From: Chloroflexota bacterium
GTDB lineage: Bacteria > Chloroflexota > Dehalococcoidia > UBA2979
Assembly (NCBI GenBank): GCA_002716405.1
Contig: PBBA01000006.1
Location: 289,683-353,682 of the forward strand
Direction: 5' to 3'
DNA length: 64,000 nucleotides
Shown here: piece by piece, positions 1-64,000 of the stretch
How positions within the stretch are numbered: the stretch's first letter is position 1
Layout of the letters: the number at the start of each line of letters is the position of its first letter
The notes under the pieces: model-generated
What the model saw: only the letters and a program-made list of their open reading frames with translations
What the model was told of the DNA's origin: nothing
Databases searched by the model: none
Made by a program: the position numbers and the translations under genes

Positions 1-770
1 ATAAAAATATAATTACTACCACACCTATTATAGGTAATGTTCGTGAAGTATTAAAAATACTGATCACTCAATTCGAGCCCTTATCACACATCGATTGGAT
101 AAATTGGATCGATGAATTACGTAGAGACCATAAAGACTCATTTAAAGTACCCGAGGTTAATGAGCTAACACCTCAATATATTGAATCTAGAATAGCGGAA
201 GAAATTGGAAATGATGGAGTTGTAGTAACAGGTGTTGGTCAACACCAAATGTGGGCTGCACAGCTAATGAATATCTCACGACCACGTCAACTAATTACTT
301 CAGGAGGTCTTGGCACAATGGGTTTCGAGGTTCCGGCAGCTTTAGGAGCTCAAGTTGCTGAACCAGATAGAACGGTTTGGACGATCTGTGGTGACGGAGG
401 GTTCCAAATGACTAATCAAGAAATTGCTACAATGATAGATGAAAATTTACCTGTAAAAATGGCGATTATGAACAATGGGTTTCTAGGAATGGTTCGTCAG
501 TGGCAAGAGCTTTTTTATGATAATAACTATGTTTCAGTCAATATGTCACAACCAGACTTTGTTAAACTTGGCGAAGCTTATGGGATAAAATCAATTCGTG
601 TTACTGATAAATCAGAAGTTGATGCAGTAATTAAAGAAGCAAACGAGCACTCTGGACCTGTTTTAATCGATTTCCAAGTGGAAACCGAAGGAAATGTTTG
701 GCCAATGGTTCCAGCAGGCGCTGCACTCAACGAAACCGTTGAAACATCAGAGCAAGTTAAGGCTTTGTAG
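1..770 (+). CDS. ilvB: Acetolactate synthase (AHAS) large catalytic subunit, C-terminal part; 5' end lies outside the window
   Basis: Frame 3 is open from base 3 (KNIITTTPIIGNVREV...) and runs into track ORF 249..770. ThDP-binding region GGLGTMGFEVPAALGA...CGDGGFQMTNQE...NNGFLGMVRQWQ. ilvN follows directly. Confidence 0.9.
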   Translation, partial: KNIITTTPIIGNVREVLKILITQFEPLSHIDWINWIDELRRDHKDSFKVPEVNELTPQYIESRIAEEIGNDGVVVTGVGQHQMWAAQLMNISRPRQLITSGGLGTMGFEVPAALGAQVAEPDRTVWTICGDGGFQMTNQEIATMIDENLPVKMAIMNNGFLGMVRQWQELFYDNNYVSVNMSQPDFVKLGEAYGIKSIRVTDKSEVDAVIKEANEHSGPVLIDFQVETEGNVWPMVPAGAALNETVETSEQVKAL

Positions 771-793
771 TTTGATTCACTTTGGAGATTAAT

Positions 794-1369
794 ATGAAAC
801 ATACGTTAGCTGCTTTGGTAGAGAATCATCCAGGGGTTCTGAATCGAGTTGCGTCATTATTTCGAAGGCGCGGTTTTAATATTGAATCTCTAGCTGTAGG
901 AACTACTGAACAAGAAGGTATTTCGAGGATGACTTTCGTGGTGGAAGGCGATGATAACGTAGGTGAACAAGTAGAAAAACAACTTTACAAATTAATCGAT
1001 ATCATTAAAGTTTCTGACCTTAGCCGTGAAGAATCGATAGTTAGGGAAATTGCATTAATTAAAGTCCGATGTGAAAAAAATAATCGCAGAGATATTCTTG
1101 ACTTAGTAGAAATATTCAGAGCACAAGCAGTAGACATCACTGAATATAGTGTAGTAATACAACTGGTAGCTCATCCTGAAACCGTCGACAGTTTACTAGA
1201 AAATCTTGCCACATACCCGATTATCGAAATGGTAAGGACTGGACGAATTGCCATGCTGAGAGGGCCACAAGCAATTTCTGTACCAACTACCGAACCAGTT
1301 GAAGTTGCTAGATTTCATCAAGCATCAGGTAGGCGCCCTGAGGGAGAATTACCCTACGTCTCAGAATAA
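794..1369 (+). CDS. ilvN: Acetolactate synthase small (regulatory, ACT-domain) subunit
   Basis: HTLAALVENHPGVLNRVASLFRRRGFNIESLAVG is the typical IlvN/IlvH ACT start. The ATG at 794 has GGAG 6 nt upstream; the track ORF begins at an upstream TTG at 782. Confidence 0.9.
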   Translation: MKHTLAALVENHPGVLNRVASLFRRRGFNIESLAVGTTEQEGISRMTFVVEGDDNVGEQVEKQLYKLIDIIKVSDLSREESIVREIALIKVRCEKNNRRDILDLVEIFRAQAVDITEYSVVIQLVAHPETVDSLLENLATYPIIEMVRTGRIAMLRGPQAISVPTTEPVEVARFHQASGRRPEGELPYVSE

Positions 1370-1400
1370 GTTTATGTATATAAACTAATAGGAGTTGAAA

Positions 1401-2936
1401 ATGAGTAACAGCGAAAAAGTTTATATTTTTGATACGACGCTTCGTGATGGAGAACAGTCCGCAGGTATAGGTTTTACAGTAAATGAAAAACTTGAGATTG
1501 CTCGAGCACTCGCAAGATTAAATGTAGATATTATCGAAGCTGGTTTCCCTATATCTTCACCGGGAGACTTAGAATCAGTTGCAGAAATTGCTAAACAAGT
1601 CAAAGGACCAGTAATAGCAGGCCTAGCTCGAGCAGCCTTTAATGACGTAGATGCAGCTTGGGAAGCTGTAAAACATGCAGAGACTCCACGAATACATGTT
1701 TTTCTATCTTCAAGTGATATCCATCTAGCACAACAGCTACGAAAAAATCGTGAAGATATAATGGAAATGGCCCGAGCTGCAGTTTCAAGAGCTGCAAAAT
1801 ATACCTCGGATGTCGAATTTTCTCCTATGGATGCTACACGATCTAGACCAGAATTCGTATATCAACTTGTTGAAGCAGCAATCGAAGAAGGGGCAACGAC
1901 AATTAATATTCCGGATACTGTCGGATATGCTATTCCTGAAGAGTTTGAAGCCTTCATACGTTCTCTTCCTGAAAATGTACCAAACATGCATAAAGCACGA
2001 ATATCTGTACATTGCCAAAATGACTTAGGAATGGCAACTGCAAATTCTTTAGCAGGAATTCTCGGTGGTGCACGTCAGGTTGAAGGGACAATTAATGGAA
2101 TTGGAGAAAGAGCTGGTAATGCATCTTTAGAAGAAATTATCATGTCGATACGTACACGTGACGATTTCATGAATGTACATGTAGATGCAAAGCCACAGGA
2201 AATTTACTCAATTAGTAAATTGGTTGAACGTGCATCAGGTATGACATTACAACCACATAAAGCAATTGTAGGGAAAAATGCTTTTCGACATTCATCAGGT
2301 ATCCATCAAGATGGTGTTCTAAAAATGAGAGAGACTTATGAAATAATGGATCCTGTTGAATTGGGTATCCCAGGCGGTTCAGCTATTGTACTGACAAAAA
2401 CGTCGGGTCGGCATGGTCTGCAATCGAGATTAGAATCTCTAGGAATTGAACCCTCAGAAGATGAATTCCAAAGAATATGGGATGCGTTTTTAGATGTTGC
2501 TGATGCCAAAGATGAAGTTGATGACCGCGATCTAATGGCCATTATCTCTGAGCAAACACAAATTCAAGTACAAGATGCCTGGACATTAGATCTTGTCCAA
2601 GTATCAACTGGTGACCACGGTACTCCCACGGCAACAGTCCGATTAATGGATCCAGATGGTAATACCTCTGAAGATGCAGCGATAGGAACAGGACCAGTTG
2701 ACGCCATTTATAGAGCAATAAATCGTGTCACAAATACCGAAAATTCATTAACAGAATTCTCTGTGAAATCAGTTACAGAAGGAATTGATGCACAAGGCGA
2801 AGTAACCATTAGAGTCGAAACAAATGGTGATGCATATCAGGGCAGGGCTGCAGATACAGACATTTTAGTAGCGAGTGCCCGAGCTTATTTGCATGCGCTA
2901 AATCGAGCTATTGCTGTAAAGAACATTGCTGAATAG
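1401..2936 (+). CDS. leuA: 2-isopropylmalate synthase
   Basis: IFDTTLRDGEQS, metal-site region SVHCQNDLGMATANSLAG, and a C-terminal LeuA regulatory domain. The ATG at 1401 is preceded by AGGAG; the track ORF starts two codons earlier at a TTG. Confidence 0.88.
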   Translation: MSNSEKVYIFDTTLRDGEQSAGIGFTVNEKLEIARALARLNVDIIEAGFPISSPGDLESVAEIAKQVKGPVIAGLARAAFNDVDAAWEAVKHAETPRIHVFLSSSDIHLAQQLRKNREDIMEMARAAVSRAAKYTSDVEFSPMDATRSRPEFVYQLVEAAIEEGATTINIPDTVGYAIPEEFEAFIRSLPENVPNMHKARISVHCQNDLGMATANSLAGILGGARQVEGTINGIGERAGNASLEEIIMSIRTRDDFMNVHVDAKPQEIYSISKLVERASGMTLQPHKAIVGKNAFRHSSGIHQDGVLKMRETYEIMDPVELGIPGGSAIVLTKTSGRHGLQSRLESLGIEPSEDEFQRIWDAFLDVADAKDEVDDRDLMAIISEQTQIQVQDAWTLDLVQVSTGDHGTPTATVRLMDPDGNTSEDAAIGTGPVDAIYRAINRVTNTENSLTEFSVKSVTEGIDAQGEVTIRVETNGDAYQGRAADTDILVASARAYLHALNRAIAVKNIAE

Positions 2937-2948
2937 TCCATTGCAACT

Positions 2949-3866
2949 TTATGCATTTGCTATAGCTAATTGTTTAAGTTTCTGAATTGCTTCAGTCTTC
3001 TTACGCGAATCATGAACAGCGCTTTCGTATGCAATATCAAAAAGTGGAGCCATATTAATTAGTACTTCGACTCGTTTGAAAAAATATGTATCGAACGAAT
3101 TGTTGTAGTTAATCATGATCTTATCCAAGAACTCTTTAGGCATATCATTTAATATACCTGCAAAATCAATAGCAAAATCACTGATCATAGTGTCACCAAA
3201 GTCAATTACACCACATAAATTATATTCAGAGTCAACTAATAGATGTTCGCCACTTATATCACCATGCACGAGAACTGGAGGTTGCGAAAAATTATTATCA
3301 TAATAACGAAATTTCTCTTGTAAGTTTTTTAAATACGCATACGAATATCCATCAATATCATCCTTCGCAGTTTTAAGCATTGGAATATAATGATCATCCA
3401 ATAAGTTTATTGTCTGTATGTCGATACTATCCAAACTATCGAGTGAAATAGTGTGTAATTGGTAAAAGAAATTAGCAATCTGAATCGCCAATGTATTAAT
3501 TTTAGACTCCGGTATTGTAACTGAACTTAGATTTCTTCCCTCTATGAATCGGTAAATCATAGCGAAATGACCATCTTGAGATTCGACCAATTGAGCATCT
3601 TGGGGGGTAATACCTGAAACAATTATATCTTGTAGATAATTGAGTAATTTAACTTCTTGGCGAAAAGAGTTAATTTCGGAATAGACACATGACTTTGCAA
3701 TAGATATAGCCCAATATGTTTGTCCATCAGAGACTCGATAGACCCTTCTATTCATACCAAAGCCAATCTGTTCCACACTTTTGTACTCGATAGTTGGAAG
3801 TACTATCTGAACAGAACGAAAAACGCTCTCCGGTAACGGAACATTATCGACATTAGCAGTCATCAA
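2949..3866 (-). CDS. Aminoglycoside/choline/homoserine-kinase-fold phosphotransferase (APH family), substrate unknown
   Basis: Kinase-fold catalytic motifs VLVHGDISGEHLLVD and VIDFGD. Its start overlaps the leuD stop by 4 nt. Confidence 0.7.
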   Translation of the reverse strand: MMTANVDNVPLPESVFRSVQIVLPTIEYKSVEQIGFGMNRRVYRVSDGQTYWAISIAKSCVYSEINSFRQEVKLLNYLQDIIVSGITPQDAQLVESQDGHFAMIYRFIEGRNLSSVTIPESKINTLAIQIANFFYQLHTISLDSLDSIDIQTINLLDDHYIPMLKTAKDDIDGYSYAYLKNLQEKFRYYDNNFSQPPVLVHGDISGEHLLVDSEYNLCGVIDFGDTMISDFAIDFAGILNDMPKEFLDKIMINYNNSFDTYFFKRVEVLINMAPLFDIAYESAVHDSRKKTEAIQKLKQLAIANA

Positions 3867-4483
3867 TTTATCTTTAGATTATCCTGACCAGCTTGATCTG
3901 TACTTGGTAAAAAAATCGAACGTATTTCTTCAAAAGAAGAAATCTTCTCTTCATTTGCCAATGTAATTCCTATATCATCCAAACCATTAAGTAATCGATG
4001 CTTTACAAATTCATCAATTTTGAATTGACGTGACCAATCTGAGCCTATCATGACAGTCTGATTTTCCAAGTTAATAACAATCTCTCCCTCAGGTAATTCT
4101 TCAGCACGAGACATTAAGTAATCAACATCATCTTGATCAAGTTGAATAGTCAGTAGACCAACTTTAGAACAATTGTTACGGAAAATATCACCAAAACTTG
4201 GGGCAATAATTGCTTCAACACCCATATCTTCTAAAGCCCATACAGCATGTTCTCTACTAGAACCACATCCGAAATTTTGCTGTGCAAGCATAATAGGCGC
4301 ACCCTGATATTGAGGTCGATTAGTTATAAAATCATCATCTTTACGCCAGTCAAAAAAGGCAAATTCACCATAACCTGTTCGCTCTATACGTTTCAAAAAT
4401 TGCTTAGGAATTATTTGATCTGTATCAACATCAGCACGATTTAAAGGAATCGCATTCCCACGAACTTGTTTAACTTCTTTCAT
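3863..4483 (-). CDS. leuD: 3-isopropylmalate dehydratase small subunit
   Basis: VDTDQIIPKQFL...FGCGSSREHA motifs. 1-nt overlap with the leuC stop. Confidence 0.92.
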   Translation of the reverse strand: MKEVKQVRGNAIPLNRADVDTDQIIPKQFLKRIERTGYGEFAFFDWRKDDDFITNRPQYQGAPIMLAQQNFGCGSSREHAVWALEDMGVEAIIAPSFGDIFRNNCSKVGLLTIQLDQDDVDYLMSRAEELPEGEIVINLENQTVMIGSDWSRQFKIDEFVKHRLLNGLDDIGITLANEEKISSFEEIRSIFLPSTDQAGQDNLKIN

Positions 4484-5889
4484 CAGATTATCTCCCTAAC
4501 ATCTACAAAATTACCTGAAATGGCTGCAGCAGCAGCCATTTCAGGACTAACGAGATGTGTTCTTCCACCAGCACCTTGACGTCCTTCAAAATTTCTGTTG
4601 CTTGTAGAAGCACACCTTTCTTGAGGTAATAAAATGTCTGGGTTCATTCCTAAACACATCGAACAGCCAGGCTCACGCCATTCAAAACCTGCATCTTTAA
4701 AAATTACATCTAACCCTTCTTCTTCTGCTTGTTGTTTAACTTTACCCGAACCAGGAACAATCATTGCATTTACAGAAGAAGACACTTTTTGACCATCAAT
4801 AATAGTTGCTGCCCTTCTTAAGTCTTCTATACGCCCATTCGTACAAGATCCAATAAATACTCGATCTATGCCTATATCCGTAATTGCTGTACCTGCCTCT
4901 AAACCCATATATTTCAATGCCCTCTGAGCAGTTTCGCGCGAAGATGCAGTCGTAGCATCATCAGGGTTAGGCACTACATCACTAACTGGTACACTTTGCG
5001 CTGGCGTAGTTCCCCAAGTCACATGTGGTGCTATGTTGTTTCCATCCAAAACGATCGATTTATCAAAAATCGCACCATCATCACTCACAAGTTTTTTCCA
5101 ATTTTCTACCTGTCGATCCCAATCTAATCCAGAAGGTGAAAATTCTTTACCACGTAAATATTGAAAGGTTTTTTCATCTGGAGCTATCAATCCTGCTCTT
5201 GCACCACCTTCAATAGTCATATTACACACTGTCATTCTTTCTTCCATCGAAAGGTTACGAATTACATCACCACGATATTCAATTACATGTCCAACACCAC
5301 CATCAACCCCAGTACGCTGAATAATGGCTAAAATTACATCCTTGGCTGTGACTCCGAATCCAAGTTCACCTGTAACTTCAACTGACATGGTTTTCGGTCG
5401 ACTTTGTGGTAGTGTTTGTGTAGCTAAAACATGTTCAACCTCTGAAGTACCAATACCAAAAGCTAAAGCACCAAACGCACCATGCGTTGAAGTATGACTA
5501 TCACCGCAAACAATGGTCATACCAGGTTGAGTTAGACCATGTTCAGGACTAATGATATGAACAATACCTTGCCGCAAATCAAATATATCCCACAAAGGAA
5601 TATCAAAATCATTGCAATTCGTTCTCAAAACTTCTATTTGTTGAGTAGACAAGGGATCAGGATTAGGTAATGTACGATCGGTCGTAGGCACATTATGATC
5701 TACTGTTGCTAACGTTAGATCAGGCCGACGTACGCTCCTGTTTGTCATTCTTAATCCATCAAATGCTTGAGGTGATGTAACTTCATGAACTAAATGTAGA
5801 TCAATGTATAAAAGGTCAGGCTTGCCCTGTTCTGAATGGACAACATGTTGTTCCCAAATCTTATCTACAATTGTTTGCGGTTGAGTCAT
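4483..5889 (-). CDS. leuC: 3-isopropylmalate dehydratase large subunit
   Basis: Aconitase-family motifs [15 protein letters not shown] and CSMCLGMN. The ATG at 5889 has GGAG 6 nt upstream; the track ORF starts 4 codons earlier. Confidence 0.92.
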
Positions 5890-5920
5890 TTTAAGCTCCA
5901 TTCTAATTTACAATTAAATT

Positions 5921-7576
5921 TCAAACACTTTGGCCCCAGTGAAAGAGCCAATATTCGTAAGCATCTTGTAACGCAAGCAATGAAGCACCTACAACGTCCG
6001 TAGAAGCTCCAACTGTTCGCCATAAACGTACACCATCACTGGATTCAATCAGAACACGAACAGCAGCATCAGCACCTGCACCAGAATCAATAATTCGAAC
6101 CTTATAATCTACTAAGCGAACTTGAGCTATTTCCGCATGTACTTCGGACAAAGCTTTTCGCACAGCAGCGTCTAAGGCAGATACAGGACCATTCCCATCA
6201 GCAGCTACTTGTGACAAATGATCACCTATACGCATTTTTACCATTGCCTCAGCTTGCATTTCTGCCATATACGAATCACTACTAGTATTTCGTCCATGTT
6301 CTACAATCAGAAAATCTTCAAGATTAAATGGAGATGTGTAATCATCTTGTAAACGACGCACCAGTAATTCAAAACTAGCTTCAGCTGATTCAAATTGGTA
6401 GCCACGAGCTTCTTGATTTTTTAAGTCAGAAAGAACTTGGGTAATTTGATTATCGTTTAACTGAACTTCTATACCTTGCTCACGAAGCTTCTCGACAATA
6501 TTTCTTCTACCAGACAGTTCAGAGATCAAAATTCGCTCTTTATTACCCACTAATGAAGGATCAATATGTGTATACGAGCCTGGTGATTTTGTGACTGCAG
6601 CAACATGCAACCCTGCTTTATGGGCAAATGCTCCAGCACCTACATATGGTTGCTGAGAATTAGGAGTGAAATTAGCAAGCTCTGATGCAAATAATGCAGT
6701 TTCCGTAAGTCGTTTAAGCTGCTCTTCACCAACTACATCTAAACCTAACTTTAATTTAAGATTTGGAATCACTGAAATCATATTTGCATTACCTGTGCGC
6801 TCACCCCATCCATTTAGACAGGCCTGTATTTGAGTAGCGCCTTCTTCAACCGCCGCTAAGGTACTCGCAACAGCCATATCCGTATCATTATGACAATGAA
6901 TACCAATATCACATTCAATAAGATCACGAATTTCTGTAATAATCTGCCGTATTTGTGAAGGGATAGCTCCCCCATTTGTATCACACAATGTAACAGTAGA
7001 AGCACCGGCTTTTTGTGCTGTGAGAATACAAGCTATCGCATAATCTTTATCTTCTTTATAACCATCAAAAAAATGCTCTGCATCAAAAATGACCTCTTTA
7101 CCTTTATTTTTAAGATATTGAATTGATTCAGCAATCATTAATAAATTTTCTTCTTCTGTGGTTTCTAAAACCTCTAACACTTGGCTCTTTGACGTTTTCC
7201 CTACAAGAGTAATTACTGCCGTACCAGCATCAAGAACGGCGCGAAGTGCCTCATCTTTTTCTACTTCATTGCCAGGTTTTCGTGTAGAACCAAATGCCAC
7301 GAGCACAGCACTAGCTAACGATATTTCTTTTGCTCGGTTAAAAAAATCTGCATCTTTAGGATTAGACCCTGGATACCCACCTTCAATGTAGTGAATACCC
7401 AAATCATCAAGTTTCTTTAGAATTAATAATTTGTCTTGTAAGGAAAGACTTAATCCTTCCATTCCAAGGCCATCACGCAATGTGGTGTCGTATAAGCGGA
7501 TATCAGATGCATTTGGTAAAAAAGATTTCACAGCATCAGAAGAGCCACTATCTGGGGAGTTCATATGGTCTGCCAT
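5921..7576 (-). CDS. cimA: (R)-citramalate synthase-type LeuA-family enzyme
   Basis: LYDTTLRDG, IHCHNDTDMAVASTLAA, a ~550-aa CimA-like architecture with a C-terminal regulatory domain. It heads the leuC-leuD operon. Confidence 0.78.
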   Translation of the reverse strand: MADHMNSPDSGSSDAVKSFLPNASDIRLYDTTLRDGLGMEGLSLSLQDKLLILKKLDDLGIHYIEGGYPGSNPKDADFFNRAKEISLASAVLVAFGSTRKPGNEVEKDEALRAVLDAGTAVITLVGKTSKSQVLEVLETTEEENLLMIAESIQYLKNKGKEVIFDAEHFFDGYKEDKDYAIACILTAQKAGASTVTLCDTNGGAIPSQIRQIITEIRDLIECDIGIHCHNDTDMAVASTLAAVEEGATQIQACLNGWGERTGNANMISVIPNLKLKLGLDVVGEEQLKRLTETALFASELANFTPNSQQPYVGAGAFAHKAGLHVAAVTKSPGSYTHIDPSLVGNKERILISELSGRRNIVEKLREQGIEVQLNDNQITQVLSDLKNQEARGYQFESAEASFELLVRRLQDDYTSPFNLEDFLIVEHGRNTSSDSYMAEMQAEAMVKMRIGDHLSQVAADGNGPVSALDAAVRKALSEVHAEIAQVRLVDYKVRIIDSGAGADAAVRVLIESSDGVRLWRTVGASTDVVGASLLALQDAYEYWLFHWGQSV

Positions 7577-7695
7577 TTTATCCGCTCTATTAAAAATTAA
7601 GCTTAGTTATTTTTACATAAATTAATCAAACATATAAAACAAGAATTTATTCCATTAAACTTACTACTAACGTTCAGAAAAGAAAATAAATAAAA

Positions 7696-8202
7696 ATGAC
7701 CACAATTCATAATTTAAATCCTGAAAAACGCCCCGGTGCTCGTGTACTTCTTTTTGACTGTGAAAAGAATTTGTTGCTTTTTGAAACATCTACAAATCCA
7801 TCAGATTTTAATGATGAAATTATCTGGATGACACCGGGTGGTGCTTCTGAATTCAATGAAAAACCTTCAGAGACTGCCCTAAGAGAATTATATGAAGAAA
7901 CAGGCTTTTCTCCTTCATTAAAAAAATGTGTCTGGGTACGTGATTGGATTTGGTACCACAGTGGATATAAAAAGTGGTATGACACACATGAATATTTCTA
8001 TGTTGCAGAACTGACTATAGCATCTCCAGAAATTAGACCCACAAAAAACGATGAATTGGTCACTCTAATGTCATATAAATGGATGAGTTTAGAAGAAATT
8101 TCCCAACTACCTGAAAAAACTTCTCCCTTAAAACTCAAGGAGCTCATAATCCCAATAATTAAAGGAGATTATCCAGAAAAGCCTTTATCAATCGGACAAT
8201 AA
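7696..8202 (+). CDS. Nudix hydrolase
   Basis: Nudix box GGASEFNEKPSETALRELYEETGF. Confidence 0.8.
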   Translation: MTTIHNLNPEKRPGARVLLFDCEKNLLLFETSTNPSDFNDEIIWMTPGGASEFNEKPSETALRELYEETGFSPSLKKCVWVRDWIWYHSGYKKWYDTHEYFYVAELTIASPEIRPTKNDELVTLMSYKWMSLEEISQLPEKTSPLKLKELIIPIIKGDYPEKPLSIGQ

Positions 8203-8205
8203 CCA

Positions 8206-9297
8206 TTAACTACCTAAACGAGATAAAACCTGATCAGCGATTTCGACCGTATTCAATGCATTACTATCAGAAGTTAAGTCAGCAGTTCGCAATCCATCTT
8301 CAATTACTTGGTTAACTGCATCTTCAATAGCCACTGCCTCGTCTTCCAAACCACAAGAGTGACGTAACATCATTGCGGTACATAAAATCATCGCAAGAGG
8401 ATTAGCAATATTTTTTCCAGCTATATCAGGTGCAGAACCATGAATAGGTTCGTACATACCAAAGGCTGTCCCAACTTCTCCTGGTGTAGATAAAGATGCC
8501 GATGCAAGCATGCCCATAGATCCAATCAACATTGAAGCTTCATCTGTAATTATGTCGCCAAACATATTCCCAGCTATTACAACATCAAAATCACTTGGGC
8601 GTCTTATTAGGTGCATTGTCATAGCATCAACTAGCACATCTTCATATTCTACTTCTGGAAATTCCTTTTGTACTTCATGCACAATTTCCCGCCATAAACG
8701 AGAGGACTCTAATACATTAGCCTTGTCGACATTAGTTAGTTTATTACGTCTTTGTTGAGCAAGTTTAAAACCCAGTCGTGCTACTCGTTCGACCTCATCT
8801 TCACGGTAATAAATTGTATCAACAGCAACACGGAGATTATTTTCATTCCTTCTTTCTTTTGGCTCGCCAAAGTAAGCTCCACTCGTTAGCTCTCTTATAA
8901 CCATAATGTCTGTACCTTCGAGAATTTCTGGTTTTATAGATGAGGAATCTAACAACGCAGGGATTGCTTTCACTGGACGTAAATTAGCCCACAATTGCAA
9001 CTCAGATCTTAATGCCAGTAAACCTTGTTCAGGACGAACTGGTGCTGTCGGATCATCCCATTTAGGTCCACCTACAGCACCAAACAAAATCGCATCGAAA
9101 TCTCGTGCCTCTTGGAGAGTTTGTTCACGAATAGCAACACCAAATTTGTCTATGCAATCTCCACCAACAGTATCATGTTTAAGGCGAAAAACATGTTCAA
9201 ATTGTTGTCCAATTAACTCTAAAGTCCTGACACCTTCTTTAGTAACTTCTGGGCCTATTCCATCACCAGGTAACACAAGAATATCAAAACTAGCCAT
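8206..9297 (-). CDS. leuB: 3-isopropylmalate dehydrogenase
   Basis: ILVLPGDGIGPEV start, NLRP motif, and GSAPDIAGKNIANPLAMI near the C-terminus. Confidence 0.93.
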   Translation of the reverse strand: MASFDILVLPGDGIGPEVTKEGVRTLELIGQQFEHVFRLKHDTVGGDCIDKFGVAIREQTLQEARDFDAILFGAVGGPKWDDPTAPVRPEQGLLALRSELQLWANLRPVKAIPALLDSSSIKPEILEGTDIMVIRELTSGAYFGEPKERRNENNLRVAVDTIYYREDEVERVARLGFKLAQQRRNKLTNVDKANVLESSRLWREIVHEVQKEFPEVEYEDVLVDAMTMHLIRRPSDFDVVIAGNMFGDIITDEASMLIGSMGMLASASLSTPGEVGTAFGMYEPIHGSAPDIAGKNIANPLAMILCTAMMLRHSCGLEDEAVAIEDAVNQVIEDGLRTADLTSDSNALNTVEIADQVLSRLGS

Positions 9298-9399
9298 GAA
9301 TTAACTCCTAAAATATTTTAAAACTAATATGCAATATTTATACAAATAAAACTTTTGATTTCAGGGGGAAATTTTGTAACAATTCTATACTTTAAGCAA

Positions 9400-9430
9400 G
9401 TAAATCCTCAGTCAATGACTGAGGATTTAC
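9400..9430 (-). terminator. Perfect 14-bp stem / 3-nt loop hairpin downstream of the zinc-ribbon ORF
   Basis: gtaaatcctcagtc-aat-gactgaggatttac. The T-run is stronger on the plus-strand side (ttgtcttttgtt). Confidence 0.5.
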
Positions 9431-9453
9431 TTGTCTTTTGTTATAAAGAAAAA

Positions 9454-9666
9454 TTACAAACGTAGTTTTCCATGTGATGGTTGACGACGACGCTGCTTAC
9501 CAGCTAATAAACGTTCTTCTTCCTCAATATCTTTGGGATCACAACGCTCACTGTCATGTACATAACCACACGCAATACATGTACCGAATTTTCCGTACCA
9601 ATCATCTTCAATTAACATGAGACCACGACATCTAGGACAATTCTTAGGTGGTTGACTCACTATCAT
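9454..9666 (-). CDS. Small zinc-ribbon protein with a basic C-terminal tail (70 aa), function unknown
   Basis: CPRC...(14)...CIAC four-Cys ribbon. AGGAG lies 7 nt upstream of the ATG. The ORF sits directly downstream of the c-di-AMP riboswitch. Confidence 0.6.
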   Translation of the reverse strand: MIVSQPPKNCPRCRGLMLIEDDWYGKFGTCIACGYVHDSERCDPKDIEEEERLLAGKQRRRQPSHGKLRL

Positions 9667-9715
9667 GCCTGCACTCCTATCTAGTGCTTCGGTATTTCCG
9701 AATTGGCCTGAAAAT

Positions 9716-9836
9716 TGCTTACGAGGTTAGCTGTCGGGTTCGGGTTGTCAGGACACCCGCTTTTCGAAAAAAGTTCACCCCAATTATTGGTTCCCCCGAT
9801 CTTGATTATAAATAAATAACCAAAGATTCAGCAGCT
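9716..9836 (-). promoter_or_regulatory. c-di-AMP riboswitch aptamer (ydaO/yuaA class)
   Basis: Minus-strand RNA reads UGCUGAAUC...GAUCGGGGGAACCAAUAAUUGGGGUGAAC...ACCCGAACCCGACAGCUAACCUCGUAAGCA. These match the conserved ydaO blocks as I recall them (GGGGGAnCCA, GGGGUGAAUC, CCGAAnCCGnCAGCUAACCUCGUAAGC). A closing helix UGCU/AGCA is present. Confidence 0.8.
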
Positions 9837-9871
9837 ATACAACCCAATTGGGTTGTGATTCTTTTAACAAG

Positions 9872-9899
9872 ATCATACTTATCTCTGACAACATGTCAA
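9872..9899 (-). promoter_or_regulatory. Sigma-70-like promoter for the riboswitch/zinc-ribbon transcript
   Basis: On the minus strand: TTGACA, 16 nt, TATGAT. Confidence 0.5.
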
Positions 9900-9984
9900 T
9901 AGTGTGTCCAAAAATCTTCAATTAAAAATCTCTTTAGCTTTCCTATATACAAACAACAAAGTAAATTTCATGGGAGGCGAAAAA

Positions 9985-11067
9985 GTGGCGAAGCTATCAA
10001 AAGATCAATTTTTAATTTCTGAAAATTGTGCGGGAATCTCACATATAGACAATGTAATTCAAGACAAGGTCAGAGAAAACCAAGCACAACTTACTAAACC
10101 AGAAGGTTCACTCGGTAGACTAGAAGATTTAGCAATTCATATAGCCGGTATAAAACAAAAAGCTTATCCCACGCTAATAAACAACCTTATAGTTGTTGTA
10201 GCAGCAGATCATGGTATTGCTCAGCAAGGCGTATCCGCATATCCACAAGTAGTAACAAAACAAATGATGGCAAATTTTATAAATCAAGGTGGTGCAATCA
10301 ACGTTTTAGGAAAGTCAATAGGTGCACGCGTAGTGCTTATTGATGCTGGGATTAATAATGGTCATTTTAAGGATACTGCTGTCGTTTCGCTAGGCACTGG
10401 ACATGGTACAGATGACTTTACTAATGGACCTGCCATGACAAGAAAAAATGCTGAAAAATCTGTAGCGACAGGCATTAAATTTTTTAATACAGAATTAAAA
10501 AATAATGAAATAGATATAGTTGCATGTGGCGAAATGGGAATCGGCAATACAACAGCTGCTGCTGCACTCACAGCAGCAATTACGGGAAAAAATCCAAAAA
10601 TAGTTACAGGTAGAGGGACAGGCATTGATGATTTTACTTACAAGAAAAAATTATCTGCTATCGAACAAGCACTGAAAATCAACGTTTTCGATCCAAAAGA
10701 TGCAATCGGATTACTTTCTGCTTTTGGTGGCTATGAAATTGCAGTAATGACAGGTATTTATATTGGTGCAGCGAGAAATAAGGTGCCAATACTAATTGAC
10801 GGAGTAATTTCATCAGTCTCGGCTTTAATTGCAATTATCTTGGAGCCGAAAATTAGTGAATACTTAATATCTTCACACCTCTCGCCAGAACCAGCACATC
10901 AAATCATCCTTGATCGTATGAATCTAATTCCGTTACTGGACCTTGATCTAAGATTAGGAGAGGCCACTGGTGCTGCCTTGGGATTATCATTATGTATTTC
11001 TGCATGCAAATTACTAAACGAAATGGCTACTTTTACTGACGCACAAGTAGCTGGAAAGATTACTTGA
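9985..11067 (+). CDS. cobT: Nicotinate-nucleotide--dimethylbenzimidazole phosphoribosyltransferase
   Basis: LTKPEGSLGRLEDLA, VVAADHG and GEMGIGNTT motifs. The GTG at 9985 has GGAGG 7 nt upstream. In-frame alternative starts are at 9970 (ATG) and 9904 (track), and the latter would overlap the divergent promoter. Confidence 0.85.
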   Translation: MAKLSKDQFLISENCAGISHIDNVIQDKVRENQAQLTKPEGSLGRLEDLAIHIAGIKQKAYPTLINNLIVVVAADHGIAQQGVSAYPQVVTKQMMANFINQGGAINVLGKSIGARVVLIDAGINNGHFKDTAVVSLGTGHGTDDFTNGPAMTRKNAEKSVATGIKFFNTELKNNEIDIVACGEMGIGNTTAAAALTAAITGKNPKIVTGRGTGIDDFTYKKKLSAIEQALKINVFDPKDAIGLLSAFGGYEIAVMTGIYIGAARNKVPILIDGVISSVSALIAIILEPKISEYLISSHLSPEPAHQIILDRMNLIPLLDLDLRLGEATGAALGLSLCISACKLLNEMATFTDAQVAGKIT

Positions 11068-11076
11068 TAAATACAT

Positions 11077-11622
11077 ATGGGCGATCTGATCTTTATAACT
11101 GGAGGAGTACGTAGTGGGAAAAGTACCTTTGCTGAGAAATTAGCAACTGAAGAAGATGTCCCTACTGTATATCTTGCGACTCTAGAACCTTTGGACCTTG
11201 AAATGAAAGAACGTATACATCAACATCAAAAAAGACGCCCACCGCATTGGAAAACAATCGAGACAAAATTTAATATTGCAAAAACTTATCAATCTATTCA
11301 AAATGACCATTGTATTTTATTTGACTGCTTATCTATGTGGGTTACAAATCAACTTTTAATCTATGAAGATGATCTGACTAGTGAAAATATTGAAAAAACA
11401 TATGAAAGCCTACTTTCAGAACTCAGTACCATTTATTCACACGTCCAGAATCGCAGTGCTAAAACAATTATTGTAAGTAATGAAGTAGGTGGAGGTATTG
11501 TTCCGACATCAAAGTTGGCGAGAATTTATAGAGATATGCTTGGCACAATCAATCAATCAGTAGCATCAAATGCCAAGGATGCATGGTTTCTTGTAGCTGG
11601 ACGACCGATAAAACTGCCATGA
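11077..11622 (+). CDS. cobU: Adenosylcobinamide kinase / adenosylcobinamide-phosphate guanylyltransferase
   Basis: P-loop ITGGVRSGKS, ~180 aa, adjacent to cobT. Confidence 0.85.
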   Translation: MGDLIFITGGVRSGKSTFAEKLATEEDVPTVYLATLEPLDLEMKERIHQHQKRRPPHWKTIETKFNIAKTYQSIQNDHCILFDCLSMWVTNQLLIYEDDLTSENIEKTYESLLSELSTIYSHVQNRSAKTIIVSNEVGGGIVPTSKLARIYRDMLGTINQSVASNAKDAWFLVAGRPIKLP

Positions 11623-11631
11623 AATTAGTAA

Positions 11632-13014
11632 TTACTGCCACTCAATTAGAGTAACAATAATTACAATTTTCTCTGTACCACGCATTACGGAAACATCCAC
11701 TTTATCTCCAACATCATACTTATCAATTGCGGCAGCAAGATCAGTAAAATTTTTTATTTCAACATTATTAAATCTCTGAATTATATCTCCTGTAATTATG
11801 CCTGCTTGCAATGCAGCACCTACAGATTCAAGAACAAGTACTCCTCTAACAGGATCAGGATTTTCTTCAGAGAGTATTGGCGTTAGCTGACGGCCAGAAA
11901 TACCTAATTGCGGGTGTTTTATTTTCTGACCAATTTTCATCTTAGGAAGAAATCTTTTAACTGTGTCTGAAGGAACTGCAAAACCTAAACCAACATTTCC
12001 TCTAATTGGTCCAGCAATGGATGTATTTACACCTATTACTTTTCCTGCAAGATTAAAAAGAGGGCCTCCTGAATTTCCTGGATTAATTGGAGCATCTGTC
12101 TGAATGACACTTAAAATTTGGCGATTCGTAAAACTAGATGTTGTATTTCGATCTATAGCAGAAACTATCCCGGCTGAAACGCTAAAATCCTCTGAGAAAG
12201 GATTACCGATAGCAAAAACATTCTCTCCAACTTTGACTTTTGAAGAATCAGCAAATTCAACCGGAGTCAACTTCACTAGATCTGAAGAAACACGCAAAAC
12301 CGCAAGATCATTACTTGGGTCTGATCCAATAAGTTCTGCTGAAACTGTATCACCATTTAGAAAACGTACTCTTATCGCAGTACTACCTTCAATTACATGA
12401 TAGTTTGTGATTATGTGGCCATAACTATCAACCACAAATCCTGATCCATTACTAATACCTAAAGAACCTTGCGATACATTTATTACAACGACACTAGCTA
12501 TTACGTTATCAACCACAAAACTCAGATCTGTATTTAAACTTTCAATACTTCCTAATTCGTTTTTAAGATCATTAATTGTTTCTTTTGTATTTAAATAATT
12601 TTGTTCAACTTTCGAAACCGAACCTTGTGTTTTATCCATCGCTGCCTCGAGAACAGCAATATTTCCTAATTCGTTTTTAAGATCATTAATTGTTTCTTTT
12701 GTATTTAAGTCATTTTGTTTAACTTTCGAAACCGAATTCTGCATTTTTTCTATTTCGGATTTTAGAACAGCCACATTTTCTTGGTAATCAACTGATGATT
12801 GAGTTATACCTTCTAACAATGTAATAGCTTGCTTTTGTATTTTATCTGAATTAGCAAGTTGCTGTTCAATACTATCTTGGCGTACAGCAATATCAATCAT
12901 TGATTTCTCAATTTCAGAATAATCTGCATTAGAGTTGCTAAACAATTGAATGGAAACAAAGGAGCATAAAATAGCTGTAACGAAAATAATTGTAAATAAT
13001 CGAAGGAAATTCAT
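11632..13014 (-). CDS. htrA: Membrane-anchored HtrA/DegP-family serine protease with coiled-coil linker and C-terminal PDZ domain
   Basis: N-terminal TM segment. Catalytic triad contexts TNYHVIEG, NDLAVLRV and GNSGGPLFN. PDZ-like region GVLVLESVGAALQAGIITGDII. Confidence 0.85.
   Translation of the reverse strand: MNFLRLFTIIFVTAILCSFVSIQLFSNSNADYSEIEKSMIDIAVRQDSIEQQLANSDKIQKQAITLLEGITQSSVDYQENVAVLKSEIEKMQNSVSKVKQNDLNTKETINDLKNELGNIAVLEAAMDKTQGSVSKVEQNYLNTKETINDLKNELGSIESLNTDLSFVVDNVIASVVVINVSQGSLGISNGSGFVVDSYGHIITNYHVIEGSTAIRVRFLNGDTVSAELIGSDPSNDLAVLRVSSDLVKLTPVEFADSSKVKVGENVFAIGNPFSEDFSVSAGIVSAIDRNTTSSFTNRQILSVIQTDAPINPGNSGGPLFNLAGKVIGVNTSIAGPIRGNVGLGFAVPSDTVKRFLPKMKIGQKIKHPQLGISGRQLTPILSEENPDPVRGVLVLESVGAALQAGIITGDIIQRFNNVEIKNFTDLAAAIDKYDVGDKVDVSVMRGTEKIVIIVTLIEWQ
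12549..12740 (-). repeat. In-frame 114-bp tandem duplication (about 1.7 copies) inside the htrA coiled-coil region
   Basis: ttcctaattcgtttttaagatcattaattgtttcttttgtatttaa... recurs with a 114-nt period (cctaat at 12551 and 12665). It encodes SVSKV(K/E)QN.LNTKETINDLKNELG twice. Confidence 0.8.
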
Positions 13015-13081
13015 AAGAAATAACTCCCAGATTATTCTATCCCACTAAAGATTAACAAATTAGAAAAGAAATTTATATAAT

Positions 13082-13888
13082 TTATCGACCAGTATAATTT
13101 GGTGGTCTCTTCTCTCGGAAAGCGAGAGGACCTTCTTTAGCATCTTCTGTAAGCTGAGAAATAGTAAACGCATGTTGAGCTGCATTTAGTGATTCTACAA
13201 ATGAAAGACTATCAGCTCTTCTAACCAACTGCTTTCCTAATTGAATGGCCACTGGAGGGCCTTTTGCAAGCTTCTGTGCATAATCCATAACTTCATCCAT
13301 TAAATTATCATGGGGAACTACTTTCAATAGATACCCCATTTCAAGTGCTTCTTCAGCGCCAAAAATTTCACCACTCCAAATTAGATCCAAGGCTTTTTGC
13401 TTTCCAACAATACGAGGTAATAACCATGCACCACCATCACCTGGAACTAGGGCAACGTTTATATAAGACATGCCAAACCTAGCTTTATCTGAAGATATAC
13501 GAATGTCTGCCATCGAAGCCATATCCATACCAGCGCCTACGGCTGCACCATTAATTGCAGCAATGTAAGGCTTATCTAATTGTTCTAAAGCATGTGGAAC
13601 TCGATAAACACTATAACGAAGTGAATTACGTCTTTCAGCAGGACCTGCCTCTTGCATCAAAACTGTATCCTGATCCCCTGTAGCTCTTAAGTCAGCTCCT
13701 GCACAAAAAGCTCTTCCGGCACCAGTAATTACAACCACTCTTATCGAATCATCTTCTTGGCAACGTACAATAGCATCTGCCCACTCACTCAATAATGCAT
13801 CACTAAATGTATTCATACGTTCAGGGCGATTTAACGTAATTACTGCAATACCTTCATTGACATCAAAAAGAATAGCTTCATAGTCCAT
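13082..13888 (-). CDS. Enoyl-CoA hydratase/isomerase (crotonase) family protein
   Basis: VVITGAGRAFCAGADL oxyanion-hole motif and AAINGAAVGAG. Confidence 0.85.
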   Translation of the reverse strand: MDYEAILFDVNEGIAVITLNRPERMNTFSDALLSEWADAIVRCQEDDSIRVVVITGAGRAFCAGADLRATGDQDTVLMQEAGPAERRNSLRYSVYRVPHALEQLDKPYIAAINGAAVGAGMDMASMADIRISSDKARFGMSYINVALVPGDGGAWLLPRIVGKQKALDLIWSGEIFGAEEALEMGYLLKVVPHDNLMDEVMDYAQKLAKGPPVAIQLGKQLVRRADSLSFVESLNAAQHAFTISQLTEDAKEGPLAFREKRPPNYTGR

Positions 13889-14058
13889 TATGATTCCTTA
13901 GCACACTAATTTAGTATTATTTAGATTGAGAAAAGTTTACGCTTTCTATAATTATGTTGCGAGAGACTTTTTATTATATTTTTTTTGTTCAACATAATTT
14001 TAAATGGGGACATGAATTTTTGTGGAATAAAGAGAAACAACAGGTAGCTTTGTTATAG

Positions 14059-15669
14059 ATGTTATTTACTAAATTATTTTCCTTAACAATCAGCGCAATA
14101 TTATTGTGTTCATGTGCCCAGACAAGTGAACTAATTCCAGGTGGAGCTGATCCAACCGCCCTAAACGAAAATGTTCAAGCAACTCCTACACCAATAATAT
14201 TAACACCTACTCCGGAGCCTAAATCATCAAAAATTAAGATTGATATTACTGAACAAGATCAATTATTAGCACAATCAGTCATAAAAATAGAGGTGGAAAG
14301 TAATAATTCTTCTATTAAAACTACTCGAACTGGTAGTGGAGTATTAATTGATGGCGCAAAGGGGTTAATACTGACTTCTTACTCCTTAGTTAATCCATAC
14401 CAAGCTGACGGTTCTCTATCTAATGACGTAATTTATATTTCAACGGACCTGGTCGGCACAGATAATCTAATACCAGACTATCAAGCCATTCTTGTAGACG
14501 CTGAAGTACAACTTGATCTTGCTGTATTGCAAATTAAGCAAACACATGATGGAAAAGATTTGGAAGGTGATCTAGAACTACGTGCGGCCATCATAGGAGA
14601 TCCTGGATTAGTTCAATTCAATGATCGGCTTAGGTTATTCTCTTATGCACATCCAACAAATTCGTCATCAACAAATGGCCATTATTTGACAGTTACAGGA
14701 ACCAAAATAAAAACTATTAGGAAAGAAAATATACAATCAAACATAGAAAAATGGGTTGTCAATACCGAACTAGATTATTCAGCCACAGGAGGGCCGGTTT
14801 TTAATGGCGGTGGAGAGTTAGTAGGAATCTTAATTCCTGAACAGTACTCTTTAATTGCTCCCGTTACTCAAATAAGGCCTTTACATGTAATAAATAAATT
14901 AATCGAAAGAACCAATCAAACTTCGGAAATTAGAGAGGGCATTATTCCTTTATTTGCTGGAAGTGTACAAAAAGAAATAAATTTTGCGAAAAATGCGTGG
15001 ATATGTGCGCCAAAATTTTCTGATCAAGCTAGTTACACAGACAATGAATTACATTTAAGTAACTACAGTAACTACTTTCCAGATGGAACTGAAAACATAT
15101 ATTTCGAATACTGCTTACAAAATTTGGAACAAAATATTCTTGTAGAGGAACGATGGTATCTTGGTGGTATTTTACAAGATTCATTATCAGCCAGCTATGT
15201 CTGGAATGGTGAACCATTTGCAATTATTAGTGATAGGATTGGCGTACCTTCTACTGCTGGATTGCCAGAAGGTAATTGGAAATTAGAAATATGGGCTAAT
15301 CGTATTTTACATTCCGCAAATGATCTAACCATTGGTGAATTATCCGAAAAACCTAAATCCAGTAATACCCAATTAGGTAGTACTGTTTCAAAAAATGGGA
15401 CTCTAATAAAAGATTTAAGTAAAAACACCAAACAACTTTTATTACAATCAGAACTATCAAATACAGAAATGGTGAAAAAATTTAATTGGACCGTTACACA
15501 CAATGATAAAATAAAATATCGCTCGCCAATTTTAGATTGGATTGAAACTCTAAATTCTGATTTTTGGGTAGGGTATGCTCAAAAGGAAACTTTAGAAGAA
15601 GGAAACTGGTCCTTAAAACTTTTTGTTGATGGATTAATTTTGACCGAAGGAAGAATAGTAATTAATTGA
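14059..15669 (+). CDS. Lipoprotein with a degenerate trypsin/HtrA-like domain and a large C-terminal domain of unknown function
   Basis: Signal/lipobox SAILLCSC. GSGVLIDGAKGLILTSYSLV (His position is Ser), DLAVLQI (Asp kept), YSATGGPVFNGGGELVGI (Ser position is Thr). Confidence 0.55.
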   Translation: MLFTKLFSLTISAILLCSCAQTSELIPGGADPTALNENVQATPTPIILTPTPEPKSSKIKIDITEQDQLLAQSVIKIEVESNNSSIKTTRTGSGVLIDGAKGLILTSYSLVNPYQADGSLSNDVIYISTDLVGTDNLIPDYQAILVDAEVQLDLAVLQIKQTHDGKDLEGDLELRAAIIGDPGLVQFNDRLRLFSYAHPTNSSSTNGHYLTVTGTKIKTIRKENIQSNIEKWVVNTELDYSATGGPVFNGGGELVGILIPEQYSLIAPVTQIRPLHVINKLIERTNQTSEIREGIIPLFAGSVQKEINFAKNAWICAPKFSDQASYTDNELHLSNYSNYFPDGTENIYFEYCLQNLEQNILVEERWYLGGILQDSLSASYVWNGEPFAIISDRIGVPSTAGLPEGNWKLEIWANRILHSANDLTIGELSEKPKSSNTQLGSTVSKNGTLIKDLSKNTKQLLLQSELSNTEMVKKFNWTVTHNDKIKYRSPILDWIETLNSDFWVGYAQKETLEEGNWSLKLFVDGLILTEGRIVIN

Positions 15670-15709
15670 TTTTCCATGTATTTCATTAAGTCAATGAAAG
15701 GGCTAACTA

Positions 15710-16375
15710 ATGCACAGTATCGGAATAATCGGAGGTACAGGTCCTGAAGGGCGTGGTCTCGCCACAAGATTTGCTATTGCAGGACATAAAATAATAATCG
15801 GAAGTCGTAATGAAAAGCGTGGACTAGATGTGGCTACTGAGCTTTCAGAGACTCTTAATAAATCATTTCCAGACAAACTGAATATATCAGGAACAAACAA
15901 CCGTGATACAGCTAGAGAATCAGATATTGCTATTATTACAGTTCCCTACGATGCCCATTTAGAAACTCTATCCGAATTATCACCTTATCTATCAGATAAA
16001 ATAGTAATAGATGCTGTAGTACCAGTAAAATTTGAACGTGGCCCTCGACCTATTCCCGTTGAAGCTGGTTCTGCAACTGAAGAAGCTGCAAAATTACTTG
16101 AAAATAGCTTTGTAATTGGAGCGTTCCACAATTTATCTGCTGAAAAACTCTTAGAACCAAACTTATCGTTAGACTCTGATGTACTTATAACTGGTAATAG
16201 TAAAGATGCTAAAAATATAGCTATCAATCTCGCAAATGAAATTAAAGGGGTTCGTGCTATCGATGCAGGTCCATTAAGATATTCACAATTTATAGAGAAT
16301 CTAACTGTACTGTTGATAGGAATCAATGGACGATATAAAACAGAAACAGGATTAAAAATTTCGGGAATTGATTAG
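15710..16375 (+). CDS. npdG: NADPH-dependent F420 reductase (NpdG/Fno family)
   Basis: IGIIGGTGPEGRGLATRFAIAGHKIIIGSR dinucleotide fold, ~220 aa, followed by cofE. Confidence 0.78.
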   Translation: MHSIGIIGGTGPEGRGLATRFAIAGHKIIIGSRNEKRGLDVATELSETLNKSFPDKLNISGTNNRDTARESDIAIITVPYDAHLETLSELSPYLSDKIVIDAVVPVKFERGPRPIPVEAGSATEEAAKLLENSFVIGAFHNLSAEKLLEPNLSLDSDVLITGNSKDAKNIAINLANEIKGVRAIDAGPLRYSQFIENLTVLLIGINGRYKTETGLKISGID

Positions 16376-16388
16376 AGAGATTATTAAA

Positions 16389-17147
16389 ATGAAAAAAACA
16401 GAAATTCGAGTAATACCTGTTAATGGAATACCAATTATACAACCAAATGATGACTTAGCATTACAGATTCTCGAGGCAGCGAAAACGCAAAATTTAGAGA
16501 TTGTAGAAGATGATGTTATCGTTATTACGCAGAGAATCGTTTCAAGGGCTGAGGATCGTATACGGCCTTTAGATGAATTCAATCCTTCACCTTTTGCTTT
16601 ACAGTATGCAAAAAACTATCAAAAGGACCCGAGAGTGGTTGAAGCTGTATTAACTGAATCTAAAAGGGTTATTAGGCAAGTCGGTGGTGTATTGATTACA
16701 GAAACACACCATGGATTTAAATGCGCCAATGCAGGAGTAGATGCGTCTAATGTAGGTAACTCTGAAATGATTTCACTCCTACCAATCGATCCAGACAAAT
16801 CGTGCAACTTAATTCGAAAAAATTTCCTAAAACACAATGGATCTAATGTTGCTGTAATTATGACTGATACATTTGGTCGTCCTTGGAGGCACGGTCAAAC
16901 AAATGTAGCTATTGGTGTTGCAGGAATGCTACCTTTTCGTGATTACATTGGCGAGGTAGATATGGACGGAAGAGAGTTAGCAGTAACAACAATATGTGTT
17001 GCTGATGAATTAGCTGGGATGGCTGAATTAGTCATGGGTAAAAGTGATGGTATTCCAGTCGCCATAATCAAAGGGTACTCATTTCCAAGAGGTAATGGTT
17101 CATCTAAAGAAATTGTTCGTGAAACGGCATTAGATCTTTTTCCCTAA
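16389..17147 (+). CDS. cofE: Coenzyme F420-0:L-glutamate ligase (CofE/FbiB N-domain family)
   Basis: VVITQRIVSRAEDR, GFKCANAGVDASN and TDTFGRPWRHGQTNVAIG. The track ORF starts at TTG 16368, overlapping the npdG stop; the ATG at 16389 is the alternative used here. Confidence 0.78.
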   Translation: MKKTEIRVIPVNGIPIIQPNDDLALQILEAAKTQNLEIVEDDVIVITQRIVSRAEDRIRPLDEFNPSPFALQYAKNYQKDPRVVEAVLTESKRVIRQVGGVLITETHHGFKCANAGVDASNVGNSEMISLLPIDPDKSCNLIRKNFLKHNGSNVAVIMTDTFGRPWRHGQTNVAIGVAGMLPFRDYIGEVDMDGRELAVTTICVADELAGMAELVMGKSDGIPVAIIKGYSFPRGNGSSKEIVRETALDLFP

Positions 17148-17182
17148 ATATTATCGATCAGAAACAATGACTGAAGGTATCT

Positions 17183-17413
17183 ATGAGAATGAAAAATTTA
17201 GAATTCTTAAAAACTATTCTAGTAAATGATGATGATCCACGTTTCCCGATATGGCTACCTATCCCAGCGCTATTCGTTACACTTGGGTGGACTTTTTATG
17301 CTGTTACAACAAGCTCAATAGGTTTTTTCGAATCATTAATATGGCCAGGATCAGCCATATTTTTTTGTACCCTGGTTGCCACTTGGTTAGGTTGGCAAAT
17401 TGATATCGATTAA
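17183..17413 (+). CDS. Small two-TM membrane protein, unknown function
   Basis: Two hydrophobic stretches (WLPIPALFVTLGWTFYAV and SAIFFCTLVATWLGW). No recognisable family. Confidence 0.4.
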   Translation: MRMKNLEFLKTILVNDDDPRFPIWLPIPALFVTLGWTFYAVTTSSIGFFESLIWPGSAIFFCTLVATWLGWQIDID

Positions 17414-17424
17414 GTAGGCTCAGA

Positions 17425-18453
17425 GTGATATATATTTTCTACGGTACTGATGAATTTCAAACATCACAAGAATTATCTTCCTTAAAGAAAGAGCTCGACG
17501 ATGGAATGCTGGACTCTAACACAACGATACTACAAGGGCGTGGTTTAACTGCAGAAATATTAATTCAAAACATCATGGCTATCCCCTTTCTTTCTAGTAA
17601 TAGACTGGTAATTGTTGAAGGTCTTATCGCAGCGCTAGGATCTAGAAAAGGAACTTTAGAGAAATGGACCTCGCTTTTAGAGCTTTTGCCTACTATTCCA
17701 AGCTCAAACCATTTGGTTTTTATTGAACTACCTACACAAAATCGAGAAAACACTTCACGAAGTCCATTATTTAAAGAGATCTCGCAATTGGACAATGTAA
17801 ATATAATCGAGTCAAAAGAACTTAAAAACTGGTCATTCCAAGGTCAATCTGAATTAGAGCACTGGATTCAATTAAGAGCACAAGAAAAGAAAATTGATAT
17901 TGAAAATGATGCAATCAAATCCATCATTGAATTAATGGGGGCAAATTTACGCTCTATAGATAACGAATTAGATAAATTAAAAACTTTTGTTAGAGCAAGA
18001 AGCACTAACTATATTTCTGTCAACGATACTACTCTGCTAACACCGATGTCTAAAGATGAAAACTTATTTAACCTCGTTGATTCAATAGTTGAAGGTAATA
18101 TTTCCAAATCATTTCAATTGATGCATAACATCTTAAATTCAGGAAAGGTCGCACCGAGTCGTATCGTGTCATTAATTTCGAGACAGACTCGACTTATGAT
18201 TCGCACGGCAGAATTATTAGAACAAGGAACTGAAAAAAAAATGATAGGGGATAACATTGGTGTTCGTGCTAACTACCCTCTAGACAAAATAATCAAACAA
18301 ACAAAAAATAGTGATCTAAAAAAAATAATTTCAAATTTGAGGTATTTAGAACTTACTGACTCATATATCAAGCAAGGGAAAATGACAGAACAATTAGGCC
18401 TTGAATTAATTATTTGTAATTTTGCCGTTAAGAAAACTGTAAGGGCTTCATAG
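17425..18453 (+). CDS. holA: DNA polymerase III delta subunit
   Basis: IYIFYGTDEF start, ~340 aa, delta-subunit-like helical C-terminal domain. Confidence 0.72.
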   Translation: MIYIFYGTDEFQTSQELSSLKKELDDGMLDSNTTILQGRGLTAEILIQNIMAIPFLSSNRLVIVEGLIAALGSRKGTLEKWTSLLELLPTIPSSNHLVFIELPTQNRENTSRSPLFKEISQLDNVNIIESKELKNWSFQGQSELEHWIQLRAQEKKIDIENDAIKSIIELMGANLRSIDNELDKLKTFVRARSTNYISVNDTTLLTPMSKDENLFNLVDSIVEGNISKSFQLMHNILNSGKVAPSRIVSLISRQTRLMIRTAELLEQGTEKKMIGDNIGVRANYPLDKIIKQTKNSDLKKIISNLRYLELTDSYIKQGKMTEQLGLELIICNFAVKKTVRAS

Positions 18454-18467
18454 CTAAAAAAACAAAT

Positions 18468-19106
18468 TTACATCGATCGAATTGCCGTAACTACTCGACC
18501 TTGGATTTCAACATTGGCTGGATCAGCAAAAATTGGTTCCATAGTCGCATTCATTGGTTGCAATCGAATTTTGTTACCTTCATGAAAAAATTTCTTTAGA
18601 GTGGTTTCGTTTTCATTTTTGAGCCAAACAGCAACCATTTCACCATTATCACAGCTCGACGTTGGCTCAAGGACAACAATATCACCATCATTAATTAATG
18701 CATCAATCATTGATGTGCCTTCAACCATTAAAGCAAAAACTTTCTTTCCTTGAGTCTGATCTTCTGTAAGCTCTAGCATTTCCTGATCTGTAGACCATAG
18801 ATCATTTTCTGAAGGCATAGGCAAAGGTACACCAGCAGCAATTTTACCTAAGATAGGGACAGATATTGTTCGCTTGATTTGATTATTTTCTAGAGAAATT
18901 GAACGTGAAATTTCTTTTCCGCGATTAATGAAACCTTTTTCTTCTAGATGCCTCAAATTGTAATCAACAACAGAGGTGGAAGAAATATCACACCCATTTT
19001 GAATCTCTCTTACTGAAGGTGGATATTGATTATCCTCCATAAATTCAATTAAGAATTGTAAGATTGTCTTTTGTCGCAACGATAGATCTGCCATTTGAGG
19101 ATCCAT
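18468..19106 (-). CDS. lexA: LexA repressor
   Basis: Winged-helix N-domain (LSLRQKTILQFL...PPSVREI). Ala-Gly cleavage site KIAAGVP. S24 peptidase Ser (VEGTSMIDA) and Lys (LKKF). Confidence 0.9.
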   Translation of the reverse strand: MDPQMADLSLRQKTILQFLIEFMEDNQYPPSVREIQNGCDISSTSVVDYNLRHLEEKGFINRGKEISRSISLENNQIKRTISVPILGKIAAGVPLPMPSENDLWSTDQEMLELTEDQTQGKKVFALMVEGTSMIDALINDGDIVVLEPTSSCDNGEMVAVWLKNENETTLKKFFHEGNKIRLQPMNATMEPIFADPANVEIQGRVVTAIRSM

Positions 19107-19134
19107 AGAAACTCCTGAATTTTTATCTCAAATC

Positions 19135-19150
19135 AAACACATATGTTCTA
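19135..19150. promoter_or_regulatory. Candidate LexA (Cheo-type) operator upstream of lexA
   Basis: The lexA-strand reading is TAGAAC-ATAT-GTGTTT. The left half matches AGAAC-N4-GTTCT and the right half is degenerate. It lies about 30-45 nt upstream of the lexA start. Confidence 0.3.
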
Positions 19151-19236
19151 ATTAAGATACCACCAGCACAAATATAATCAACTTGTTAGAATTAAATAAA
19201 CAGATGATTAACGAAACTACTTAGGTTGAACAAAAA

Positions 19237-19995
19237 ATGCGAACTGGGCTAGAAGATATTTTAGGCGAACAAACTGCAGAAGAACTAAATCCTAATACTA
19301 TTCAAGAGAGAAAAAAACGAGCATTAGTAATCGCGGCTCATCCTGATGATGCTGACCTAGGCGTAGGCGGAACAATGGCGCAATTAGTCCTTGATCAATG
19401 GAAAGTTCGTTATCTAATCGTAACTGATGGAGCAAAAGGAACGACTGATATAAATAAAACATACGATCAAATTGTTAGTACACGACAGCAGGAACAAATT
19501 AACGCTGCATCCTATACAGGTGTAACCGATATAAAATTTTTAGGATTCCCTGACGGCGAATTAGATTCATCAAAAAACTTAAGAAAAACCTTGGTTAAAG
19601 AAATACGTCAATTCCAACCATTTAGAGTTTACACACATGATCCTGAACCGATTATTATCAACAACCAGGTAATCAATCACCCTGATCACAGGATCACAGG
19701 ACTCGAAACTATCAATGCTATTTATCCATCAATAAGAGATCCTAAATATTTCCCTGAACATTTTCATGAGGGTATTTTACCTCATAAAGTTAAAGAATTA
19801 ATTCTTTGGGGAACAAACAATGTTAATTATGAAATTGATATCACTTCAACCATAAAGGATAAATTACTTGCATTAATGGCTCATGAAAGCCAATTCGATT
19901 TCACATCAAAAAAACTTTCGCAAATCGCTAAAGAATGGACTGAAAATAATGAAAAGTTTACAGAGGCATTTCGAAGAATTGTCATTTTTGAGTAA
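19237..19995 (+). CDS. LmbE/PIG-L family N-acetylglucosaminyl deacetylase
   Basis: VIAAHPDDADLGVGG and HPDH motifs. Confidence 0.8.
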   Translation: MRTGLEDILGEQTAEELNPNTIQERKKRALVIAAHPDDADLGVGGTMAQLVLDQWKVRYLIVTDGAKGTTDINKTYDQIVSTRQQEQINAASYTGVTDIKFLGFPDGELDSSKNLRKTLVKEIRQFQPFRVYTHDPEPIIINNQVINHPDHRITGLETINAIYPSIRDPKYFPEHFHEGILPHKVKELILWGTNNVNYEIDITSTIKDKLLALMAHESQFDFTSKKLSQIAKEWTENNEKFTEAFRRIVIFE

Positions 19996-20001
19996 ATAAC
20001 T

Positions 20002-20502
20002 ATGAAACTAGAAAATGAACAAATTAAATTTTGCCCCATTTGTGGGACAACAATTAAAAATAGATCATTTGGTCACCCTTCATGCCCGAATGATCATTTC
20101 GTTTGGTACCAAGATCCCAAAGTTGCAGTAGGAGCATTAGTAAAAAAAAATGAAAAACTGTTATTGGTGAAAAGAAAATTTCCTCCACATATCAATAAGT
20201 GGTCATATCCATCTGGTTTCGTTGATGCAGGTGAAAAGGTTGAGGATGCTGCAAGGCGAGAAGTATTAGAGGAAACAAATATCAACGTGGAAATTGAAAA
20301 ACTACTTGGTGTGTACTCTAGTAAAAATAATGACACAATATACATCGCATACTCAGCAAATGCCCTTGATAACCATATCGTAACTGGGTCAGAATCTTTA
20401 GATGCTTCCTGGTTTGAAGTTAATAAATTACCTTCTCTGGCTTTTAAACATGATCAGAAGATCTTACAGAGATGGAAAGATCTTTACTGGAAGAATAGTT
20501 AA
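20002..20502 (+). CDS. Nudix hydrolase with N-terminal zinc ribbon
   Basis: CPICG...(12)...CPNDH followed by Nudix box GFVDAGEKVEDAARREVLEETNI. Confidence 0.8.
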   Translation: MKLENEQIKFCPICGTTIKNRSFGHPSCPNDHFVWYQDPKVAVGALVKKNEKLLLVKRKFPPHINKWSYPSGFVDAGEKVEDAARREVLEETNINVEIEKLLGVYSSKNNDTIYIAYSANALDNHIVTGSESLDASWFEVNKLPSLAFKHDQKILQRWKDLYWKNS

Positions 20503-20562
20503 ACTACACAAGCTAACAAAATTAAAAAACATTGAAAATTTTAAGAATAGATAGGTACGTTA

Positions 20563-22056
20563 ATGACAGACCATTTTAATTCAAGTAACTATACTGACCT
20601 AGAAAAAATTTTTCACCCAAAAAGTGTAGCAATTGTTGGTGTTCCTTCTGGATCTGGGCAGGCGACAATGGCAAGCGGATTCCTTAATTCGCTTCTAGAA
20701 CTAAAATTTCAAGAAATTCATTCTTTGTACCCAGTTAATCCAAAAATGGACGAGGTTGAAGGTTTAAAATGCTATAAAAACCTACTCGAAATTGACGGTG
20801 AAATTGATCATGTTATTTCCATGGTTCCTGCACGTGTAGTTCCACAATTAGTCGAAGAATGTGTTGAAAAAAAAGTAAATTCTGTTCACTTTTATACTGC
20901 TGGTTTTTCTGAAACTGGCGATCCTGAAATGGTTAAGAAAGAAAAAGAGTTAATTACTAAATTAAATGATGCGGGAATTCGTGCCATTGGTCCCAATTGT
21001 ATGGGTTTATACGTCCCTTCAGAACGGATAGGATTCATGAATGGGTTTCCTCCAGAATCAGGAAATGTCTTCTTACTGTCACAATCTGGTGCAAATGCAG
21101 GAGATGTTGTTCATGGACTTGCAAAACGAGGTGTTCGATTTTCAAAAGCAGTTTCATTTGGTAATGGTGCCGATATCAAGGCACATCATCTTCTGAATTA
21201 TGCCGCTCAAGATTCGGAAACTGAGGTAGTCGCTGCATATATGGAGGGTGTGCAAGAAGGACGTGATTTTTTTCAAGCGCTAAAAAAGTGTGCTGCTGTA
21301 AAACCTACAGTAATTCTAAAGGGGGGAATTCACGCAGCTGGTGCAAGGGCCGCTAACTCCCACACAGGATCACTGGCAGGCTCAATCCAAATTTTTGAAG
21401 CTGCATGCCGTCAAGCTGGTGCAATGCGAGCAGAAACCATGGATGATCTGCATGACTTAATTATTACCCTAACTACAAATGCAAAATCGATAAAAGATAC
21501 AGGTGTTGCTTTGGTTTCTGGTGGGGGTGGATATGCTGTTCTTTCGTCTGATGCCATTGCCACTGCAGGTCTAGATGTCCCTCAGATGCCTGCTGAAACA
21601 GTTGAACAACTGCGAGAATTTATACCCGTCGCTGGTACAAGCGTAAATAATCCAATTGATACAAATCTTTCTGACAAAGATTTACAAATTAAAATGCTAG
21701 AGATAGTCGCGAACTCTTCTGTAACTAATGTGGTCTTTACTAATGCACAATTTAATTCACCCAGAAAGAATAAAGAGCAAGAAACTAATTCAGATAAAAC
21801 AGAATCTGTTCGAAATGAATCTCTTGATTCGGCAAACACTATTGCATCTCTCCAAAATCAAACATCTGTACCATTTGTAGCCATCCAAAGAAATCGTTCC
21901 TTTGGAGAATTAGCTGGTATTGCAAATGACACATTTGCTAATCAAGCATACCGAAATGGTATAGCCGTATATCCAACTGTTAGCAGAGCAGCAAGAAGTT
22001 TAGGTTTAATCCTTAATTGGAGAAACCGTAGAAAAGGGCTTCCTGAAATTTTCTGA
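20563..22056 (+). CDS. CoA-binding, ADP-forming acyl-CoA synthetase alpha-type protein (succinyl-CoA-synthetase-like fold)
   Basis: KSVAIVGVP CoA-binding start, IGPNCMGLY loop, and HTGSLAG (phospho-His-loop-like). Confidence 0.68.
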   Translation: MTDHFNSSNYTDLEKIFHPKSVAIVGVPSGSGQATMASGFLNSLLELKFQEIHSLYPVNPKMDEVEGLKCYKNLLEIDGEIDHVISMVPARVVPQLVEECVEKKVNSVHFYTAGFSETGDPEMVKKEKELITKLNDAGIRAIGPNCMGLYVPSERIGFMNGFPPESGNVFLLSQSGANAGDVVHGLAKRGVRFSKAVSFGNGADIKAHHLLNYAAQDSETEVVAAYMEGVQEGRDFFQALKKCAAVKPTVILKGGIHAAGARAANSHTGSLAGSIQIFEAACRQAGAMRAETMDDLHDLIITLTTNAKSIKDTGVALVSGGGGYAVLSSDAIATAGLDVPQMPAETVEQLREFIPVAGTSVNNPIDTNLSDKDLQIKMLEIVANSSVTNVVFTNAQFNSPRKNKEQETNSDKTESVRNESLDSANTIASLQNQTSVPFVAIQRNRSFGELAGIANDTFANQAYRNGIAVYPTVSRAARSLGLILNWRNRRKGLPEIF

Positions 22057-22083
22057 TAGTTAATCTAGTTACTAGATTAACTA
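22057..22083. promoter_or_regulatory. Perfect 13-bp inverted repeat (hairpin/terminator or operator)
   Basis: tagttaatctagt-t-actagattaacta immediately after the stop of the CoA-ligase gene and 60 nt before the ADH gene. Confidence 0.4.
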
Positions 22084-22145
22084 TTCGTAAAACGAGTATC
22101 GTGATGTTGTATGTAAAACTAAATCACTATTAGAGGGGGATCGAT

Positions 22146-23240
22146 ATGAAAGCAGCGGTAATGAGAAGTGGGGCCAGCCAATTACAGATAGAAGATCTAA
22201 AGCAAGAAAACCCACGACCCGGTGAGGTACTCATTCGTACTGGTGCCGCAGGGCTTTGTGCGAGTGATATTCATATTATTCACGGCACTGCACAGTTACC
22301 CTTGCCATGTGTTTTAGGACATGAAGGTGCAGGAACCGTAGAGGCAATAGGAGAAGGTGTAAGAAACGTTAAGCCCGGAGATCGATGTGTTCTTTCGTTC
22401 GTTTCCAATTGTGGACATTGTAGAATGTGTAGATCTGGTCACCCTCACCTATGTGACGTTAATGCACTTTCTGGTGCAAAACAGTTCGATGGAACTACAA
22501 GATTAGTTGATCAAAGTGGTGGAGAAGTTTTTCAAATGTCAAAACTTGGTGTTTTTTCCGAATATCAAGTTGTGCCAGCACAAGCATGTTATCCCATGCC
22601 GGACGATGTACCTATGGAAGTTGCAGCATTAATTGGATGTTCTGTCACAACAGGTGTTGGCAGTGTAATTAATGCACCTAAAGTTAAACCCGGTATGACT
22701 GTCGTAGTTATCGGAGCGGGAGGGGTAGGAATTAATGCAATCCAAGGAGCACGTTTAATGAACGCCTCTCAAATCATTGCAGTGGATATCGCAGAACATA
22801 AACTTGAATTTGCAACACGTTTTGGTGCAACAGATATTATTGACTCAACAACTACATCACCTGAAGAGGCAATCCTTGAACTAACAAATGGAGGGGCTGA
22901 TTTAGCATTAGACACTTTTGGTAGTATCGAAACAACTCAACAAGCTATTGGTTCATTACGTAAAAACGGAGTTGCTATCGTCGTTGGTCTAGCGGCATTA
23001 GGAGACAAAGCAAATATCGATCTTGTTGATATAGTTAGAATGCAGAAAACTCTAACAGGAGCTTATTACGGATTAGCTAGTCCTCATGAAACTTTTCGAA
23101 CTATGATCGACCTTTATCTAAAAGGAGATCTATTAATTGATGAGATAATTGAACGCCGATACAACCTTGAAGAAATAAATGAAGGTTTTGAAGCTCTTGA
23201 ACGAGGTGAAAACGGTAGAGGTGTAATTGTTTTCGATTAA
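22146..23240 (+). CDS. Zinc-dependent alcohol dehydrogenase (MDR family)
   Basis: GHEGAGTVEAIGEGV, structural-zinc cluster CGHCRMCRSGHPHLC, and VIGAGGVG. Confidence 0.85.
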   Translation: MKAAVMRSGASQLQIEDLKQENPRPGEVLIRTGAAGLCASDIHIIHGTAQLPLPCVLGHEGAGTVEAIGEGVRNVKPGDRCVLSFVSNCGHCRMCRSGHPHLCDVNALSGAKQFDGTTRLVDQSGGEVFQMSKLGVFSEYQVVPAQACYPMPDDVPMEVAALIGCSVTTGVGSVINAPKVKPGMTVVVIGAGGVGINAIQGARLMNASQIIAVDIAEHKLEFATRFGATDIIDSTTTSPEEAILELTNGGADLALDTFGSIETTQQAIGSLRKNGVAIVVGLAALGDKANIDLVDIVRMQKTLTGAYYGLASPHETFRTMIDLYLKGDLLIDEIIERRYNLEEINEGFEALERGENGRGVIVFD

Positions 23241-23252
23241 GGAAACTTATTC

Positions 23253-24284
23253 ATGAAATCTCCAGCATTTGGATTAAACAGATTTGATTTTTCAACTCCA
23301 AGTTTATTTGCTCAAGATGTAAAGCGTGCTGAAAGTCTTGGATGGGATTATGCTTTTGTCCCTGATTCACAGTTACGTCGACATGATACCTACGTATTGT
23401 TAGCATCCGCAGCTGTCAATACTTCTTCAATTAATCTTGGCACCCTACTTGCAAACCCAATCACAAGGCACTTAACAGTTACTGCTGGATCAATTGCAAC
23501 TATCGATGAAGTCTCAGAAGGAAGGGCCGTATTGGGGCTTGGGATAGGAGATACTGCTGTTCGACTAGCAGGATTAAGTCCAGCGAAAGTATCAACTCTT
23601 GAAAAAAGTACAAAATCAATTCGTGATCTTCTTAGAGGAAAGGAAATTGAACTTGGTGCAGTAAAACCATCCTACCTTCCACACCATCGCCCAGTTCCGG
23701 TATGGATTGCTGCTGCAGGCCCTCGTACTTTGAGAGCAGCAGGACGAGTAGCCGATGGTGTTTTTATCCGTGTTGGAATGCATCTTGAAAATATAAAATT
23801 TTCAGTTGAACAAATTTTCTCTGGTGCACGTGAAGTAGGTAGAGATCCTAACGAAATTAAATTGGGACTGGTAGTCCACACAATCCTAGAGGATAATATT
23901 GAGAAAGCACTCTTGATGGGTAAATCGATGGCAGCCGGATATTATGAATATTCTCCATTTCTCTTTGACAAACCTTCCATCCCATGGGAAGGACCTGACA
24001 TTGAAAATCTTAAAACCAAAGTACATCCTGATTTTCACCATCATCCAGATCTTGTTGAGTCAGGTAATTTAGTTAACTTCTTACCTGATAGTGCAGCGTA
24101 CTCATTTGCTGCACTAGGATCAGCAGAAGCAATAACAGAGCAATTTAAGAACGTACTCACACAAGGAATAGAATTCGATATTATCGTACCGCATCCTGTT
24201 CCTAATCCAATACCAAAATCATATACAGAAAAACAAACTTACATGGAAATTATGGGCAAAAACGTACTCCCAAAATTAAGATAA
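23253..24284 (+). CDS. Luciferase-like monooxygenase (LLM) family oxidoreductase, probably F420-dependent
   Basis: LLM TIM-barrel-type sequence (GRAVLGLGIGDT..., WIAAAGPRTLRAAGRVADG). F420 dependence is inferred from family resemblance and the F420 genes in the window. Confidence 0.65.
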   Translation: MKSPAFGLNRFDFSTPSLFAQDVKRAESLGWDYAFVPDSQLRRHDTYVLLASAAVNTSSINLGTLLANPITRHLTVTAGSIATIDEVSEGRAVLGLGIGDTAVRLAGLSPAKVSTLEKSTKSIRDLLRGKEIELGAVKPSYLPHHRPVPVWIAAAGPRTLRAAGRVADGVFIRVGMHLENIKFSVEQIFSGAREVGRDPNEIKLGLVVHTILEDNIEKALLMGKSMAAGYYEYSPFLFDKPSIPWEGPDIENLKTKVHPDFHHHPDLVESGNLVNFLPDSAAYSFAALGSAEAITEQFKNVLTQGIEFDIIVPHPVPNPIPKSYTEKQTYMEIMGKNVLPKLR

Positions 24285-24310
24285 ACAAACAGTAGACAAT
24301 TGGAGTGAAT

Positions 24311-24646
24311 ATGGAAATAAAATTAACCTTAACTGAAAGAGGCAACGATCATCATGCGGCAATTCGACAATTATTGCAGGAAGCGATCGCAGAGGCTGGA
24401 GTAAGCTCAACGACTGTTGATGAAACAATTATCCGAAGTGATGAAGAAGCTATAGCTATCAAATGTCTTGGTTCACCAACTATAAGAATTAATGGTTTAG
24501 ATATTGAATATCGGGAAAGAGAACCTGAAGAAACAACCGCAGGTGTTCGTTATTACAACACTCCAGCTGGCTGGAAGTCTATCCCTGAAAAAGGGTTGAT
24601 TATCAGAGCCCTAGAAAGAGCACTAGCAGATGAGGAAAATATCTAA
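24311..24646 (+). CDS. Small thioredoxin-fold (DUF2703-like) protein lacking the usual cysteines
   Basis: LGSPTIRINGLDIE resembles the ...FLGSPT(V/I)R(V/I)NG.D(V/I)E... core of small CxxC/CP-containing proteins. The ATG at 24311 has GGAG 5 nt upstream. Confidence 0.4.
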   Translation: MEIKLTLTERGNDHHAAIRQLLQEAIAEAGVSSTTVDETIIRSDEEAIAIKCLGSPTIRINGLDIEYREREPEETTAGVRYYNTPAGWKSIPEKGLIIRALERALADEENI

Positions 24647-24661
24647 GGAAAAAATTTTAAT

Positions 24662-25009
24662 ATGAAAAAATCGAAAAAAAACCTATTCTCTTCTCGTATT
24701 AAAAAACTTTCTGAAAATGTGCGTAAAAACGCTAAGAATTTTACAGAGCAAGATTCTGAATACTCTCAATATAGTGATGCACTAAAAGATGCCACAAAAA
24801 AAATTTCTCCTCGCCTCAAACGTGCTGCTAAAAAAACTGAAGATTACATAAAAACCCATGAAGAAGAAATTAATGAAAACGCACAAAAGGGTGGGAAGTT
24901 CATTGCCCAACAAGCATTACGCATGGCTACCCCTCCAGTATTAAGGCCTGCTATTGATGCAATGAAAGAAGAACTAGGCAAAAAGAAGAGATCTAATAGC
25001 AAAGATTAA
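24662..25009 (+). CDS. Lys-rich hypothetical protein
   Basis: ORF only; low-complexity basic termini. Confidence 0.35.
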   Translation: MKKSKKNLFSSRIKKLSENVRKNAKNFTEQDSEYSQYSDALKDATKKISPRLKRAAKKTEDYIKTHEEEINENAQKGGKFIAQQALRMATPPVLRPAIDAMKEELGKKKRSNSKD

Positions 25010-26250
25010 TTAAGATCTATTCCCAATACTTGGGTCATCTCTAAAAGGGCAGGGACACCTATTTGAGATGGAATTTGATCTTCTACAATTAGCACAGCTA
25101 AGTCCCTTAATGTATCGATCGCTAAAGGTGTATTTAAATCATCATCCATAGCATCCATAAAAACATTACGTAGAGGTTGCAATTTAGTTATATTACTGCC
25201 GCCGCTATTATTATTTTTGATAGCATTTTTAAATAATTCAATATCGTTTTGTGCTTGATTTAAATAATCTTCAGAAAAATTTCTGTCGACTCTATAATGC
25301 TCCATAAGCAAGCTCAATCGAATCGCATTACCTGAAAAGCCATCATTTAGAAGCTCATGTACTTTTACTAAATTCCCGAGTGATTTAGACATTTTTTCAC
25401 CCTTTAATTGCATTGTCCCGTTATGAACCCAGTAAGAAACACTTGGTTGAACACCTGTTAGCGATTCAGTTTGTACTATCTCAGAATCATGATGTGGGTA
25501 AGCCAAGTCTTTTCCACCACCATGAATATCGAATTGATCACCTAAATTGGAACGGGCCATGACAGAACATTCTATATGCCAGCCTGGCCTTCCGTTCCCC
25601 CAAGGAGATTCATACATTGCTTCAGAATGTTCTGATGGTTGCCACAATAGAAAATCAGAACTATTTACCTTGAGATGTTCTGGTTCATCTGGCATTGTGT
25701 CTGTTCGAGGCATCGTAGATAGTTTGTCAAAGCTATAGCCAGATAGAACCCCAAATGATCTAGTATTTGACGTATTGAAAAATACATAACCATCAACGTA
25801 ATAAGCAAACCCTTGCTTCTCAAGAACAATGATGCTTTCAATAATTTCTTGAATGTAATCTGAAACAAGTGGGAATTGATCAGGGCGCATAACGTTTAAT
25901 GCATCCATTTCATCCAAGTAAATTGAATGATTTTGTTCAGTCAAGTCTGATATGGAGATATCTAATTCAACAGATTTTCGAATCATATCATCATCAATAT
26001 CTGTTATATTTTGTATGTGAGTAACTTCATAGCCTGAAAATTCTAACCAACGATGCAAAGTATCTTGTACAGAATAAACCAATGCATGGCCCAAATGTCC
26101 TACGTCATAGGGAGTAATCCCACAAACATACATCGTGGCTCTACCTTTGTTCAGGGGGGAAAATAATTCTTTGGTACGTGATTTTGAATTGTACAACCTA
26201 AAACCATCCATATGACGTGGCTTTAAGTCAAAATTTAATCTCCCGGTCAA
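25006..26250 (-). CDS. Short class-I cysteine ligase (CysRS/MshC family; MshC-like architecture)
   Basis: YVCGITPYDVGHLGHA (HIGH), GRPGWHIEC, KMSKSLGN and HYRVDRNFS. The protein ends at ...LGIDLN with no C-terminal anticodon-binding extension, as I recall for MshC (~410-420 aa). Confidence 0.7.
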   Translation of the reverse strand: MTGRLNFDLKPRHMDGFRLYNSKSRTKELFSPLNKGRATMYVCGITPYDVGHLGHALVYSVQDTLHRWLEFSGYEVTHIQNITDIDDDMIRKSVELDISISDLTEQNHSIYLDEMDALNVMRPDQFPLVSDYIQEIIESIIVLEKQGFAYYVDGYVFFNTSNTRSFGVLSGYSFDKLSTMPRTDTMPDEPEHLKVNSSDFLLWQPSEHSEAMYESPWGNGRPGWHIECSVMARSNLGDQFDIHGGGKDLAYPHHDSEIVQTESLTGVQPSVSYWVHNGTMQLKGEKMSKSLGNLVKVHELLNDGFSGNAIRLSLLMEHYRVDRNFSEDYLNQAQNDIELFKNAIKNNNSGGSNITKLQPLRNVFMDAMDDDLNTPLAIDTLRDLAVLIVEDQIPSQIGVPALLEMTQVLGIDLN

Positions 26251-26330
26251 TGGTCACCTCGTTCAACACAATAAAATATGCTAAAGAAAATTCTTTGCAT
26301 AATAATTATTTTTAATCAAAAACCCAATCA

Positions 26331-26744
26331 TTAGTCCCAAATTATTCTTCTAGCAAAACAATGATCACATAAAACTGCTGAGATTCTCTGTGAATTACCC
26401 GTTCCAAATTCCATAATATCAGCAACCTTTAAATGAAATTTACAGAAAAAAAGCTGACATCTATTACATTGTATTTCCATAAATGAATTACAACTCTCAA
26501 TTGCACAAACTTGTTCTTCATTTGCAACTCTCACTCGAATTTTCCACTGCAGATGCATTTCTACATCTGCTTTTTTTGCTAAACACTCACTCTTGTTGCA
26601 AACTTCTAAATAATTTGAACCAATTACACCATGTCTTTCACAAAATCGTAAATTACAATAAACACATTGACCTAAAAAACTATTTTTACATACTCTTCGG
26701 AAAAAGTTTTGACGCCAATTACAAATATCCTGCGGTCGTTTCAT
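26331..26744 (-). CDS. Cys/His-rich putative zinc-binding protein (two AN1-like C...C...C.C...FC..H modules)
   Basis: CKNSFLGQCVYCNLRFCERH and CAIESCNSFMEIQCNRCQLFFCKFH, plus a terminal CDHC. Confidence 0.5.
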   Translation of the reverse strand: MKRPQDICNWRQNFFRRVCKNSFLGQCVYCNLRFCERHGVIGSNYLEVCNKSECLAKKADVEMHLQWKIRVRVANEEQVCAIESCNSFMEIQCNRCQLFFCKFHLKVADIMEFGTGNSQRISAVLCDHCFARRIIWD

Positions 26745-26765
26745 AAAATTCGCATGCTCTTCTAT

Positions 26766-27914
26766 CTAGTTATTGCTCTCAATTCTAATTGATACTCTTG
26801 TAAGATTTTTCATGCCAAGATCGCGTTCAATCGAGAGAATACCGCTATAACCTAGAGTAGAATTTTGAAAACCCAATAAACTTGAAGAACCTCTAGACAT
26901 ATCCTCAACCAATTCCCATCCTTGAGTATTTAATAAATCTCGATATAGATCTGTTATCGCTGAAACTGTCTCGTCAGAGTGTAACGAGCTCTGAAAATTT
27001 GCAGTCCCTTGATCTATAGACCAATTAATATCAGTAACTATCGCACCTTCTAAGAAAAGAAATTTTGCAGGAAATTTTTTAGGAATAGGGCGTGATATAG
27101 ATTCTTCTGATAGCTTTACATCAAATTCATTATCCGAGTCGATATTTAACCGGTACATTATGGATGACTTTGCATCGGTAACTTCATCTAAGCTTGCCAT
27201 TGCATCGTCAAGATCTGCTACAGAGCCAATTAAATTACCTTCAATTGATGTAATTATGTCACCAGCAATCAAGGAAGAATGGTACTGAGACTCTTTTATC
27301 ACTATGGAATTTTCTTCTTCTATGTACGTAAATGTAGGGAATGGTTCAATACTTCCGCGAGGAAGCTCCACAGAAATTGACTTTCCTGCGCGGAGAATTT
27401 CCATATCAATCTTTAAATCAGGAGGGAAAGCTTGAATCGTTACCAGGCCAGTTATGTTTGGATTTTCAGTATTCCTAAAGGAAACAACAGAAAAAGTATT
27501 ACTTGATTGTCCACCATCTAACTGCCACGGGCTAATATTCAATTGCTTCTGAATATCCTCTTCGACACTTAAAGCAGCAGCAGCAGTATCAAAAATCAAC
27601 CACACAACATGCGAACCATCCTGCTTCAAAACATGATAAGAGGCCAACAACTCCCCCTCAGGGTGAACAGGAAGGGCAATGGGTTCTTCGCGACCATCAA
27701 AACTAGAAAGATTTAACAAATATGATAAATATGGAGGTAAAGTTTTTTCAAAATAGAATACTTGGTTGCCGAAGTCACTAGCTTCAAATAAACGAAAATA
27801 TCTATCAGGTCCATTTGAAAAATCAGAAGAACTTTTTAGATTTTCATTATCACCAAAGCAAGACAAACCAAGACAAATAATAGGGATAATTAAAAAATAT
27901 ATTTTTTTCGACAT
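26766..27914 (-). CDS. Lipoprotein with a PDZ-like segment, unknown function
   Basis: MSKKIYFLIIPIICLGLSC lipobox; LIAGDIITSIEGNLIGSVADL PDZ-like. The first 25 codons of the track ORF overlap tRNA-His and are rejected. Confidence 0.6.
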   Translation of the reverse strand: MSKKIYFLIIPIICLGLSCFGDNENLKSSSDFSNGPDRYFRLFEASDFGNQVFYFEKTLPPYLSYLLNLSSFDGREEPIALPVHPEGELLASYHVLKQDGSHVVWLIFDTAAAALSVEEDIQKQLNISPWQLDGGQSSNTFSVVSFRNTENPNITGLVTIQAFPPDLKIDMEILRAGKSISVELPRGSIEPFPTFTYIEEENSIVIKESQYHSSLIAGDIITSIEGNLIGSVADLDDAMASLDEVTDAKSSIMYRLNIDSDNEFDVKLSEESISRPIPKKFPAKFLFLEGAIVTDINWSIDQGTANFQSSLHSDETVSAITDLYRDLLNTQGWELVEDMSRGSSSLLGFQNSTLGYSGILSIERDLGMKNLTRVSIRIESNN

Positions 27915-27927
27915 ATATACTCGTATA

Positions 27928-28004
27928 TGGGGTGGATGATGGGATTTGAACCCACGGTCTCCTGGGCCACAACCAGGCGCTTTAACCACTAAGCTACACC
28001 CACC
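27928..28004 (-). tRNA. tRNA-His (GUG), with encoded G-1 and CCA
   Basis: G-GUGGGUG-UA-GCUU-AGUGGUUA-AAGC-G-CCUGG-UUGUGGC-CCAGG-...-GUGGG-UUCAAAU-CCCAU-CAUCCAC-C-CCA cloverleaf. Confidence 0.93.
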
Positions 28005-28092
28005 ATGTAAATCATTATCAACTAAATGATCGTATCATCTAGCCAGCAAGAGATCCCATTATGCAACTAATCAACAAAATAAAACACTGCTA

Positions 28093-28593
28093 TTAAAACT
28101 CTTTTGAAAGTTTTCGATATTTACCCTTAAAAAATAAAAGAGGATCGTCATCAGAATTATTCGAAGCAAAATCAACAACTTCACCCACAATTATCGTATG
28201 GTCACCACCTGGAAATTGATCTCTTATCTTGCATTCAGCAAATGCAATACAACCATCAAGTATCGGAGTCCCTAAAACACCCGTATGATAAGGAGTTCCA
28301 CTAAGAGGTTCTTCCATACGTCCATGTTTAGCAAAAAGAGTAGAAATATCTTCTTGATTTTCACCTAATATATTAACTGCAAATGAACTAGTGCCTGCCA
28401 AAGCTGTATGCATTGAAGCAGTTTTGGCAACACAAATTAATATTAATGGTGGATCTAACGATAATGAAGAAAATGCATTTGCCGTCATTCCATATAATTC
28501 TTCAGACTCAAGGGTAACAACCGTTACTCCTGTGGCAAAAATTCCCATCGTATCTCGAAATGATCTCGAATCCACCGATTTTTCTTCACTCAT
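28093..28593 (-). CDS. Flavin reductase-like (HpaC/split-barrel FMN-binding) protein
   Basis: FRDTMGIFATGVTVVT and ...GDHTIIVGEVV motifs. Start taken at MSEEKS, because the track ORF's first 20 codons overlap tRNA-Sec. Confidence 0.8.
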   Translation of the reverse strand: MSEEKSVDSRSFRDTMGIFATGVTVVTLESEELYGMTANAFSSLSLDPPLILICVAKTASMHTALAGTSSFAVNILGENQEDISTLFAKHGRMEEPLSGTPYHTGVLGTPILDGCIAFAECKIRDQFPGGDHTIIVGEVVDFASNNSDDDPLLFFKGKYRKLSKEF

Positions 28594-28624
28594 CCAACAC
28601 CTCAAGTTCAAAATAATCACTACC

Positions 28625-28721
28625 TGGCGGGAATGCGTGGGAGTCGAACCCACCCAGGACTACGACGTAGCCCCGCAACGGTTTTGAAGACCGCGAACAC
28701 CACCAGGCATTATCCACTCCC
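28625..28721 (-). tRNA. selC: tRNA-Sec (anticodon UCA), selC-type
   Basis: 97 nt: GGGAGUGG AU AAUGCC-UGGU-GGUGUU (6-bp D stem, 4-nt loop), GCGGU-CUUCAAA-ACCGU (UCA anticodon), a long variable arm GGGGCUAC-GUC-GUAGUCCU, GUGGG-UUCGACU-CCCAC, and an extended acceptor ending G-CCA. Confidence 0.88.
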
Positions 28722-28813
28722 ACACATATCATACTTACATATTAGGAATTGGAGTATCGCTTAATCATGTATTATTATGCATAAAGCTAATTATATAAGA
28801 GCAAGGAAAAAAA

Positions 28814-29317
28814 TTGACAATTGAACAACCCTCAGAAGAAGATCTTTCACAAGCTTCACCAGAAAATATTAATAAGATGCGTAAATTCGTTAATAACTTT
28901 GCCGAAAAAAGTGGTAGCTTTTTACACCCACAATCTGAGATTACAGAATTTCTAGTCATAGGTTTGGCAAAAAATATTGATGAGGTTGGAAGACCTCTTT
29001 GCCCTTGTATGTTTTTTGAGGACAAAGAAGAAGAAATAGAAAAGAAATTCTGGATTTGTCCATGTGAAGAAATGCAAAGATGGAAATATTGTCACTGACT
29101 ACTTTTTTGCGACGAGGAAGGTCTTCCCGTCACAGAGCATTTACCAGAAGATCATGAAGGAAGAGAGGCGTATGGTCTCCGTAAAGATCCTGACCCAAGT
29201 AAAGGTAGAGCCCTAGGAAGGCTTGAGGAAAAGCAAGGTAGATCGCTTAAAAAAGGTCAACGATCTAGTAATGAATCCAATCAGACTGGGAACAAAAATC
29301 CAAAAAATATTATCTAA
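28814..29317 (+). CDS. Ferredoxin:thioredoxin reductase catalytic-subunit homologue, predicted selenoprotein (in-frame UGA at 29096..29098 read as Sec)
   Basis: CPC-(16)-CPC-(8)-CH[UGA]-LLF matches the FTRc CPC...CPC...CHC.LF pattern exactly. 72 stop-free codons follow the UGA in an AT-rich genome. A SECIS-like hairpin lies 12 nt after the UGA, and tRNA-Sec is 93 nt upstream. The track ORF stops at 29098. Confidence 0.7.
29111..29131 (+). promoter_or_regulatory. Bacterial SECIS-like hairpin
   Basis: GACG(A)GGAA-GGUC-UUCC-CGUC: an 8-bp stem with one bulged A and a GGUC apical loop starting 24 nt after the U of UGA. Confidence 0.6.
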
Positions 29318-29637
29318 AGTACCGCATCGATATGCTTAGCAAGTTCACTCTTTGGACGAAATCCTATAACTTGACCAACATTTTCTCCGCCTTTAAAAAG
29401 CAACAATGTAGGAATTGAACGAATCCCATACTTACCAGATACTTGAGGATTTTCATCAGTATTTAACTTCACAAATTTAACTTGTCCATCATAGTCGTCA
29501 GATAGTTCTTCGACGACTGGAGCTACCATCCTGCAAGGTCCACACCACGGTGCCCAAAAGTCTACCAAAACAGGTAGTTCAGAATTTAAAACATCAACTT
29601 CAAATGTTGAGTCTGTCGTATCAGTAGGGTGTGCCAT
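29314..29637 (-). CDS. trxA: Thioredoxin
   Basis: [18 protein letters not shown], 107 aa. Its 3' end overlaps the extended FTRc ORF by 4 nt (convergent). Confidence 0.93.
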
Positions 29638-29718
29638 TTTTCACCTGCTTTCTATTCTCTTAACTAATACCATATAGTACGCAACCTAGGACTTGTTGGC
29701 CAGTTTTACAAATATAAT

Positions 29719-30717
29719 TTAAGTATAGCGAGATGCAATTATCGTACGAACTTGTTGCAGTATACCTAACTGATCTGCTTGAGCGGCATTAATTATTGCA
29801 TTATGCACTGCCACAGCATCACTACGACCATGACCAATGAAAACAGATCCTTCAACACCAAGTAAAGGTGCAGCGCCATATCTCCGGTAGTCTAAATTGG
29901 ATCTAACTTCACGAAGAGATGGTAAAAGTAAAGCACCACCCAAACGAGAACGAAAAGATTTATGAGCTGTTGATCTCATAATATCAAACAGCATTGAAAT
30001 AGTGCCTTCGATAATTTTTAAGGCATTATTACCTGTAAATCCATCCGTAACAATTACCTGACAATCTCCAGTAACTATATCTCGTCCTTCGATATTACCT
30101 ATAAAGTTTATGAATGAATCATTTTCCAACTTCTCGTAAGCTTCCTGAATAAGAGTAGAGCCTTTTGATGCCTCCTCACCTATAGATAAAAGACCAACTT
30201 TCGGTGAACCAAATCCGTGAGTCGCTTTCATATATACTGTACCCATATCCGCAAATTGAACCAGATGTGAAGCCTTGGATTCTGCATTAGCTCCCCCATC
30301 AATTAATAAAGATGGACCACCGGGTGTAGGTAAAACTATTGCTAGCCCAGGGCGTTGTACGCCTGGTAGTCTCCCTAAATGAAGCAGGGCCGCTGCTAAC
30401 ATTGCACCGGTATTACCCATAGAAACAAATGCACTAGCTTGCTTACTTTTTACTAGTTCCATTCCGACCCATATCGAAGAGTCTGTACGATTACGAATCT
30501 GCATACCAACTTGCTCATCCATTGCTATCACGTCAGATGCGTGCACAATCTCTAATGAATCAGGAAAATCACCTAATTCATTTATTGCTTTTTCCAAAAT
30601 ATCCTGGTTGCCAATTAAAAAAATTTTAATACCTTGATTAGCAGCTGAGAAAGCACCTGCGACGGCTGCTTCAGGGGCAGCATCACCTCCCATTCCATCA
30701 ATCGCTATAACGGTCAA
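29719..30717 (-). CDS. plsX: Phosphate acyltransferase PlsX
   Basis: IAIDGMGGDAAPEA start, GNTGA and TDGFTGN motifs. Confidence 0.92.
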   Translation of the reverse strand: MTVIAIDGMGGDAAPEAAVAGAFSAANQGIKIFLIGNQDILEKAINELGDFPDSLEIVHASDVIAMDEQVGMQIRNRTDSSIWVGMELVKSKQASAFVSMGNTGAMLAAALLHLGRLPGVQRPGLAIVLPTPGGPSLLIDGGANAESKASHLVQFADMGTVYMKATHGFGSPKVGLLSIGEEASKGSTLIQEAYEKLENDSFINFIGNIEGRDIVTGDCQVIVTDGFTGNNALKIIEGTISMLFDIMRSTAHKSFRSRLGGALLLPSLREVRSNLDYRRYGAAPLLGVEGSVFIGHGRSDAVAVHNAIINAAQADQLGILQQVRTIIASRYT

Positions 30718-30738
30718 TTCAGAAAACCCTCCAAAAAT

Positions 30739-31518
30739 CTAAGCATCATTAGAAAAGACTAGAATCATCCTCTCTGATTCATCAGAAAAAACTTCATAAT
30801 TATAGTCACCCCAAATATTTTCAATCTTCAAACCTGCTATCTGAGCAACAAGACTTAACTCAGACAAAATGAACGAACGCAACTGAAATTGTGAGCTCAT
30901 TCTTCTAAGATAACCATCCTTTTCTTGCATATCAAAATGCCAGGTTACATTTCGTAATGAATGAATTGGGTCACTAGCAACACTGACCCATTTAGTGACT
31001 TGATATACCTGATCATTTTTAACATATTCTCTTGTCCAATGTTCCAGCAATGGTTGAATGCCTGGAACAGAAAATTCTGAACCCATACTTTCAATATCAA
31101 CAATAAGAATTCCATCCTTAGTTAAGTGTTGTTTAATATTTTTAAAAATTAAAACAACATCCTCTACATCTGTAACATGTTGAAGACCACCTAAAGGAAT
31201 CAAAATAACAGAAAATTTTTCCTCAAATCGAAAGTTATCGAATTCAGCTACACTTAAATCGATATCAAAATCAATAAGTCGATTTTTGGCAATTTCTAAC
31301 ATAGATAAACTCTTATCTATACCTACTAACTTCACATTAAGATCTGATAATGACTCCAATACACGCCCAGTCCCACACCCAAGCTCAAGTACATTCCCTG
31401 TCGTATTAAATAAATATTCTCTATAAAAGAAAAGATCATCAACATAACCTTGTAAATCTAGGTCATAAAACTGAGCAATTTGTGCAAACGGATCTTTGGA
31501 GAACGAACTTACAATAAT
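30739..31518 (-). CDS. Class I SAM-dependent methyltransferase (start codon uncertain, possibly ATT)
   Basis: The track ORF (TTG 31359) lacks motif I. The same frame upstream is open and encodes ...DDLFFYREYLFNTTGNVLELGCGTGRV. There is no ATG/GTG/TTG in that stretch. AGGAG precedes two ATT codons at 31518/31515. Confidence 0.65.
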   Translation of the reverse strand: MIVSSFSKDPFAQIAQFYDLDLQGYVDDLFFYREYLFNTTGNVLELGCGTGRVLESLSDLNVKLVGIDKSLSMLEIAKNRLIDFDIDLSVAEFDNFRFEEKFSVILIPLGGLQHVTDVEDVVLIFKNIKQHLTKDGILIVDIESMGSEFSVPGIQPLLEHWTREYVKNDQVYQVTKWVSVASDPIHSLRNVTWHFDMQEKDGYLRRMSSQFQLRSFILSELSLVAQIAGLKIENIWGDYNYEVFSDESERMILVFSNDA

Positions 31519-31678
31519 ATTAACTCCTGAAACTAAATTTTCGTAATTACAAATCAGAAAACTTTGTCGCTCAACATGTTAAGTGTTTGATGACGTACAT
31601 TACGCAACAATTAATAATAACATTGTGTATACCTAAACAATTTATACCATTACAAAAAAGAAGGATAACATCGTAAAA

Positions 31679-32593
31679 ATGAATTCTGTCGATAATGAAC
31701 CGTCATTATTAGATACGTATTACCATATTCGTAACATGACTAACGTACGTGAAATTGAATCAATAATATCAAATGACCGTGCATATTCAGCTTATGCACT
31801 TGGGCACTTAGAAAAAGAGCTATTCCGACAATCAAAGTTTTATTTATCGGAAAGTAAAAACAGTAGCGGTATAGTCATGCATTCTACTGGATTAGGTAAT
31901 ACATCAATTACTATTGGAGATTCTAAGGCTATTTCTGCAATTCTTTCTATTTATCCAGGTAATCGGCAATCATACTTGGTTACAGCATCAGAAACGCATT
32001 TACCAATATTGAAAAAATACTATCACGTTGAACAAATAATCCATATGCAAAGAATGACGGTCAATAATAAAAATTTTACTCCTCAAAATGGACAGGTGGA
32101 AAAATTAACAGGCACCCATATTAATGCACTAAACCTACTGTACCGAAAAGGTGGTGGTCCTTACTTTTCAAGCTCTAAGACTGTAGATCAGGGTGTATAT
32201 TTTGGAATATTTAACAATGGATCTTTAGTAGCAGCTGGTGGATCTCATGTGGTTGCTCCCAACCAACAAATTGCTGTTGTTGGCAATATTTTTACTGATC
32301 TTAACTTTCGTGGAAAAGGTTACGCAACTTATGTAACTTCAGCTATTACACAACAATTACTAAATTATGGTTGCGCTGAAGTAGTTCTAAGCGTAAACCC
32401 TGAAAACATACCAGCAGTGAGTGCTTATAAAAGATTAGGCTTTGATTTTAAGTCCCATGTAACAGAGGCAAAATTAAAAAGGAAAGATTCTATTGGATTA
32501 AGAATGAATATTCGTCGACAATTAGCTAAACGAAAAGGTCATACTAATCTAAAATCCAAATCAACCTTATTGGTTCCCCTAGGTGATGGGTAA
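31679..32593 (+). CDS. GNAT-family N-acetyltransferase, ~300 aa (two-lobed)
   Basis: C-terminal acetyl-CoA motif VVGNIFTDLNFRGKGYATYVTSAI...YKRLGF. The N-terminal half is GNAT-sized but degenerate. Confidence 0.7.
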   Translation: MNSVDNEPSLLDTYYHIRNMTNVREIESIISNDRAYSAYALGHLEKELFRQSKFYLSESKNSSGIVMHSTGLGNTSITIGDSKAISAILSIYPGNRQSYLVTASETHLPILKKYYHVEQIIHMQRMTVNNKNFTPQNGQVEKLTGTHINALNLLYRKGGGPYFSSSKTVDQGVYFGIFNNGSLVAAGGSHVVAPNQQIAVVGNIFTDLNFRGKGYATYVTSAITQQLLNYGCAEVVLSVNPENIPAVSAYKRLGFDFKSHVTEAKLKRKDSIGLRMNIRRQLAKRKGHTNLKSKSTLLVPLGDG

Positions 32594-32609
32594 TAATAAT
32601 ATGTCTTAA

Positions 32610-33902
<1,293 letters not shown>

Positions 33903-33947
33903 ATTAAATAATTTTGAAAGGATTATCCTAACTTGAGCATCACTTTT

Positions 33948-35141
33948 ATGACTGCACCATCACTACTATTTACTAGTGAATCTGTAACTGAAGGACATCC
34001 AGACAAGCTATGTGATCAAATTTCAGATGCAATTTTAGACGAATTTATTAAAAATGATCCTTCCGCAAGGGTTGCATGTGAGACTGCAATTACTGAAAAT
34101 TCAGTATTTGTCATAGGTGAGATTACAAGTAATGCTTCAGTTGATATAGAAAAAATTGTCCGTAAAACAATATTGGATATTGGTTATGTTGATGAATCCA
34201 TAGGTATCAACGGATCTACTTGTGATGTGACGATAGCACTTAAAGAGCAGTCTTCTGATATCGCAATTGGAGTTAATCAATCTTTTGAAGTAAGAAATGA
34301 AACATCAAAAGTAGATCCTTATAATTTATCCGGCGCAGGAGACCAAGGCATGATGATTGGTTTTGCCTGCAATGAGACTGCTGAATTCATGCCATTAACT
34401 ATTTCATTATCCCACCAAATTACTAGAAAATTATCAGAGTTACGGCATGAAAAGATTTTGCCTTATCTATGTCCAGATGGAAAGGCTCAAGTAACAATTG
34501 AGTATAGCTATGGAAAGCCCAAACATATCTCTGCAATAGTAATTTCTTCCCAACATTTACCTTCTGTCAAAGATGAAACGCTAAGAAAAGATTTCGTGGA
34601 ACATGTTATAAATCCAATATGTCCTTCCGAATTAATAAATCCAAGTACAAAAATTTTTATTAACCCTACTGGAAGATTCGTTACCGGTGGACCTTTAGGA
34701 GATGCAGGTCTAACAGGAAGAAAAATTATTGTTGATACATATGGTGGGGTTGCAAGGCATGGTGGAGGAGCATTCAGTGGAAAGGATCCTTCCAAAGTGG
34801 ACCGTTCGGGAGCATATGCTGCTCGTCATCTAGCAAAAAATATTGTAGCAGCAAAAATTGCAGAACGATTTGAAGTACAAATTTCATACGCAATTGGCAT
34901 GTCACAACCTACTTCCATAGACTTTGAAGCATTTGGTACTGAAAAAATTCCTCGTGAACAAATAACAAAATTAATAAGTGAACAGTTTGATCTAAGGCCG
35001 GCTGCTATAATTGACAAGTTCAAACTTCAAAGACCGCTATATCTTCAAACAGCTTCATACGGTCACTTTGGTAGGCCTGATTTAGATCTTCCCTGGGAAG
35101 ATATTTCAGTCGCAGAAACTCTAAAAAACTTGTTGCAATAG
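33948..35141 (+). CDS. metK: S-adenosylmethionine synthetase
   Basis: [22 protein letters not shown] and [16 protein letters not shown]. The track ORF starts 5 codons upstream at TTG 33933. Confidence 0.93.
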
Positions 35142-35146
35142 GGGTA

Positions 35147-36571
35147 ATGTTGTCAAAAATACGCTTTGGAACAGACGGCTGGCGAGCAAAAATTGGTGAA
35201 GATTTCACCTTTACCAATGTAAGATATTTAACAGAAGCTCTAGTAAAGTACTTATCTGAAAAAAAACTAACTAGGAATATTATAGTAGGTTATGATACGC
35301 GCTTTCTGTCTTTTGAATTTGCAAAAACAGTTGCTACTATAATTTCGCGAAATGATATCCCCGTAACAATAACCTCATCTTTTGTACCTACACCAGCCTT
35401 GTCTCACTGCATTATAGAATTAAAGGCAGATGCTGGAGTAATGATCACTTCTAGCCACAACCCTTTTGATTGGAATGGTATAAAATTAAAAACTAATGAA
35501 GGTGTTAGCCTTCCTGAGAAAGAAACAGCGATCATAGAATCTTATATCGATGATTCAAAAATTTATAATCTTAATGAGCATGAACTATTCGAACAACATC
35601 TATCAAATGGTCTAATTAGGTGGCATGACCCGCAAAATTCCTACTTAAAAAGTTTAACCAATTTTGTGAATATAGAAGCAATCAAACATTCAAACCTAAA
35701 AATCTTAATCGATCCAATGTATGGTTCGGCACAGGGATGGCTGTTGAAGCTCTTAGAGAAGTCACAAACTACAGCTTCGGAAATCCATGGCAGTATAAAC
35801 CCACTATTTCCTTCATTACATGCACCAGAACCAATAGTTCGCAATCTCACAGAATCTTCAAAATTAATGCAGAATAATCAATATGATGTGTGTTTATCAA
35901 CGGATGGAGATGGAGACAGATTCGGCATTATAGACAATAAAGGAAATTTCATTAACCAATTGGAGGCTTTTGCATTATTGGTTTATTACTATTTTGAAGT
36001 TAAAGGATACCGTGGCCCCATAATAAGATCGGTCACTATGAGTAGGATGATCGATAAATTAGGTGAAAAATATAACTCAACCGTGTTTGAAACACCGGTA
36101 GGTTTCAAACACTTAAGTCAAAAAATGTTAGAAACTAATGCATTACTAGCAGGAGAAGAATCTGGAGGTGCTGCTTTTGCTGGCCATATTCCCGAACGAG
36201 ATGGGCTACTAGCAGGATTGATTATCCTAGATTTAATAATTAGTACAGGAGAAACAATTCCTAATTTATTAAGTAACCTATATAAGATAGTCGGCCCTCA
36301 TTCATATTATCGCCTAGATATACCGTTTAACAATGCCAAAAGGAATGAAATACTTAACAGACTAGAAGATGCGCAATTTGATGAAATAGCTGAATTAAAA
36401 GTACTTAAAAAAGATACCATCGATGGTTACCGATTTACATTTGCAGGTGATTGGTGGCTATTAATCCGCCTTAGCGGCACTGAGCCATTGATAAGAATTT
36501 ATGCCGAAATGCCTAATGAAAATCTCTTACAAAAAGCATTAAACGAGGGAAAAAATCTCGTCATTGAATGA
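35147..36571 (+). CDS. Phosphoglucomutase/phosphomannomutase family protein
   Basis: FGTDGWRA, TSSHNPFDWNG (phospho-Ser loop), DGDGDR and GEESGG. Confidence 0.85.
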   Translation: MLSKIRFGTDGWRAKIGEDFTFTNVRYLTEALVKYLSEKKLTRNIIVGYDTRFLSFEFAKTVATIISRNDIPVTITSSFVPTPALSHCIIELKADAGVMITSSHNPFDWNGIKLKTNEGVSLPEKETAIIESYIDDSKIYNLNEHELFEQHLSNGLIRWHDPQNSYLKSLTNFVNIEAIKHSNLKILIDPMYGSAQGWLLKLLEKSQTTASEIHGSINPLFPSLHAPEPIVRNLTESSKLMQNNQYDVCLSTDGDGDRFGIIDNKGNFINQLEAFALLVYYYFEVKGYRGPIIRSVTMSRMIDKLGEKYNSTVFETPVGFKHLSQKMLETNALLAGEESGGAAFAGHIPERDGLLAGLIILDLIISTGETIPNLLSNLYKIVGPHSYYRLDIPFNNAKRNEILNRLEDAQFDEIAELKVLKKDTIDGYRFTFAGDWWLLIRLSGTEPLIRIYAEMPNENLLQKALNEGKNLVIE

Positions 36572-36601
36572 TCTTGATAGTAAAAATTATAATACAATCC
36601 A

Positions 36602-37000
36602 CTACCTTTTTGTAAATTGTGGAGCTTTTCGAGCACGCTTTAGTCCGGGCTTTTTACGTTCCTTGACCCTTGCATCTCTAGTCAATAAACCTTCAGCACG
36701 TAAAAGTTTTTTGTTTCCATCATTGTAAGCAACAAGCGCACGAGAAACTCCATGACTTATCGCACCTGCCCAACCAGAAACACCACCACCTTCAACGCGC
36801 ACTTGAATATTAAAATTGGTCATATTATCAGTTGCAACTAAAGGGCGCAGAATCTCATTACGTAATGATTCACGAGGAATGATTTCATCCATCGGCTTGC
36901 CATTAACCACAACTGTCCCTTCACCAGGGTAAAGTCGAACTCGTGCAATAGCAGATTTTCGACGCCCTAATCCATAAAAATATCTTTGCTCGGTAGTCAT
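36602..37000 (-). CDS. rpsI: 30S ribosomal protein S9
   Basis: YGLGRRKSAIARV...; ends ...KAPQFTKR. Follows rplM. Confidence 0.94.
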   Translation of the reverse strand: MTTEQRYFYGLGRRKSAIARVRLYPGEGTVVVNGKPMDEIIPRESLRNEILRPLVATDNMTNFNIQVRVEGGGVSGWAGAISHGVSRALVAYNDGNKKLLRAEGLLTRDARVKERKKPGLKRARKAPQFTKR

Positions 37001-37001
37001 A

Positions 37002-37691
37002 TTAATCCTCGCTTATCTGAGGGTATTGATCATAATATTCATTAATTGCTGATACCACATCACCTTTTTTCCATCCAGGTAAGATATCTATACCAACCCT
37101 TTTAGCTTCTAAATCTAATTCTGCACGCTTATATTTATTCAGTGATCCTGTTAATCTATCACCATTAACTATATTACTTTCATCCGACTTTAAGACTTCA
37201 GTCGATTCAGAGACATCTGTTGCAACATTCACTTCCTGGCGAATTCTTTTTTTAGCCCTTTCACCTGTACCTTCATTAAGTTGTGCTTGATGAGGATGAT
37301 CACTTCCAGAATAAACATTTAAGTGGCGAAAAAGTTCTCTACCACGTGCATTATGAGGAAGCATACCTTTTATAGCTTGCTCTACAACTTTTGTAGAATC
37401 TCTCTTCATCTGTTCCGCAAACGATCTTGCTCGTAATCCACCTGGATAACCTGAATGACGATAATACGTTTTATCTCGTGTTTTTGTACCTGTAACTATA
37501 ATTTCATCAGTATTGATTATTACCACAAAATCTCCCATGGGTAAGAAAGGTTCGTAATTTGGTTTATGTTTACCCAACAACAATTTTGCGGCTTCACTGG
37601 CAACTCGACCAAGGGGTTTACCCTCTGCATCAATAAGACACCAACTCCTACTCATGGATTTGCCACTAAGCCTAAAAGTTTTAGAAGTCAT
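37002..37691 (-). CDS. rplM: 50S ribosomal protein L13 with an ~84-aa C-terminal extension
   Basis: WCLIDAEGKPLGRVASEAAKLLLGKHK core. The extension contains LNKYKRAELDLEAKRVGIDILPGWKKGDVVSAI. Confidence 0.92.
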   Translation of the reverse strand: MTSKTFRLSGKSMSRSWCLIDAEGKPLGRVASEAAKLLLGKHKPNYEPFLPMGDFVVIINTDEIIVTGTKTRDKTYYRHSGYPGGLRARSFAEQMKRDSTKVVEQAIKGMLPHNARGRELFRHLNVYSGSDHPHQAQLNEGTGERAKKRIRQEVNVATDVSESTEVLKSDESNIVNGDRLTGSLNKYKRAELDLEAKRVGIDILPGWKKGDVVSAINEYYDQYPQISED

Positions 37692-38479
37692 AATACATCC
37701 CTGTTTTTATTACTATTCCAATTAATTATCGATGATTCATACTTAACATCTAATAAAGTTAATCCATGTGCCGGTGCGGTTGGACCTGCACTTCCGGGGC
37801 CTTTATCCAAAAAATCGACATAATCTTGAGGTGATATCGCACCACATCCCACCTTTTCCAAAGCACCTACCATTCGCCGTACTTGATGTGGAAGAAATCC
37901 GCTAGCTTCAACGGTAACCAACACTTGATTAGGGTCAACTCTTTCGACATCGCAATCAAATAATTCTCGAATTGTAGAGTATCCTTCAGGTACAGGTCCG
38001 GCAAATGCTGACCAATCATATTCACAAAACGGCAAAGCCATCACAGCATCAGTCATAGAGGAAATGTTAAGGGCTTGCTGTCGAAACCATATATAATCCC
38101 TATTAATCGGTGATCTGACTCCTCCATCCTTAATTTTATACTGGTAAACCCGCGACTTCGCATGACGTCTAACGTCTATATCCAGTGGGATATCAATCAT
38201 AGAAACAACAGCCATATCTTCTGGCAAAAAATGATTTAATGCCGATACAGAACTATGTATATCGTACTGTTTCTCTGTTTCAAAAGTTGCAACCTGACCC
38301 AATGCATGAACTCCTGAATCAGTACGACCAGCAAAATTTGCTCTAGAATATTCATTAGTGAATTTCCACCATGCTTTTTCTAGCTCTCCTTGAATTGTCC
38401 TCTGACCTTTTTGCAATTGAGATCCTGAAAACAACGTTCCATCATACTCTAATTGTAAAGCCACACGTCTCAAAGTCAC
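37688..38479 (-). CDS. truA: tRNA pseudouridine(38-40) synthase
   Basis: VALQLEYDGTLFSGSQ, GRTDSGVHA. The GTG at 38479 has GGGAG 7 nt upstream and lies 13 nt after the rplQ stop. The longer track ORF would overlap rplQ. Confidence 0.88.
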   Translation of the reverse strand: MTLRRVALQLEYDGTLFSGSQLQKGQRTIQGELEKAWWKFTNEYSRANFAGRTDSGVHALGQVATFETEKQYDIHSSVSALNHFLPEDMAVVSMIDIPLDIDVRRHAKSRVYQYKIKDGGVRSPINRDYIWFRQQALNISSMTDAVMALPFCEYDWSAFAGPVPEGYSTIRELFDCDVERVDPNQVLVTVEASGFLPHQVRRMVGALEKVGCGAISPQDYVDFLDKGPGSAGPTAPAHGLTLLDVKYESSIINWNSNKNRDVL

Positions 38480-38492
38480 ATTCTTGCTCCCA

Positions 38493-38843
38493 TCAAACCA
38501 ATTCAATTCTTGCAATACGAGAGCCATCACCTTTTCGACGTCCAAGTTTTATTACCCGCGTATATCCACCTGGACGTTCTGAATATCTTTCAGCCAGTTC
38601 ACTAAACACTGTTGCAACAACATCTGGATCATAGACAAATGCAAGTGCACGACGACGATCATGTAATGACCCACGTTTTCCTAATGTAATCATTTTTTCA
38701 ACAAATGATCTCAACTCCTTAGCACGGGCCTCTGTAGTCTGCACATAACCATCACGTAAAACATCCGTAGTCAAATTTCTGAACATTGCACGTCTTTGAG
38801 ATGTAGGCATATCAAAACGTCTTCCACCTCGTCTATGCCTCAT
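38493..38843 (-). CDS. rplQ: 50S ribosomal protein L17
   Basis: MRHRRGGRRFDMPTSQRRAMFRNL. Confidence 0.94.
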   Translation of the reverse strand: MRHRRGGRRFDMPTSQRRAMFRNLTTDVLRDGYVQTTEARAKELRSFVEKMITLGKRGSLHDRRRALAFVYDPDVVATVFSELAERYSERPGGYTRVIKLGRRKGDGSRIARIELV

Positions 38844-38884
38844 ATCTACCTCCTCAATAACACAACAACTTAATCATTAAACAA

Positions 38885-39988
38885 TTAGTCGTCAGATTCA
38901 CGACCTGCTTGCTTAAGTGCTTCAACCAGTGCAGCACCTAAAGCACCTACTTCATCAGCATTAGCTTCTTGAACATTTTCTGGAACAGAATTAGGAGTGC
39001 TATCAAAATCATTAGTTGAAATACCAGGATCATCCCAGCTATCATTTCGATCTCTATAAGAGTCTATACGTGGAGGAGGGAACCCAGAATTAATTAGCTT
39101 GTCACGTAATTCGAAATAGGATTTCTCTCCAAAATTTCTAAGAGCCAATAATTCTTCCTCAGATTTTTCTAAAACCATAGCTACAGTCATTAAGCCTGAT
39201 CTTCTTAGACAATTATAAGCACGCACTGATAATTGTAATTGCTCGATAGGCATCTCAGTCCTATCGGGTTCAACGGGTTCTTCTATTTCAATAACTTCTT
39301 CTTCAACAGGAGTAACAAGTAATTGGAAAGTTGAGAATTGATCACGCAATATATCTGAAGCATGTGTAACTGCTTGCTGACCATCCATTGTTCCATCAGT
39401 CCATATCTCCAAGTCCAAGCGATCGTAATTAGTATCCTGACCTACTCTGGTATTGGAAACACGAAAGTTAACTCTTCGAATTGGTGTAAAAATAGCATCA
39501 ACAGGAATCATTCCAATAGGTAAACCATCAGAAACTGTTGCAGGTACATATCCACGCCCAGTTTCGACATTTAAATCAGCAACTAACGATGTATCTGGGC
39601 CTTCCAAATTAGCCAACACAAAATCGGGGTTTACTATTTCATAATCAGCAGTGACCTCGATTTGCCCAGCAGTAATAGGACCTTCTCCAGAAACTTCCAG
39701 AAAAAGTCTAGCTGGCCTATCAGAGAATGCACGCAATCGCACTTCCTTTAGATTAAGAAGAAATTCTGTCATATCTTCTTTCATACCGGCCTTAGTAGAA
39801 AATTCATGATCAATTCCATCAATACGAACAGAAGTTATAGCAGCTCCTGGTAATGAAGCTAATAGAACTCTTCGGAGAGCATTACCTACAGTATTACCAA
39901 AGCCTTTCTCTAAAGGTTCAGCAACTATATGCACATAATCCAATCCTTCGGATTCAACTCGTATTTCAGGTCTTAGTAAATCAAACAA
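38885..39988 (-). CDS. rpoA: DNA-directed RNA polymerase alpha subunit (long acidic C-terminal tail)
   Basis: GFGNTVGNALRRVLLSSLPGAA-type NTD and an alpha-CTD (LQLSVRAYNCLRRSG). Roughly 65 extra C-terminal residues. Confidence 0.93.
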   Translation of the reverse strand: MFDLLRPEIRVESEGLDYVHIVAEPLEKGFGNTVGNALRRVLLASLPGAAITSVRIDGIDHEFSTKAGMKEDMTEFLLNLKEVRLRAFSDRPARLFLEVSGEGPITAGQIEVTADYEIVNPDFVLANLEGPDTSLVADLNVETGRGYVPATVSDGLPIGMIPVDAIFTPIRRVNFRVSNTRVGQDTNYDRLDLEIWTDGTMDGQQAVTHASDILRDQFSTFQLLVTPVEEEVIEIEEPVEPDRTEMPIEQLQLSVRAYNCLRRSGLMTVAMVLEKSEEELLALRNFGEKSYFELRDKLINSGFPPPRIDSYRDRNDSWDDPGISTNDFDSTPNSVPENVQEANADEVGALGAALVEALKQAGRESDD

Positions 39989-40043
39989 GAGTCACCTCTC
40001 TCCCAAAGTCCCCATATGAGGACTGCAGCATTACAAATCTTAA

Positions 40044-40646
40044 TCAGCGAGAATAATACTCAACCACGGCACTGGGCACAAAATGTGAATCCCAATCACC
40101 CATTCCAGGCTGTGAAATCATACGACCTTTCAATGAATCACGATCCAGATCTAACCAACCAGGAATATCACGTGCCTGAATCTGTTCTTTCAAAATAGAA
40201 TGATATTCAGATCGCGCACCACGTTCTGTAAATCCTATTTCTTGACCAATTCTTACACGAGCACTGGGAACATCCAATTTAGCACCATTGACCGAAATAT
40301 GACCATGGCTCACCAACTGACGTGCCTGAGGCCTAGTCTCTGCAAATCCCATCCGGAAAACAACATTATCTAAACGCTCTTCAAGCATCTGCATTAGATT
40401 ATCACCGGTCACACCTGATCTTCTAGATGCATGCTCATATAAACGACGAAATTGTTTTTCCATCAATCCATAAGCAAAACGAACTTTTTGTTTTTCAATT
40501 AACTGTTGCCCACGATCAGAAATTTTTCTTCTTCGAATAGGTCTTGGTCCAGGTGGATATGCCCGTCGCATTGACTTTGGGTTACCCCAAAGATCAGCGC
40601 CATAACGTCGAGATTTTCTCCACTTAGGACCTGTATATCGTGCCAT
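40044..40646 (-). CDS. rpsD: 30S ribosomal protein S4
   Basis: MARYTGPKWRKSRRYG. Confidence 0.94.
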   Translation of the reverse strand: MARYTGPKWRKSRRYGADLWGNPKSMRRAYPPGPRPIRRRKISDRGQQLIEKQKVRFAYGLMEKQFRRLYEHASRRSGVTGDNLMQMLEERLDNVVFRMGFAETRPQARQLVSHGHISVNGAKLDVPSARVRIGQEIGFTERGARSEYHSILKEQIQARDIPGWLDLDRDSLKGRMISQPGMGDWDSHFVPSAVVEYYSR

Positions 40647-40659
40647 AATTTACTCCCAA

Positions 40660-41049
40660 TTAATTCCGAGGTCGACGACGAGCACGGACACCATTATGAG
40701 GAATTGGTGTAACGTCTCTGATTGCTGAAATACGAATACCTGATGCCTGTAAAGCACGAATAGCAGCCTCTCTGCCTGGACCAGGACCATTCACTTGGAC
40801 AGAAACTTCACGAACACCATTCTCCATTGCACTCTGAGCAACAGATTCAGCGGCAAGTTGTGCAGCATAAGGAGTACTTTTTCGAGATCCAGTGAAACCT
40901 GCCGTTCCTCCGCTACTCCATGCAATAGCGTTTCCATTTGGATCAGTAACAGTCACCATTGTGTTATTAAATGTCGACTTTATAAAAGCTATTCCCCTAG
41001 GAACGTTTTTTAATACTCGACGCCGGCCTCGACCTTGAGCACGACCCAT
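40660..41049 (-). CDS. rpsK: 30S ribosomal protein S11
   Basis: [18 protein letters not shown]...[13 protein letters not shown]. Confidence 0.94.
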
Positions 41050-41070
41050 AAAAATCCTCCTTGAAAATGA

Positions 41071-41451
41071 CTATTTCCTAGCCACTTTCTTTTTCCCTGA
41101 AACTATTCTACGTGAACCTCTTCTTGTTCTAGCATTAGTCTTTGTTCTTTGTCCTCTTAGTGGCAAACTACGGCGATGCCTTTGTCCTCTATACGAATTA
41201 ATTTCTATAAGTCTTTGTAAATTTTGACGAATCTCACGACGAAGATCACCCTCAACAGTCATCTCGCCTTCAACTATAGCTCTAATTCTAAGGACTTCAT
41301 CTTCGGTCAGATCACTAACTAATGCATCAGGAGCAATACTTGTTTGCTCACAAATTTTAACAGCAGTAGACCTTCCTATTCCATATACATAGGGAAGAGA
41401 AAACTGAATCTGCTTATCACGAGGAATATCTATTCCGCCAATACGTGCCAT
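41071..41451 (-). CDS. rpsM: 30S ribosomal protein S13
   Basis: [14 protein letters not shown]. Confidence 0.94.
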
Positions 41452-41472
41452 ATAAACTCCAAAAAACTTAAA

Positions 41473-41598
41473 TTATCCCTGTCTTACTTTAAAACGTGGA
41501 TTCCTTTTATTAATCACATAAAGCTTCCCTTTACGTTTAACAATCTGACAATTTTTATCTCGTACTTTCGCACTTCGTAACGATGCACGTACTTTCAT
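41473..41598 (-). CDS. rpmJ: 50S ribosomal protein L36 (41 aa, Cys-poor YkgO-like form); not in the ORF track
   Basis: Hand translation gives [41 protein letters not shown]. It sits in the canonical infA-rpmJ-rpsM slot. Confidence 0.88.
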
Positions 41599-41611
41599 AT
41601 TTTTCTCCTCA

Positions 41612-41878
41612 TTATCGAAAACGATAAGTTATCCGCCCTCGAGTTAAATCATAAGGACTTAATTCCACTAAAACACGATCACCCAAAAGAATACGAATAT
41701 AATTCATTCTCATCCTCCCAGAAATCCCCGCCAAAACATGATGGCCATTCGGAAGCTCTACATCAAACATTGCATTAGGCAATGCTTCCTTTACTAAGCC
41801 TTCAACTTCAATTACTTCCTTCTCTTTGCGACCTTCTACATTACTAGGTGTTTCTTTCTTTTTTGATTTTTTTGCCAT
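41612..41878 (-). CDS. infA: Translation initiation factor IF-1 (Lys-rich N-terminal extension)
   Basis: [45 protein letters not shown]. Confidence 0.93.
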
Positions 41879-41886
41879 ATATTTAC

Positions 41887-42651
41887 CTACTCGATAATTT
41901 GAGTAAGTACCTCCGGTCCTTCACTTGTGATCGCAACTGTTTCTTCCCAGTGTGCTCCCAAAGAACCATCCCGCATAACAACAGTCCACTGGTCTTGCAA
42001 TTCAACTGTTTCTGGATTACCTATAGCTAACATCGGCTCTAACGCAAAAACCATACCTTGCCTTAATTCAATACCACTACCTTTACGACCATGATTTGGA
42101 ATATGAGGTTGTTCATGCATTTCACGACCAATTCCATGTCCACCATAACCTCGAACAATCCCATAGCCTTGAGAACAATTTTCGATAGCATTCGAAATAT
42201 CACCAAGTCGATTACCAATACGAGCACTTTCAATACCACATAATAAAGCTTCACGAGTTGTATTAATTAATGCATTGGCAACATCAGATACTTCTCCCAC
42301 AGGCATTGTAAATGCTGCATCGGAGACCCATCCATCATAAGTAACGCCCATATCTATACTCACAATATCTCCTGCTTCTAAAGATCGATCTCCAGGTATA
42401 CCATGTACCAATTCTTCATTAACCGAATAACAAATAGCCCCAGGAAATGGAGGTTTACCTCCCGGAGCATATCCACGGAAAGTAACAGTCCCACCTCGTT
42501 TTTCTATTTCATACGTTGCCAAGTCATCCAATTCCCTTCCAGATATACCCGGCTCAATTGCCTTCATCAAAATTGACCTAACTTCACTATTAAGGTGGCC
42601 AGCTAGCCTCATACCATCTAATTCTTTTTCTGATTTCAGTTCAATCGGCAT
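41887..42651 (-). CDS. map: Methionine aminopeptidase, type I
   Basis: Metal ligands in the contexts [13 protein letters not shown] and ALEP. Confidence 0.92.
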
Positions 42652-42666
42652 AATAGTATAGGCTTT

Positions 42667-43326
42667 CTATCGCTCTGCGGATACCATTTCAATTACTGAT
42701 ATTAATCGTTCTGTTATTTCTTCCATCTCACCTGTACCATCAATCGAATGCAGTTTGGAAAAATCTTCATAATAAGTGACAAGTTGTTCTGTCCATTCTC
42801 GATTTGCATTTAGACGATCACTAACGGTATCTGGTTGATCGTCAGCACGCTGACTAAGTACCCCATCACATAAATCGCATAATTCTTCTTTTTTAGGAGG
42901 ATTAGTTTGAGTATGGTAAATTTCCCCACACTCACTACATGTCCACCGGCCAGTCAATCTTGCGAGTAATTCAACTTCTGGAACTTTTATGTAAAGCACT
43001 GCATCTATTGGAGAATTACGATTTTTAAGTGCTTCATCTAAAGCTTTTGCCTGAGGAATTGTTCTAGGAAAACCGTCGAGCATAATACCTTTTTGTGCAT
43101 CATTCTCTGAAATGCGCTCTAACAACATATTAATTGTTACTTCATCAGGGACTAATTGACCTTTTGACATGAATTCTTGAGCACTAAGACCTAGAGATGT
43201 TTTCTTCTCAGCAGCATCACGAAACATATCCCCAGTAGAAATATGGAGTAGCCCTAAATGGCTAGCCAATACTTTTGCCTGTGTACCTTTTCCTACTCCA
43301 GGTAGTCCTAACAAAATTAACTGCAT
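42667..43326 (-). CDS. adk: Adenylate kinase (zinc-lid type)
   Basis: GLPGVGKGTQA P-loop; lid CSECGEIY...CDLCDG. Confidence 0.93.
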   Translation of the reverse strand: MQLILLGLPGVGKGTQAKVLASHLGLLHISTGDMFRDAAEKKTSLGLSAQEFMSKGQLVPDEVTINMLLERISENDAQKGIMLDGFPRTIPQAKALDEALKNRNSPIDAVLYIKVPEVELLARLTGRWTCSECGEIYHTQTNPPKKEELCDLCDGVLSQRADDQPDTVSDRLNANREWTEQLVTYYEDFSKLHSIDGTGEMEEITERLISVIEMVSAER

Positions 43327-44663
43327 TATGAAATAAATCCTTCGTAATTACGCATCATCATTTGCGCTTCAATCTGACGCATAGTATCTAGCACTACTCC
43401 AACTACTATCAATAATCCCGCAGCACTGATAGTCAATGCTTGAACCCCAGTTAGAGACGTAACTAAAAATGGTGTGACAGAAACAATACCTAAGAAAATA
43501 GCACCCCCCCAAGTAATTCGTACAAGAACACGAGTGATGTATTCTTGTGTGGGTCGACCAGGCCTAATTCCAGGAATAAAGCCCCCTTGCCTTTGAAGGT
43601 TTTCTGCGAGATTTTGCTGCTGAAAAACTACCATAGTGTAGAAAAATGCAAATATAACAACTAAGAAAAAAATCCCCACCCAATACAATATTGCTGTTGG
43701 AGAAAATGCATTTTGAAAAAATCCAGCGATTGAAGCCAGCCAAGAAATATCTACTGTTTGAGCAACGAACTGAGCAACAACAGGCGGAAAAATCATAATT
43801 GATGTAGCAAAAATTATGGGTATCATACCTGCAGTATTAACACGTAAAGGAATAAATGACTGACCTTGCTGCCTGTACATTCTACCACCCTTAAATGTTG
43901 ATCGGGCATATTGGACAGGCAATCTTCTTTGGGCTTCTTGGAATAAAACAATAAAAGCAACAACGGAAATAGCAACAAAGGCAAGTAAAAATAATCCGCT
44001 TAGCGCTGCACTGGTCCCAGTAAAAATATTTCGACCAATCAAACCAGGTAACCCAGCAACAATCCCACCTAAAATAATCAAGGAGATACCATTCCCAACA
44101 CCATTTTCTGAAATTAGCTCGCCTAGCCATACCAAAAACATAGTGCCAGCTACCAAGGAAATAATTGTTGCCAAAGTTGTTAATGCGTTTCCACCAGTAA
44201 ATCCAATATTAGTAATTCCACCAAGCTGTTGTATTAAAACCAACTGAGCATATCCTTGAAAAACTGCTAACGGCACAGTTAACCAATGTGTATATTGTTG
44301 TATCTTATTTCTTCCAGCTTCACCTTCTTGTTGAAGTGCTTGCAACCTAGGAACCATAGGAGTTGCTAACTGCATTACAATTGTTGCAGTTATATATGGA
44401 TAAACACCCAAAGCAGCAACAGACAGATTTTCAAGTGCTCCACCAGAAAAGATATTCAAAAAACCTAAAATTGCATTATTATCGAACGTATTTTGCAAGG
44501 CATCACGATCCACTCCTGGGACAGGAACGTGAGCCACAAAACGAAAAATCAATAACATCCCAAGAGTAAAAAGTATTTTGTACCTAACAGCAGGTTGATG
44601 AAAAGCTGCGACTGCTGCCTGCAATAATTGAGGTCGCTGTGAATTTTGACCACTAGTACTCAA
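43326..44663 (-). CDS. secY: Preprotein translocase subunit SecY
   Basis: 10-TM profile, in the canonical rplO-secY-adk position. Confidence 0.93.
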   Translation of the reverse strand: MSTSGQNSQRPQLLQAAVAAFHQPAVRYKILFTLGMLLIFRFVAHVPVPGVDRDALQNTFDNNAILGFLNIFSGGALENLSVAALGVYPYITATIVMQLATPMVPRLQALQQEGEAGRNKIQQYTHWLTVPLAVFQGYAQLVLIQQLGGITNIGFTGGNALTTLATIISLVAGTMFLVWLGELISENGVGNGISLIILGGIVAGLPGLIGRNIFTGTSAALSGLFLLAFVAISVVAFIVLFQEAQRRLPVQYARSTFKGGRMYRQQGQSFIPLRVNTAGMIPIIFATSIMIFPPVVAQFVAQTVDISWLASIAGFFQNAFSPTAILYWVGIFFLVVIFAFFYTMVVFQQQNLAENLQRQGGFIPGIRPGRPTQEYITRVLVRITWGGAIFLGIVSVTPFLVTSLTGVQALTISAAGLLIVVGVVLDTMRQIEAQMMMRNYEGFIS

Positions 44664-45199
44664 TTTTCATCATCTCCATTTTCAGGTGAACTTTCACCAA
44701 CGTCAGTATCCAACTTCCTTCGGTGTATACGGTTTCTAACACGCTTTACCGCTGGTGAAAGTTCTTTAAAATTTCCACCAGCTGCAGTAATTGCATCCTT
44801 TGCAGACTGAGAAAGTCTAGGCGCCTCAACCGAAAGAGCAAATGAAATTTCACCACGGCCTAGTACCTTGAATAATACATCTGACTTACTTACCAGCCCA
44901 ATTGCCGCTAATGTATCTCCATTAACATTTGAATCAGGGGCAAAATTTTCTGCTAACTGGTTTAAATTGACCGCTTCAAATTCTAGACGACTGAAATTCT
45001 TAAAACCACGCAATCGCGGTGCTCGCCGGACCAATGGAATCTGTCCACCTTCAAAACCTGGCCTCACTGAACCTCTAGCTTTTTGACCTTTTAACCCGCG
45101 TCCAGCATATGTTCCTTGGCCTGTAGCATTACCACGCCCAAGTCGTTTGCGCGAATGTTTCGAACCTCTCGAGGGATGAAGAGTATGCTGATTCATCAA
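44660..45199 (-). CDS. rplO: 50S ribosomal protein L15 (C-terminal extension)
   Basis: GRGNATGQGTYAGRGLKGQKAR. Confidence 0.92.
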   Translation of the reverse strand: MMNQHTLHPSRGSKHSRKRLGRGNATGQGTYAGRGLKGQKARGSVRPGFEGGQIPLVRRAPRLRGFKNFSRLEFEAVNLNQLAENFAPDSNVNGDTLAAIGLVSKSDVLFKVLGRGEISFALSVEAPRLSQSAKDAITAAGGNFKELSPAVKRVRNRIHRRKLDTDVGESSPENGDDEN

Positions 45200-45378
45200 C
45201 TTACCTTTTCTATATCAACTAGATGCTTAACTTTTTCAACCATTCCCAGAATAGAAGGAGAGCTTTCATGCTCAACATAATGGTTTAATCTTTTTAAACC
45301 TAAAGCCCTAATAGTACGCTTTTGATCATCGGCATAACCTATTGAAGATTTTTTCCAAATTATTCTAATTCTTTCCAT
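45196..45378 (-). CDS. rpmD: 50S ribosomal protein L30
   Basis: IRIIWKKSSIGYADDQKRTIRALGLKRLN. Confidence 0.92.
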   Translation of the reverse strand: MERIRIIWKKSSIGYADDQKRTIRALGLKRLNHYVEHESSPSILGMVEKVKHLVDIEKVS

Positions 45379-45391
45379 AATAATCCTATAT

Positions 45392-45970
45392 CTAAGATTC
45401 AGATAATTGCTTACGAATAGATCGAGCCCTTACTGGATCTCTTAAAGCTTTCAATCCAGAAATAGTAGCTTGGGCAACATTAACAGGATTATTAGATCCT
45501 AATGATTTAGTTAGCACATCAGAAATTCCAGCAGCTTCCATAACAGAACGTACGGCACCTCCTGCTATTAACCCTGTACCTGCCGAAGCAGGATGCATCA
45601 CTACTTTTGAAGACTTAAACTGAGCTACATAGTCATGGGCAATTGTTGTATCATTCATCGCCACCTTAAACATGTTTCTTTTAGCGATAACCCCACCTTT
45701 GCGAATTGCCTCAGGAACTTCATTAGCACGTCCCATACCAACACCTACAGATCCTGCGCCATCACCTACAACAATAATCGCAGTAAAAGAAAAACGTCGC
45801 CCACCTTTAACAACTTTTGCAACTCTATTAATATGAACAACTTTCTCTATAAAACCTGAGTCTTCATCTTCTTCACCACGTCGCCTATCTCGGCGTCTAT
45901 TTTCTCTACTAGGCCGAGAATTTTTACGGCTACGACTATTATTTTCATTTAATTCGTTATCCTGGGTCAT
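45392..45970 (-). CDS. rpsE: 30S ribosomal protein S5 (Arg-rich N-terminal extension)
   Basis: [28 protein letters not shown]. Confidence 0.93.
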
Positions 45971-46335
45971 CAGAATTCCAACCCTCCTTCACGTGCCGCA
46001 GTAGCCAAAGCAGCAACACGCCCTGCATATAAAAAGCCTCCGCGATCAAATACTACTGAATCAATACCAGCCAATTTTGCACGCTCAGCAACCAATTGAC
46101 CTACATGAGTTGCACGATTAGATTTTGTACCTTTCTCACTTTTTATAGATGGATCAAGGTCAGACGCATGAGCAAGTGTGGTGCCTGAGTCATCATCAAT
46201 AACTTGAGCATAAATATGTTGATTAGAACGGAACACTGCCAAGCGTGGACGTTCAGCAGTACCACGAAGTTTTTTTCTTACACGTATATGGCGTCGGACA
46301 CGAGCATTGTTTGATGTTTTATTTCTTGCCATCAA
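45970..46335 (-). CDS. rplR: 50S ribosomal protein L18
   Basis: [34 protein letters not shown]. Confidence 0.93.
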
Positions 46336-46872
46336 CTACACCTTAGCCTTTCCAGCCTTCTGCCTGACGTACTCACCTACATAACGCACACCTTTGCCAT
46401 GATATGGTTCTGGTGGTCGTACACGTCTAATAAGTGCCGCTTGTTGCCCAACGACCTGTTTATCTATACCTATCACATGAATTAACGTCGGTGTTTCAAC
46501 TTCAAAAATTACTCCCTCTAGTGGAATTAGTTCTACAGGATGAGAAAAACCAACAGTCATGATCAAGTTCTGACCCTGCAATTGAGCCCTATATCCTGTA
46601 CCACGAAGTTCTAAGGATTTTCGAAATCCCTCTGTAACACCTTCAACCATATTTGCAACCAAAGAACGTGTTAACCCATGAAGAGATCTTTCTTCTGGAT
46701 TATCCGAAGATCTCGAAACCTCAATGCGATTATCTATAACTTGAACATCAATGGAAGAATGTACTTGAAAAGATAATTCACCTTTAGGACCTTTAACGAC
46801 ACAAAGATCTTCATTTAAAGCCACCGAAACACCATCAGGTATGCTAACTGGCTGTCTACCAACTCGTGACAT
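46336..46872 (-). CDS. rplF: 50S ribosomal protein L6
   Basis: MSRVGRQPVSIPDGV. The track start (46899) would overlap rpsH. Confidence 0.92.
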   Translation of the reverse strand: MSRVGRQPVSIPDGVSVALNEDLCVVKGPKGELSFQVHSSIDVQVIDNRIEVSRSSDNPEERSLHGLTRSLVANMVEGVTEGFRKSLELRGTGYRAQLQGQNLIMTVGFSHPVELIPLEGVIFEVETPTLIHVIGIDKQVVGQQAALIRRVRPPEPYHGKGVRYVGEYVRQKAGKAKV

Positions 46873-46883
46873 CCTAAAAACTC

Positions 46884-47282
46884 CTACCAGACATAACAAA
46901 GCACCTCGCCACCAATTTTTCTACGCCATGCCTCACGTCCTGACATAACACCCTCTGAAGTACTCATAACTGCGATACCTAAACCGCCAAAGACTCTAGG
47001 GATCTCTTGTTTATTCACATAGACTCTCAAACCAGGTCTTGAGACTCTTCGAATACCACTTAAAACAGCCTGCCGATCATTACCATAGGTAATTTCAAGC
47101 TCCAAATATTTTCTAGGCCCTTCATCGATTTCAGCCATTTTTTTTATAAAACCTTCATCATGTAGTACCTGAGCAACTGCATGTTTAACTTTCGAATTCG
47201 GAATCCGCACAGTTTCATGACGAGCCATCGCAGCATTACGAACTCGCGTAAACATGTCGGCTAGAGGATCTGTCATTGTCAT
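46884..47282 (-). CDS. rpsH: 30S ribosomal protein S8
   Basis: MTDPLADMFTRVRNA. Confidence 0.93.
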   Translation of the reverse strand: MTMTDPLADMFTRVRNAAMARHETVRIPNSKVKHAVAQVLHDEGFIKKMAEIDEGPRKYLELEITYGNDRQAVLSGIRRVSRPGLRVYVNKQEIPRVFGGLGIAVMSTSEGVMSGREAWRRKIGGEVLCYVW

Positions 47283-47308
47283 AATTTCCTACCTTTAAAA
47301 CCCATTGC

Positions 47309-47875
47309 CTAACGGCTAAAAGGCATTCCTAACAACTCTAAAAGTCGCTTACCTTCTTCATCTGTTCGCGCTGAAGTAACAATATTGCATTGCAAACCTC
47401 GGATACGATCGCTAGTGTCAAAATTAACTTCGGGAAAAATTAGTTGCTCTGTTATACCTAAAGAATAATTACCATGTCCGTCAAAGGCATTCGGAGAAAC
47501 CCCTCTAAAATCTCTAACACGAGGTAGTGCAGCAGTAACTAATCGATCATAAAACTCCCACATTTGACTTCCCCTCAAAGTTAATGAAAGCCCAATAATA
47601 TTTCCTTCGCGTAATTTAAAATTCGATATAGCTTGCTTAGCCCTTCGGACAAAAGGTCTTTGTCCAGTAATAGCCATTAAATCTTTAGTAGCAGATTCAA
47701 TGGCATTGCCATTATCAATTGCCTCACCCAAACCCATATTCACAGCAATTTTTTGAAGAGTTGGGACCTGCATAGGATTATTGTAATTAAATTCACTAAT
47801 TAATTGGTTCGATACTTGATCGCGATGCTTTACACGCATCCGAGGAGTAATTTGAGGTTGATCATCAATAGTCAT
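47309..47875 (-). CDS. rplE: 50S ribosomal protein L5
   Basis: PRMRVKHRDQV...NPMQVPTLQKIAVNMG. Start taken at MTIDDQ; the track ORF starts 11 codons upstream, overlapping rplX. Confidence 0.92.
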   Translation of the reverse strand: MTIDDQPQITPRMRVKHRDQVSNQLISEFNYNNPMQVPTLQKIAVNMGLGEAIDNGNAIESATKDLMAITGQRPFVRRAKQAISNFKLREGNIIGLSLTLRGSQMWEFYDRLVTAALPRVRDFRGVSPNAFDGHGNYSLGITEQLIFPEVNFDTSDRIRGLQCNIVTSARTDEEGKRLLELLGMPFSR

Positions 47876-47888
47876 GTCTGTTATTCCT

Positions 47889-48209
47889 CTAGTCAATAGA
47901 CTCTTCACAACGTTTACAGAATCTTACTTTTCTTTCATCATTCAAAAACCGAAACCCCACACGAGTAGGCTTATCGCATATATGACAAACCAAACTCAAA
48001 TTAGACAAATCGATAGGGGATTCCATTTCCACAATTTCTGAAGCTTCTTGTGCAGATCTTGATCTGCGATGACGCTTAACGATATTCAAACCATCAACAA
48101 TAGCTCGACCTTTTTTATTAATGATGTGGCGCACATCACCACGCCTACCTCGATCTCTACCACTCAATATTTGTACCGTGTCATCTTTCTTAATTTTTGC
48201 TGCCATCAT
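47889..48209 (-). CDS. rplX: 50S ribosomal protein L24 (with C-terminal CxxC...CxxC)
   Basis: [23 protein letters not shown] motif; [27 protein letters not shown]. Confidence 0.93.
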
Positions 48210-48574
48210 AATACCTCCGGTGCTAATGAAATTATGCGCATATATCTTCGATCACGGAGTTCACGAGCGACAGGACCAAAAATTCTGGTGCCACGAGGGT
48301 TCCCCTCACTGTCGGTAATAACAACTGCGTTTTCATCAAAACGAATAGACGAACCATCAGAACGACGCATCGGTTGCTTTTGTCGAACTATGACCGCTCT
48401 AACAACATCACCTTTACTAACCATTCCGTTAGGCTGTGCCTCCTTAACGGTTGCAACAATCTGGTCACCAACTCGAGCATATCGTCGACGAGTACCACCT
48501 AAAACACGGATGCATAGTACTTCTCGAGCACCGGTATTATCCACAACAGCCACGCGGGATTCTTGTTGAATCAT
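48206..48574 (-). CDS. rplN: 50S ribosomal protein L14
   Basis: [19 protein letters not shown]. Confidence 0.94.
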
Positions 48575-48987
48575 GGGTTACCTTCTACCTCTTCAATACC
48601 ATCTTCTTCTAAGGTATTTGATACTTGTTCAATCGATTCCTCGTCAAATTCAGCTTTAATAGTGGCACTACTTTCAATTTCTTCTACAATCCCTTGACCA
48701 ATAGTCGCCGGAGCTATTTCAGCAACGTCTCTTTCAGTCAAAACCTCTACCAATCTAAATTTTTTAAGTTTACTTATAGGTCGACATTCTTCTATCCGTA
48801 CAAGATCACCACGTGTTGCGAGATTACCAGGATCATGAACATGATATTTTTTGGTTTGCCTGATTACCTTGCGATAAATACGATGCCGTGCTGCACGTTC
48901 CACAACTACAACAATAGTTTGATCATTAACGTCTGAAACGACTACCCCTACCCTAGATTTACGATTTACTGAAGTTTCACTTGTCAT
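48571..48987 (-). CDS. rpsQ: 30S ribosomal protein S17 with an ~53-aa acidic C-terminal extension
   Basis: [41 protein letters not shown] core, then ...[37 protein letters not shown]. Confidence 0.92.
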
Positions 48988-49001
48988 ATATGCCTCTTTA
49001 A

Positions 49002-49229
49002 TTATTCTTCAGTTTGAATTTCAGAATTAGAAAGATTATTACGCTCTCTAATTAAAGTTTTAATTCTTGCAATTTTTCTTCGAGCTCTCTTCACTTGAGA
49101 AACATCTTCAAGCTGCCTAGTTGAAGCTTGAAAGCGTAAGTTAAATAAAGCTTGATGTGCTTCTTCTAAATCTTGAGCTAACTCTTCATTTGTTTTTTCT
49201 CTTAACTCTTGTGTGTCGGTAGATCCCAT
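49002..49229 (-). CDS. rpmC: 50S ribosomal protein L29
   Basis: ELREKTNEELAQDLEEAHQALFNLRFQ. The ATG at 49229 lies 1 nt after the rplP stop; the track start at 49247 is the alternative. Confidence 0.9.
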   Translation of the reverse strand: MGSTDTQELREKTNEELAQDLEEAHQALFNLRFQASTRQLEDVSQVKRARRKIARIKTLIRERNNLSNSEIQTEE

Positions 49230-49230
49230 T

Positions 49231-49647
49231 TTAGAAAACATCCTCACGAGTAATTACTTTAGTATCTACTGGTAATTTATGGTGTGCTCGACGAAATGCT
49301 TCTCGAGCTGCTTCTTCAGGAACACCTGCTACCTCAAACATCACCCTGCCTCTTTTTACAACAGCAACCCAACGATCAGTCGCACCTTTACCCTTCCCCA
49401 TACGAACTTCCACAGGCTTCTTCGTTATTGGCTTATCTGGGAATATTCGAATCCAAACCTTACCACCTCTTCTTAGAGAACCCGTAATCGCACGCCTCGC
49501 AGACTCAATTTGTCTGGCATCGATCCAAGCTGTCGTTTGTGCCTGTAGGCCATATTCACCAAAAGCAACTGTATTACCTACAGAAGACTTACCTCTTCGC
49601 TTTCCACGGAATTGTTTTCGATATTTAGTTTGCCTTGGCATCAACAT
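49231..49647 (-). CDS. rplP: 50S ribosomal protein L16
   Basis: [19 protein letters not shown]. Confidence 0.94.
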
Positions 49648-49650
49648 GAT

Positions 49651-50319
49651 TTACTCCGATCCCTCTACCTTAATTAGACCTAGAGGATTAGTTTCATCAG
49701 AAATATCACCTTTGTAAATCCAACACTTAACTCCGATCTTCCCAAATGTAGTTTCAGCTTCAGCTAAACCATAATCAACATCAGCGCGTAAAGTATGTAA
49801 CGGTACCCTGCCTTGCATTTCTTGTTCCGCACGGGACATTTCAGAACCACCTAAACGCCCGCTAATTTTAATACGACAACCTAGGGCACCACGCTGCATT
49901 GTTCGTTGCACACCCTGTTTCATTGCGCGACGAAAAGCGACTCTTTTTTCAAGTTGATCAGCGACAGACTGAGCAACTAAGTATGCATCGAGCTCTGCGA
50001 CACGAATTTCTTCAATGTTTAGCCGAATTCTCTTATCTGTAGCGGCCTGGAGTTTTTCTCTTAAAATTTCAGCATTTTGCCCTCCACGGCCAATGACAAT
50101 ACCTGGCTTTGCTGTTCGAATTGTCAGTGTAATTTGATTGGCATTTCTGTCCACAAGAACTTGTGAAATACCAGCCTCTGTTTGTTCTTCGAGAATTAAA
50201 TTACGTAACTTCAAATCTTCAGCCACCAAAGCGGTGTAGTTTTTTTCAGCAAACCATTTCGATTGCCAATCTTTATAAATGCCTACTCTAAAGCCATAAG
50301 GATGAACTTTTCTTCCCAT
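49651..50319 (-). CDS. rpsC: 30S ribosomal protein S3
   Basis: MGRKVHPYGFRVGI. Confidence 0.94.
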   Translation of the reverse strand: MGRKVHPYGFRVGIYKDWQSKWFAEKNYTALVAEDLKLRNLILEEQTEAGISQVLVDRNANQITLTIRTAKPGIVIGRGGQNAEILREKLQAATDKRIRLNIEEIRVAELDAYLVAQSVADQLEKRVAFRRAMKQGVQRTMQRGALGCRIKISGRLGGSEMSRAEQEMQGRVPLHTLRADVDYGLAEAETTFGKIGVKCWIYKGDISDETNPLGLIKVEGSE

Positions 50320-50321
50320 AA

Positions 50322-50660
50322 CTAAAGCTCTCCTCCCTCTAAAATAACTTCAATATGTGCATATCTTTTCAATCGAGGTGCGGCCCTTCCTCTTGAACGT
50401 GCCTTATATCTTTTCAACATACGACCATCGCCAGCAGCAACAGTCTTCACGACTAACTCATCAGGATCAATTCCAAAATTATTTTCCGCATTAGCAGCTG
50501 CAGAACCAACAAGCTTCCGAACCATTCGAGCAGAAGGTTGTGGTAAAAATTCCAACAAAGCCATTGCTTTAGGTACTGGCATACCTTTGATTTGATTTAA
50601 GACCAATCTAACCTTTTGAGGTGAGACTGGTTGATCAGTAGCTAATGCGCGAACTTCCAT
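50322..50660 (-). CDS. rplV: 50S ribosomal protein L22
   Basis: VSPQKVRLVLNQIKG. Confidence 0.93.
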   Translation of the reverse strand: MEVRALATDQPVSPQKVRLVLNQIKGMPVPKAMALLEFLPQPSARMVRKLVGSAAANAENNFGIDPDELVVKTVAAGDGRMLKRYKARSRGRAAPRLKRYAHIEVILEGGEL

Positions 50661-50683
50661 TTTTATAATTCCTTACAAACTAT

Positions 50684-50968
50684 CTAACGTACACGTGAGG
50701 TACTTTCAGTACGCCCACGGTGCCCTCTAAAAGTTCGAGTAAATGCGAATTCGCCTAATTTATGACCTACCATATTCTCTGTGCAGAAAACAGGTATATG
50801 CCTTCTACCATCATGCACAGCAATCGTTAAACCAACCATCTCAGGTAAAATAGTGGATGAACGTGACCAAGTCCGGATTACTTCTTTTTTCCCAGATGCC
50901 TGAACAGCAAGAACTTTCTTCATTAATTTTGGATGTACAAAAGGACCTTTTTTAGTAGATCGTGACAT
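50684..50968 (-). CDS. rpsS: 30S ribosomal protein S19
   Basis: [11 protein letters not shown]...[16 protein letters not shown]. Confidence 0.94.
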
Positions 50969-50976
50969 AATTTATC

Positions 50977-51810
50977 CTACCTTCGTCCTTGATCTCTTCG
51001 ACGAACTATATATTTGCTGGTCTGTTTGTTACGCCTTGTCCTAAATCCTAATGCCGGCTTACCCCAAGGTGTCTTTGGTCCAGCCATTCCAACTGGAGCC
51101 TTTCCTTCACCACCACCATGCGGATGATCAACTGGATTCATCGCAGATCCTCTAACCTGAGGCCTTTTACCTCTATGTCGATTTCGACCAGCTTTTCCTA
51201 ATTTAATTTGACCATGTTCAGCGTTACCGACAGTACCTATTGTTGCAGAACATTGCTCAAGTACTTGTCGCATTTCACCAGACGGCATTCTTAAAAGTGC
51301 ATATCCTTGATCTCGAGCCATAAGCCTTATATCCACACCTGCTGAACGTCCTAATTGCCCTCCGCGACCTGGCTGCATTTCAACATTATGTACAGGCGTA
51401 CCTATAGGAATTCGTGAAAGTGGTAAAGCATTACCTACAGAAATAGGAGCATTTTCTCCAGCTAGAATTTGTGCTCCAACATTTAGACCATCAGGAGCAA
51501 GAATATATCGTTTTTCACCATCAGCATAAAAAATCAACGCTAATCTAGCACTGCGGTTTGGATCATATTCTATAGCAGCAACATTACCAGGAACTCCTAT
51601 CTTATCTCTTTTAAAATCAACGATTCGAATTTGCCTTTTATGTCCTCCACCTCGACGTCGGACAGAGATTTTTCCATGCGCACGCCCTGAATTTCGCTTC
51701 TTGGAAACAAGCAAACTTTTTTCAGGCTTTTTCTTTGTAATTTCTTCAAAGGTAAAACCTGACGAGTTACGTCTTCCAGGAGATGTGGGTCGAAAATTAC
51801 GTATTGGCAT
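50977..51810 (-). CDS. rplB: 50S ribosomal protein L2
   Basis: RPTSPGRR...[13 protein letters not shown]. Confidence 0.95.
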
Positions 51811-52112
51811 TATACACCCTCAAAAAATTCAATTTGATCATCACCATCCAAAGTAACAATCGCCTTTTTATAAGTAGGCGGATTCCCAGCCCTTCTCCCA
51901 AAACGTGAACGAGGTCTCCGACCTCGTTCATTAGAGGTATTAACCGCAGTTACGGTAACGTCAAACAACTGTTCAACAGCAGTTTTAATCTGATTTTTAT
52001 TAGCATTTTTATGTACCTCAAAGACATATTTACCTTGAGCACTCAACATTGTACTTTTCTCTGTAATTACAGGACGGCGAAGAACTTCGTATGGATGAAT
52101 TGATTTAGTCAT
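51810..52112 (-). CDS. rplW: 50S ribosomal protein L23
   Basis: [10 protein letters not shown]...[14 protein letters not shown]. Confidence 0.93.
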
Positions 52113-52118
52113 CGAAAT

Positions 52119-52784
52119 TTACCCTTCTACCTCTGAAAGCGTATCAACTTTACTATTACTTCTACTTCCCCAAAGATCTTCTATTCTCCTAACTGCATCA
52201 ACAGTCAATAACATATGCTCGAATGAGAGCATGTCGATAACACTTAATATATCTGCTTGAGTAACACTGGTACGTGGAATATTTCTTGTTGATCTAACAA
52301 TAGTCTGATCAATATCTTCAGTTACTATTAAACTTGGTCCACTAATGCCCAGTTCATCAAAAATATTAATAATTGATTTAGTTGATGGCTTTTCCAATTC
52401 GATAGAATTTACAACAGTAATTTTTTCGTTTAGGACCCTATCTGACAAGACAGAACAAATCGCCAAATGCTTCATTTTTCTAGGTAATCTTTGAGTATAC
52501 TTACGGGGTTTTGGTCCAAATGCCACACCGCCACCTCGACGGACAGGTGTTCGATTAGAACCAACTCGAGCCATACCCAGACCTTTTTGGCGACGAAGTT
52601 TACGAGTTGATCCTCTTACTTCACCACGAGTCTTAGTATTTGCAGAGCCACTTCTTCTTGCAGCTAACTGAGCCACTAATACTTGGTGAACTACTGGTTC
52701 ATTAGGAGTAATACCAAAAACAGAATCTTCAACTTCTATAGACTCCAGATCTGCACCTTTGACATCAACAACTTTCAATTTCAT
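52119..52784 (-). CDS. rplD: 50S ribosomal protein L4
   Basis: RQKGLGMARVGSNRTPVRRGGGVAFGPKPR. Confidence 0.93.
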   Translation of the reverse strand: MKLKVVDVKGADLESIEVEDSVFGITPNEPVVHQVLVAQLAARRSGSANTKTRGEVRGSTRKLRRQKGLGMARVGSNRTPVRRGGGVAFGPKPRKYTQRLPRKMKHLAICSVLSDRVLNEKITVVNSIELEKPSTKSIINIFDELGISGPSLIVTEDIDQTIVRSTRNIPRTSVTQADILSVIDMLSFEHMLLTVDAVRRIEDLWGSRSNSKVDTLSEVEG

Positions 52785-53602
52785 ACATCGTCCTCCGTAT
52801 CAGAAGGATTAGAGGTTTCTTCGGATGTGTCATCATCCACTTTTTCTGCAACAACAGTTTCTTCGGATGTGTCACCTTCATCAATTGGAGTATCTGACTG
52901 AATATCTGCTTCTTCCAGTTGATCAAGATCAAATATAGGGGGAGCATAGTCAGACAATGGATTACGTCTACCATGAGCAATTATGACAGTACCATTACGT
53001 GGTCCAGGCACAGCGCCTTGGACAAAAATCAATTGACGAGCTGGGTCTGAATAAACAACTAGCAAATTCAAAGAGGTTCGACGCCTATTCCCCATATGTC
53101 CGGCCATCTTCTGACCTTTCCATACACGGCCTGGTGTTGTACCTGCTCCAATTGAACCTGGTGCTCTATGACGGTCTGATTGACCATGGGTTTTTGGACC
53201 ACCTCTAAAATTCCACCGGCGCACTCCTCCAGCGAAACCTCGTCCTTTAGTAGTACCAGTGACATTAACAAATGTTCCAGGTTCAAATTGATCAGCACCT
53301 ATTGCTTGGCCAACCTCAAAAGAATCACTTTCCAAAACACGGAATTCACGAAGCTCACTTAAAGATTCTGCCTCACTTTTACGTAAATGCCCCGACTCAG
53401 GCTTGTTAATTCGATGGCGCTTGCCAGGTGCACCCACTTGAACAGCTTGGTAACCATCTCGATCTTGTGTTCTTATTTGAGTAATACGATTCCCAGTGAC
53501 TTCAATAACTGTTACACCTCTTGCACGACCAGAAGCATCGAATACTGTCATCATGCCTACTTTTCTTCCGATCAGACCTGGGGTTTGCTGAGTAGTAACC
53601 AT
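52781..53602 (-). CDS. rplC: 50S ribosomal protein L3 with an ~57-aa acidic C-terminal extension
   Basis: GLIGRKVGMMTVFD...FRGGPKTHGQSDRHRAPGSIG core. The ATG at 53602 has AGGTG 6 nt upstream. The tail ...DEGDTSEETVVAEKVDDDTSEETSNPSDTEDDV overlaps the rplD start (ATGA). Confidence 0.92.
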   Translation of the reverse strand: MVTTQQTPGLIGRKVGMMTVFDASGRARGVTVIEVTGNRITQIRTQDRDGYQAVQVGAPGKRHRINKPESGHLRKSEAESLSELREFRVLESDSFEVGQAIGADQFEPGTFVNVTGTTKGRGFAGGVRRWNFRGGPKTHGQSDRHRAPGSIGAGTTPGRVWKGQKMAGHMGNRRRTSLNLLVVYSDPARQLIFVQGAVPGPRNGTVIIAHGRRNPLSDYAPPIFDLDQLEEADIQSDTPIDEGDTSEETVVAEKVDDDTSEETSNPSDTEDDV

Positions 53603-53611
53603 CTTCAACAC

Positions 53612-53920
53612 CTATAGCTTTATCTCTATGTCAACACCTGAAGGCAATTGTAAACGCATCAATGTATCGACTGTTCGTGAAGTTGGTTGCAAGATATCGA
53701 TTAATCTTTTATGGGTGCGTGTTTCAAACTGATCCCTTGAGTCTTTATCAATAAAGGGAGATCGTATAACTGCGTACTTTCTAATACGCGTAGGCAATGG
53801 TACAGGCCCAGCTACAACAGCACCTGTCCGTTCGGCGGATTCAACAATTTGACGCGCAGATGCATCAAGAACCCTATGGTCAAAAGAACGAAGTTTTATT
53901 CGGATTCGTTGTTGTGACAC
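53612..53920 (-). CDS. rpsJ: 30S ribosomal protein S10
   Basis: [16 protein letters not shown]. Confidence 0.94.
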
Positions 53921-53960
53921 CGCTTACTCTCCTACACTTTCCTCGAAAGGTTATGACATC

Positions 53961-56042
53961 CTAAGATGCTGAATTTCCTTTTGCTATTTCTTCCGCAACT
54001 CTCTCTGGAACCTGCTCATAATGATCGAACTCCATCGAATAAGTTGCTCTTCCTTGAGATAAAGACCTTAACTGAGTTGAATATCCGAAAGTTTCTCCTA
54101 ACGGAATGAAAGCGTTAACTACTTGTGTATTACCTCTGGTCTCAGTTTGTTGAACCATCCCACGCCTAGAATTGATATCACCCAAAACATCTCCATAATA
54201 TTCTTCAGGAGAAACAACTTCCAATTTCATTATCGGCTCAAGAATTACTGAATTTGCTTTTTCGAGTGCAGATCTCATACCAATAGAACCCGCAGTTTCA
54301 AAAGCCATTTCTGAAGAATCAACGTCATGATAAGATCCGTCTACAACCCTGACACCAACATCAACCACTGGATATCCTGCCTTAATACCATTTGAAAGCG
54401 CCCCTTGAACGCCACGACGTACTGCAGGAATATATTCTCTTGGGATTGAACCTCCGACAGTTTTATCTTCAAACTGAAAACCTGTTCCTGGTGCAAGGGG
54501 TTCGACTTCTAAAACGCAATGTCCATATTGCCCTCGACCACCAGATTGACGTACAAAACGACCTTCAGCATTAGCAGGTTTACGAATAGTTTCACGATAA
54601 GATACTTGAGGACGACCAGTACTAGCTTCCACACTATATTCGCGACGCATACGATCTACAATCACTTCTAAATGCAACTCACCCATACCCGAAATAACTG
54701 TTTGACCAGTTTCATCGTCATAACGAACCCGAAAAGTAGGATCTTCTTCTCCTAATTTTTGTAATGCAGTTCCAAGTTTATTCTGGTCATCTCTAGTTTT
54801 TGGCTCAACCGCAACTGCAATTACTGGTTCAGGAAAGGTAATTGATTCAAGGATTACCTGATTCGATGGATCACATAATGTATCACCAGTAAAAGTATCT
54901 TTTAAACCTATTGCAGCAGCAATTTCTCCTGCATACACACGATCCACTTCTTCACGTGAATTAGCATGCATTTTCATAATACGACCCCAGCGTTCACGGT
55001 TGTTGCGAGTGGTATTCATAACTTGACCACCAGATTCCACAACCCCCGAATAAACTCTGAAAAACAATAAACGTCCTACAAAAGGATCAGCTACAACCTT
55101 AAATGCAAGAGCGGTAACTGGTTCATCATCCGAAGCGTTACGAAGAATTTCTTTATCTGGATCTTTAGTATCTTGAGCAATAATTGCGGGAACATCCAAA
55201 GGAGATGGTAAATATTCAACAACTGCATCTAACAAGGGTTGAACACCTTTATCCTTCAATGCCGAACCAGTAAAAACTGGTGTAATCGCATTTGATATTG
55301 TTGCTCGCCTTATACCACCTTTCAAATCTTCTTCCGTAATGTCTGATCCCTCAAGATATAATTCCATTAATTGCTCATCATTTTCAGCCACACGTTCCAG
55401 CATTAAAGCACGTGCTTCTTCCGCTGTATTTTCAAGGTTAGATGGAATATTTCGATATTCTACTTCTAGCCCATGATCACCAACAAAATAAGAGGCTTTC
55501 ATACTAATCAAATCCACTATGCCCTCAAAATCATCTTCAGCACCAATAGGGATTTGTATAGGAACTGGAACGGCAGCCAATCTATCAGAAATCATCTCAA
55601 CACAACGTTCAAAATTCGCACCCATCCGATCCATCTTGTTAACAAAGCAAATTCGAGGGACAGAATATTTATCAGCCTGACGCCAAACAGTTTCCGATTG
55701 AGGCTCTACACCTGCAACGCCATCAAAAACAACAACTCCACCATCCAAAACCCTTAAGGATCTTTCTACTTCAACGGTAAAATCAACATGACCAGGTGTA
55801 TCAATAATATTAATCGTGTGGTCTGCCCATTCACATGTTGTAGCAGCAGAAGTAATAGTTATTCCGCGTTCACGCTCTTGTTCCATCCAATCCATAACTG
55901 CAGTGCCTTCATGAGTTTCCCCTATCTTGTGTGAACGACCTGTATAAAAAAGAACACGTTCAGTTACAGTAGTTTTACCTGCATCAATATGCGCAATAAT
56001 GCCAATATTTCTAACTTGGTCGAGTACTCTAGAACGAGACAT
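53961..56042 (-). CDS. fusA: Elongation factor G
   Basis: [27 protein letters not shown]. Start taken at MSRSRVLDQ; the track TTG at 56066 abuts the rpsG stop. Confidence 0.94.
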
Positions 56043-56066
56043 TAATTCCTCTTTTTCAACGATCAA

Positions 56067-56534
56067 TCACCATCGATAATGGACAAAAGCTCTGTTTGCT
56101 TCAGCCATTCGGTGCACTTCATCTTTTCTTCTTACCGCATTACCAGTGTTATTTGCTGCATCAATTAACTCGAGGGCTAAACGTTCAATCATTGAACGAC
56201 CACTTCTTGCACGAGCTGCCTGCAATAGCCATCGTAATGCGAGCGCCTGGCGACGTTCTCCGCGAATATCTATAGGGACTTGGTAAGTGGCTCCACCTAC
56301 ACGACGAGGACGTACTTCAATAACAGGCGTTACATTCCTAACCGCCTGCTCAAATATATCAATACCTTGAGTACCTGAACGTTGAGCAGCTTCTTCAAAG
56401 GCTCCATAAACAATTTTTTCAGCAACGCTTTTCTTACCATTTTTCATGACATTGTTAACAAACTTAGAGACCACAGCAGAATTAAATCTTGGGTCAGGAA
56501 CCACAGTTCTTTGAATAGCTCTGTTACGCCGCAT
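56067..56534 (-). CDS. rpsG: 30S ribosomal protein S7
   Basis: [19 protein letters not shown]...; ends ...NRAFVHYRW. Confidence 0.94.
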
Positions 56535-56536
56535 TA

Positions 56537-56962
56537 TCAGCTCTTCCTAGTTCCGTATTTACTACGACCTTGCTTACGACCATCCACACCTGTGGCATCT
56601 AGAGCACCTCGAACAATATGATACCGAACACCGGGCAAGTCTTTCACACGACCTCCTCGAATCAAAACTACCGAGTGCTCTTGTAAAGTATGTCCTTCAC
56701 CAGGTATATAAGCGGTCACTTCAATACCATTTGAAAGGCGAACACGGGCAATTTTCCTAAGTGCAGAATTTGGTTTTTTGGGGGTAACTGTACGTACCTG
56801 AGTACACACACCTCTTTTTTGAGGAGATCCTTTAGGTGAACGACCCATTCGATTACTTAAAGTATTATAGCGAAAACGTAAAGCCGGTGCCTTCGTCTTC
56901 TTACGAACAGGTTTTCTTCCTTTGCGAACCAATTGACTAATAGTAGGCAATTGTGACCTCAT
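56537..56962 (-). CDS. rpsL: 30S ribosomal protein S12
   Basis: [12 protein letters not shown]...[10 protein letters not shown]. Confidence 0.94.
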
Positions 56963-57112
56963 TTACTCTAAAATGAAACTTTATCGTAGACACAGCAAAC
57001 GGCCGAATGGCGTGCAATGAGCCAAGACGTGGTATCAAAACATGAAAAACCACCGGTCCCCATCACTCAACGGCCACCGACCGTGACTGGACTTCACACC
57101 TACAAGAGGCGC
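56963..57112 (-). promoter_or_regulatory. Long, locally GC-rich, hairpin-rich 5' leader of the rpsL-rpsG-fusA-S10 operon
   Basis: Example helix on the minus strand: CCA(G)UC-ACGGUC-GGU-GGCCGU-...-GAUGG. The composition differs clearly from the AT-rich surroundings. Confidence 0.45.
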
Positions 57113-57120
57113 GACCTATC

Positions 57121-57148
57121 ATTTTACCTTGACTCTTGACTCTGTCAA
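57121..57148 (-). promoter_or_regulatory. Near-consensus sigma-70 promoter upstream of rpsL
   Basis: On the minus strand: TTGACA, 16 nt, TAAAAT. Confidence 0.55.
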
Positions 57149-57167
57149 CAAACCTTACAGCAATTAT

Positions 57168-57923
57168 TTATACAAATTCGATAGCTCTAAATGATTCCTG
57201 ATACCTAATTTCGCTATCTTTACTGTTCTGAACATCACCATTATCACGTTCCTTAATAACTCTTTCTCGATAACGTGCCATAAGCATTTCTTCCGTACGC
57301 CCTTGCATTTGGGATTCATGAGCAAGAATTGAACGAATCTTAATCTTCATTACTGATGTTACATCTACCAAATAATCTGGATTATCTGTTCCAGCTAGCA
57401 ATAAAGCACTTGGCCTATGCGGTAATAACTTCTCGAATTTATGTTCTGGGTAAAATAAATGATCGTCTGCTGCAGGGTAAATAGCATCGTACGTCGCCCT
57501 ACCAGTTCTACGATGATCTCTATGATTAAAACCTGAACGAAAACCATCCCAGGTAATTACAAGATCTGGACGATGTAATCGTAGCTGACGTACCAATAAC
57601 CCTCTTAACTCATTAGAATTTTCTATATATCCATCAGCGAATCCCATGAATGTTGGCTCTTCAGCACCAAGAATATCAGCAGCTTTCCTCTGCTCCTGCT
57701 CGCGCTCAAAAGCTAATTGTTGAGCGGTAACAGAAGGATTTTTTGTCCCTTTATTTCCACTGGTAGTCACAACAATATGAACCGACCAACCCTTACTGCT
57801 TAATAATGCGACAGTACCACCACAAACAAATTCATTGTCATCAGGGTGCGCCATTACTACTAAAGCACGCTTTTGTCCGTTGACAGTCATACGTTCGATT
57901 AAATCTTCTGTTTGATTAGACAT
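57168..57923 (-). CDS. LmbE/PIG-L family deacetylase (MshB-like)
   Basis: LVVMAHPDDNEFVCGG and HRDHRR motifs. Immediately downstream of the MshA-like glycosyltransferase. Confidence 0.75.
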   Translation of the reverse strand: MSNQTEDLIERMTVNGQKRALVVMAHPDDNEFVCGGTVALLSSKGWSVHIVVTTSGNKGTKNPSVTAQQLAFEREQEQRKAADILGAEEPTFMGFADGYIENSNELRGLLVRQLRLHRPDLVITWDGFRSGFNHRDHRRTGRATYDAIYPAADDHLFYPEHKFEKLLPHRPSALLLAGTDNPDYLVDVTSVMKIKIRSILAHESQMQGRTEEMLMARYRERVIKERDNGDVQNSKDSEIRYQESFRAIEFV

Positions 57924-57953
57924 ATTTTTCTAGCTAACAAAATTATAAAAACT

Positions 57954-59207
57954 CTATGCACCTGCAACTTCTGAGGTAACAGAAATTATTGATTCATCTT
58001 CAATAAGTAATCGGAAGACATTGCACAATTGTATCGCAACTGCATCCCAGCTATAACTTCTCATGTTTTCAACACCTATCTTACCAAAATCACTACGTAA
58101 TTTAGGATCATTAAGCAGTAAGTTTATTTTTTCACCAAATTGATCTGAACTCCCTGGTGGTATTAAAAATCCTGCCCGACCATGTTCAACTGTTAAAGCA
58201 AGACCTCCAACATTGGAAGCTACTACAGGAACTCCGGAAGCCATAGCCTCTACTGCAACAAGACCAAATGATTCAGAAAAAGACGGGATGACAACTACGT
58301 CAGCTGCGCGATAATAAATAGGTAGTTTCGAGTGATCAACAGAACCAATAAATTTAACTTTATGCGCAATACCTACTTGCATCGCAATATCTTTTAAACG
58401 ACTAATCTCAACACTGGCTGCTTTGTCACCTCCTATTATAACAAGTTGGTACGGCATCTCTGGATCAACATAAGACATTGCACGAATTAAAACATCCAAT
58501 CCTTTAAGTGGTTCCACTCTACCAACAGCTAGAACAATTTTATCTTCATTGTAAAACTTCAACTTTTCTCTAGCATAACTCTGCAATTTTTCTTCAAAAA
58601 AATCAGGCCCTACTCCAAGTGGGACCACACTAATATTATCTTCAGACACACCATAAATTATTCTCATAATTTCTTTCTCATCGGAAGTGGCGGCTATAAT
58701 GCGATCTAACTTGCCAATCAATCTTCGCTCTGTATCCAGTCGCACCTGCGTTTCTTTTTCTGAAGCTAATGCCTCTAGTTTAACTTCCGCTAGTGTGTGA
58801 AACATCCCAATATGTGGGATATCCCAATCATGCGCTAACGTTTCACCTGCAAGCATAGACAGCCAATAGTGTGAAAAAATTAATGCGTAATCATCATCAA
58901 AATTCTCAACAATTTTCTTTATATTTGTTGTAAAACTATTAATCCATAATGAAAGATCGTTCTTGTTAACTACTGCAATAGGCCCGGCATCAATATGAAA
59001 TAAACGTAATCCTTCATCAAGCTCTATAATCGAAGGAACTTCCTGCTCTTCACGTCTAGTAAAAATGTCTACTTGAAAACCTTTATCTGTCAGCCTTTTA
59101 GACACTTCGCGTATATATACATTCATACCACCCGAAACGGATCCACCTAAGATCGCTAAAGGAGATGTGTGAAAAGATAGCAGTGCAATACGAGGAAATT
59201 TATTCAT
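57954..59207 (-). CDS. GT4 glycosyltransferase, MshA-like (D-inositol-3-phosphate glycosyltransferase type)
   Basis: N-terminus IALLSFHTSPLAILGGSVSGGMNVYIREVSKRL...VDIFTRR resembles the recalled MshA signature HTSPL..PG.GD.GGMNVY...FTR. C-terminal GT-B motif ESFGLVAVEAMASGVPVV. Confidence 0.7.
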   Translation of the reverse strand: MNKFPRIALLSFHTSPLAILGGSVSGGMNVYIREVSKRLTDKGFQVDIFTRREEQEVPSIIELDEGLRLFHIDAGPIAVVNKNDLSLWINSFTTNIKKIVENFDDDYALIFSHYWLSMLAGETLAHDWDIPHIGMFHTLAEVKLEALASEKETQVRLDTERRLIGKLDRIIAATSDEKEIMRIIYGVSEDNISVVPLGVGPDFFEEKLQSYAREKLKFYNEDKIVLAVGRVEPLKGLDVLIRAMSYVDPEMPYQLVIIGGDKAASVEISRLKDIAMQVGIAHKVKFIGSVDHSKLPIYYRAADVVVIPSFSESFGLVAVEAMASGVPVVASNVGGLALTVEHGRAGFLIPPGSSDQFGEKINLLLNDPKLRSDFGKIGVENMRSYSWDAVAIQLCNVFRLLIEDESIISVTSEVAGA

Positions 59208-59227
59208 AGTCCTTCATTTAATACTAT

Positions 59228-59269
59228 TTTTAGAATTATATAAAAGCTTATCTTTATAAAATTCTAAAA
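59228..59269 (-). terminator. AT-rich extended hairpin between thrC and the MshA-like gene
   Basis: 10-bp arms ttttagaatt / aattctaaaa with a further imperfectly paired interior. Confidence 0.35.
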
Positions 59270-59296
59270 CCATGTTCACCCTTACTTTTATGTTCA

Positions 59297-60367
59297 TCAA
59301 TGCCAATCAAGTGCTTTTTCGAGAGAATTGATATTGGATGAAGATTCCAACTGAGTAGTTTTAAGTTGTAAAGCTACATCAGGATCTTTTAAACCATGAC
59401 CAGTTAAAACACAAACCGCTGTTTTATCTGAAAAATCGATTCCGGACAATTTATTTTTTAGCAACCCTGCAACTGAAGCAGCCGATGCTGGCTCACAAAA
59501 AATACCCTCTTCTTTTGCTAGCAAGCTGTATGCATCCATAATTTCATTATCAGTCACAGATTCAATCTTCCCATTTGAAGCATCACGTGCCTCAATGGCT
59601 TGAGACCAAGATGCTGGATTACCTATACGAATTGCAGTAGCTATCGTTTCAGGATTTTTGACAACTACGTTTTGTACGATTGGTGATGCACCAGTAGCTT
59701 GAAAACCCCATAATTCTGGAACAAATTCCACTCTTTTTAAATTAAAATATTCTTTAAAACCCTTCCAATATGCAGTTATATTCCCTGCATTACCTACAGG
59801 TAATGCTAAAATGTCAGGGCATTTACCGAGATCATCTATAATTTCAAATGCGGCGGTTTTTTGACCTTCGATACGATCAGAATTAACCGAGTTCACTAAT
59901 GCGACCGGATGTTTTTGACACAATTCTCTTACTGTCGTCAATGCATCATCAAAAGAACCATCTAAGGAAACAATTTTTGCACCATACGCAATAGCTTGCA
60001 CCAATTTACCTTGAGCTATTCTTCCTTCAGGGACGACTACAATTACCTCAAGCCCGTGCTTCGAACCATAGGCAGCTGCTGATGCTGATGTGTTACCAGT
60101 TGAAGCACAAATAACTGCACGTGATCCCGATTCTACTGCCTTCGCAACTGCCAAAACCATTCCACGATCTTTAAATGATCCTGTTGGATTCATGAATTCA
60201 GCTTTGAAATAAAGTTCTCGTAATCCTATCATTTCGACAAGTCGTGTTGATTTAATCAATGGTGTTGCACCTTCACCTAGAGTAACCAAGGGCGTATCTG
60301 CAGTCACAGGTAGCATATTTTTATAACGATTTAAAATAAACGAATGATCGCTCTGTAAAAAACTCAA
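59297..60367 (-). CDS. thrC: Threonine synthase
   Basis: PLP-lysine motif NPTGSFKDRGM, and GNTSASAAAYG. Confidence 0.92.
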   Translation of the reverse strand: MSFLQSDHSFILNRYKNMLPVTADTPLVTLGEGATPLIKSTRLVEMIGLRELYFKAEFMNPTGSFKDRGMVLAVAKAVESGSRAVICASTGNTSASAAAYGSKHGLEVIVVVPEGRIAQGKLVQAIAYGAKIVSLDGSFDDALTTVRELCQKHPVALVNSVNSDRIEGQKTAAFEIIDDLGKCPDILALPVGNAGNITAYWKGFKEYFNLKRVEFVPELWGFQATGASPIVQNVVVKNPETIATAIRIGNPASWSQAIEARDASNGKIESVTDNEIMDAYSLLAKEEGIFCEPASAASVAGLLKNKLSGIDFSDKTAVCVLTGHGLKDPDVALQLKTTQLESSSNINSLEKALDWH

Positions 60368-61368
60368 ATTGGAGTCTCCTGTATAGTTTCTTCGGTTTGT
60401 TCAGCTAGTTTTGTTACAAGTTCTTTAGCATGGCGTAACTCACGTTCATTTTCTTCGAATCGCTTCCGACCATTGATAGTATCCGCAGTAATTTGGTTAT
60501 TTAAGACATCTAACATTGAATTACGTAAAATATCTAACCTCTCTTCAAATTTTTCCAACACAGTCGAATTTACAAATTGACTCCTACCTATTCTCCTTTG
60601 TTCCTCCTCAACAACTTGAATCATTGTTTGAAACGTATCCAAAGTTTTTTCAAAACCTAATACTTTTTTTTCATGCCGAGATTGCATCGATTTTTGATTT
60701 GTTAGTAGTTCAATAATATTTTTCTCCGCAGATTTTGCTAACTTTAGTTGTGAGTCAATCTCTCCAATTTTTTGCTGAGTAATTTCAATTAGCTTTTGAC
60801 TATCGACATTCATCTTTTGTTCATTTTCGAGAAATTCTAATCTTTTTTCCGATAAGTCAATAAACTCCTGACTCTTACTAAATCGATTCGTAAATATCGC
60901 TAGCTCGTTAGTAATTTCATCAATTTTGTTAGTTATAGAGCTATTAACTAACTTCAGCGCAGTATTCTCGTCAGCATAAGAATGATAACGATCTGAAGAC
61001 AACTTATACTGTTTTTCACTCTCTTCAGAAATCTCAGCCATAATTTGAAACAAACGTTGAATATCAGTAGCAATTTGATTTCTATGCACAGTAAATTCAT
61101 CCCAAGCTTTTTTGATTTCTTCTTGTATTAAAGAATCTTTTCCTGCTTGTTGCTTAAGTAAATTAAATTCACGTGAGAAAGCCTGAACATTTTCAAGTAA
61201 CTTTTCATTATGTTTATTTTTATTTTTTATCTCATCAATCTCTGCTCTTAATTCTTCTAGATCAAAACTAATCTTTTCCACTAAAAGCTGGATACCTTGT
61301 AAATTACGAGATAGTTCTGCAAGTCGTACTACATTAATAGGATTTACACTATTGGCCTCTTCTACCAC
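60364..61368 (-). CDS. Coiled-coil protein of unknown function (334 aa) embedded in the hom-thrC operon
   Basis: E/K/Q/L/N-rich heptad-like sequence throughout. It overlaps the hom stop by 1 nt and the thrC start by 4 nt. Confidence 0.6.
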   Translation of the reverse strand: MVEEANSVNPINVVRLAELSRNLQGIQLLVEKISFDLEELRAEIDEIKNKNKHNEKLLENVQAFSREFNLLKQQAGKDSLIQEEIKKAWDEFTVHRNQIATDIQRLFQIMAEISEESEKQYKLSSDRYHSYADENTALKLVNSSITNKIDEITNELAIFTNRFSKSQEFIDLSEKRLEFLENEQKMNVDSQKLIEITQQKIGEIDSQLKLAKSAEKNIIELLTNQKSMQSRHEKKVLGFEKTLDTFQTMIQVVEEEQRRIGRSQFVNSTVLEKFEERLDILRNSMLDVLNNQITADTINGRKRFEENERELRHAKELVTKLAEQTEETIQETPI

Positions 61369-62669
61369 TAAATTTCCTCAACTCCATCAATGGGGAAGAT
61401 GTTACCTACTTCTTGTACTGCATTTATTTTTTTAACATATTCTATCGCAGAAAGAATTTCACTTTCATATGCCAAGTGAGTAGTCAATACTAATTCTACA
61501 GCATCACCGACAGAAAATTCACCCGATTGTATCATCGAAGCTATACTCACCCCATGATCTCCTAATGTCTTAGCAATTTCAGCTAAGACGCCTAGTTGAT
61601 CTTTGACTATCAAACGCAAGTAATAGCAAGACTGAAGGTCACTTTTAGATTGAACAGCTATAGGCTTTAAAGGGCTATGATCAATGGGATACGCATCTCG
61701 ATCTAAGTGGTTTCGAACTAATTCTAATACATCTGCTAAGACAGCACTTGCCGTCGGTTGAGGTCCAGCTCCAGGACCAACAAACATAACTTGATCAATT
61801 AAATCCCCCTCTATTTGAATAGCATTTAGAACACCATCAACCTTTGCAAGTGGCTTATTTAAGTCAATCAACGTAGGCTTTACAGATACTGAAAATTTAT
61901 CATCGATTAGACGAGCGGTAGAAAGTAACTTAATTGTATAGCCCAGATCATGTGCATATCGAAAATCTTGCTCTGCAATAGTTACAATACCTTGACGATC
62001 AATCAAATAAGGGTCTACGTCAAAACCAAATGCCAAGCTACACAAAATAGCTAGCTTATATGCTGCGTCTACACCTTCAATATCAGATGAAGGATCAGGC
62101 TCAGCGTAGCCAAGTTCTTGAGCTTCAAAAAGAGCTTTGTCGAATGAAATAGTTTCTTCAGACATCTTGGTTAGAATAAAATTTGTAGTCCCATTAATAA
62201 TTGCTGTCACAGAAGTTATTTTATTAGCACCAAAATCTCGCATCAGTGGTCCAATTATTGGAATACCTCCTCCAACAGAGGCTTCAAAAAAAATTGCCAC
62301 ACTATTCTCGTGTGCAATTTCTAATAACTCCGCTCCATGCTTAGCCATAACTTCTTTATTAGCTGTAACAACATATTTCCCAGCCTCTAAACATCTTTTT
62401 ATATAATTACACGCTGGTTGCTCATTTCCCAAAACTTCGATGACAATTTGAACTCTTTCATCTGATATCACTTCATCAATTTCTGAGGTCAGTTGTGAAC
62501 TATCTAAGCCGATTCGCTCTTTATTGATATCACGAACAAGAACCTTAATAAGTTGAAGTTCATTTGCAGTTAGATCTAAATATCTATCCCTTAATGTAGG
62601 CAGTGCATTTATTACCCCACCTCCAACATTACCAGCCCCAAGCATTCCAATACCTATCTTTTGTGCCAT
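61368..62669 (-). CDS. hom: Homoserine dehydrogenase (with C-terminal ACT domain)
   Basis: IGIGMLGAGNVGGGV, VTANK, and C-terminal ACT (YYLRLIVKDQLGVLAEIAKTLGDHGVSI). Start taken at MAQKIG; the track start at 62693 would overlap the upstream gene. Confidence 0.9.
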   Translation of the reverse strand: MAQKIGIGMLGAGNVGGGVINALPTLRDRYLDLTANELQLIKVLVRDINKERIGLDSSQLTSEIDEVISDERVQIVIEVLGNEQPACNYIKRCLEAGKYVVTANKEVMAKHGAELLEIAHENSVAIFFEASVGGGIPIIGPLMRDFGANKITSVTAIINGTTNFILTKMSEETISFDKALFEAQELGYAEPDPSSDIEGVDAAYKLAILCSLAFGFDVDPYLIDRQGIVTIAEQDFRYAHDLGYTIKLLSTARLIDDKFSVSVKPTLIDLNKPLAKVDGVLNAIQIEGDLIDQVMFVGPGAGPQPTASAVLADVLELVRNHLDRDAYPIDHSPLKPIAVQSKSDLQSCYYLRLIVKDQLGVLAEIAKTLGDHGVSIASMIQSGEFSVGDAVELVLTTHLAYESEILSAIEYVKKINAVQEVGNIFPIDGVEEI

Positions 62670-62670
62670 G

Positions 62671-63687
62671 CTAAGGCCTTCCAAATGATGCAAAAGTATT
62701 AATTACCTTTTCGTCAATCAACTTTTGTTGATCAATAGTCATATTTTCTTCTATTAGTATCGTTTGTTGGATTGAATCAATCCAATTACTCATCCGAACC
62801 CTGGCAATTAATGTCATGTTTTCCGCAGAAATATCTTTGTTATCGCTAAATTCATGAACTTTATACACTTCAAAAAATAATCCGCGATCAATTAATTTCG
62901 TATATCCATTTTCGTCTATAGAAGATAATTCAGATTGAATATTCTTAGGCAATACTTCACTAGGAATCCATCCTACTACAGGATCAATAATAGAAGTGTC
63001 CAAAAAAAGCTTAGTAATAGAATCAATATCTCCACTATCTAATTTGTTCAATTCTGTCACAAATCTTTCACCAGCCTGTTGATTCCCCATCCGTGCAACT
63101 ATCAAGTTATATTGTGGACCATTTTCTTCTACTTGGCCCAAAAAATGGGAATATGTTCGGTCACGATAAATCTGCTCAGCAAATATTTTTTCATACAATG
63201 CACGATCCGTTTTATATTCATTTAGATATTTTGTAATGGCATCATCTAAAAGATTCTGTTTTTCAACAGAATACATATCATCACCCGTAAACGGCACATT
63301 GTGCTGATTTAATAAAGCAAAATCAATATCTTTCAAGGTTACTTGAGGAAATAGGCGTGAGTGATATTGCTTAATTACCTCATCAACTTTTATACGTTCA
63401 ATTACTGAAGTAGCAATACCACGAGGAGTATCAATTTCTATTTGAGCATCACGTGTATAGTAAACCCCTCTAGCGATTATTTCTTCCACCTCATAGTCCT
63501 GATCAGCAACAGTCAGGACAACAGCTCGAGGATTCAAATAATAAGTAACAAAAGCGCTATATGCGATAATCAGTAATGCAATAGCTATTACCACGCTACT
63601 TCCGATAATAATCCGAAAATTACGTTGTGCTTCAGCTTTTCTAACTTCAGATTTTTGCTTATAAGCACTGCCTAATTCATTACTCAT
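62671..63687 (-). CDS. Membrane-anchored SurA-N/PpiD-like chaperone-type protein (no clear parvulin motif seen)
   Basis: N-terminal TM anchor (IIIGSSVVIAIALLIIAYSAF) followed by a helical periplasmic-type domain. The assignment is weak. Confidence 0.4.
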   Translation of the reverse strand: MSNELGSAYKQKSEVRKAEAQRNFRIIIGSSVVIAIALLIIAYSAFVTYYLNPRAVVLTVADQDYEVEEIIARGVYYTRDAQIEIDTPRGIATSVIERIKVDEVIKQYHSRLFPQVTLKDIDFALLNQHNVPFTGDDMYSVEKQNLLDDAITKYLNEYKTDRALYEKIFAEQIYRDRTYSHFLGQVEENGPQYNLIVARMGNQQAGERFVTELNKLDSGDIDSITKLFLDTSIIDPVVGWIPSEVLPKNIQSELSSIDENGYTKLIDRGLFFEVYKVHEFSDNKDISAENMTLIARVRMSNWIDSIQQTILIEENMTIDQQKLIDEKVINTFASFGRP

Positions 63688-63737
63688 ATGAATCAAGTCC
63701 TCTATTACCTATAAGATCGATATACCTATTTGAAGAA

Positions 63738-64000
63738 TTAACGTCGCTGTGGCATAGGTCGACCCACAGAAACACCACTAACGCGAATGTGTTCCGATGT
63801 ATAAGGAAGCAAGGCCATATGCCTGGCTCGCTTTATAGCAGTAGTAATTGCCCTTTGACACTTCGCACCACAACCTATCTTACGAGCACTCTCTATTTGA
63901 CCATGTTCATTCAAAAAACGTTTTAAAACATCAACATTCTTATAATCGATAACGAGAGGTTTCTTGTTACAAACTTCACACCTGCGTCTCGAACCTCTTC
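63738..64000 (-). CDS. rpsR: 30S ribosomal protein S18, C-terminal part (5' end outside the window); not in the ORF track
   Basis: Hand translation gives ...[67 protein letters not shown]...PQRR*. Confidence 0.88.

Follow-up and report, generated by a model that had tools for sequence, protein, structure and literature searches.

Locus organization

The locus lies on the minus strand of the window, which is the whole stretch of 64,000 nucleotides that was analysed. It comprised a promoter, a 5' leader with a palindromic hairpin, a c-di-AMP riboswitch aptamer, a small gene for a zinc-ribbon protein and a hairpin past the stop codon. The linker between aptamer and ORF was 49 nt long and held two small hairpins followed by AGGAG. 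The features identified were as follows.

9872..9899, minus strand: sigma-70-type promoter (-35 TTGACA at 9899..9894, 16-nt spacer, -10 TATGAT at 9877..9872)
~9865, minus strand: predicted transcription start
9839..9856, minus strand: 5'-leader hairpin ACAACCCAAUUGGGUUGU (folding energy -9.4 kcal/mol, z -2.3)
9701..9843, minus strand: c-di-AMP (ydaO/yuaA) riboswitch aptamer, RF00379, by the Rfam covariance model
9719..9716, minus strand: 3' strand of aptamer helix P1
9705..9711, minus strand: UCAGGCC box just 3' of P1 (conserved in relatives; putative role)
9688..9702, minus strand: 3' hairpin UUCGG-AAAUA-CCGAA (conserved; beyond the Rfam model)
9671..9687, minus strand: hairpin GCACU-AGAUAGG-AGUGC (-4.3 kcal/mol, z -3.2), overlapping 2 nt of the Shine-Dalgarno (SD) sequence
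9678..9674, minus strand: SD sequence AGGAG, 7 nt upstream of the ATG at 9666
9454..9666, minus strand: 70-aa Cys4 zinc-ribbon gene with C-terminal tail RQRRRQPSHGKLRL (uncharacterised family)
9396..9434, minus strand: post-ORF hairpin, 20 nt past the stop codon (-28.2 kcal/mol, z -10)
9297..8206, minus strand: leuB, 157 nt past the stop codon of the small ORF

The TTGACA-16-TATGAT promoter named in the first-pass annotation was present at 9899..9872 and agreed with the consensus at 11 of 12 positions, and the perfect palindrome of 18 nt seen behind it (9856..9839) was found to fold. The strong hairpin reported after the ORF was also present and very stable, but its true extent was 9434..9396 and not 9400..9430. 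The small zinc-ribbon ORF had been described as the sole downstream gene; it was indeed a conserved target, but as leuB follows on the same strand, it is not literally the only gene downstream.

The c-di-AMP aptamer and its association with the small gene

A scan with RF00379 produced a match at 9843..9701 (minus strand) with 84.2 bits against a gathering threshold of 38 and an E-value of 3.9e-18, extending over model positions 1-134 of 134, which upheld the earlier recognition of conserved ydaO blocks in this region. A permissive local scan gave the same score. In an RNAalifold analysis of 36 homologous leaders the aptamer helices and the pseudoknot were recovered, with 32 pairs of which 17 showed compensatory changes. 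The CGGGG/CCYCG pairing of the pseudoknot was kept among these 36 leaders, where one pair showed 14 changes from GC to GU. Judged by model score and covariation, the aptamer is a bona fide and canonical member of the c-di-AMP (ydaO) class, and ligand binding is predicted for it. A GTRHRAA-type diadenylate cyclase motif was not found in the ORFs of at least 100 aa of the 64-kb window, using a regular expression only.

The same aptamer was found beside relatives of the small gene (loci designated L and a number). All 72 of the 72 close loci tested had RF00379 immediately upstream in the same orientation, with scores of 50-93 bits, and it was upstream in five of seven evaluable divergent loci (L081, L083, L084, L087 and L088). 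One locus was truncated at a contig end. The five divergent loci with an aptamer had protein identities of 52-58% and scores of up to 104 bits. The co-occurrence of riboswitch and 70-aa homologues, for which a survey had been proposed, was therefore found throughout the close loci and in most of the divergent ones. The divergent members without an aptamer were L089, with a promoter of its own and a short leader, and L085, which had a variant tail, so that riboswitch control is widespread and not obligatory. This recurrence of the pairing in dozens of Chloroflexota genomes, seen at the level of sequence, is pointing to an undescribed output of c-di-AMP; the riboswitch is ordinary and the target is new.

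Upstream of the aptamer, the promoter sequence was identical in L001 and L002, and the leader alignment placed the -10 box of the window on a TATGCT conserved in many relatives. The conserved TTGTCACAATCACGA element sits at the transcription start. The palindrome shares its last 5 nt with the Rfam match, in the unpaired 5' flank of the latter, and the palindrome stem ACAACC/GGUUGU was retained in L001 and L002 with a variable loop. The palindrome is a shortened form of a conserved 5' inverted repeat of the relatives, aligning to CACAAUCACGAA..CGCGAUUGUG, in which 72% of cells pair with little covariation. Common to the relatives was a near-invariant TATGCT-CTTGTTGTCACAATCACGAA...CGCGATTGTGAT block 5' of P1, whose conservation lay in sequence more than in covariation. 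The 11-mer GTCACAATCAC occurred exactly once in 40 of 89 loci and always at the position of this 5' block. The block has the look of a sequence-specific site situated at the transcription start.

The zinc-ribbon protein family

The protein search produced 102 relatives, nearly all of 66-72 aa, and those carrying names were from Chloroflexi or Dehalococcoidia and annotated as 'hypothetical protein'. The protein of the window carried CPRC...CIAC and a basic tail. An alignment of 27 diverse members showed that C10, C13, C30 and C33 (CPRC...C..CG) and residues 59-70 were invariant, with the wider tail RQRRRQPSHGKLRL essentially so, and the start codon 9 codons upstream of CPRC was conserved. Across 74 loci the invariant residues used 2-5 synonymous codons each; residues 58-65 were the retrieval pattern for these 74 loci, and the unbiased search with 102 relatives showed the same invariance. 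Invariant amino acids over varying synonymous codons indicate that selection acts on the protein, and by this pattern the small ORF is a real gene under strong purifying selection. Relatives occurred in at least 415 species-level genomes. Together with the conserved start codon and length, this confirmed the conservation of the ORF on which its reading as a gene had been made to depend. The best 80 were all from Dehalococcoidia/Chloroflexota MAGs and the closest were marine MAGs, with a protein 100% identical in L001 (Station ALOHA) and 99% in L002.

No Pfam or NCBIfam model matched the 70-aa protein at threshold. The TFIIB ribbon PF08271 scored 19.2 bits against a gathering threshold of 29 and the Rpb9-type ribbon PF02150 scored 17.3 against 25.2, so that the protein is not counted as a member of either family and these are only its nearest fold type. 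The AF2 model (pLDDT 75) was confident for a three-stranded ribbon (residues 10-38), which was followed by a helix (residues 44-55) and an extended tail of low confidence. Fold and profile searches produced generic ribbons only (RPC10, Rpb9, TFIIB, topoisomerase I and Thermus ZifS), and papers found in a literature search on ZifS were all unrelated. The best sequence match had an E-value of 8e-4 (N-terminal ribbons of TFIIB and RPC10) and Foldseek E-values were at least 0.04; together with the Pfam scores below threshold, this makes the likeness to TFIIB generic. The tail peptide had no match in the PDB. A phage or defence origin was set aside, because PHROGs and PADLOC produced nothing meaningful and no relatives were found in viral contigs.

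An exhaustive profile search produced 98 cluster representatives at E<1e-10, and the best matches included proteins of 190-736 aa with ribbon and tail at the C-terminus. These long relatives retained the tail motif R-x-R-Q-P-S-H-G-K-[LI]-R-L-COOH and carried N-terminal repeats of the form NPW-x-L..LE.T.L.L...G.S..E.A. Against the PDB, the N-terminal modules gave marginal matches to LuxR/GerE and ECF sigma region-4 helix-turn-helix (HTH) domains with E-values of 2e-4 to 0.1. Profile matches included 2lvs (1.8e-4), NarL-type response regulators (2.5e-3), and DevR, ComA, GerE and ECF sigma factors (6e-3 to 1), while Pfam Sigma70_r4 and r4_2 reached only E-values of ~0.01-0.04. AF2 modelled the N-terminal module as a three-helix bundle with pLDDT 83-88. 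Foldseek on the model of a long fusion returned the zinc ribbon only and nothing for the HTH. No riboswitch was present at the two long forms checked (L090 and L091). One long form, P0165, was labelled archaeal or uncultured.

That the tail stays invariant over such distances and in such different architectures implies a partner that is universally conserved. Taken together with the type of ribbon and the fusions to HTH domains, this makes a transcription-related role, by docking to RNA polymerase or DNA, the best guess, although a tentative one that is drawn from sequence comparison. The protein could instead act outside transcription as a direct effector at low c-di-AMP, with ribbon and basic tail binding the ribosome, a K+/osmolyte transporter or a protease adaptor. 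Such a role would agree with the known regulon of c-di-AMP riboswitches, which covers K+ and amino-acid transporters together with proteins for cell-wall remodelling and osmotic shock (PMC7266159). Generic zinc ribbons also occur in the ribosomal proteins eS27, eS31 and eL43, and the tail has no detectable similarity to solved structures. However, other lineages have the module joined to HTH-like domains, the best matches of the ribbon were those of polymerase or TFIIB and no transporter neighbour was conserved; a role outside transcription is on the unlikely side.

Expression platform and polarity of the switch

In the sister clade, a terminator (long stem followed by U4-6) was found right after the aptamer in L081, L083, L087 and L088; these terminators were seen by direct folding and missed by a simple terminator scanner. 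The 3' arm of the L081 terminator repeats GGAGGC of the P1 3' strand. In the window there was no U-run terminator between aptamer and ATG. The box that follows P1 was UCAGGCC or UCAGCCC in relatives, and UCAGGCC matches in position the 5' arm (AGGCC) of the sister-clade terminator. The 3' hairpin behind it took the form CCGGC-GGGAU-GCCGG in high-GC relatives; 89% of cells were paired, with some compensatory changes, and the stem was kept with changes in L001 and L002. A long-range helix around the 3' hairpin appeared to covary by eye but was rejected with a mean z of -0.23 against shuffles.

The first-pass annotation had read the GCACU/AGUGC hairpin as sequestering part of the SD and as a sign of translational control. 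The hairpin does exist at 9687..9671, and its folding was stronger than that of shuffles by the z-score listed above, but it is weak, only 2 of the 5 AGGAG bases are paired and the GCAC/GUGC core recurred in L001-L005 only. In its full form, the reading would have this hairpin, possibly together with a pairing of GCC (9707..9705) to GGC (9669..9667), occlude SD and start codon in the c-di-AMP-bound state while leaving transcription unaffected. The absence of a U-run terminator is in line with it, and the 53-nt segment past P1 folded as a three-way junction with GGC placed beside the AUG (-13.5 kcal/mol, z -2.6). Complementarity between the post-P1 box and the start region was strong in some clades (L026, L064-L077 and L080). 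However, the family-wide tests showed no consistent signal. Accessibility of the SD did not differ consistently between modelled apo and holo states across 66-76 loci, and pairing of the box to the SD or start region was overall not above shuffles (mean z -0.6, with p<0.05 in 14% of loci). The sister-clade loci use terminators instead. The claim of control by SD occlusion was not supported, and occlusion as the sole mechanism is on the unlikely side. No alternative pairing linking P1 to the SD or start codon was demonstrated in the window's clade. Control in this clade may act on translation initiation, or through termination that is U-tract-less or Rho-dependent.

The terminators of the sister clade follow the standard ligand-induced design, from which OFF polarity is derived by homology. 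For the window, OFF polarity is on this analysis moderately likely, being transferred from the sister clade and not read from the window. With the opposite polarity in the window's clade, binding of c-di-AMP would free the ribosome-binding site (RBS) and the protein would be made at high c-di-AMP. The 3' strand of the pseudoknot, CCUCG, is complementary to SDs of the GGAG type and could serve as an anti-SD in the unfolded aptamer, and SD accessibility was slightly higher in the holo state in many loci (mean +0.04). Yet this effect was tiny and inconsistent, CCCCG pseudoknot strands do not match the SDs of their own loci and the terminator design of the sister clade is typical of OFF switches. 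To our knowledge, all characterised c-di-AMP riboswitches are OFF switches. Repression by c-di-AMP via a riboswitch has been described for nlpC of Corynebacterium glutamicum (PMC9960051) and for kdpFABC of Bacillus thuringiensis (PMC6488665). An ON switch is therefore improbable.

Boundaries of the regulated unit

Genes around the unit varied among the loci. cobT and cobU were usually divergent and upstream of it, while cimA and leuB were convergent in many loci, absent in others and co-oriented only in the closest relatives of the window, where the leuB arrangement of the window was also found in L001-L003. This variation of the flanking genes identifies the aptamer and the small gene as the conserved unit. 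A cobalamin riboswitch was absent from the cobT leader of the window even at E-values of up to 1; unlike the window, 22 of 72 close relatives' loci had one.

In 78 of 80 loci the stop codon was followed within ~60 nt by a stable hairpin of unrelated sequence; most of these hairpins had no U-tail. In the window, the hairpin at 9434..9396 failed the criterion for an intrinsic terminator, as the minus strand has no U-run (tail CUUAAAGUAU) and a T-run is seen only on the plus strand, but L002 showed compensatory changes in it. The post-ORF hairpin is probably a transcript-end or terminator-like element, and its recurrence supports control of essentially the small gene alone, as far as sequence can indicate.

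Read-through past this hairpin into leuB, and perhaps beyond, would instead place leucine biosynthesis under c-di-AMP. leuB is co-oriented at the short distance listed above, no consensus promoter was found at 9453..9298 (minus strand), the hairpin lacks a minus-strand U-run and L001-L003 share the arrangement. Against this, cimA and leuB were convergent or absent in most loci, the hairpin has a stability of ~-28 kcal/mol with equivalents closing the gene in 78 of 80 loci, and compensatory changes maintain it. We also know of no link between c-di-AMP and leucine synthesis, and such an operon is quite improbable. That the ORF is non-functional or a leader peptide, with the riboswitch an orphan or serving another target, could be suggested by its small size and its lack of annotation beyond 'hypothetical protein', but is effectively refuted by the synonymous codon variation beneath an invariant Cys4 and 14-residue tail, by the conserved start codon and length, and by the occurrence of the family across at least 415 species, with larger proteins also carrying it as a domain.

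Proposed mechanism

Overall, the locus is probably a c-di-AMP riboswitch leader of an essentially monocistronic zinc-ribbon gene, acting as an OFF switch on a small trans-acting factor. Binding of c-di-AMP would stabilise P1 and the pseudoknot and lower expression, and with an OFF switch the protein would be made when c-di-AMP is low. In the sister clade, the intrinsic terminator, with its 3' arm repeating the 3' strand of P1, would carry out the switching. In the clade of the window, this terminator would be replaced by the short conserved hairpin and local structure at the RBS. The protein itself would be a small trans-acting factor that passes the c-di-AMP signal on to other genes. Its ribbon and invariant tail would dock on a nucleic-acid machine that is universally conserved, the leading candidate partners being RNA polymerase or DNA.

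A more specific version would be a two-step cascade of Dehalococcoidia and related Chloroflexota, in which the riboswitch-gated, TFIIB-ribbon-like protein docks on RNA polymerase or another universal machine by its RQRRRQPSHGKLRL-COOH end and reprograms transcription when c-di-AMP falls. Taken as a whole this cascade is speculative and rather unlikely. If true, the ribbon and tail that other phyla carry in fusion with HTH domains would represent an unrecognised family of bacterial polymerase-docking modules.

Comparison with known systems

Compared with ydaO (kimA) and yuaA (ktrA) of Bacillus subtilis, the aptamer belongs to the same RF00379 class, has the same helices and pseudoknot and likewise lies in the 5' leader of a co-oriented gene. 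The sister-clade loci resemble the Bacillus examples also in using a terminator as expression platform, whereas the clade of the window has no U-run terminator and its aptamer is flanked by additional conserved hairpins on both the 5' and the 3' side. Like nlpC of C. glutamicum, rpfA of Streptomyces and Mycobacterium is a cell-wall hydrolase gene behind a c-di-AMP riboswitch. As with rpfA, nlpC of C. glutamicum and kdpFABC of B. thuringiensis, the aptamer here stands before one gene or operon, in a setting that is non-Firmicute or non-canonical. Those targets, however, are enzymes or transporters tied to the envelope or to K+ homeostasis, whereas the product here is without catalytic or membrane features. 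In Vibrio cholerae, the c-di-GMP-I riboswitch Vc2 controls the regulator TfoY. The concept of a cyclic-dinucleotide riboswitch that governs a regulatory protein in a two-step cascade is similar here, with the regulatory role of the zinc-ribbon protein being putative, but the two systems differ in ligand and in aptamer class, and their protein families are unrelated.

Known outputs of c-di-AMP riboswitches are K+/osmolyte transporters and cell-wall enzymes (PMC7266159), and the target here is a single small protein; set against ydaO and yuaA, it is a soluble zinc-ribbon protein of 70 aa and not a K+/osmolyte transporter. The suggestion of a small zinc-ribbon protein as a new type of riboswitch target held, as neither the protein nor its pairing with the riboswitch was found in Pfam, NCBIfam, the PDB or the searchable literature, where a 'hypothetical protein' entry in the original gene-association tables is possible. 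A literature search for c-di-AMP riboswitches with zinc ribbons, Chloroflexi or Dehalococcoidia produced nothing relevant. c-di-AMP signalling is essentially unstudied in Chloroflexota, a large and environmentally abundant lineage. The value of the locus lies in the target and the consistency of the association and not in the riboswitch itself, and it yields a cheaply testable hypothesis of a riboswitch-gated small regulator.

The target carries an extraordinarily conserved C-terminal peptide and has no annotation, Pfam family or solved relative, and it gives a handle on an uncharacterised module that recurs in HTH proteins of other phyla. Its three-stranded Cys4 fold is like that of the TFIIB, RPC10 and Rpb9 ribbons (PF08271 and PF02150) and of ZifS from Thermus thermophilus (PDB 8yoz), but the helix and invariant RQRRRQPSHGKLRL peptide at the C-terminus set it apart from all of these.

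Conserved block at the start of the leader

Among the numbered loci of relatives encoding homologues of the small gene (the 70-aa Cys4 zinc-ribbon ORF), loci L006-L079 shared the almost invariant block TATGCT-CTTGTTGTCACAATCACGAA..N7..CGCGATTGTGAT, which took in the -10 box together with the initial ~45 nt of the c-di-AMP riboswitch leader. The 11-mer GTCACAATCAC occurred as a single copy in 40 of 89 loci and was always positioned within this block. The block was located as follows:

~210-250 nt 5' of the small ORF, L006-L079 (example L025:2781-2791), leader-start block
window 9871..9850 (-), degenerate version of the leader-start block

Its conservation was at the sequence level and not by covariation, which suggests that the block may be a candidate protein-binding site, possibly serving autoregulation.

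Neighbouring genes and local rearrangement

The cimA-leuB pair was inverted relative to the small gene between lineages (window 5921..9297 vs L045-L054 and L063-L077), sharing its orientation in the window and in L001-L003 and converging with it elsewhere. This inversion among lineages indicates that the surroundings of a fixed riboswitch-plus-gene cassette have been rearranged locally more than once. Divergent from the c-di-AMP leader, a cobalamin riboswitch (RF00174) preceded cobT/cobU in 22 of 72 relatives' loci, and it was not found in the cobT leader of the window (9900-10000, +) even at E up to 1. Examples upstream of the c-di-AMP leader were:

L059:2531-2682 (-), cobalamin riboswitch RF00174
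L038:2493-2654 (-), cobalamin riboswitch RF00174

In the sister clade, where the riboswitches are of the terminator type, a co-oriented gene of ~97 aa with an ABM domain (PF03992) lay downstream of the small gene, and the two may form a two-gene riboswitch-controlled unit there. This arrangement was seen at:

L081:2788-3081
L083:2872-3168
L084:1682-1978
L087:2851-3141

The stable hairpin 3' of the small gene's stop codon (window 9396..9434) scored as an intrinsic terminator on the plus strand only, where a T-run comes next. No plus-strand gene ended near this hairpin; the NUDIX gene ended at 8202 and minus-strand leuB lay between the two.

Riboswitch-less and longer homologues

At L085:2274-2707, the homologue P0090, with the tail KSRWRQPSHGKLRL, was a variant without the riboswitch. 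Directly upstream of it lay a further 69-aa ORF as well as a Fic-domain gene, and downstream an ATP-dependent DNA ligase, an arrangement which may represent a tandem paralogue whose context differs. Proteins of 190-736 aa ended in the same zinc ribbon and an RQRRRQPSHGK[LI]RL tail, and had at least one, and up to several, HTH-like modules of the 'NPW..LE.T.L' type at the N-terminus:

P0114, P0116, P0121, P0125, P0144, P0165, P0168, P0171, P0188, P0199 (loci L090, L091), long ribbon-plus-tail proteins

The riboswitch was absent from the two long-form loci checked (L090 and L091). The long-form P0165 was labelled as Nanoarchaeia or uncultured archaeon, yet was adjoined by ruvC and yebC.

tRNA genes

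Two tRNA genes were located ~600 nt apart in the window:

28629..28721 (-), tRNA-Sec (RF01852, 72.6 bits)
27931..28003 (-), second tRNA

Together these imply that this marine Dehalococcoidia-like genome makes use of selenocysteine.

Follow-up and report, generated by a model that had tools for sequence, protein, structure and literature searches.

A selenocysteine-containing FTR-type enzyme encoded beside trxA and tRNA-Sec in marine Dehalococcoidia: a probable thioredoxin-system locus with a flavin reductase as neighbour

Results

Four genes and a hairpin within about 1.5 kb

We analysed a stretch of 64,000 nucleotides (hereafter the window), with a focus on the segment at 28093-29637. The genes and features of this segment and of its immediate surroundings are as follows.

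27928-28003, minus strand: tRNA-His, end marker of synteny block A (ARAGORN)
28093-28593, minus strand: HpaC/PheA2-type short-chain flavin reductase, 166 aa (PF01613, 147.5 bits)
28625-28721, minus strand: tRNA-Sec (selC), anticodon UCA (ARAGORN; Rfam RF01852)
28814-29317, plus strand: FTR catalytic-subunit (FTRc/FDR) homologue, 167 aa, TTG start (PF02943, 83.1 bits)
29111-29131, plus strand: SECIS-like hairpin (pairing and covariation across 16 genera)
29314-29637, minus strand: trxA, thioredoxin TrxA with the motif WCGPC (TIGR01068, 132 bits)
29719-30717, minus strand: plsX, context gene in conserved block B (PF02504, 327.8 bits; synteny)

All four genes of the segment that an earlier note on this DNA had described were recovered at their positions from the open reading frames and the sequence, and the strands it gave, the total extent of about 1.5 kb and the 4-nt overlap of FTRc and trxA were borne out as well. 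The tRNA-Sec gene scored 72.6 bits with RF01852, for which the cut-off is 47, and it diverges from FTRc across a gap of 92 nt. FTRc and trxA are convergent, and their overlap at 29314-29317 was read straight from the sequence; the two genes are therefore not co-transcribed. For the flavin reductase, a 186-aa open reading frame with a GTG start (to 28653) runs into the tRNA-Sec gene, and because of this overlap the likely start is the ATG at 28593, giving 166 aa. A scan of 27800-29800 for promoters and terminators gave no signal beyond shuffled expectation.

Selenocysteine at the UGA codon of FTRc

The FTRc homologue lies well above the curated PF02943 cut-off (83.1 versus 22 bits) and contains a single in-frame TGA, at 29096-29098, which is codon 95 and stands in the context C-H-U. 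Past this codon the frame aligns with Cys homologues and is conserved; more than 30 genomes keep it open, and the protein sequence it encodes is conserved among them. An in-frame TGA was present in about 70 of the 77 FTRc matches of the family, and in the tree 30 of 31 Sec forms fell into one clade (support 94/94), which is concentrated in one Dehalococcoidia family.

Downstream of the UGA lies a bulged, fdhF-like hairpin (29111-29131; GACG-A-GGAA[GGUC]UUCC-CGUC) whose GGUC loop is 25-28 nt from the U of the UGA. Across 16 genera, 89% of cells were paired in this hairpin and three pairs showed two-sided changes; none of 500 shuffles reached the covariation score. Furthermore, the apical GGAAGGUCUUCC was invariant in 15 of 16 Sec forms. 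An unbulged register of 7 bp was rejected in favour of the bulged one, as only 63% of its cells were paired and it lacked covariation. Predicted free energies were also considered as a discriminator between Sec and Cys forms, but they did not clearly separate the two, since coding for E-G-L-P already inclines the sequence towards a palindrome.

In a profile search, selA and selB were found above their cut-offs in the genome that carries the window (G000). There was no match for selD in this genome, which is 84.5% complete; selD is present in a second genome of the same genus (G001), where the gene itself carries a TGA. Further genes with an in-frame TGA in G000 are a UGSC-family gene and a candidate for a Trx-like WUxxC lipoprotein, and these rule out the idea that selC adjoins FTRc as the gene of the sole selenoprotein. 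The selenocysteine would be inserted at UGA 29096 with the help of SelB, the tRNA-Sec encoded alongside and the GGUC hairpin that follows the codon.

An FTR-type catalytic core with a conserved C-terminal extension

The protein carries the motifs C63-P-C65, C82-P-C84 and C93-H94-U95. In an ungapped alignment with the catalytic subunit of Synechocystis FTR (1DJ7_A), C63, C65, C82, C84, C93 and U95 correspond to C55, C57, C74, C76, C85 and C87, respectively, and H94 falls on His86. Thus, the complete CPC...CPC...CHC constellation of six residues, comprising four cluster ligands and the redox pair, is present with Sec in the last position. The spacing CPC-x16-CPC-x8-CH(C/U), ungapped over residues 18-100, is that of classical FTR catalytic subunits of cyanobacteria and chloroplasts (FtrC/FTRB; 1DJ7, 2PU9, 7BZK). 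Consistent with this, an AF2 model (pLDDT 88) has a predicted core that superimposes on 1DJ7_A with an rmsd of 1.0 A over 88 residues, with an equivalent of His86. As in classical FTR systems, a thioredoxin gene lies next door. However, the window protein differs from classical FTR in that Sec stands in for Cys87, the disulfide partner that interacts with the cluster, in that about 45 extra conserved and structured C-terminal residues are followed by a disordered tail of about 20 residues, in that no variable subunit was found in its genome, and in that its host is a non-photosynthetic marine Dehalococcoidia-type bacterium.

The C-terminal part had been described as a Lys/Gly/Asn-rich tail of about 70 aa. 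The extra length is real, since the protein runs on for 72 residues beyond the Sec, the Pfam FTRc match ending at residue 103, but most of it is not of low complexity: residues ~96-140 are kept among homologues in the alignment and the model is confident to about residue 145. Only residues ~146-167, with pLDDT below 50, form a variable Lys/Asn/Gly/Ser-rich end.

The observation that no gene for an FTR variable subunit lies nearby extends to the genome, since PF02941 had no match anywhere in G000 (84.5% complete) while a control Synechococcus genome gave a match. FTR-like enzymes without a variable subunit do exist: sequence and fold searches also matched the FDR of Methanosarcina acetivorans (4TPU) and the glutaredoxin-FDR fusion of Desulfotalea psychrophila (7PWE), both of which are FTRc-like [4Fe-4S] disulfide reductases of non-phototrophs that lack FTRv. 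These two carry fused rubredoxin or glutaredoxin domains and have Cys, whereas the window protein has an unfused clade-specific C-terminal extension and Sec; its sequence similarity to 4TPU is weaker (42.5 bits). Taken together with the rest of our reading of the locus, the sequence makes it probable that the FTRc homologue is an FTR-type ferredoxin:disulfide reductase working without a variable subunit.

Selenoproteins homologous to FTR have been known as a type since 2008, when they were found in the GOS metagenome (Zhang & Gladyshev 2008, PMC2398784), and what the present locus adds is context, not discovery. We found no literature specifically linking SAR202 or Chloroflexi with Sec-FTR. 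Like the GOS proteins and the NCBIfam family NF041072 ('FtrB family double-selenoprotein'), the window protein is homologous to FTRc, has Sec where a redox-active Cys would stand, and is encoded with a bacterial SECIS. However, NF041072 proteins have two Sec residues, in place of both redox-active Cys, whereas the window protein has a single UGA and keeps Cys at the position of Cys57. Membership of this family was therefore rejected, and because the protein reaches only 48.6 bits against a cut-off of 160 it represents a separate clade.

FTRc and trxA form a conserved pair within one family

We compared the neighbourhoods of 37 related loci, among them 31 Sec loci of the family. A convergent trxA lies directly downstream of Sec-FTRc in 28 of these 31 loci, and 20 loci of the family have tRNA-Sec at most 5 kb upstream of FTRc. 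Two long 'tRNAs' called by ARAGORN near FTRc in another genome (G081) were discarded as false, as neither reached an Rfam gathering score. In 10 loci from seven genera, the divergent neighbour directly upstream of FTRc is a canonical NADPH thioredoxin reductase gene (trxB), with the HRRxxxRA motif in all four whose sequences were read. Every locus with FTRc-trxA linkage belongs to this one family; no trxA neighbour was found at the Cys-type FTRc loci of the family or at loci outside it. The conserved order of block B is FTRc-trxA-plsX-methyltransferase. In G000, the trxA of the window was the sole match above the cut-off and is thus the only canonical thioredoxin found.

The earlier note had proposed a thioredoxin-reducing module of four genes and had suggested looking for it in relatives. 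The Sec-FTRc-trxA pair and, often, the linked tRNA-Sec hold up in this comparison, but the four-gene neighbourhood does not, as the flavin reductase adjoins FTRc only in the genus of the window (g1). It had also suggested a search for trxB, and no canonical trxB was found in genus g1, in which what is left is a divergent TrxR-like protein (G000:C4:79062-79967) lacking the HRRxxxR NADPH motif.

The flavin reductase belongs to a separate synteny block

The match of the flavin reductase to PF01613 is full-length, covering profile positions 1-152 of 153, and SLDPP and GGDH occur in its sequence. The best PDB match of the protein is PheA2 (1RZ0, 115 bits), StyB and HpaC being matched too; among solved structures it thus stands nearest to the reductase components that serve two-component monooxygenases (PF01613; 1RZ0, 2ECR, 4F07). 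Unlike these, it has no monooxygenase partner directly beside it and falls below every NCBIfam equivalog cut-off (FerA, 143 versus 260; HsaB, 136 versus 230).

Within genus g1 (G000 and G001), the gene follows tRNA-Sec on its strand at a distance of 31 nt and has a divergent intergenic region in common with FTRc, and the two may be co-regulated there. Elsewhere, the orthologue sits in a block with tRNA-His, a lipoprotein-like open reading frame, an AN1-like Zn protein and a CysRS-like gene; tRNA-His is found beside it in G006, G011, G016, G013 and also G001. This block is 13-30 kb from FTRc in four genomes (G006, G010, G011, G018), 96 kb away in G016 and on another contig in G013, and no examined locus outside genus g1 had a flavin reductase within 5 kb of FTRc. 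Furthermore, the orthologue was found in 23 of 24 family genomes and FTRc in 18 of 24, with five genomes in which the orthologue is present and FTRc was not found. In relatives, FTRc has upstream of it 13-30 kb of variable DNA as well as a canonical trxB; small-genome genus g1 lacks both, and this accounts for the adjacency. Thus, the flavin reductase is a neighbour through genome reduction and lies outside the thioredoxin locus, two synteny blocks being juxtaposed only in genus g1. In proposing it as part of the module, the earlier note had itself named a neighbourhood not conserved in relatives as evidence to the contrary, and what we observed is synteny in a single genus, together with occurrence in genomes where FTRc was not found. 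G000 encodes 16 luciferase-like oxidoreductases (PF00296), one of them in the window at 23253-24284, and the flavin reductase would probably supply reduced flavin to such monooxygenases.

Candidate electron donors

As the earlier note had it, there is no ferredoxin gene nearby; none was seen among the open reading frames of 26000-32000. The sole small ferredoxin candidate found is a 7Fe-type open reading frame on another contig (G000:C6:57758-58033), and the genome also encodes a TrxR-type ferredoxin-NADP reductase (G000:C6:19388-20326; 335 bits to 2ZBW, 304 bits to 3LZW). With both of these encoded elsewhere in the genome, the suggestion of a self-contained thioredoxin-reducing system is not upheld.

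Discussion

Our preferred reading, to which we assign a probability of about 0.7, is that selC, ftrC(Sec) and trxA constitute a thioredoxin-system locus across related marine Dehalococcoidia and that the flavin reductase is unrelated to it. The four-gene cluster thereby resolves into a family-wide locus around a selenium-containing FTR-type enzyme and an unrelated flavin reductase.

This reading depends on the UGA being decoded. Public collections contain 94-residue products ending at His94 (P0063, P0070), which is what would be expected if the TGA were a true stop and the gene a truncated remnant or pseudogene. Such a product would retain a single residue of the redox-active pair, however, and the open and conserved downstream frame, the alignment of Cys homologues across the site, the compensatory changes in the hairpin and the presence of tRNA-Sec, selA and selB render a true stop scarcely credible; the public gene calls cut Sec-FTRc off at 94 residues. 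Hardly better placed, and in our view very improbable, is the proposal that Sec-FTRc, lacking a variable subunit, physiologically receives its electrons from the flavin reductase, in a self-contained chain from NAD(P)H through flavin and FTRc to Trx. Its adjacency to FTRc in G000 and G001, the common strand with tRNA-Sec and the shared intergenic region would fit such a chain, and another NAD(P)H-linked route would be useful to a genus without canonical trxB. Against this stand the separation of the genes, by 13-96 kb or on different contigs, in the other genera in which the orthologue was located, the five family genomes that have the reductase and in which FTRc was not found, and the two-component monooxygenases served by its nearest solved relatives. 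Moreover, FTR accepts single electrons at its [4Fe-4S] site from docked ferredoxin, and neither hydride nor free reduced flavin is known to serve it.

The substrate calls for more caution. FTRc might be a ferredoxin:disulfide reductase acting on a substrate other than TrxA, such as a different redoxin or a disulfide of low molecular weight. Because the linkage to trxA is confined to one family, in a block whose conservation extends to the unrelated genes plsX and a methyltransferase, the adjacency could reflect inherited synteny without functional coupling; the convergent arrangement and the fusion of solved non-phototroph FTR-like enzymes to rubredoxin (4TPU) or glutaredoxin (7PWE) point in the same direction. 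However, canonical trxB occupies the same locus in seven genera, so that three thioredoxin-system genes cluster there, no canonical thioredoxin but this trxA was found in the genome, and all active-site residues that serve Trx reduction in classical FTR are kept (C65, H94, and U95 replacing C87). We consider a different substrate improbable, though less so than either of the preceding alternatives.

For the thioredoxin-system locus, homology and gene linkage suggest that electrons would most likely pass from ferredoxin to FTRc, with its Cys65-Sec95 selenenylsulfide, and on to TrxA. C63, C82, C84 and C93 would hold the [4Fe-4S] cluster, and where Synechocystis FTR has the Cys57-Cys87 disulfide, the redox pair Cys65-Sec95 would form a selenenylsulfide. 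If catalysis follows the course known from that enzyme, the Se-S bond would be cleaved by a donor of single electrons; the likeliest candidate is the 7Fe-type ferredoxin, which the TrxR-type ferredoxin-NADP reductase of the genome could itself reduce. Sec95 would then bind a cluster iron while Cys65 attacks the disulfide of TrxA, and a second electron would free the selenolate, so that the mixed disulfide is resolved and reduced TrxA is released. Sec-FTRc would in this way place selenium at the residue predicted to touch the [4Fe-4S] cluster in catalysis.

A bolder proposal, which we regard as tentative and on balance unlikely, is that genus g1 has lost canonical NADPH thioredoxin reductase and that Sec-FTRc has become the main reductase of its single thioredoxin, fed from NADPH through the TrxR-type ferredoxin-NADP reductase and the 7Fe ferredoxin, with selenium at the cluster-contacting position and an Fe-Se intermediate. 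If true, ferredoxin would power the thioredoxin system of a marine, aerobic heterotroph. The genus, being without a canonical NADPH thioredoxin reductase, offers a natural system in which to ask if an aerobe that is not photosynthetic can rely on ferredoxin to drive thioredoxin reduction.

An FTR catalytic subunit with a predicted active-site selenocysteine

The four genes read in the earlier note, together with the 4-nt overlap of FTRc and trxA, were confirmed by ORF calls, ARAGORN and matches to Rfam, Pfam and TIGR01068; direct reading of the sequence places the overlap of these two convergent genes at 29314-29317.

Features of the locus (position, strand, identity)
28093-28593, minus: flavin reductase (PF01613, 147.5 bits, entire profile covered)
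28625-28721, minus: tRNA-Sec, anticodon UCA (ARAGORN; Rfam RF01852, 72.6 bits, gathering score 47)
28814-29317, plus: FTR catalytic-subunit homologue, from TTG 28814 to TAA (PF02943, 83.1 bits)
29111-29131: hairpin GACG-A-GGAA[GGUC]UUCC-CGUC, 3' of the UGA, GGUC loop 25-28 nt from the U of the UGA
29314-29637, minus: trxA, motif WCGPC (TIGR01068, 132 bits)

The in-frame TGA is codon 95 of FTRc (29096-29098). FTRc aligned without gaps to Synechocystis FTRc (1DJ7_A), residue q of the query corresponding to chain residue q-8. In this alignment C63, C82, C84 and C93 match the [4Fe-4S] ligands C55, C74, C76 and C85, while C65, H94 and U95 match C57, H86 and C87. Cys57 and Cys87 of FTR reportedly form the active-site disulfide, in which Cys57 is said to attack thioredoxin and Cys87 to interact with the cluster. 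Thus, as judged from the alignment, Sec95 would take the place of the cluster-interacting Cys, and the thioredoxin-attacking residue would remain Cys.

We estimate the probability that Sec is inserted at this UGA at about 0.93. Downstream of the UGA, the reading frame shows strong conservation relative to homologues that contain Cys (LLF..E.GLP.TE.LP..HEGRE.YG..., with 11 further residues not given here). Furthermore, in an alignment from 16 genera 89% of hairpin cells were paired, three pairs had changed on both sides (U-A in eight sequences and C-G in five at pair 18:34), and the covariation score was reached by none of 500 shuffles and collapsed in slid controls. An unbulged register of the hairpin fitted more poorly than the bulged one. 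Predicted hairpin energies gave no clean separation between Sec and Cys forms; because the encoded E-G-L-P itself favours a palindrome, the evidence used was the compensatory pairing and the invariant apical sequence, not energy. Both selB and selA scored above their profile cut-offs in the window's own genome. No selD match was found in this genome, which is 84.5% complete; selD is present in the sister genome of the same genus (G001:C4:100288-101217) and in three other family members, each time with its own in-frame TGA, and SelD is therefore itself a selenoprotein there. Public collections hold the FTRc product as 94-residue fragments (P0063, P0070).

Two further selenoprotein candidates with an in-frame TGA lie outside the window. 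One is of the UGSC family (G000:C1:54815-55393, minus strand), with the motif D-U-G-S-C, 129.5 bits to NF041046 (cut-off 125) and a 7-bp hairpin 3' of the TGA. The other (G000:C3:175275-175823, minus strand) has a thioredoxin fold with the motif W-U-M-S-C, a weak match to thioredoxin models and a hydrophobic, lipoprotein-like N-terminus.

By analogy with FTR, the [4Fe-4S] cluster would receive single electrons and the Cys65-Sec95 selenenylsulfide would be cleaved, whereupon Sec95 would bind the unique cluster iron and Cys65 attack oxidised TrxA; a second electron would then release the Sec95 selenolate, which would resolve the mixed disulfide with TrxA. Donor, substrate and selenium chemistry are all three inferred. 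The adjoining trxA encodes the only canonical thioredoxin found in the genome. Genes for two candidate donors lie in other parts of the genome: a 7Fe-type ferredoxin ORF (G000:C6:57758-58033), and a ferredoxin-NADP reductase of the TrxR type that scores 335 bits against 2ZBW and 304 bits against 3LZW (B. subtilis YumC).

A single-Sec clade with a C-terminal extension

An FTRc gene was found in 77 of 99 species genomes of the window's family, about 70 of them with the in-frame TGA, and in only three others when 300 genomes were sampled evenly across the phylum. FTR selenoproteins as a kind have been known since 2008, when two sequences, one with two Sec residues, were described from the GOS metagenome (Zhang & Gladyshev 2008, PMC2398784), and reviews list the family under NF041072 with the motif CxU. 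The window's FTRc scores 48.6 bits against NF041072 (cut-off 160) and contains one Sec, which sets it apart from that family as a separate single-Sec clade. In the tree, 30 of 31 Sec forms grouped in one clade (support 94/94). The remaining Sec form (G020:C79:5166-5615; loci L131 / L033) branches among Cys forms, lacks a trxA neighbour and differs in its hairpin (GAUGG-CGUGC-CCAUC), suggesting a second, independent Cys-to-Sec change.

The earlier note had described a Lys/Gly/Asn-rich C-terminal tail of ~70 residues. Low complexity held only for the last ~20 residues, whereas the rest is conserved and predicted to be structured. The Pfam match ends at residue 103, residues 96 to ~140 are conserved across the clade in Sec and Cys forms alike, and an AlphaFold model (69 homologues) is confident to about residue 145 (mean pLDDT 88), with disorder confined to residues 150-166. 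The core of the model superposes on 1DJ7_A at 1.0 Å over 88 residues, and structure comparison returned no match for the extension. Thus, the model together with the conservation portrays the tail as a clade-specific structured extension of ~45 residues followed by a low-complexity end of ~20 residues. The reported absence of an FTR variable subunit held, as PF02941 had no match in the genome; the extension is a conceivable substitute for it, and 4TPU and 7PWE are solved structures of FTR-like enzymes that lack this subunit.

Gene order around FTRc and the thioredoxin reductase of the genus

The comparison took in 37 FTRc loci and 5 kb on either side of each; every one of the 21 genera of the family was represented, and four loci came from outside it. 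Of the 31 Sec-type family loci, 28 had trxA as the neighbour downstream, in convergent orientation, with plsX and a methyltransferase beyond it; in 20, tRNA-Sec lay within 5 kb upstream, divergent every time; and in 10 (seven genera) a TrxR homologue lay immediately upstream and divergent, with a canonical HRRxxxRA NADPH motif in the four loci where the motif was read. The ancestral order was probably selC - trxB - ftrC(Sec) - trxA - plsX, as kept in four genomes (G015, G111, G104 and G008). None of selC, trxB, trxA or the flavin reductase adjoined FTRc in the Cys-type family loci or the loci outside the family. Within the family, selC, FTRc and trxA form a genuine, conserved thioredoxin-system locus whose core is a single-Sec enzyme of the FTR type.

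Near FTRc in L140 (G081), ARAGORN called two long 'tRNAs' of 91 and 98 nt (1122-1212, Arg-CCG; 4922-5019, Trp-CCA), both below the Rfam gathering score and therefore probably false calls in GC-rich DNA. In L051 (GCA_031400455.1 contig), a 410-aa glutaredoxin plus pyridine-nucleotide-disulfide oxidoreductase protein (2549-3781) lies near a Cys-type FTRc homologue that has no adjoining trxA.

The earlier note had called for a check on an NADPH-thioredoxin reductase (trxB) in the genome. One TrxR homologue is present outside the window (G000:C4:79062-79967, minus strand; locus L002:1492-2400), with its CATC redox motif intact. Its TIGR01292 score, 284 bits, falls short of the cut-off (343), and it carries NKNxxxT (NKN/NRN..T across the genus) where the canonical NADPH motif is HRRxxxR. 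All three genomes of the genus have this variant and yielded no other TrxR homologue; a canonical NTR was found in none of them, although one flanks FTRc in seven related genera. It is therefore conceivable, though rather unlikely, that in this genus the single thioredoxin is reduced mainly by Sec-FTRc.

The flavin reductase as a bystander

The earlier note had tentatively joined the flavin reductase to tRNA-Sec, FTRc and trxA in one self-contained thioredoxin-reducing module. In relatives the last three mostly stay together but the flavin reductase does not: among the 37 loci it lay no more than 5 kb from FTRc in two genomes of the window's genus (G000, G001) only, and its membership is rejected. 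Of 24 sampled family genomes, 23 have an orthologue, five of them without a detected FTRc, and wherever it is located tRNA-His adjoins it, in a block with a lipoprotein-like ORF, an AN1-like zinc protein and a CysRS-like gene (not all recovered in each genome). The distance between this block and that of FTRc is 13-30 kb in G011, G018, G006 and G010 and 96 kb in G016; in G013 the two are on different contigs. The intervening DNA varies: by ORF reading, G006 has apparent insertion-sequence genes, a transhydrogenase, an enoyl-CoA hydratase and a luciferase-like oxidoreductase, and G011 has apparent flagellar genes. The two blocks abut in the window's genus (genomes of 1.3-1.6 Mb), and on the simplest reading the intervening island and the locus-linked trxB were lost there during genome reduction. 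The flavin reductase is a bystander that genome reduction probably made a neighbour of FTRc.

Its closest solved relatives are the two-component monooxygenase reductases PheA2 (1RZ0), StyB and HpaC. The 1.3-Mb genome has 16 luciferase-like (PF00296) oxidoreductase genes, one of them 4 kb away (23253-24284, plus strand), and these are likely clients of the single flavin reductase, more plausible ones than FTRc. The translation start of the flavin reductase is probably ATG 28593 (166 aa), since the 186-aa GTG ORF of the ORF listing runs into the tRNA-Sec gene.

Beside tRNA-His (27928-28003) and the flavin reductase lies a 407-aa ORF (26766-27989, minus strand) that had no Pfam match and is conserved at this position in several relatives. 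Its GTG start overlaps tRNA-His; the start is likely ATG 27914, from which the protein would carry a signal of the lipoprotein type, MSKKIYFLIIPIICLGLSC.

Follow-up and report, generated by a model that had tools for sequence, protein, structure and literature searches.

Near the middle of the contig stretch analysed here (64,000 nucleotides, hereafter the window), a minus-strand gene that resembles those for selenocysteine tRNA (tRNA-Sec) lies next to a divergent reading frame for the catalytic subunit of ferredoxin:thioredoxin reductase (FTRc), and that frame is interrupted by an in-frame TGA. The locus raises the question of whether the tRNA gene is a genuine selC, whether its product reads the UGA of the neighbouring gene as selenocysteine (Sec), and what the closeness of the two genes means. 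Our overall explanation, to which we give a probability of about 0.9, is that the selC tRNA reads UGA95 of FTRc with the help of a SECIS-like hairpin, and that the adjacency is an inherited block of synteny. The features on which this explanation draws are collected in Table 1.

Table 1. Features of the locus, in window coordinates, with the evidence for each
Feature	Position	Strand	Evidence
tRNA-His(GUG), downstream of the flavin-reductase gene	27928..28003	-	ARAGORN, Rfam
Flavin-reductase-domain gene, start 31 nt past the tRNA-Sec 3' end	28093..28593	-	PF01613, 147.5 bits
selC, tRNA-Sec(UCA), 97 nt, CCA encoded	28625..28721	-	ARAGORN, Rfam RF01852, MFE fold, covariation
Anticodon UCA, tRNA positions 35-37, inside loop CUUCAAA	28685..28687	-	ARAGORN, fold
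Candidate -10 box TATGAT (putative promoter element), ending 7 nt upstream of the mature 5' end	28728..28733	-	Upstream-sequence enrichment
FTRc, ferredoxin:thioredoxin reductase catalytic-subunit homologue, 167 codons, TTG start, TGA at codon 95	28814..29317	+	PF02943, Cys homologues, PDB chains
Sec codon UGA, third Cys of C-H-C (Cys87 of Synechocystis FTRc)	29096..29098	+	Homologue and structure alignment
SECIS-like hairpin GACG-A-GGAA[GGUC]UUCC-CGUC	29111..29131	+	Fold, invariant core, pair counts
Thioredoxin gene (trx; WCGPC), convergent with FTRc, stop codons overlapping	29314..29637	-	PF00085, 115.9 bits
plsX, in the block selC / ftrC / trx / plsX / methyltransferase	29719..30717	-	Conserved neighbourhood

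Identity and fold of the tRNA gene

ARAGORN found two tRNA genes in the window, a tRNA-His(gtg) and a tRNA-SeC with the anticodon tca at position 35. In Rfam, the tRNA-Sec model RF01852 matched 28629..28721 of the minus strand with 72.6 bits (gathering threshold 47, E 6e-13); the match covers model positions 1-91 of 91 and outscores the clan's general tRNA model. An earlier note on this DNA had read here a 97-nt minus-strand tRNA with the anticodon loop CUUCAAA (UCA) and had proposed running tRNA predictors on it. Both programs return tRNA-Sec with the anticodon UCA, and the fold agrees with them.

The minus-strand sequence begins GGGAGUGG AU AAUGCC UGGU GGUGUU C GCGGU CUUCAAA ACCGU UG and continues after this UG with CGGGGCUAC GUC GUAGUCCUG G GUGGG UUCGACU CCCAC GCAUUCCC G CCA. 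Its minimum free energy fold (-40.9 kcal/mol) has a D stem of 6 bp (AAUGCC/GGUGUU) closed by a 4-nt loop (UGGU), anticodon and T stems of 5 bp each, and a variable arm consisting of a 9-bp helix with a 3-nt loop, so that the D stem and the long helical variable arm are as the earlier note had described them. Taken as a single sequence, the fold shows a modest gain over shuffles (z = -1.98). The 3' end carries a discriminator G followed by the encoded CCA. Type-II tRNAs for serine and leucine have a 7+5 acceptor/T arm, a D stem of 3-4 bp with a larger loop, and a Ser or Leu anticodon. A tRNA-Ser or tRNA-Leu of this type is ruled out here by the 6-bp D stem, the 4-nt loop, the 8 nt on each acceptor strand, the UCA anticodon and the predictor calls.

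The acceptor arm needs a more careful description. It had been called extended and ending in G-CCA, which is correct as to the 8 nt on each side and the G-CCA; only seven of its layers are standard pairs, and the 8th is a G.G opposition, which the Rfam alignment renders as a one-base bulge. Since there are 8 nt on each side of the acceptor (GGGAGUGG / GCAUUCCC), the 8+5 spacing is kept. The Rfam alignment can also be read as 8 pairs, a bulge and 4 pairs. In allo-tRNA-like species a 12-bp acceptor/T arm is split 8/4 or 9/3; against such a species, tRNA-Sec is favoured by the D arm and by a client gene with a SECIS-like hairpin.

Relatives came from two scans, one of genome contigs with the FTRc protein alignment (described below) and one of metagenomes with a pattern that specified the anticodon arm and the T arm only; the latter gave 120 loci, and the covariation set comprises 37 distinct 97-nt tRNA-Sec relatives. 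In this set 96.5% of the cells of the 8+5 cloverleaf are standard pairs (99.5% in the D stem), and 18 cloverleaf pairs have changed on both sides. These two-sided changes affect 5 of the 6 D-stem pairs, all 9 pairs of the variable arm and 4 acceptor pairs, with compensatory changes at acceptor pairs 3, 6 and 7. None of 500 shuffles reached the observed values, and slid registers were 43-55% paired. The T stem GUGGG/CCCAC has 5 bp in every relative, but the search pattern had set it beforehand and it shows no covariation; because the invariance of the anticodon and T stems is partly fixed by that pattern, these stems are evidence neither way.

Of the 37 relatives, 35 lack a standard pair at the 8th acceptor layer. 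Counted over 100 distinct tRNAs, it is G.G in 40, C.A in 31, C.U in 13, A.A in 3 and standard in about 11. A mismatch that recurs in this way is a conserved feature of several clades, and not damage. In the window tRNA it sits at position 7:66. In E. coli, C7-G66 together with G49.U65 and C50-G64 marks tRNA-Sec for SelB and against EF-Tu (PMC9976931), and by analogy the 7:66 mismatch might act here as a SelB-identity element and EF-Tu antideterminant. At the sequence level the window tRNA shows every feature by which a bacterial tRNA-Sec is recognised, with the exception of Watson-Crick pairing at layer 8. The window gene is a genuine selC, and its product is a tRNA-Sec of the bacterial type.

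The in-frame UGA of the FTRc gene

The plus-strand reading frame 28814..29098 ends with the TGA, and the same frame runs on to a TAA at 29315..29317. The 167-aa product of the continued frame matches the Pfam domain PF02943 (FeThRed_B) with 83.1 bits against a cut-off of 22, and the domain, at residues 19-103, spans the TGA. A protein search gave 1542 homologues. The residue at which homologues start is the one encoded by the TTG start of the window gene. The closest full-length homologues are Cys-type proteins of Dehalococcoidia that align through the TGA position. The Cys-type sequence reads KYCHCLLFV.EEG.PITE.LP.DHEGRE.YG, and the window residues past the TGA match it. The nearest relatives in the protein database are 94-residue gene calls that end at the TGA (P0062 and P0069).

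In the alignment with FTR chains from the PDB (E 1e-20), C63, C65, C82, C84, C93 and U95 of the window protein fall on Cys55, 57, 74, 76, 85 and 87 of the Synechocystis enzyme (1DJ7). Dai et al. are said to have described in 2007 that Cys57 and Cys87 form the redox-active disulfide and that Cys87 contacts the [4Fe-4S] cluster. The window gene has a single TGA, and the equivalent of Cys57 is a Cys codon.

A profile search of genome contigs with the FTRc protein alignment provided further loci, of which 80 species-representative ones are listed; all 80 come from Dehalococcoidia or Chloroflexota MAGs, and the best match to the window among them has 80% identity. Among the 80 loci listed, 70 have TGA at exactly codon 95 and 10 have TGC, a share that is skewed towards Sec forms because the ranking of the loci followed their similarity to a Sec-type query. 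Sec-type and Cys-type proteins of the loci listed also differ at a second site: a Cys four residues after Sec (CHULLFC) is almost always present in the former, and Val is found there in the latter.

The Sec codon is followed by a hairpin whose stem begins 12 nt, and whose apical loop GGUC begins 21 nt, after the UGA. Its 12-nt core GGAAGGTCTTCC is invariant in 55 distinct Sec-type FTRc genes among the loci listed, over a range of 38-73% GC, whereas the ten Cys-type genes listed vary freely at synonymous sites of the same codons (for example GAGGAGGGGCTGCCG and GAAGGCATGCCG). In the Sec-type alignment 95% of the cells of the hairpin are paired, and double changes occur at 3 pairs and in 32 cells; none of 500 shuffles reached these values, and slid controls gave at most 63%. 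Compensation in the lower stem takes the form of a U-A/C-G exchange at one pair and of a change from G-C to U-G or C-G at another. As the single-sequence fold of this region is no better than shuffles (z = -0.49) and RNAalifold, run on the SECIS alignment, preferred a different weak structure without covariation, the case for the hairpin is a comparative one. We retain the hairpin despite the RNAalifold result because of the pairs counted explicitly and because Sec-type genes differ here from Cys-type ones. bSECISearch looks for a hairpin just 3' of the UGA, with an apical loop some 16-37 nt away from that codon and a G in the first two loop bases, and the FTRc hairpin has this spacing and a loop that starts with GG. 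By its position and conservation we therefore describe it as SECIS-like, that is, as a putative bacterial SECIS.

FTRc had been proposed as the probable client of the tRNA, and the proposal gains from the Pfam domain that spans the TGA, the Cys homologues aligned through it, the match to Cys87 and the conserved hairpin. Most likely, the in-frame UGA of FTRc is read by the neighbouring tRNA-Sec. We infer that charging, conversion and delivery of the tRNA follow the established pathway, in which SerRS would charge tRNA-Sec with serine by way of G73 and the long variable arm, SelA would turn the Ser-tRNA into Sec-tRNA with selenophosphate supplied by SelD, and SelB, recruited by the hairpin 12 nt downstream, would deliver the Sec-tRNA to the ribosome at UGA95. 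Sec would then stand in for Cys87, which in the thioredoxin-reducing Cys57-Cys87 redox pair is the residue in contact with the cluster, and an FTR product with a Cys65-Sec95 selenenylsulfide would be expected to reduce the thioredoxin encoded next door.

Gene neighbourhood, UGA usage and alternative readings

The genes of this part of the window are ordered tRNA-His (-), flavin reductase (-), tRNA-Sec (-), ftrC (+), trx (-), plsX (-), methyltransferase (-) and GNAT (+). The tRNA 5' end at 28721 and the FTRc TTG at 28814 are divergent and, as the earlier note had it, 93 positions apart, with 92 nt in between. The two shadow reading frames that it had reported over the tRNA, 28093..28653 (-) and 28391..28687 (+), do exist. 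The true start of the first is the ATG at 28593; the PF01613 domain begins at residue 16 of that version, and on a near-identical contig the flavin-reductase gene is called at 167 aa, in agreement with this ATG. Only in very close relatives is the flavin-reductase gene a neighbour of tRNA-Sec, and it is possible that the two are co-transcribed.

The block selC / ftrC / trx / plsX / methyltransferase recurs across genomes of very different GC content. Among the loci listed, tRNA-Sec is found upstream of ftrC, on the opposite strand and 0.4-4.0 kb away, in 12 of the 56 Sec-type loci with at least 4.2 kb of upstream sequence and in none of the 9 Cys-type loci, and trx is convergent downstream of ftrC in 25 of 68. 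In one locus (L003) a tRNA-Sec 1.2 kb upstream of ftrC is cut by the contig end. Seen from the tRNA, 34 metagenome loci carry this tRNA type and 6 of them have a Sec-type ftrC upstream, and 3 of the 10 tRNA-first metagenome loci with at least 2.4 kb of flank show the pairing. A universal selC-ftrC adjacency is thereby ruled out, with only the 12 of 56 loci listed and the 3 of 10 keeping the pair; only about one in five related genomes has it. In some loci a thioredoxin-reductase-like (trxB-like) reading frame or an enoyl-CoA hydratase gene stands between tRNA-Sec and ftrC, and in 7 further loci trx is directly upstream of tRNA-Sec on the same strand without ftrC between them. Since trx is beside tRNA-Sec even without ftrC, the stable partner of selC is trx (with plsX), and ftrC lies between them in a subset only. 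Hence the adjacency is most likely an inherited trx-selC-plsX thiol-redox block with ftrC lodged beside trx, and a dedicated regulatory unit of tRNA and client is less likely.

Such a unit would be divergent and co-regulated from the 92-nt spacer, with the supply of tRNA-Sec tracking the demand of its client. It would fit an orientation that is always divergent, a tRNA 0.4-4.0 kb from the UGA in at least 14 genome and 6 metagenome loci of 38-73% GC, and the fact that the tRNA is never beside a Cys-type FTRc in the 9 loci listed. We nevertheless regard it as unlikely, given the small fractions of Sec-type loci listed and of tRNA-first loci that keep the pair, the trxB-like, enoyl-CoA hydratase and other genes that intervene in many loci, the tRNAs that still adjoin trx where ftrC is absent, and a spacer that is unconserved except for a tRNA-proximal -10-like box. 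The inherited block accordingly remains our preferred reading of the adjacency.

The -10-like box itself emerges from 49 distinct upstream sequences of the window tRNA-Sec type, in which T(-12)A(-11)nnA(-8)T(-7) is enriched. TAnnnT ending 7 nt (+/-1) before the mature 5' end is present in 29 of these 49; as controls, two further clades of tRNA-Sec gave 2 of 36 and 1 of 26, and the non-Sec tRNAs of the same loci gave 1 of 31. No -35 element is evident upstream of the candidate box. A generic sigma-70 scan of 27800..29800 gave no minus-strand site and did not report the candidate box, and a terminator scan of the same interval found none, including between tRNA-Sec and the flavin-reductase gene; the matches of these scans were fewer than expected from shuffles. 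Should TATGAT act as a -10 box, the predicted transcription start would be G+1 or an adjacent nucleotide.

A broader proposition combines a leaderless tRNA-Sec in Dehalococcoidia, a layer 8 that serves in EF-Tu rejection and SelB identity, and a predominance of Sec-FTRc, and as a joint claim we find it doubtful. If it were true, the leaderless primary transcript, made from the tRNA's own promoter, would need no RNase P cut at its unusually long acceptor stem, as in eukaryotic tRNA-Sec genes; a non-Watson-Crick layer 8 (G.G here, and in other clades C.A, C.U or A.A) would be widespread and would replace the C7-G66 of E. coli; and Sec-FTRc, with Se in place of the cluster-contacting Cys87 and with a Cys that covaries four residues further along, would predominate in the class. 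The trx-selC-ftrC block, the mismatch in the antideterminant box and the -10-like box could refine current views of how bacterial tRNA-Sec is made and kept from EF-Tu.

Decoding of UGA as Sec calls for SelA, SelB and SelD. Motif regular expressions for the three, validated on the E. coli proteins, found no selA, selB or selD in the 64-kb window or the related loci, and tblastn with the E. coli proteins gave nothing in the window; in the window and 204 loci together (2.06 Mb) its single match was a SelB C-terminus in one locus (L204), beside a different type of tRNA-Sec. As sel genes were not found near selC in the window and these loci, selC is not clustered with them in this lineage. They are presumed to be present elsewhere in the source genome, and two papers lend indirect support: in the cultured Dehalogenimonas alkenigignens, selC lies apart from a group of clustered genes that cover the synthesis of Sec, SelB and a SelD that itself contains Sec (PMC4918011), and the richest bacterial selenoproteomes listed include those of Dehalococcoidia MAGs, with 46-49 selenoprotein genes (PMC13326102).

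Within the window TGA terminates 20 of the 72 reading frames of at least 100 aa, ribosomal-protein genes included. No convincing selenoprotein gene besides FTRc came from a scan of the window for neighbouring ORFs in one frame with a single TGA between them, and of its intergenic gaps, a scan that could miss an N-terminal Sec in very short proteins. Since TGA is an ordinary stop in those 20 reading frames and FTRc is the only convincing gene in the window with an in-frame TGA, decoding is site-specific and not a reassignment of the codon. The earlier suggestion that UGA recoding has to be considered across the whole genome is overstated. Other UGA-interrupted genes are worth seeking elsewhere in the source genome. 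As this genome most likely decodes UGA as Sec at specific sites, the 94-residue FTRc calls of public pipelines are truncations of a predicted 167-residue selenoprotein.

The tRNA might be an opal suppressor in the shape of tRNA-Sec that inserts serine or another residue without selenium, either because SelA or SelD is absent or because it is allo-tRNA-like. The failure of tblastn to find Sec machinery in the window, the non-standard acceptor/T geometries among bacterial tRNA-Sec-like genes (PMC5330540) and the non-Watson-Crick 8th acceptor layer could be taken in this sense, but the 6-bp D stem, 4-nt loop and 13-layer acceptor/T arm are a tRNA-Sec signature that covariation has kept, and the conserved hairpin that directly follows the UGA implies site-specific decoding of the SelB type. 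TGA is still a normal stop, serine in place of the redox-active Cys87 would probably leave FTR inactive, and Dehalococcoidia are documented users of Sec (PMC13326102, PMC4918011), all of which makes such a suppressor very improbable. That the tRNA is a relic, the TGA a real stop and FTRc a truncated 94-residue protein or a pseudogene, as public gene callers imply by ending at the TGA with the 94-aa products P0062 and P0069, is scarcely credible, because the 72 codons past the TGA are conserved at the protein level across 70 species among the loci listed, the nucleotide-invariant hairpin is confined to TGA-type genes, the substitutions in the tRNA are compensatory and not those of decay, and a conserved C-terminal region would be lost.

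Comparison with known systems

The components assembled at this locus, namely tRNA-Sec, a bacterial SECIS, an FTR with Sec and the rich selenoproteomes of Dehalococcoidia, are already published, and there is little here that is biologically new. The E. coli selC sequence used for comparison is the prototype of Rfam RF01852. With it the window tRNA shares the CUUCAAA loop with UCA, the 8+5 spacing, the two-nucleotide linker, the 6-bp D stem with its 4-nt loop, the long helical variable arm, G73 and the encoded CCA. The two differ at the 8th acceptor layer, which is G.G in the window tRNA and C7-G66 in E. coli, and in the T stem at 49:65 and 50:64, which are G-C and U-A as against G.U and C-G. 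Among the features that define tRNA-Sec, the non-Watson-Crick 8th layer is the only departure from the E. coli prototype.

In eukaryotic tRNA-Sec genes, transcription begins at the first nucleotide of the mature tRNA. For a -10-like box 7 nt before G+1 this is an analogy only, as the polymerase, the promoter and the domain of life are different.

Unlike the E. coli prototype entry, the window selC is not linked to selA or selB, and in this it resembles Dehalogenimonas alkenigignens of the same class, whose selC stands outside the cluster of selA, selB and selD (PMC4918011). Bacterial tRNA-Sec with a deviating acceptor/T arm has been described before, and the cases include 12-bp arms in a Dehalococcoidia species (PMC5330540). 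The tRNA-Sec of D. lykanthroporepellens, compared here by description only, has a reported 12-bp (7/5) acceptor/T arm (PMC5330540), whereas in the window tRNA 8 nt still separate the T stem from G73.

The NCBIfam model NF041072 is curated for the double-Sec form of FtrB and is defined by at least 160 bits and two Sec residues; with 48.6 bits against this cut-off of 160 and a single Sec, membership of the window FTRc is ruled out. Sec-containing FTR with a CxU motif was first reported in 2008 from two GOS reads (PMC2398784), and an FTR selenoprotein with CxU is listed in PMC9312934 and PMC13188914. The window FTRc is like this CxU family, in which Sec occupies a redox-active Cys position and a bacterial SECIS follows (PMC2398784), its own counterpart of the latter being the SECIS-like hairpin.

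Selenocysteine context of FTRc and the genes beside tRNA-Sec

Comparison of the ferredoxin:thioredoxin reductase catalytic-subunit homologue (FTRc) across the 80 genome loci L005-L084 gave a motif CH-U-LLF-C in the Sec-type genes versus CH-C-LLF-V in the Cys-type genes. A Cys at the fourth residue past Sec covaries with Sec, the exceptions being Thr in L013 and L015 and Val in L065. Of the 80 Dehalococcoidia/Chloroflexota species genomes that matched best, 70 have the Sec form; the sample is biased towards the Sec type of the query.

In seven metagenome contigs (L107, L123, L130, L144, L154, L173 and L195) a thioredoxin gene (trx) lies directly upstream of a tRNA-Sec of the same type, on the same strand and with no ftrC between them, which suggests that the linkage of trx with selC is the ancestral one or the more general one. 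Several high-GC relatives carry a candidate thioredoxin-reductase-like ORF between tRNA-Sec and the Sec-ftrC, called by eye and with the N-terminus GGGPAG...

On the other side, only 31 nt separate the 3' end of tRNA-Sec from the start codon of the flavin-reductase gene, and no terminator-like site was found within this gap. The tRNA-Sec and the flavin-reductase mRNA may therefore share one transcript. The flavin-reductase neighbour is kept only in the near-identical contigs L001, L002 and L099.

Features discussed in this part (window coordinates unless a related locus, L, is named)
Feature	Position	Strand	Remark
Sec-context motif of FTRc	29096..29110	+	compared across L005-L084
Thioredoxin-reductase-like ORF, candidate	L008 8969..9919	-	by eye
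Thioredoxin-reductase-like ORF, candidate	L009 7950..8945	-	by eye
Thioredoxin-reductase-like ORF, candidate	L010 4806..5756	-	by eye
tRNA-Sec to flavin-reductase gap	28594..28624	-	
MshC/CysS, MshA and BshB/MshB-type deacetylase lookalikes	25006..26250, 57954..59207, 57168..57923, 19237..19995	-, -, -, +	
F420-related genes	15710..17147, 23253..24284	+, +	
113-aa ORF	24305..24646	+	match to NCBIfam NF049942, 'DF family (seleno)protein'
c-di-AMP riboswitch	9701..9843	-	RF00379, 84.2 bits
70-aa ORF	9454..9666	-	two CxxC pairs, zinc-ribbon-like; downstream of riboswitch, same strand
-10-like hexamer	28728..28733	-	fixed place before mature tRNA-Sec 5' end
Eighth acceptor layer	28714 + 28636		tRNA positions and alignment A3 columns 8 and 86

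Other genes in the window

The MshC/CysS-, MshA- and BshB/MshB-like genes suggest, by resemblance, a low-molecular-weight thiol pathway; none reaches the cut-off of the NCBIfam equivalog models for mycothiol or bacillithiol enzymes. One of them, the CysS-like gene, exceeds the cysS cut-off (385 vs 340) and so may simply be a cysteinyl-tRNA synthetase.

Two of the F420-related candidates were called by eye: an ORF that resembles an NADPH-dependent F420 reductase, and a CofE-like one. The set also holds an LLM-class F420-dependent oxidoreductase, and its NCBIfam matches lie under the cut-offs. The 113-aa DF-family-like ORF reaches 60.6 bits, below the cut-off of 70; it is a Cys-containing form that lacks an in-frame TGA. 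The zinc-ribbon-like ORF is an unusual gene to find downstream of this riboswitch class.

Promoter-like box and acceptor stem of tRNA-Sec

In the upstream regions from L001-L204, a hexamer T(-12)A(-11)nnA(-8)T(-7) precedes the mature 5' end of the Dehalococcoidia-type tRNA-Sec genes. It is present in 29 of 49 distinct upstream sequences, compared with 2/36, 1/26 and 1/31 in the controls. Were this a -10 box, transcription would start on G+1 or its neighbour, giving a leaderless tRNA-Sec.

Within the acceptor stem, layer 8 is non-Watson-Crick in 35 of the 37 distinct relatives in alignment A3. From clade to clade it takes the form G.G, C.A, C.U or A.A. This layer corresponds to position 7:66, part of the box that in E. 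coli serves as EF-Tu antideterminant and SelB identity element.

Follow-up and report, generated by a model that had tools for sequence, protein, structure and literature searches.

A UGA-interrupted FTR-type gene between selC and trxA

The window analysed in this study is a 64-kb stretch of DNA with a GC content of 38%. At positions 28814..29317 of its forward strand lies a gene of 167 codons that encodes a homologue of the catalytic subunit of ferredoxin:thioredoxin reductase (FTR) and that we predict to encode a selenoprotein. It has a TTG start, an in-frame UGA at codon 95 (29096..29098), which is predicted to specify selenocysteine (Sec), and a TAA stop (29315-29317). A putative Shine-Dalgarno-like AAGGA, as read from the sequence, is located 6 nt 5' of the TTG at 28803..28807 of the same strand, and the start itself matches the N-termini of homologues, MT(L/I)(D/E)QPS, in the alignment. 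The ORF of 94 codons (28814..29098) terminates at the TGA, after which the frame remains open for 72 further codons until the TAA, which has 4 nt in common with the 3' end of trxA, a convergent gene. This arrangement, described in a first-pass annotation of the region, could be confirmed from the sequence. According to a rough estimate of our own, a frame in random sequence of 38% GC would run for 72 codons without a stop with a probability of ~0.007. The motif spacing in the product is CPC-16-CPC-8-CH-TGA, and both direct reading and alignment bear out the earlier claim of CPC-16-CPC-8-CH-UGA; in full, the motif reads C63-P-C65, 16 residues, C82-P-C84, 8 residues and C93-H-U95. Of the 72 main ORFs in the window, 20 have TGA as their ordinary stop codon, indicating that the genetic code is not reassigned. 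A scan of the window for selenoprotein candidates revealed no other TGA-split gene with at least 30 codons on each side.

The gene is flanked by two genes on the reverse strand. Upstream and divergent from it is selC (28625..28721), which encodes tRNA-Sec and is situated 375 nt upstream of the UGA. An adjacent tRNA-Sec gene had been claimed in the first-pass annotation, and it is recovered both by ARAGORN and by the Rfam model RF01852, with 72.6 bits (gathering score 47). The tRNA is a canonical one, with the anticodon UCA, a long variable arm, a discriminator G (G73) and an encoded CCA. tblastn searches with the E. coli proteins covered the 64-kb window and 1.7 Mb of flanks from related loci, and neither contained selA, selB or selD; weak matches to the SelA, SelB and SelD queries were rejected, as they are paralogue matches to PurL and EF-G. 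Downstream lies trxA (29314..29637), which encodes a thioredoxin with a WCGPC active site (TIGR01068, 132 bits, cutoff 96.8; PF00085). Since trxA and the FTR gene are convergent, they are not co-transcribed. Among the neighbours at the locus, no candidate adjoins the FTR gene for the variable subunit (FTRv) with which the catalytic subunit of cyanobacteria and plants forms a heterodimer, and no ferredoxin gene was identified. Finally, a bacterial SECIS-type hairpin is predicted inside the coding sequence, downstream of the UGA (29105..29137, forward strand).

Sec and Cys forms of the gene and the hairpin behind the UGA

A search for homologues in 5.8 billion proteins yielded 1542 of them. The best full-length homologues, proteins of 147-160 aa labelled as Dehalococcoidia, are 60-72% identical to the window protein and align with it end to end. 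All of them carry KYCHCLLF at the UGA column, that is Cys instead of UGA, and they share the peptide which lies downstream of the UGA in the read-through translation of the window. Three entries in the database, whose identity to the window protein is 87-99%, end at the identical residue. The first-pass annotation had reasoned that close homologues which truly end at the UGA would speak against Sec; what we find instead is a conserved downstream peptide.

Metagenome and species-genome collections were scanned with the pattern K-Y-C-H-TGA-L-L-F, and FTR-like matches were selected by the filter CPC-16/17-C(P/A)C-8-CH-TGA. At least 188 independent FTR-like loci have a TGA at this codon, which among the matches listed correspond to 149 unique protein cores with pairwise identities down to 48%. 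About 97 of the 120 genome matches listed are genuine, and nearly all of these belong to Chloroflexota (Dehalococcoidia, a SAR202 bin and Thermoflexus), the others being two Entotheonella. The search for Cys/Sec pairs in relatives, which had been proposed together with the initial prediction, has thus provided both partners, Cys in the full-length homologues and TGA in these loci. Among the matches listed, at least 40 codons past the TGA are open in each of the 180 loci that are not cut by a contig end. Moreover, among the loci listed, 61% of the substitutions in codons +15 to +39 affect codon position 3, compared to 63% upstream of the TGA. The open frame and this third-position bias indicate that the downstream read-through evolves as coding sequence. 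Judged from these comparisons, the UGA at codon 95 very probably specifies Sec, and the FTR variant with a single Sec in a CHU motif is widespread. Dehalococcoidia are rich in selenoproteins, with up to 46-49 genes (PMC13326102).

The neighbourhood of the gene is partly shared by its relatives. Linkage of selC and the FTR gene as in the window occurs in 32 related loci among those listed, and 15 of the 42 listed loci with enough flank have a tRNA-Sec gene within 5 kb upstream, often ~400-500 nt away and divergent. A convergent trx gene is found within 900 nt in 41 of the 149 Sec-form loci listed (28%), but in none of seven Cys-form contexts. One Cys-form relative adjoins a 2-oxoacid:ferredoxin oxidoreductase operon. 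By analogy to FTR, the TrxA encoded next door is the likely substrate of the window protein, and ferredoxin is presumed to be its electron donor. The upstream flavin reductase gene was considered as a conserved partner and rejected, being present in three of the 122 loci listed.

The predicted hairpin consists of three stems (29105-29109/29133-29137, 29111-29114/29128-29131 and 29116-29119/29124-29127). Its core spans 29111-29131, with a bulged A at 29115 and the loop GGUC at 29120-29123, and it has a folding energy of -13.2 kcal/mol, the loop being placed 21 nt after the UGA. It resembles the bSECIS of the E. coli fdhF type in that it lies directly 3' of the UGA within the ORF and has a small loop starting with GGU, a bulge below the upper stem and a spacing of 21 nt, whereas the sequence of its stem is unrelated. 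The SECIS of E. coli fdhF also has a GGUC loop. [quoted passage not shown] The window hairpin has all four of these properties, as have 153 of the 154 unique Sec forms among the matches listed, compared to one of seven Cys forms; the criteria are loose, with 40% of shuffles passing them. No Rfam SECIS family matched at the hairpin at either gathering or relaxed thresholds, which gave only noise. Folding of the single sequence is unremarkable (z-score -0.49) and, this score being insignificant, the hairpin is convincing through comparative data only.

These comparative data come from several sides. When the window is compared with its relatives of 87% identity, a stretch of ~26 nt behind the TGA shows no change, whereas the flanks are rich in synonymous changes. 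Across 126 unique sequences, the hairpin is 80.6% paired, compared to 35-58% for slid registers, and its covariation score is 0.197, compared to 0.025-0.097. It shows 91 double-sided changes, a count that none of 500 shuffles reached. In the loop, G25 and G26 do not vary among the same 126 sequences, and the conservation of U27 is at least 90%. Among the matches listed, 118 of 130 Sec forms use GGT for the Gly of the loop and 84 of 130 use CTT as the following codon, compared to one and none, respectively, of the Cys forms; with seven unique sequences in the Cys-form DNA control and shared ancestry among the Sec-form sequences, p-values are nominal. The GGT/CTT bias is specific to Sec forms, and the hairpin is therefore no by-product of the coding of E-E-G-L-P. 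Other clades of the Sec-FTR gene have alternative hairpins with the loops GGA or CGGGC at a spacing of 17-25 nt. The SECIS-like hairpin noticed after the UGA in the first-pass annotation is thus present, covaries and agrees with the bSECIS model. Overall, it is strongly supported in silico that 28814..29317 is a genuine but mis-annotated selenoprotein gene of a marine Dehalococcoidia-type bacterium.

Family, fold and relation to known Sec-containing FTRs

The conceptual product of 167 aa, with a Cys put in at codon 95, matches Pfam PF02943 (FeThRed_B / COG4802 FtrB) with 83.1 bits (cutoff 22; E = 1.8e-23), and the match covers residues 19-103, across the TGA. In a sequence search of the PDB with phmmer, the top matches are the catalytic chains of plant and Synechocystis FTR (E ~1e-20 to 1e-21). 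The alignment to Synechocystis FTR (1dj7_A) is ungapped with an offset of -8. C63, C65, C82, C84 and C93 correspond to Synechocystis Cys55, 57, 74, 76 and 85, and codon 95 to Cys87. This alignment, together with the Cys of the full-length homologues, places the UGA on the last Cys of CHC, as had been claimed. In FTR, the nucleophile, a Cys of the first CPC, pairs with the last Cys of CHC as an intramolecular disulfide; for the Cys87/Cys117 pair of Arabidopsis FTR, it was described that the nucleophile makes mixed disulfides with thioredoxins and that its disulfide partner lies 30 positions downstream (bioRxiv 10.1101/2022.10.17.512470). The roles initially assigned to the six Cys, four for the cluster and two for the disulfide, agree with our alignment and with that study.

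The fold was compared on an AF2 model of the Cys homologue P0001 (pLDDT 85), which is 70% identical to the window protein and was used as a stand-in for it. The model superimposes on 1dj7_A with an rmsd of 1.0 Å over 88 columns and a TM (target) of 0.78. More distantly, its fold search also matches the archaeal FDR 4tpu and the Grx-FDR fusion 7pwe. Beyond the motif, the window product contains one Cys (C99) and no CxxC pairs. It has a conserved C-terminal extension of ~60 residues that is absent from the classical catalytic subunit (FTRc), and one may speculate that this extension replaces the missing variable subunit.

Thus, the window protein shares with FTRc/FtrB (Synechocystis 1dj7, 2pu9; Arabidopsis 7bzk) the PF02943 domain, the motif spacing and His86, at an identity of 37-40%. 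It differs from them by the predicted Sec in place of Cys87, by the extra C-terminus and by the lack of an adjoining variable-subunit candidate, and its host belongs to a non-photosynthetic Chloroflexota lineage. The FDR of Methanosarcina acetivorans (4tpu) and the Grx-FDR of Desulfotalea psychrophila (7pwe), which were found by sequence (E = 6.7e-10) as well as by fold, are likewise non-photosynthetic FTRc-like [4Fe-4S] reductases without a variable subunit. However, they have extra rubredoxin or glutaredoxin domains, contain no Sec and are more distant than classical FTRc. An archaeal-type FDR with a C-terminal rubredoxin was excluded, as C99 is the only Cys in the tail of the window protein, which has no CxxC.

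The first-pass annotation had implied that a Sec-containing FTR would be novel. This does not hold, since GOS reads of marine metagenomes had already yielded a Sec-containing FTR, which was reported as a new family of selenoproteins although it belongs to a different subfamily (Zhang & Gladyshev 2008, PMC2398784), and reviews list it with the motif CxU. The GOS sequences of 2008 (Dataset S2) read YCPU...ICPC...FCIUMFF, with two Sec and no His (PMC2398784). NCBIfam represents Sec-FTR by NF041072, 'FtrB family double-selenoprotein', and the window protein scores 48.6 bits against this model (cutoff 160) and is 30% identical to the GOS founder sequence. What connects it with the double-selenoproteins (GOS reads JCVI_READ_1093012271142, 841845) is a Sec at the last position of motif 3 (CxU). 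The latter, however, have two Sec (CPU...CPC...CIU), which presumably form a diselenide, and an Ile for the His, whereas in the window and in all of the at least 188 loci motif 1 is CPC with a Cys codon and the sole Sec is in motif 3 (CHU, not CIU). Only the cluster-side residue of the window protein would thus be Sec, and its nucleophile is Cys. Membership of the window protein in NF041072 was rejected on both score and motif.

On the basis of its sequence, the window protein represents a separate single-Sec branch that keeps CH(U) intact and lies much nearer to classical FTRc. Since FTR-family selenoproteins have been known since 2008, the present case refines that knowledge and is no new kind. 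No description of the single-Sec CHU branch was found in the literature searched, and single-Sec FTR may well be present, without comment, in resources built on homology such as BSepDB. It is possible, if rather doubtful, that we are dealing with a large clade of Dehalococcoidia/SAR202-like Chloroflexota proteins, with members in Entotheonella as well, that still lacks an explicit description and in which Sec would replace Cys87, the nucleophile would be Cys, a natural [4Fe-4S]-selenolate (Fe-Se) intermediate and a Se-S bond would be formed, the gene would often stand beside selC/trxA and Sec/Cys switches would have been repeated.

Predicted mechanism, alternative readings and consequences for annotation

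The explanation that we prefer, and consider highly likely from the sequence data, is a single-subunit FTR-type [4Fe-4S] disulfide reductase of 167 residues with Sec at codon 95. The UGA would be decoded as Sec by the tRNA-Sec encoded by the neighbouring selC, delivered by SelB on the GGUC-loop SECIS hairpin, which begins 9 nt after the UGA. In the product, C63, C82, C84 and C93 (Synechocystis 55, 74, 76 and 85) would be the cluster ligands, C65 (57) the surface nucleophile and U95 (87) its redox partner, so that the active site would be a Cys65-Sec95 selenenylsulfide beside the cluster in place of a disulfide. In FTR itself, as Dai et al. 2007 and Walters et al. 2009 are said to have found, the disulfide-partner Cys of CHC bonds the cluster in the one-electron intermediate. 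By analogy, a first electron would cleave the Se-S bond of the window protein and Cys65 would then attack the disulfide of a thioredoxin, probably the neighbouring TrxA, while Sec95 would be held on the cluster, so that the [4Fe-4S]3+ intermediate would have an Fe-Se contact. A second electron would free Sec95, which would resolve the mixed disulfide. Sec would accordingly occupy the position of leaving group, resolving residue and cluster ligand and not the attacking position. Our data show the family, the fold, the mapping of the residues, the Sec/Cys pairing, the SECIS, selC and the conservation, whereas selenium incorporation, cluster, electron donor, substrate and Fe-Se chemistry are all features that we infer for this enzyme.

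We regard it as very unlikely that the TGA is a true stop, with a truncated FTR fragment of 94 aa being made and the downstream frame being non-coding or a separate small gene. This reading agrees with public gene calls, which give 'complete' proteins of 94 aa and a separate ORF of 59 aa (P0148), and with the use of TGA as a stop elsewhere in the window; moreover, Sec insertion is usually inefficient, and some truncated product probably forms. However, the 94-aa product would lack both the redox residue equivalent to Cys87 and the C-terminal third, which is conserved in the family. The homologues have Cys at the stop column, the frame behind it is open in all complete loci among the matches listed and shows coding-type substitution, and a SECIS and selC are present. 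Recoding of the UGA to a standard amino acid, either Cys through a tRNA-Sec-like tRNA or Trp or Gly by an altered code, is similarly improbable. Cys is ancestral at this column, and the JGI gene call P0138 of a relative was translated with TGA as Trp. Yet P0138 is an artefact, as its real stop codon is likewise rendered as a terminal 'W', and the main ORFs of the window that end in TGA argue against a global reassignment. A discriminator G is an identity element of Ser and Sec tRNAs, whereas tRNA-Cys has U73; the neighbouring tRNA has the G and scores well above the gathering score of the tRNA-Sec model. Furthermore, a change of the code would need no local SECIS.

That the locus is a pseudogene or the product of an assembly or sequencing error, and its hairpin a by-product of coding E-E-G-L-P, is effectively refuted by the comparative sequence data. 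The hairpin does overlap conserved codons, and its single-sequence z-score is insignificant. However, the same TGA recurs in all the TGA loci, which come from independent assemblies and encode widely diverged proteins. Cys forms of the same peptide have neither the GGT/CTT bias nor the hairpin, with one of seven passing the bSECIS criteria, and compensatory changes maintain the stem in the Sec forms. A further reading keeps the FTR-fold selenoprotein and differs in the substrate, the protein being a ferredoxin-dependent disulfide reductase for a non-thioredoxin substrate, like archaeal FDR or the Grx-FDR fusions. The matches of the fold search to 4tpu and 7pwe, the lack of an adjoining variable-subunit candidate, Cys-form relatives without a trx neighbour and the C-terminal extension are all consistent with it. 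We nevertheless consider it unlikely, as classical FTRc is much closer (E ~1e-20, compared to 7e-10 for 4tpu), CHC with His86 is retained and an adjacent convergent trxA accompanies 41 of the 149 Sec-form loci listed.

Public databases list the gene as 'complete' proteins of 94 aa (e.g. MFL2646993.1), with the separately called ORF P0148 downstream, or under code 4, with Trp. Hundreds of Chloroflexota genomes and metagenomes carry a wrong record of it, be it a fragment of 94 aa, a pair of split ORFs or a translation in the wrong code, and NF041072, the one curated model for selenoproteins of the family, misses it. A dedicated model would fix this widespread error and enlarge the selenoproteomes of an abundant marine lineage. 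The main value of the case would lie in this correction and in a natural selenium probe of the cluster-disulfide chemistry of FTR. Selenoenzymes usually have Sec as the attacking nucleophile; here it would lie buried, at the site of the FTR residue that is bound to the [4Fe-4S] cluster in the one-electron intermediate and subsequently resolves the mixed disulfide. Natural Sec/Cys pairs would offer Fe-S enzymologists a built-in 77Se spectroscopic probe, and would test how a better leaving group and nucleophile affects redox potential and rate.

Such pairs appear to have arisen repeatedly. A rough neighbour-joining tree of the 149 Sec cores among the matches listed and 106 Cys cores needs at least nine switches between Sec and Cys, and the Cys form nearest to the window among the cores in the tree is 74% identical to it. 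P0138, a cluster member of 169 aa, was considered as a recent switch from Sec to another residue and rejected because of the gene-calling artefact mentioned above. Some MAGs contain both forms; in SJ354, for example, two Sec copies occur beside one Cys copy.

Cysteine downstream of the selenocysteine

In the Sec-FTR gene codon 99 (29108-29110), four residues past the selenocysteine, encodes a cysteine, giving the motif U-L-L-F-C. Among the matches listed (loci L001-L244), a cysteine at this Sec+4 position is found in about 124 of the 188 Sec-form proteins; every homologue of the Cys form has a valine in the same column. The Sec+4 cysteine could reflect a constraint imposed by the lower stem of the SECIS hairpin on the codon (UGC or UGU), or it could provide an extra thiol that pairs with the selenocysteine.

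Genomic context of Sec and Cys forms

The tRNA-Sec gene selC (28625-28721, minus strand) lies just upstream of the Sec-FTR gene in divergent orientation, and this arrangement is found repeatedly in distinct lineages (the window and related loci L001-L244). Among the matches listed, the distance between the two genes is at most 900 nt in 16 loci and at most about 5 kb in 32. Such a tie of a tRNA-Sec gene to one particular selenoprotein gene is an unusual linkage. Also upstream is a flavin reductase of the PF01613 type, a neighbour kept in only three of 122 loci, whose longest ORF (28093-28653, minus strand) overlaps selC by 29 nt. The true start of the flavin reductase is probably internal to this ORF, since on the related contig L001 a shorter product of 167 aa is called.

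At least two MAGs carry more than one copy of the family: SJ354 (JADLFF01; L202, L222 and L246) has two Sec-form copies and one Cys-form copy, and MoH-23oct19-41 (L139 and L183) has two Sec-form copies. The presence of several paralogues per MAG suggests either functional differentiation or selenium-dependent backup pairs. The Cys-form homologue P0063 (L254-L257) directly adjoins an operon for a 2-oxoacid:ferredoxin oxidoreductase (POR), which lends circumstantial support to ferredoxin as the electron donor of the FTR-homologue family.

Public annotation of the Sec-FTR gene

The Sec-FTR gene is systematically mis-annotated across the public protein clusters of P0062 and P0069 (P0121-P0148). 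It appears as 'complete' 94-aa proteins (e.g., MFL2646993.1), its downstream part is called as a separate 59-aa ORF (P0148), and in one entry the TGA is rendered as Trp (P0138). The exact 94-aa product of the window gene is found on 41 contigs, the longest of 540 kb.

Other features of the window

An ORF at 26331-26744 (minus strand) would encode a very Cys-rich protein of 137 aa with many CxxC-type pairs. The NCBIfam scan gave no result for this ORF itself, and the matching region of L001 holds only a 76-aa call without a Pfam hit. Finally, a c-di-AMP riboswitch (9701-9843, minus strand; RF00379 match of 84 bits versus a gathering score of 38) lies between leuB-like and cobT-like genes.

Follow-up and report, generated by a model that had tools for sequence, protein, structure and literature searches.

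The hairpin at positions 29111-29131, located 12 nt downstream of an in-frame UGA, is very probably a genuine bacterial SECIS element, as judged from sequence comparison, and its host gene would encode an FTR-like selenoprotein with a single Sec. Positions are those of the window, i.e. the whole stretch of 64,000 nucleotides of DNA that was analysed. A SECIS had already been suspected in the initial annotation, and this reading is supported by the in-frame UGA at the position of FTR Cys87, the coding conservation downstream of this codon, the presence of tRNA-Sec, SelA and SelB, and the hairpin found in orthologues. The relevant features of the window are as follows.

28093..28593, minus strand: flavin-reductase-like gene adjoining the tRNA-Sec gene, given for context only (PF01613, 147 bits)
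28625..28721, minus strand: tRNA-Sec gene with anticodon UCA, divergent from the FTR-like gene and ~100 nt upstream of it (Rfam RF01852, 72.6 bits; ARAGORN tRNA-SeC)
28814..29317, plus strand: FTR catalytic-subunit-like gene, 167 aa with a single predicted Sec, TTG start after AAGGA (PF02943)
29096..29098, plus strand: in-frame UGA, predicted Sec codon (residue 95 counted from the TTG start)
29099..29110, plus strand: spacer ctacttttttgc of 12 nt, coding for LLFC, from the UGA to the base of the core hairpin
29105..29137, plus strand: extended lower helix flanking the core, UUUUG (29105-29109) with CAGAG (29133-29137), 5 bp (RNAfold MFE)
29111..29131, plus strand: putative core SECIS hairpin, composed of GACG (29111-29114), bulged A (29115), GGAA (29116-29119), loop GGTC in the DNA, GGUC in the RNA (29120-29123), TTCC or UUCC (29124-29127) and CGTC or CGUC (29128-29131) (RNAfold MFE and centroid)
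29314..29637, minus strand: thioredoxin gene, convergent, with a 4-nt overlap with the end of the FTR-like gene (PF00085, 116 bits, WCGPC motif)

The FTR-like gene and its product

The predicted protein matches the Pfam family of the FTR catalytic chain (PF02943, FeThRed_B) with 79 bits against a cut-off of 22. It contains the motifs CPC...CPC...CHU in the CPC-x16-CPC-x8-CHC spacing of this family, and it ends in a conserved C-terminal extension of ~65 aa. The protein can be aligned without gaps to the FTR catalytic chains of the PDB entries 1dj7, 7bzk and 2pu9 (E ~1e-20). In the alignment to 1dj7 and 7bzk, the residues C63/C65/C82/C84/C93/U95 correspond to chain residues 55/57/74/76/85/87, which places the UGA at Cys87 of the Synechocystis FTR, the last Cys of the CHC motif. 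Cys57 and Cys87 reportedly form the redox-active disulfide of FTR, and Cys87 is said to be the half of this disulfide that contacts the [4Fe-4S] cluster.

The segment TIEQPSEED, located upstream of the first ATG (28877), is conserved among the orthologues, and the true start is therefore taken to be the TTG at 28814. At the other side of the UGA, the reading frame stays open for 72 more codons. The residues T, L, P, H, E, G, Y and G are invariant in this part, with a third-position entropy of 0.4-1.5 bits. Because the third positions vary at invariant residues, the region after the TGA appears to be translated.

In public protein collections the gene is stored as a 94-residue product that ends at the UGA (P0062, with 43 members, and P0069). 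Since this 94-residue product (28814-29098) is what the public sets contain, the Sec forms would be systematically mis-annotated.

Structure of the hairpin

Within the hairpin, nucleotides are numbered from the U of the UGA (nt 1). The core consists of an 8-bp stem (4+4) with a single bulged A (A20, 29115) and a GGUC tetraloop at nt 25-28, so that 21 nt (29099-29119) lie between the UGA and the loop. The sequence, the single bulge and the 8-bp stem given in the initial annotation match the DNA at 29096-29131 exactly, and its statement that the loop starts 24 nt past the U of the UGA is correct, the first loop G being nt 25.

The folding energy computed with RNAfold is -13.2 to -14.7 kcal/mol, with z = -1.6 to -2.0 and 9-14 of 200 shuffles equally stable. 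The single-sequence fold is thus modestly unusual and, taken alone, weak evidence. In the identical shuffle test the SECIS of E. coli fdhF reached z = +0.1; given that this is a bona fide element, the folding of one sequence has no discriminating power. The 12-mer GGAAGGTCTTCC occurs a single time across the 1.3-Mb genome. Hairpins of the type '4 bp + GGTC loop' number only 20 on both strands of the genome, from which the chance of finding one 16-37 nt past any given TGA was estimated at ~2e-4. No SECIS family of Rfam (release 15) was found within 28780-29350, either at the gathering score or at E <= 10.

Conservation among orthologues

Orthologous DNA was collected from 60 searched relatives and from a contig scan, of which the best 80 of 262 hits in relatives were taken (all of them Chloroflexota/Dehalococcoidia MAGs), yielding 110 loci. 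At the CHC position, 106 of the 110 loci have TGA and 4 have TGC. Not a single indel occurs between this codon and the hairpin in any collected orthologue, and the spacing is identical throughout.

The initial annotation had proposed to look for covariation of the hairpin in orthologous genes, and had named its loss in orthologues with the UGA as a refutation. This refutation did not occur: of 87 unique TGA orthologues, 86 retain the hairpin in an unchanged location, with compensatory changes in the lower stem and frozen synonymous sites, and it was absent from 9/9 Cys orthologues. The 12-nt core GGAAGGUCUUCC (29116-29127) is invariant in these same 86 of 87 unique TGA genes. At the codon level, positions +7, +8 and +9 are GAA, GGT and CTT in 87 of 88 unique TGA sequences, and the third position of codon +6 is always G, though this codon encodes E, S, A or P. 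The third-position entropy of the hairpin codons amounts to 0-0.09 bits, compared to 0.3-1.5 bits at invariant residues elsewhere in the gene.

As raw cell counts are inflated by relatedness, synonymous changes were counted on a tree. This tree was built without the hairpin columns, and parsimony changes were counted for each third position. Codons +6 to +9 underwent 0, 1, 1 and 1 third-position changes, respectively, whereas the median outside the hairpin is 15 (over 123 codons) and control Gly, Leu and Glu codons show 16-19. Base composition varies widely across the collected loci (locus GC 32-74%, gene GC3 0.25-0.99), and the A/T-ending codons GAA, GGT and CTT are kept even in genes with a GC3 of 0.97-0.99. 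These frozen synonymous sites support the core and point to selection at the RNA level.

Base pairing and covariation

Pairing was counted for the 8-bp structure of the initial annotation over 77 unique orthologues. In these, 93.5% of the cells are paired, compared to 27-63% when the partners are slid. Changes on both sides of a pair were observed in 37 cells, against 11.3 in shuffles, and none of 500 shuffles reached 37. At pair 18-34, 59 sequences have U-A and 11 have C-G. The tree requires at least 4 switches between these two states, by which a synonymous Asp site is tied to a replacement of Val/Ile. All 25 sequences with G instead of C at nt 33 have C at nt 20. The C at nt 20 then pairs with the G at nt 33, and the unpaired base becomes nt 18 or 19. 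The one-bulge stem is thus preserved in two registers, in which the bulge moves and the stem is kept. The independent-pair tests for pairs 18-34 and 20-33 gave 3:0 and 2:0 in the expected direction (p = 0.25-0.5), the number of independent events being small.

The support differs between the parts of the structure. In the lower helix, the pairs 10-42, 11-41, 12-40 and 14-38 are formed in 95-100% of the orthologues. They show one-sided changes only, and the lower helix is for that reason less supported than the core. No variation occurs among the orthologues in the upper 4 bp and the loop, which therefore give no covariation signal and are supported by the frozen synonymous sites instead. When each sequence was folded separately, 69 of 77 TGA sequences, but none of the 9 Cys sequences, gave an MFE structure with GGUC as its apical loop (nt 25-28). 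For the 77-sequence alignment, the consensus fold of RNAalifold was not this hairpin but a weak, non-covarying alternative of -3 kcal/mol.

Homologues with Cys

Nine homologues with Cys (TGC) were available, four among the 110 loci and five from relatives. The core GGAAGGUCUUCC and the hairpin fold are absent in all nine, a contrast between Sec and Cys forms that covers ~2-3 evolutionary transitions. The peptide (E/D)-G-(L/M)-P is retained in the Cys homologues, with codons such as GAC GGA CTC, GAA GGC CTC or GAG GGG CTG. L030 (Sec) and L040 (Cys) share an identical NEEGLPI and differ at four synonymous positions. In the Sec genes the hairpin coincides with the codons for (D/N)-E-E-G-L-P-(V/I). 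Since the Cys homologues carry the same peptide, the RNA signal would lie purely in the choice of codons (GAG GAA GGU CUU CCN).

Core and TGA occur together in 86 unique genes and are both missing in 4; in one gene there is a TGA without the core. This exception, L041 (G020:C79:3666-7052), is the only TGA orthologue lacking GGAAGGUCUUCC, and it contains an alternative hairpin, GAUGG-CGUGC-CCAUC. L041 groups with Cys forms in a weakly supported subclade that is nested among Sec forms, and it may represent the remodelling or the re-gain of a SECIS.

A further proposal is advanced only tentatively, as it is rather doubtful. The SECIS may consist wholly of synonymous codon choice over a peptide (N/D-E-E-G-L-P-I/V) that the Cys homologues have as well, in which case a switch between TGC and TGA together with ~4 silent changes would suffice to interconvert Cys and Sec enzymes. 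The nested Cys subclade and L041 could then be traces of such conversions within the clade.

Selenocysteine machinery and genomic neighbourhood

The genome itself encodes SelA (536 bits) and SelB (327 bits), with scores that exceed the curated cut-offs. The SelB protein contains the C-terminal domain PF09107 (SelB-wing_3), the SECIS-binding wing domain. For selD, only paralogues and no hit above the cut-off were found in this genome, which is 84.5% complete. Both congeners, and 30 of 37 relatives, have a selD above the cut-off, whose product is mostly a selenoprotein itself. Given the selD of both congeners, the absence is attributed to incompleteness of the assembly.

The selD product of the two congeners (G001 and G002; L129 and L130) is a selenoprotein with the sequence SCAG-U-AGK. 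Downstream of the UGA in these selD genes, no clear canonical hairpin was obtained with RNAfold.

TGA terminates 194 of 972 long ORFs (20%), and the genetic code is therefore considered standard. An alternative code, in which TGA would be a sense codon genome-wide, was rejected on the same count and on the normal ORF density under table 11.

A tRNA-Sec gene was found within ~3 kb of the orthologous FTR-like gene in ~22 of 60 loci scanned (L013-L067), usually divergent and immediately upstream. The linkage of tRNA-Sec and FTR-like gene is thus maintained in some members of the clade. The likely substrate of the selenoenzyme is the thioredoxin encoded next to it.

The own genome was also scanned for in-frame TGA codons followed by a hairpin, which recovered three paralogues of the UGSC family (NF041046).

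Contig C1, ~55060, minus strand: UGSC gene
Contig C4, ~36085, plus strand: UGSC gene
Contig C4, ~78715, minus strand: UGSC gene

These paralogues of ~173 aa have an in-frame TGA in the motif ADUGSC and score 124-167 bits against NF041046, two of them above the cut-off and one just below. Their hairpins consist of 7-8 bp, and the loop (nt 23-25) is GUA or GUG.

Some other RNA features of the window may be mentioned. A c-di-AMP riboswitch (Rfam RF00379, 84 bits) is located at 9701-9843 on the minus strand, upstream of the gene region near 9300. The tRNA-His gene at 27928-28003 (minus strand) is overlapped by the 5' end of a 407-aa ORF (26766-27989, minus strand), and the tRNA-Sec gene is overlapped by the ORF 28093-28653. 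Because of these overlaps with tRNA genes, the real starts of both ORFs are expected further downstream.

Comparison with known SECIS elements and selenoproteins

The bacterial SECIS (bSECIS) model of Zhang and Gladyshev (2005), as reproduced in Fig. 2 of PMC13188914, describes a loop of 3-9 nt, an upper stem of 4-16 bp and an MFE of <= -7.5 kcal/mol. According to the same source, the loop has at least one G among its first two nucleotides, with G or U as the usual next base. The distance from the UGA to the loop is given as 16-37 nt in the model as presented in PMC13188914 and PMC10778597. The element of the window lies within this consensus on all four points, with a 4-nt loop on a 4-bp upper stem, a G-G loop start, a distance of 21 nt and -13.2 kcal/mol (for the UGA + 48 nt). 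The context is likewise that of a bSECIS: the in-frame UGA is aligned with a Cys of the homologues, and the ORF continues downstream. Nothing substantive differs, apart from the unusual conservation of the core, which is invariant across a class-level clade.

The initial annotation had also named the SECIS of E. coli fdhF (UGA140 of formate dehydrogenase H) as a comparable element. This SECIS was read from NC_000913 and indeed has a GGUC loop (nt 22-25) and a bulged base (U18), as stated there. Both elements are situated within the ORF right after an in-frame UGA, have a GGUC loop closed by an A-U pair and a single bulge in the 5' arm, and possess a lower helix that reaches back to the UGA. 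The spacer is 11 nt in fdhF and 12 nt here. The elements differ in geometry, in that the fdhF loop is 3 nt nearer to the UGA (nt 25-28 in the window), and its stem is 3+3 bp with the bulged U18 3 bp below the loop, compared to 4+4 bp with the bulged A20 4 bp below the loop. The base corresponding to A20 is C in some orthologues of the window's gene, or the bulge is shifted to nt 18/19. The host protein and the phylum are different as well. Of the resemblance that was claimed, the identity of the loop sequence holds, while the geometry is similar only. The hairpin of the window resembles the fdhF type without being an exact match.

The UGSC elements of the same genome offer another comparison. 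Here too the hairpin lies directly past an in-frame UGA, has G-U in its loop and is presumably served by the same SelB. However, the UGSC stem is uninterrupted over its 7-8 bp and carries its GUA/GUG loop at nt 23-25, whereas the stem in the FTR-like gene is bulged and presents GGUC at nt 25-28.

FTR selenoproteins were reported from GOS reads in 2008 (PMC2398784), and FTR-type selenoproteins with a 'CxU' motif appear in PMC9312934 and PMC13188914. The FTR-type selenoproteins, including those of NCBIfam family NF041072 (FtrB double-selenoprotein), belong to the same superfamily as the protein of the window (PF02943/COG4802), and in both the Sec ends a CxC motif by the [4Fe-4S] cluster. The window's protein differs from the double-Sec form by having one Sec, by retaining the CPC and by its C-terminal extension of ~65 aa. 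It scores 45 bits against NF041072, for which the cut-off is 160, with one UGA only and the CPC retained.

A distant FtrB homologue from the same class, L128 (G056:C1:1338500-1340000), has two in-frame TGAs (CPU...CIU) and is of the double-Sec type. Downstream of the second of these codons lies a SECIS of another sequence, GCGAAGA-GUU-UCUUCGC.

Overall, the element of the window is a clean but ordinary example, as both its mechanism and the selenoprotein family of its host gene are known.

Alternative explanations

The hairpin could be a by-product of protein constraint, in which a self-complementary stretch coding for EEGLP would fold without any RNA function. In line with this, EGLP is also conserved in the Cys homologues, so the nucleotide conservation is partly protein-driven, and the z-value of the single-sequence fold is modest. 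However, the Cys homologues code for the same peptide with other codons and without a hairpin, and the degenerate third positions of the core changed at most once, compared to a median of 15 changes at other codons. Neither the retention of GAA, GGT and CTT at a GC3 of 0.97-0.99 nor the third-position G of codon +6 across four amino acids would be expected from the peptide. The synonymous-site data appear to largely refute this explanation, and it is considered highly improbable. Even less probable is that the TGA is a true stop, arising from a pseudogene, a split gene or an assembly error, and that the hairpin is irrelevant. The 94-residue product in the public protein collections (P0062 and P0069) would fit such a stop, but independent assemblies show the same TGA at 106 loci, purifying selection acts on the protein sequence encoded downstream, and the truncated protein would be without its second redox-active residue.

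It is also conceivable, though very unlikely, that a conserved RNA is present with another task, such as stabilising the mRNA, pausing the ribosome while a cofactor is inserted, or stimulating UGA readthrough with Trp or Cys independently of SelB. The evidence that connects the RNA to SelB is indirect, the distance from the UGA to the loop exceeds that of fdhF by 3 nt, and the UGSC SECIS candidates of the same genome have different loops (GUA/GUG at nt 23-25). These points are opposed by the strict association of the element, which always accompanies TGA and never TGC, and by its agreement with every feature of the bSECIS model. In addition, many lineages have a dedicated tRNA-Sec gene next to the FTR-like gene, the genome encodes SelA and SelB, and the recoded position is a redox-active Cys, a typical Sec/Cys pair (PMC2398784). 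A SECIS that directs Sec insertion at the UGA is by far the preferred reading.

Proposed mechanism

By analogy with E. coli and Moorella, we infer SelB binding, Sec insertion and the function of the enzyme as follows. The C-terminal winged-helix domain of SelB, in complex with GTP and Sec-tRNA-Sec, would bind the apical loop and the neighbouring bulge. The lower helix is presumably melted by the approaching ribosome, which would place the UGA in the A site. The tethered SelB could then deliver Sec-tRNA-Sec and out-compete release factor 2, after which translation would proceed for the 72 codons past the UGA. The tRNA-Sec encoded at 28625-28721 is the probable decoder of this UGA. The predicted product is an FTR-like [4Fe-4S] disulfide reductase with Sec at the CHC position, which we take to be half of the redox-active disulfide in the solved FTR (Cys87).

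Implications

No new mechanism is involved; SECIS elements of bacteria are already established, and so are selenoproteins of the FTR type. For a large clade of Dehalococcoidia/Chloroflexota, the 94-residue 'FTR fragment' would in reality be a selenoenzyme of 150-170 residues, and the annotation is to be corrected. The gene also provides a well-controlled natural case of a dual constraint on protein and RNA, in which the same peptide is encoded with a hairpin in the Sec forms and without one in the Cys forms, over a GC3 range of 0.25-0.99. The predicted placement of selenium at the equivalent of the active-site Cys87 of FTR is of interest for enzymology. If the interconversion of Sec and Cys forms is true, the clade would offer a natural series for the birth, decay and rebuilding of a SECIS, and it would furnish a template to install Sec in FTR-like enzymes while leaving the protein unchanged.
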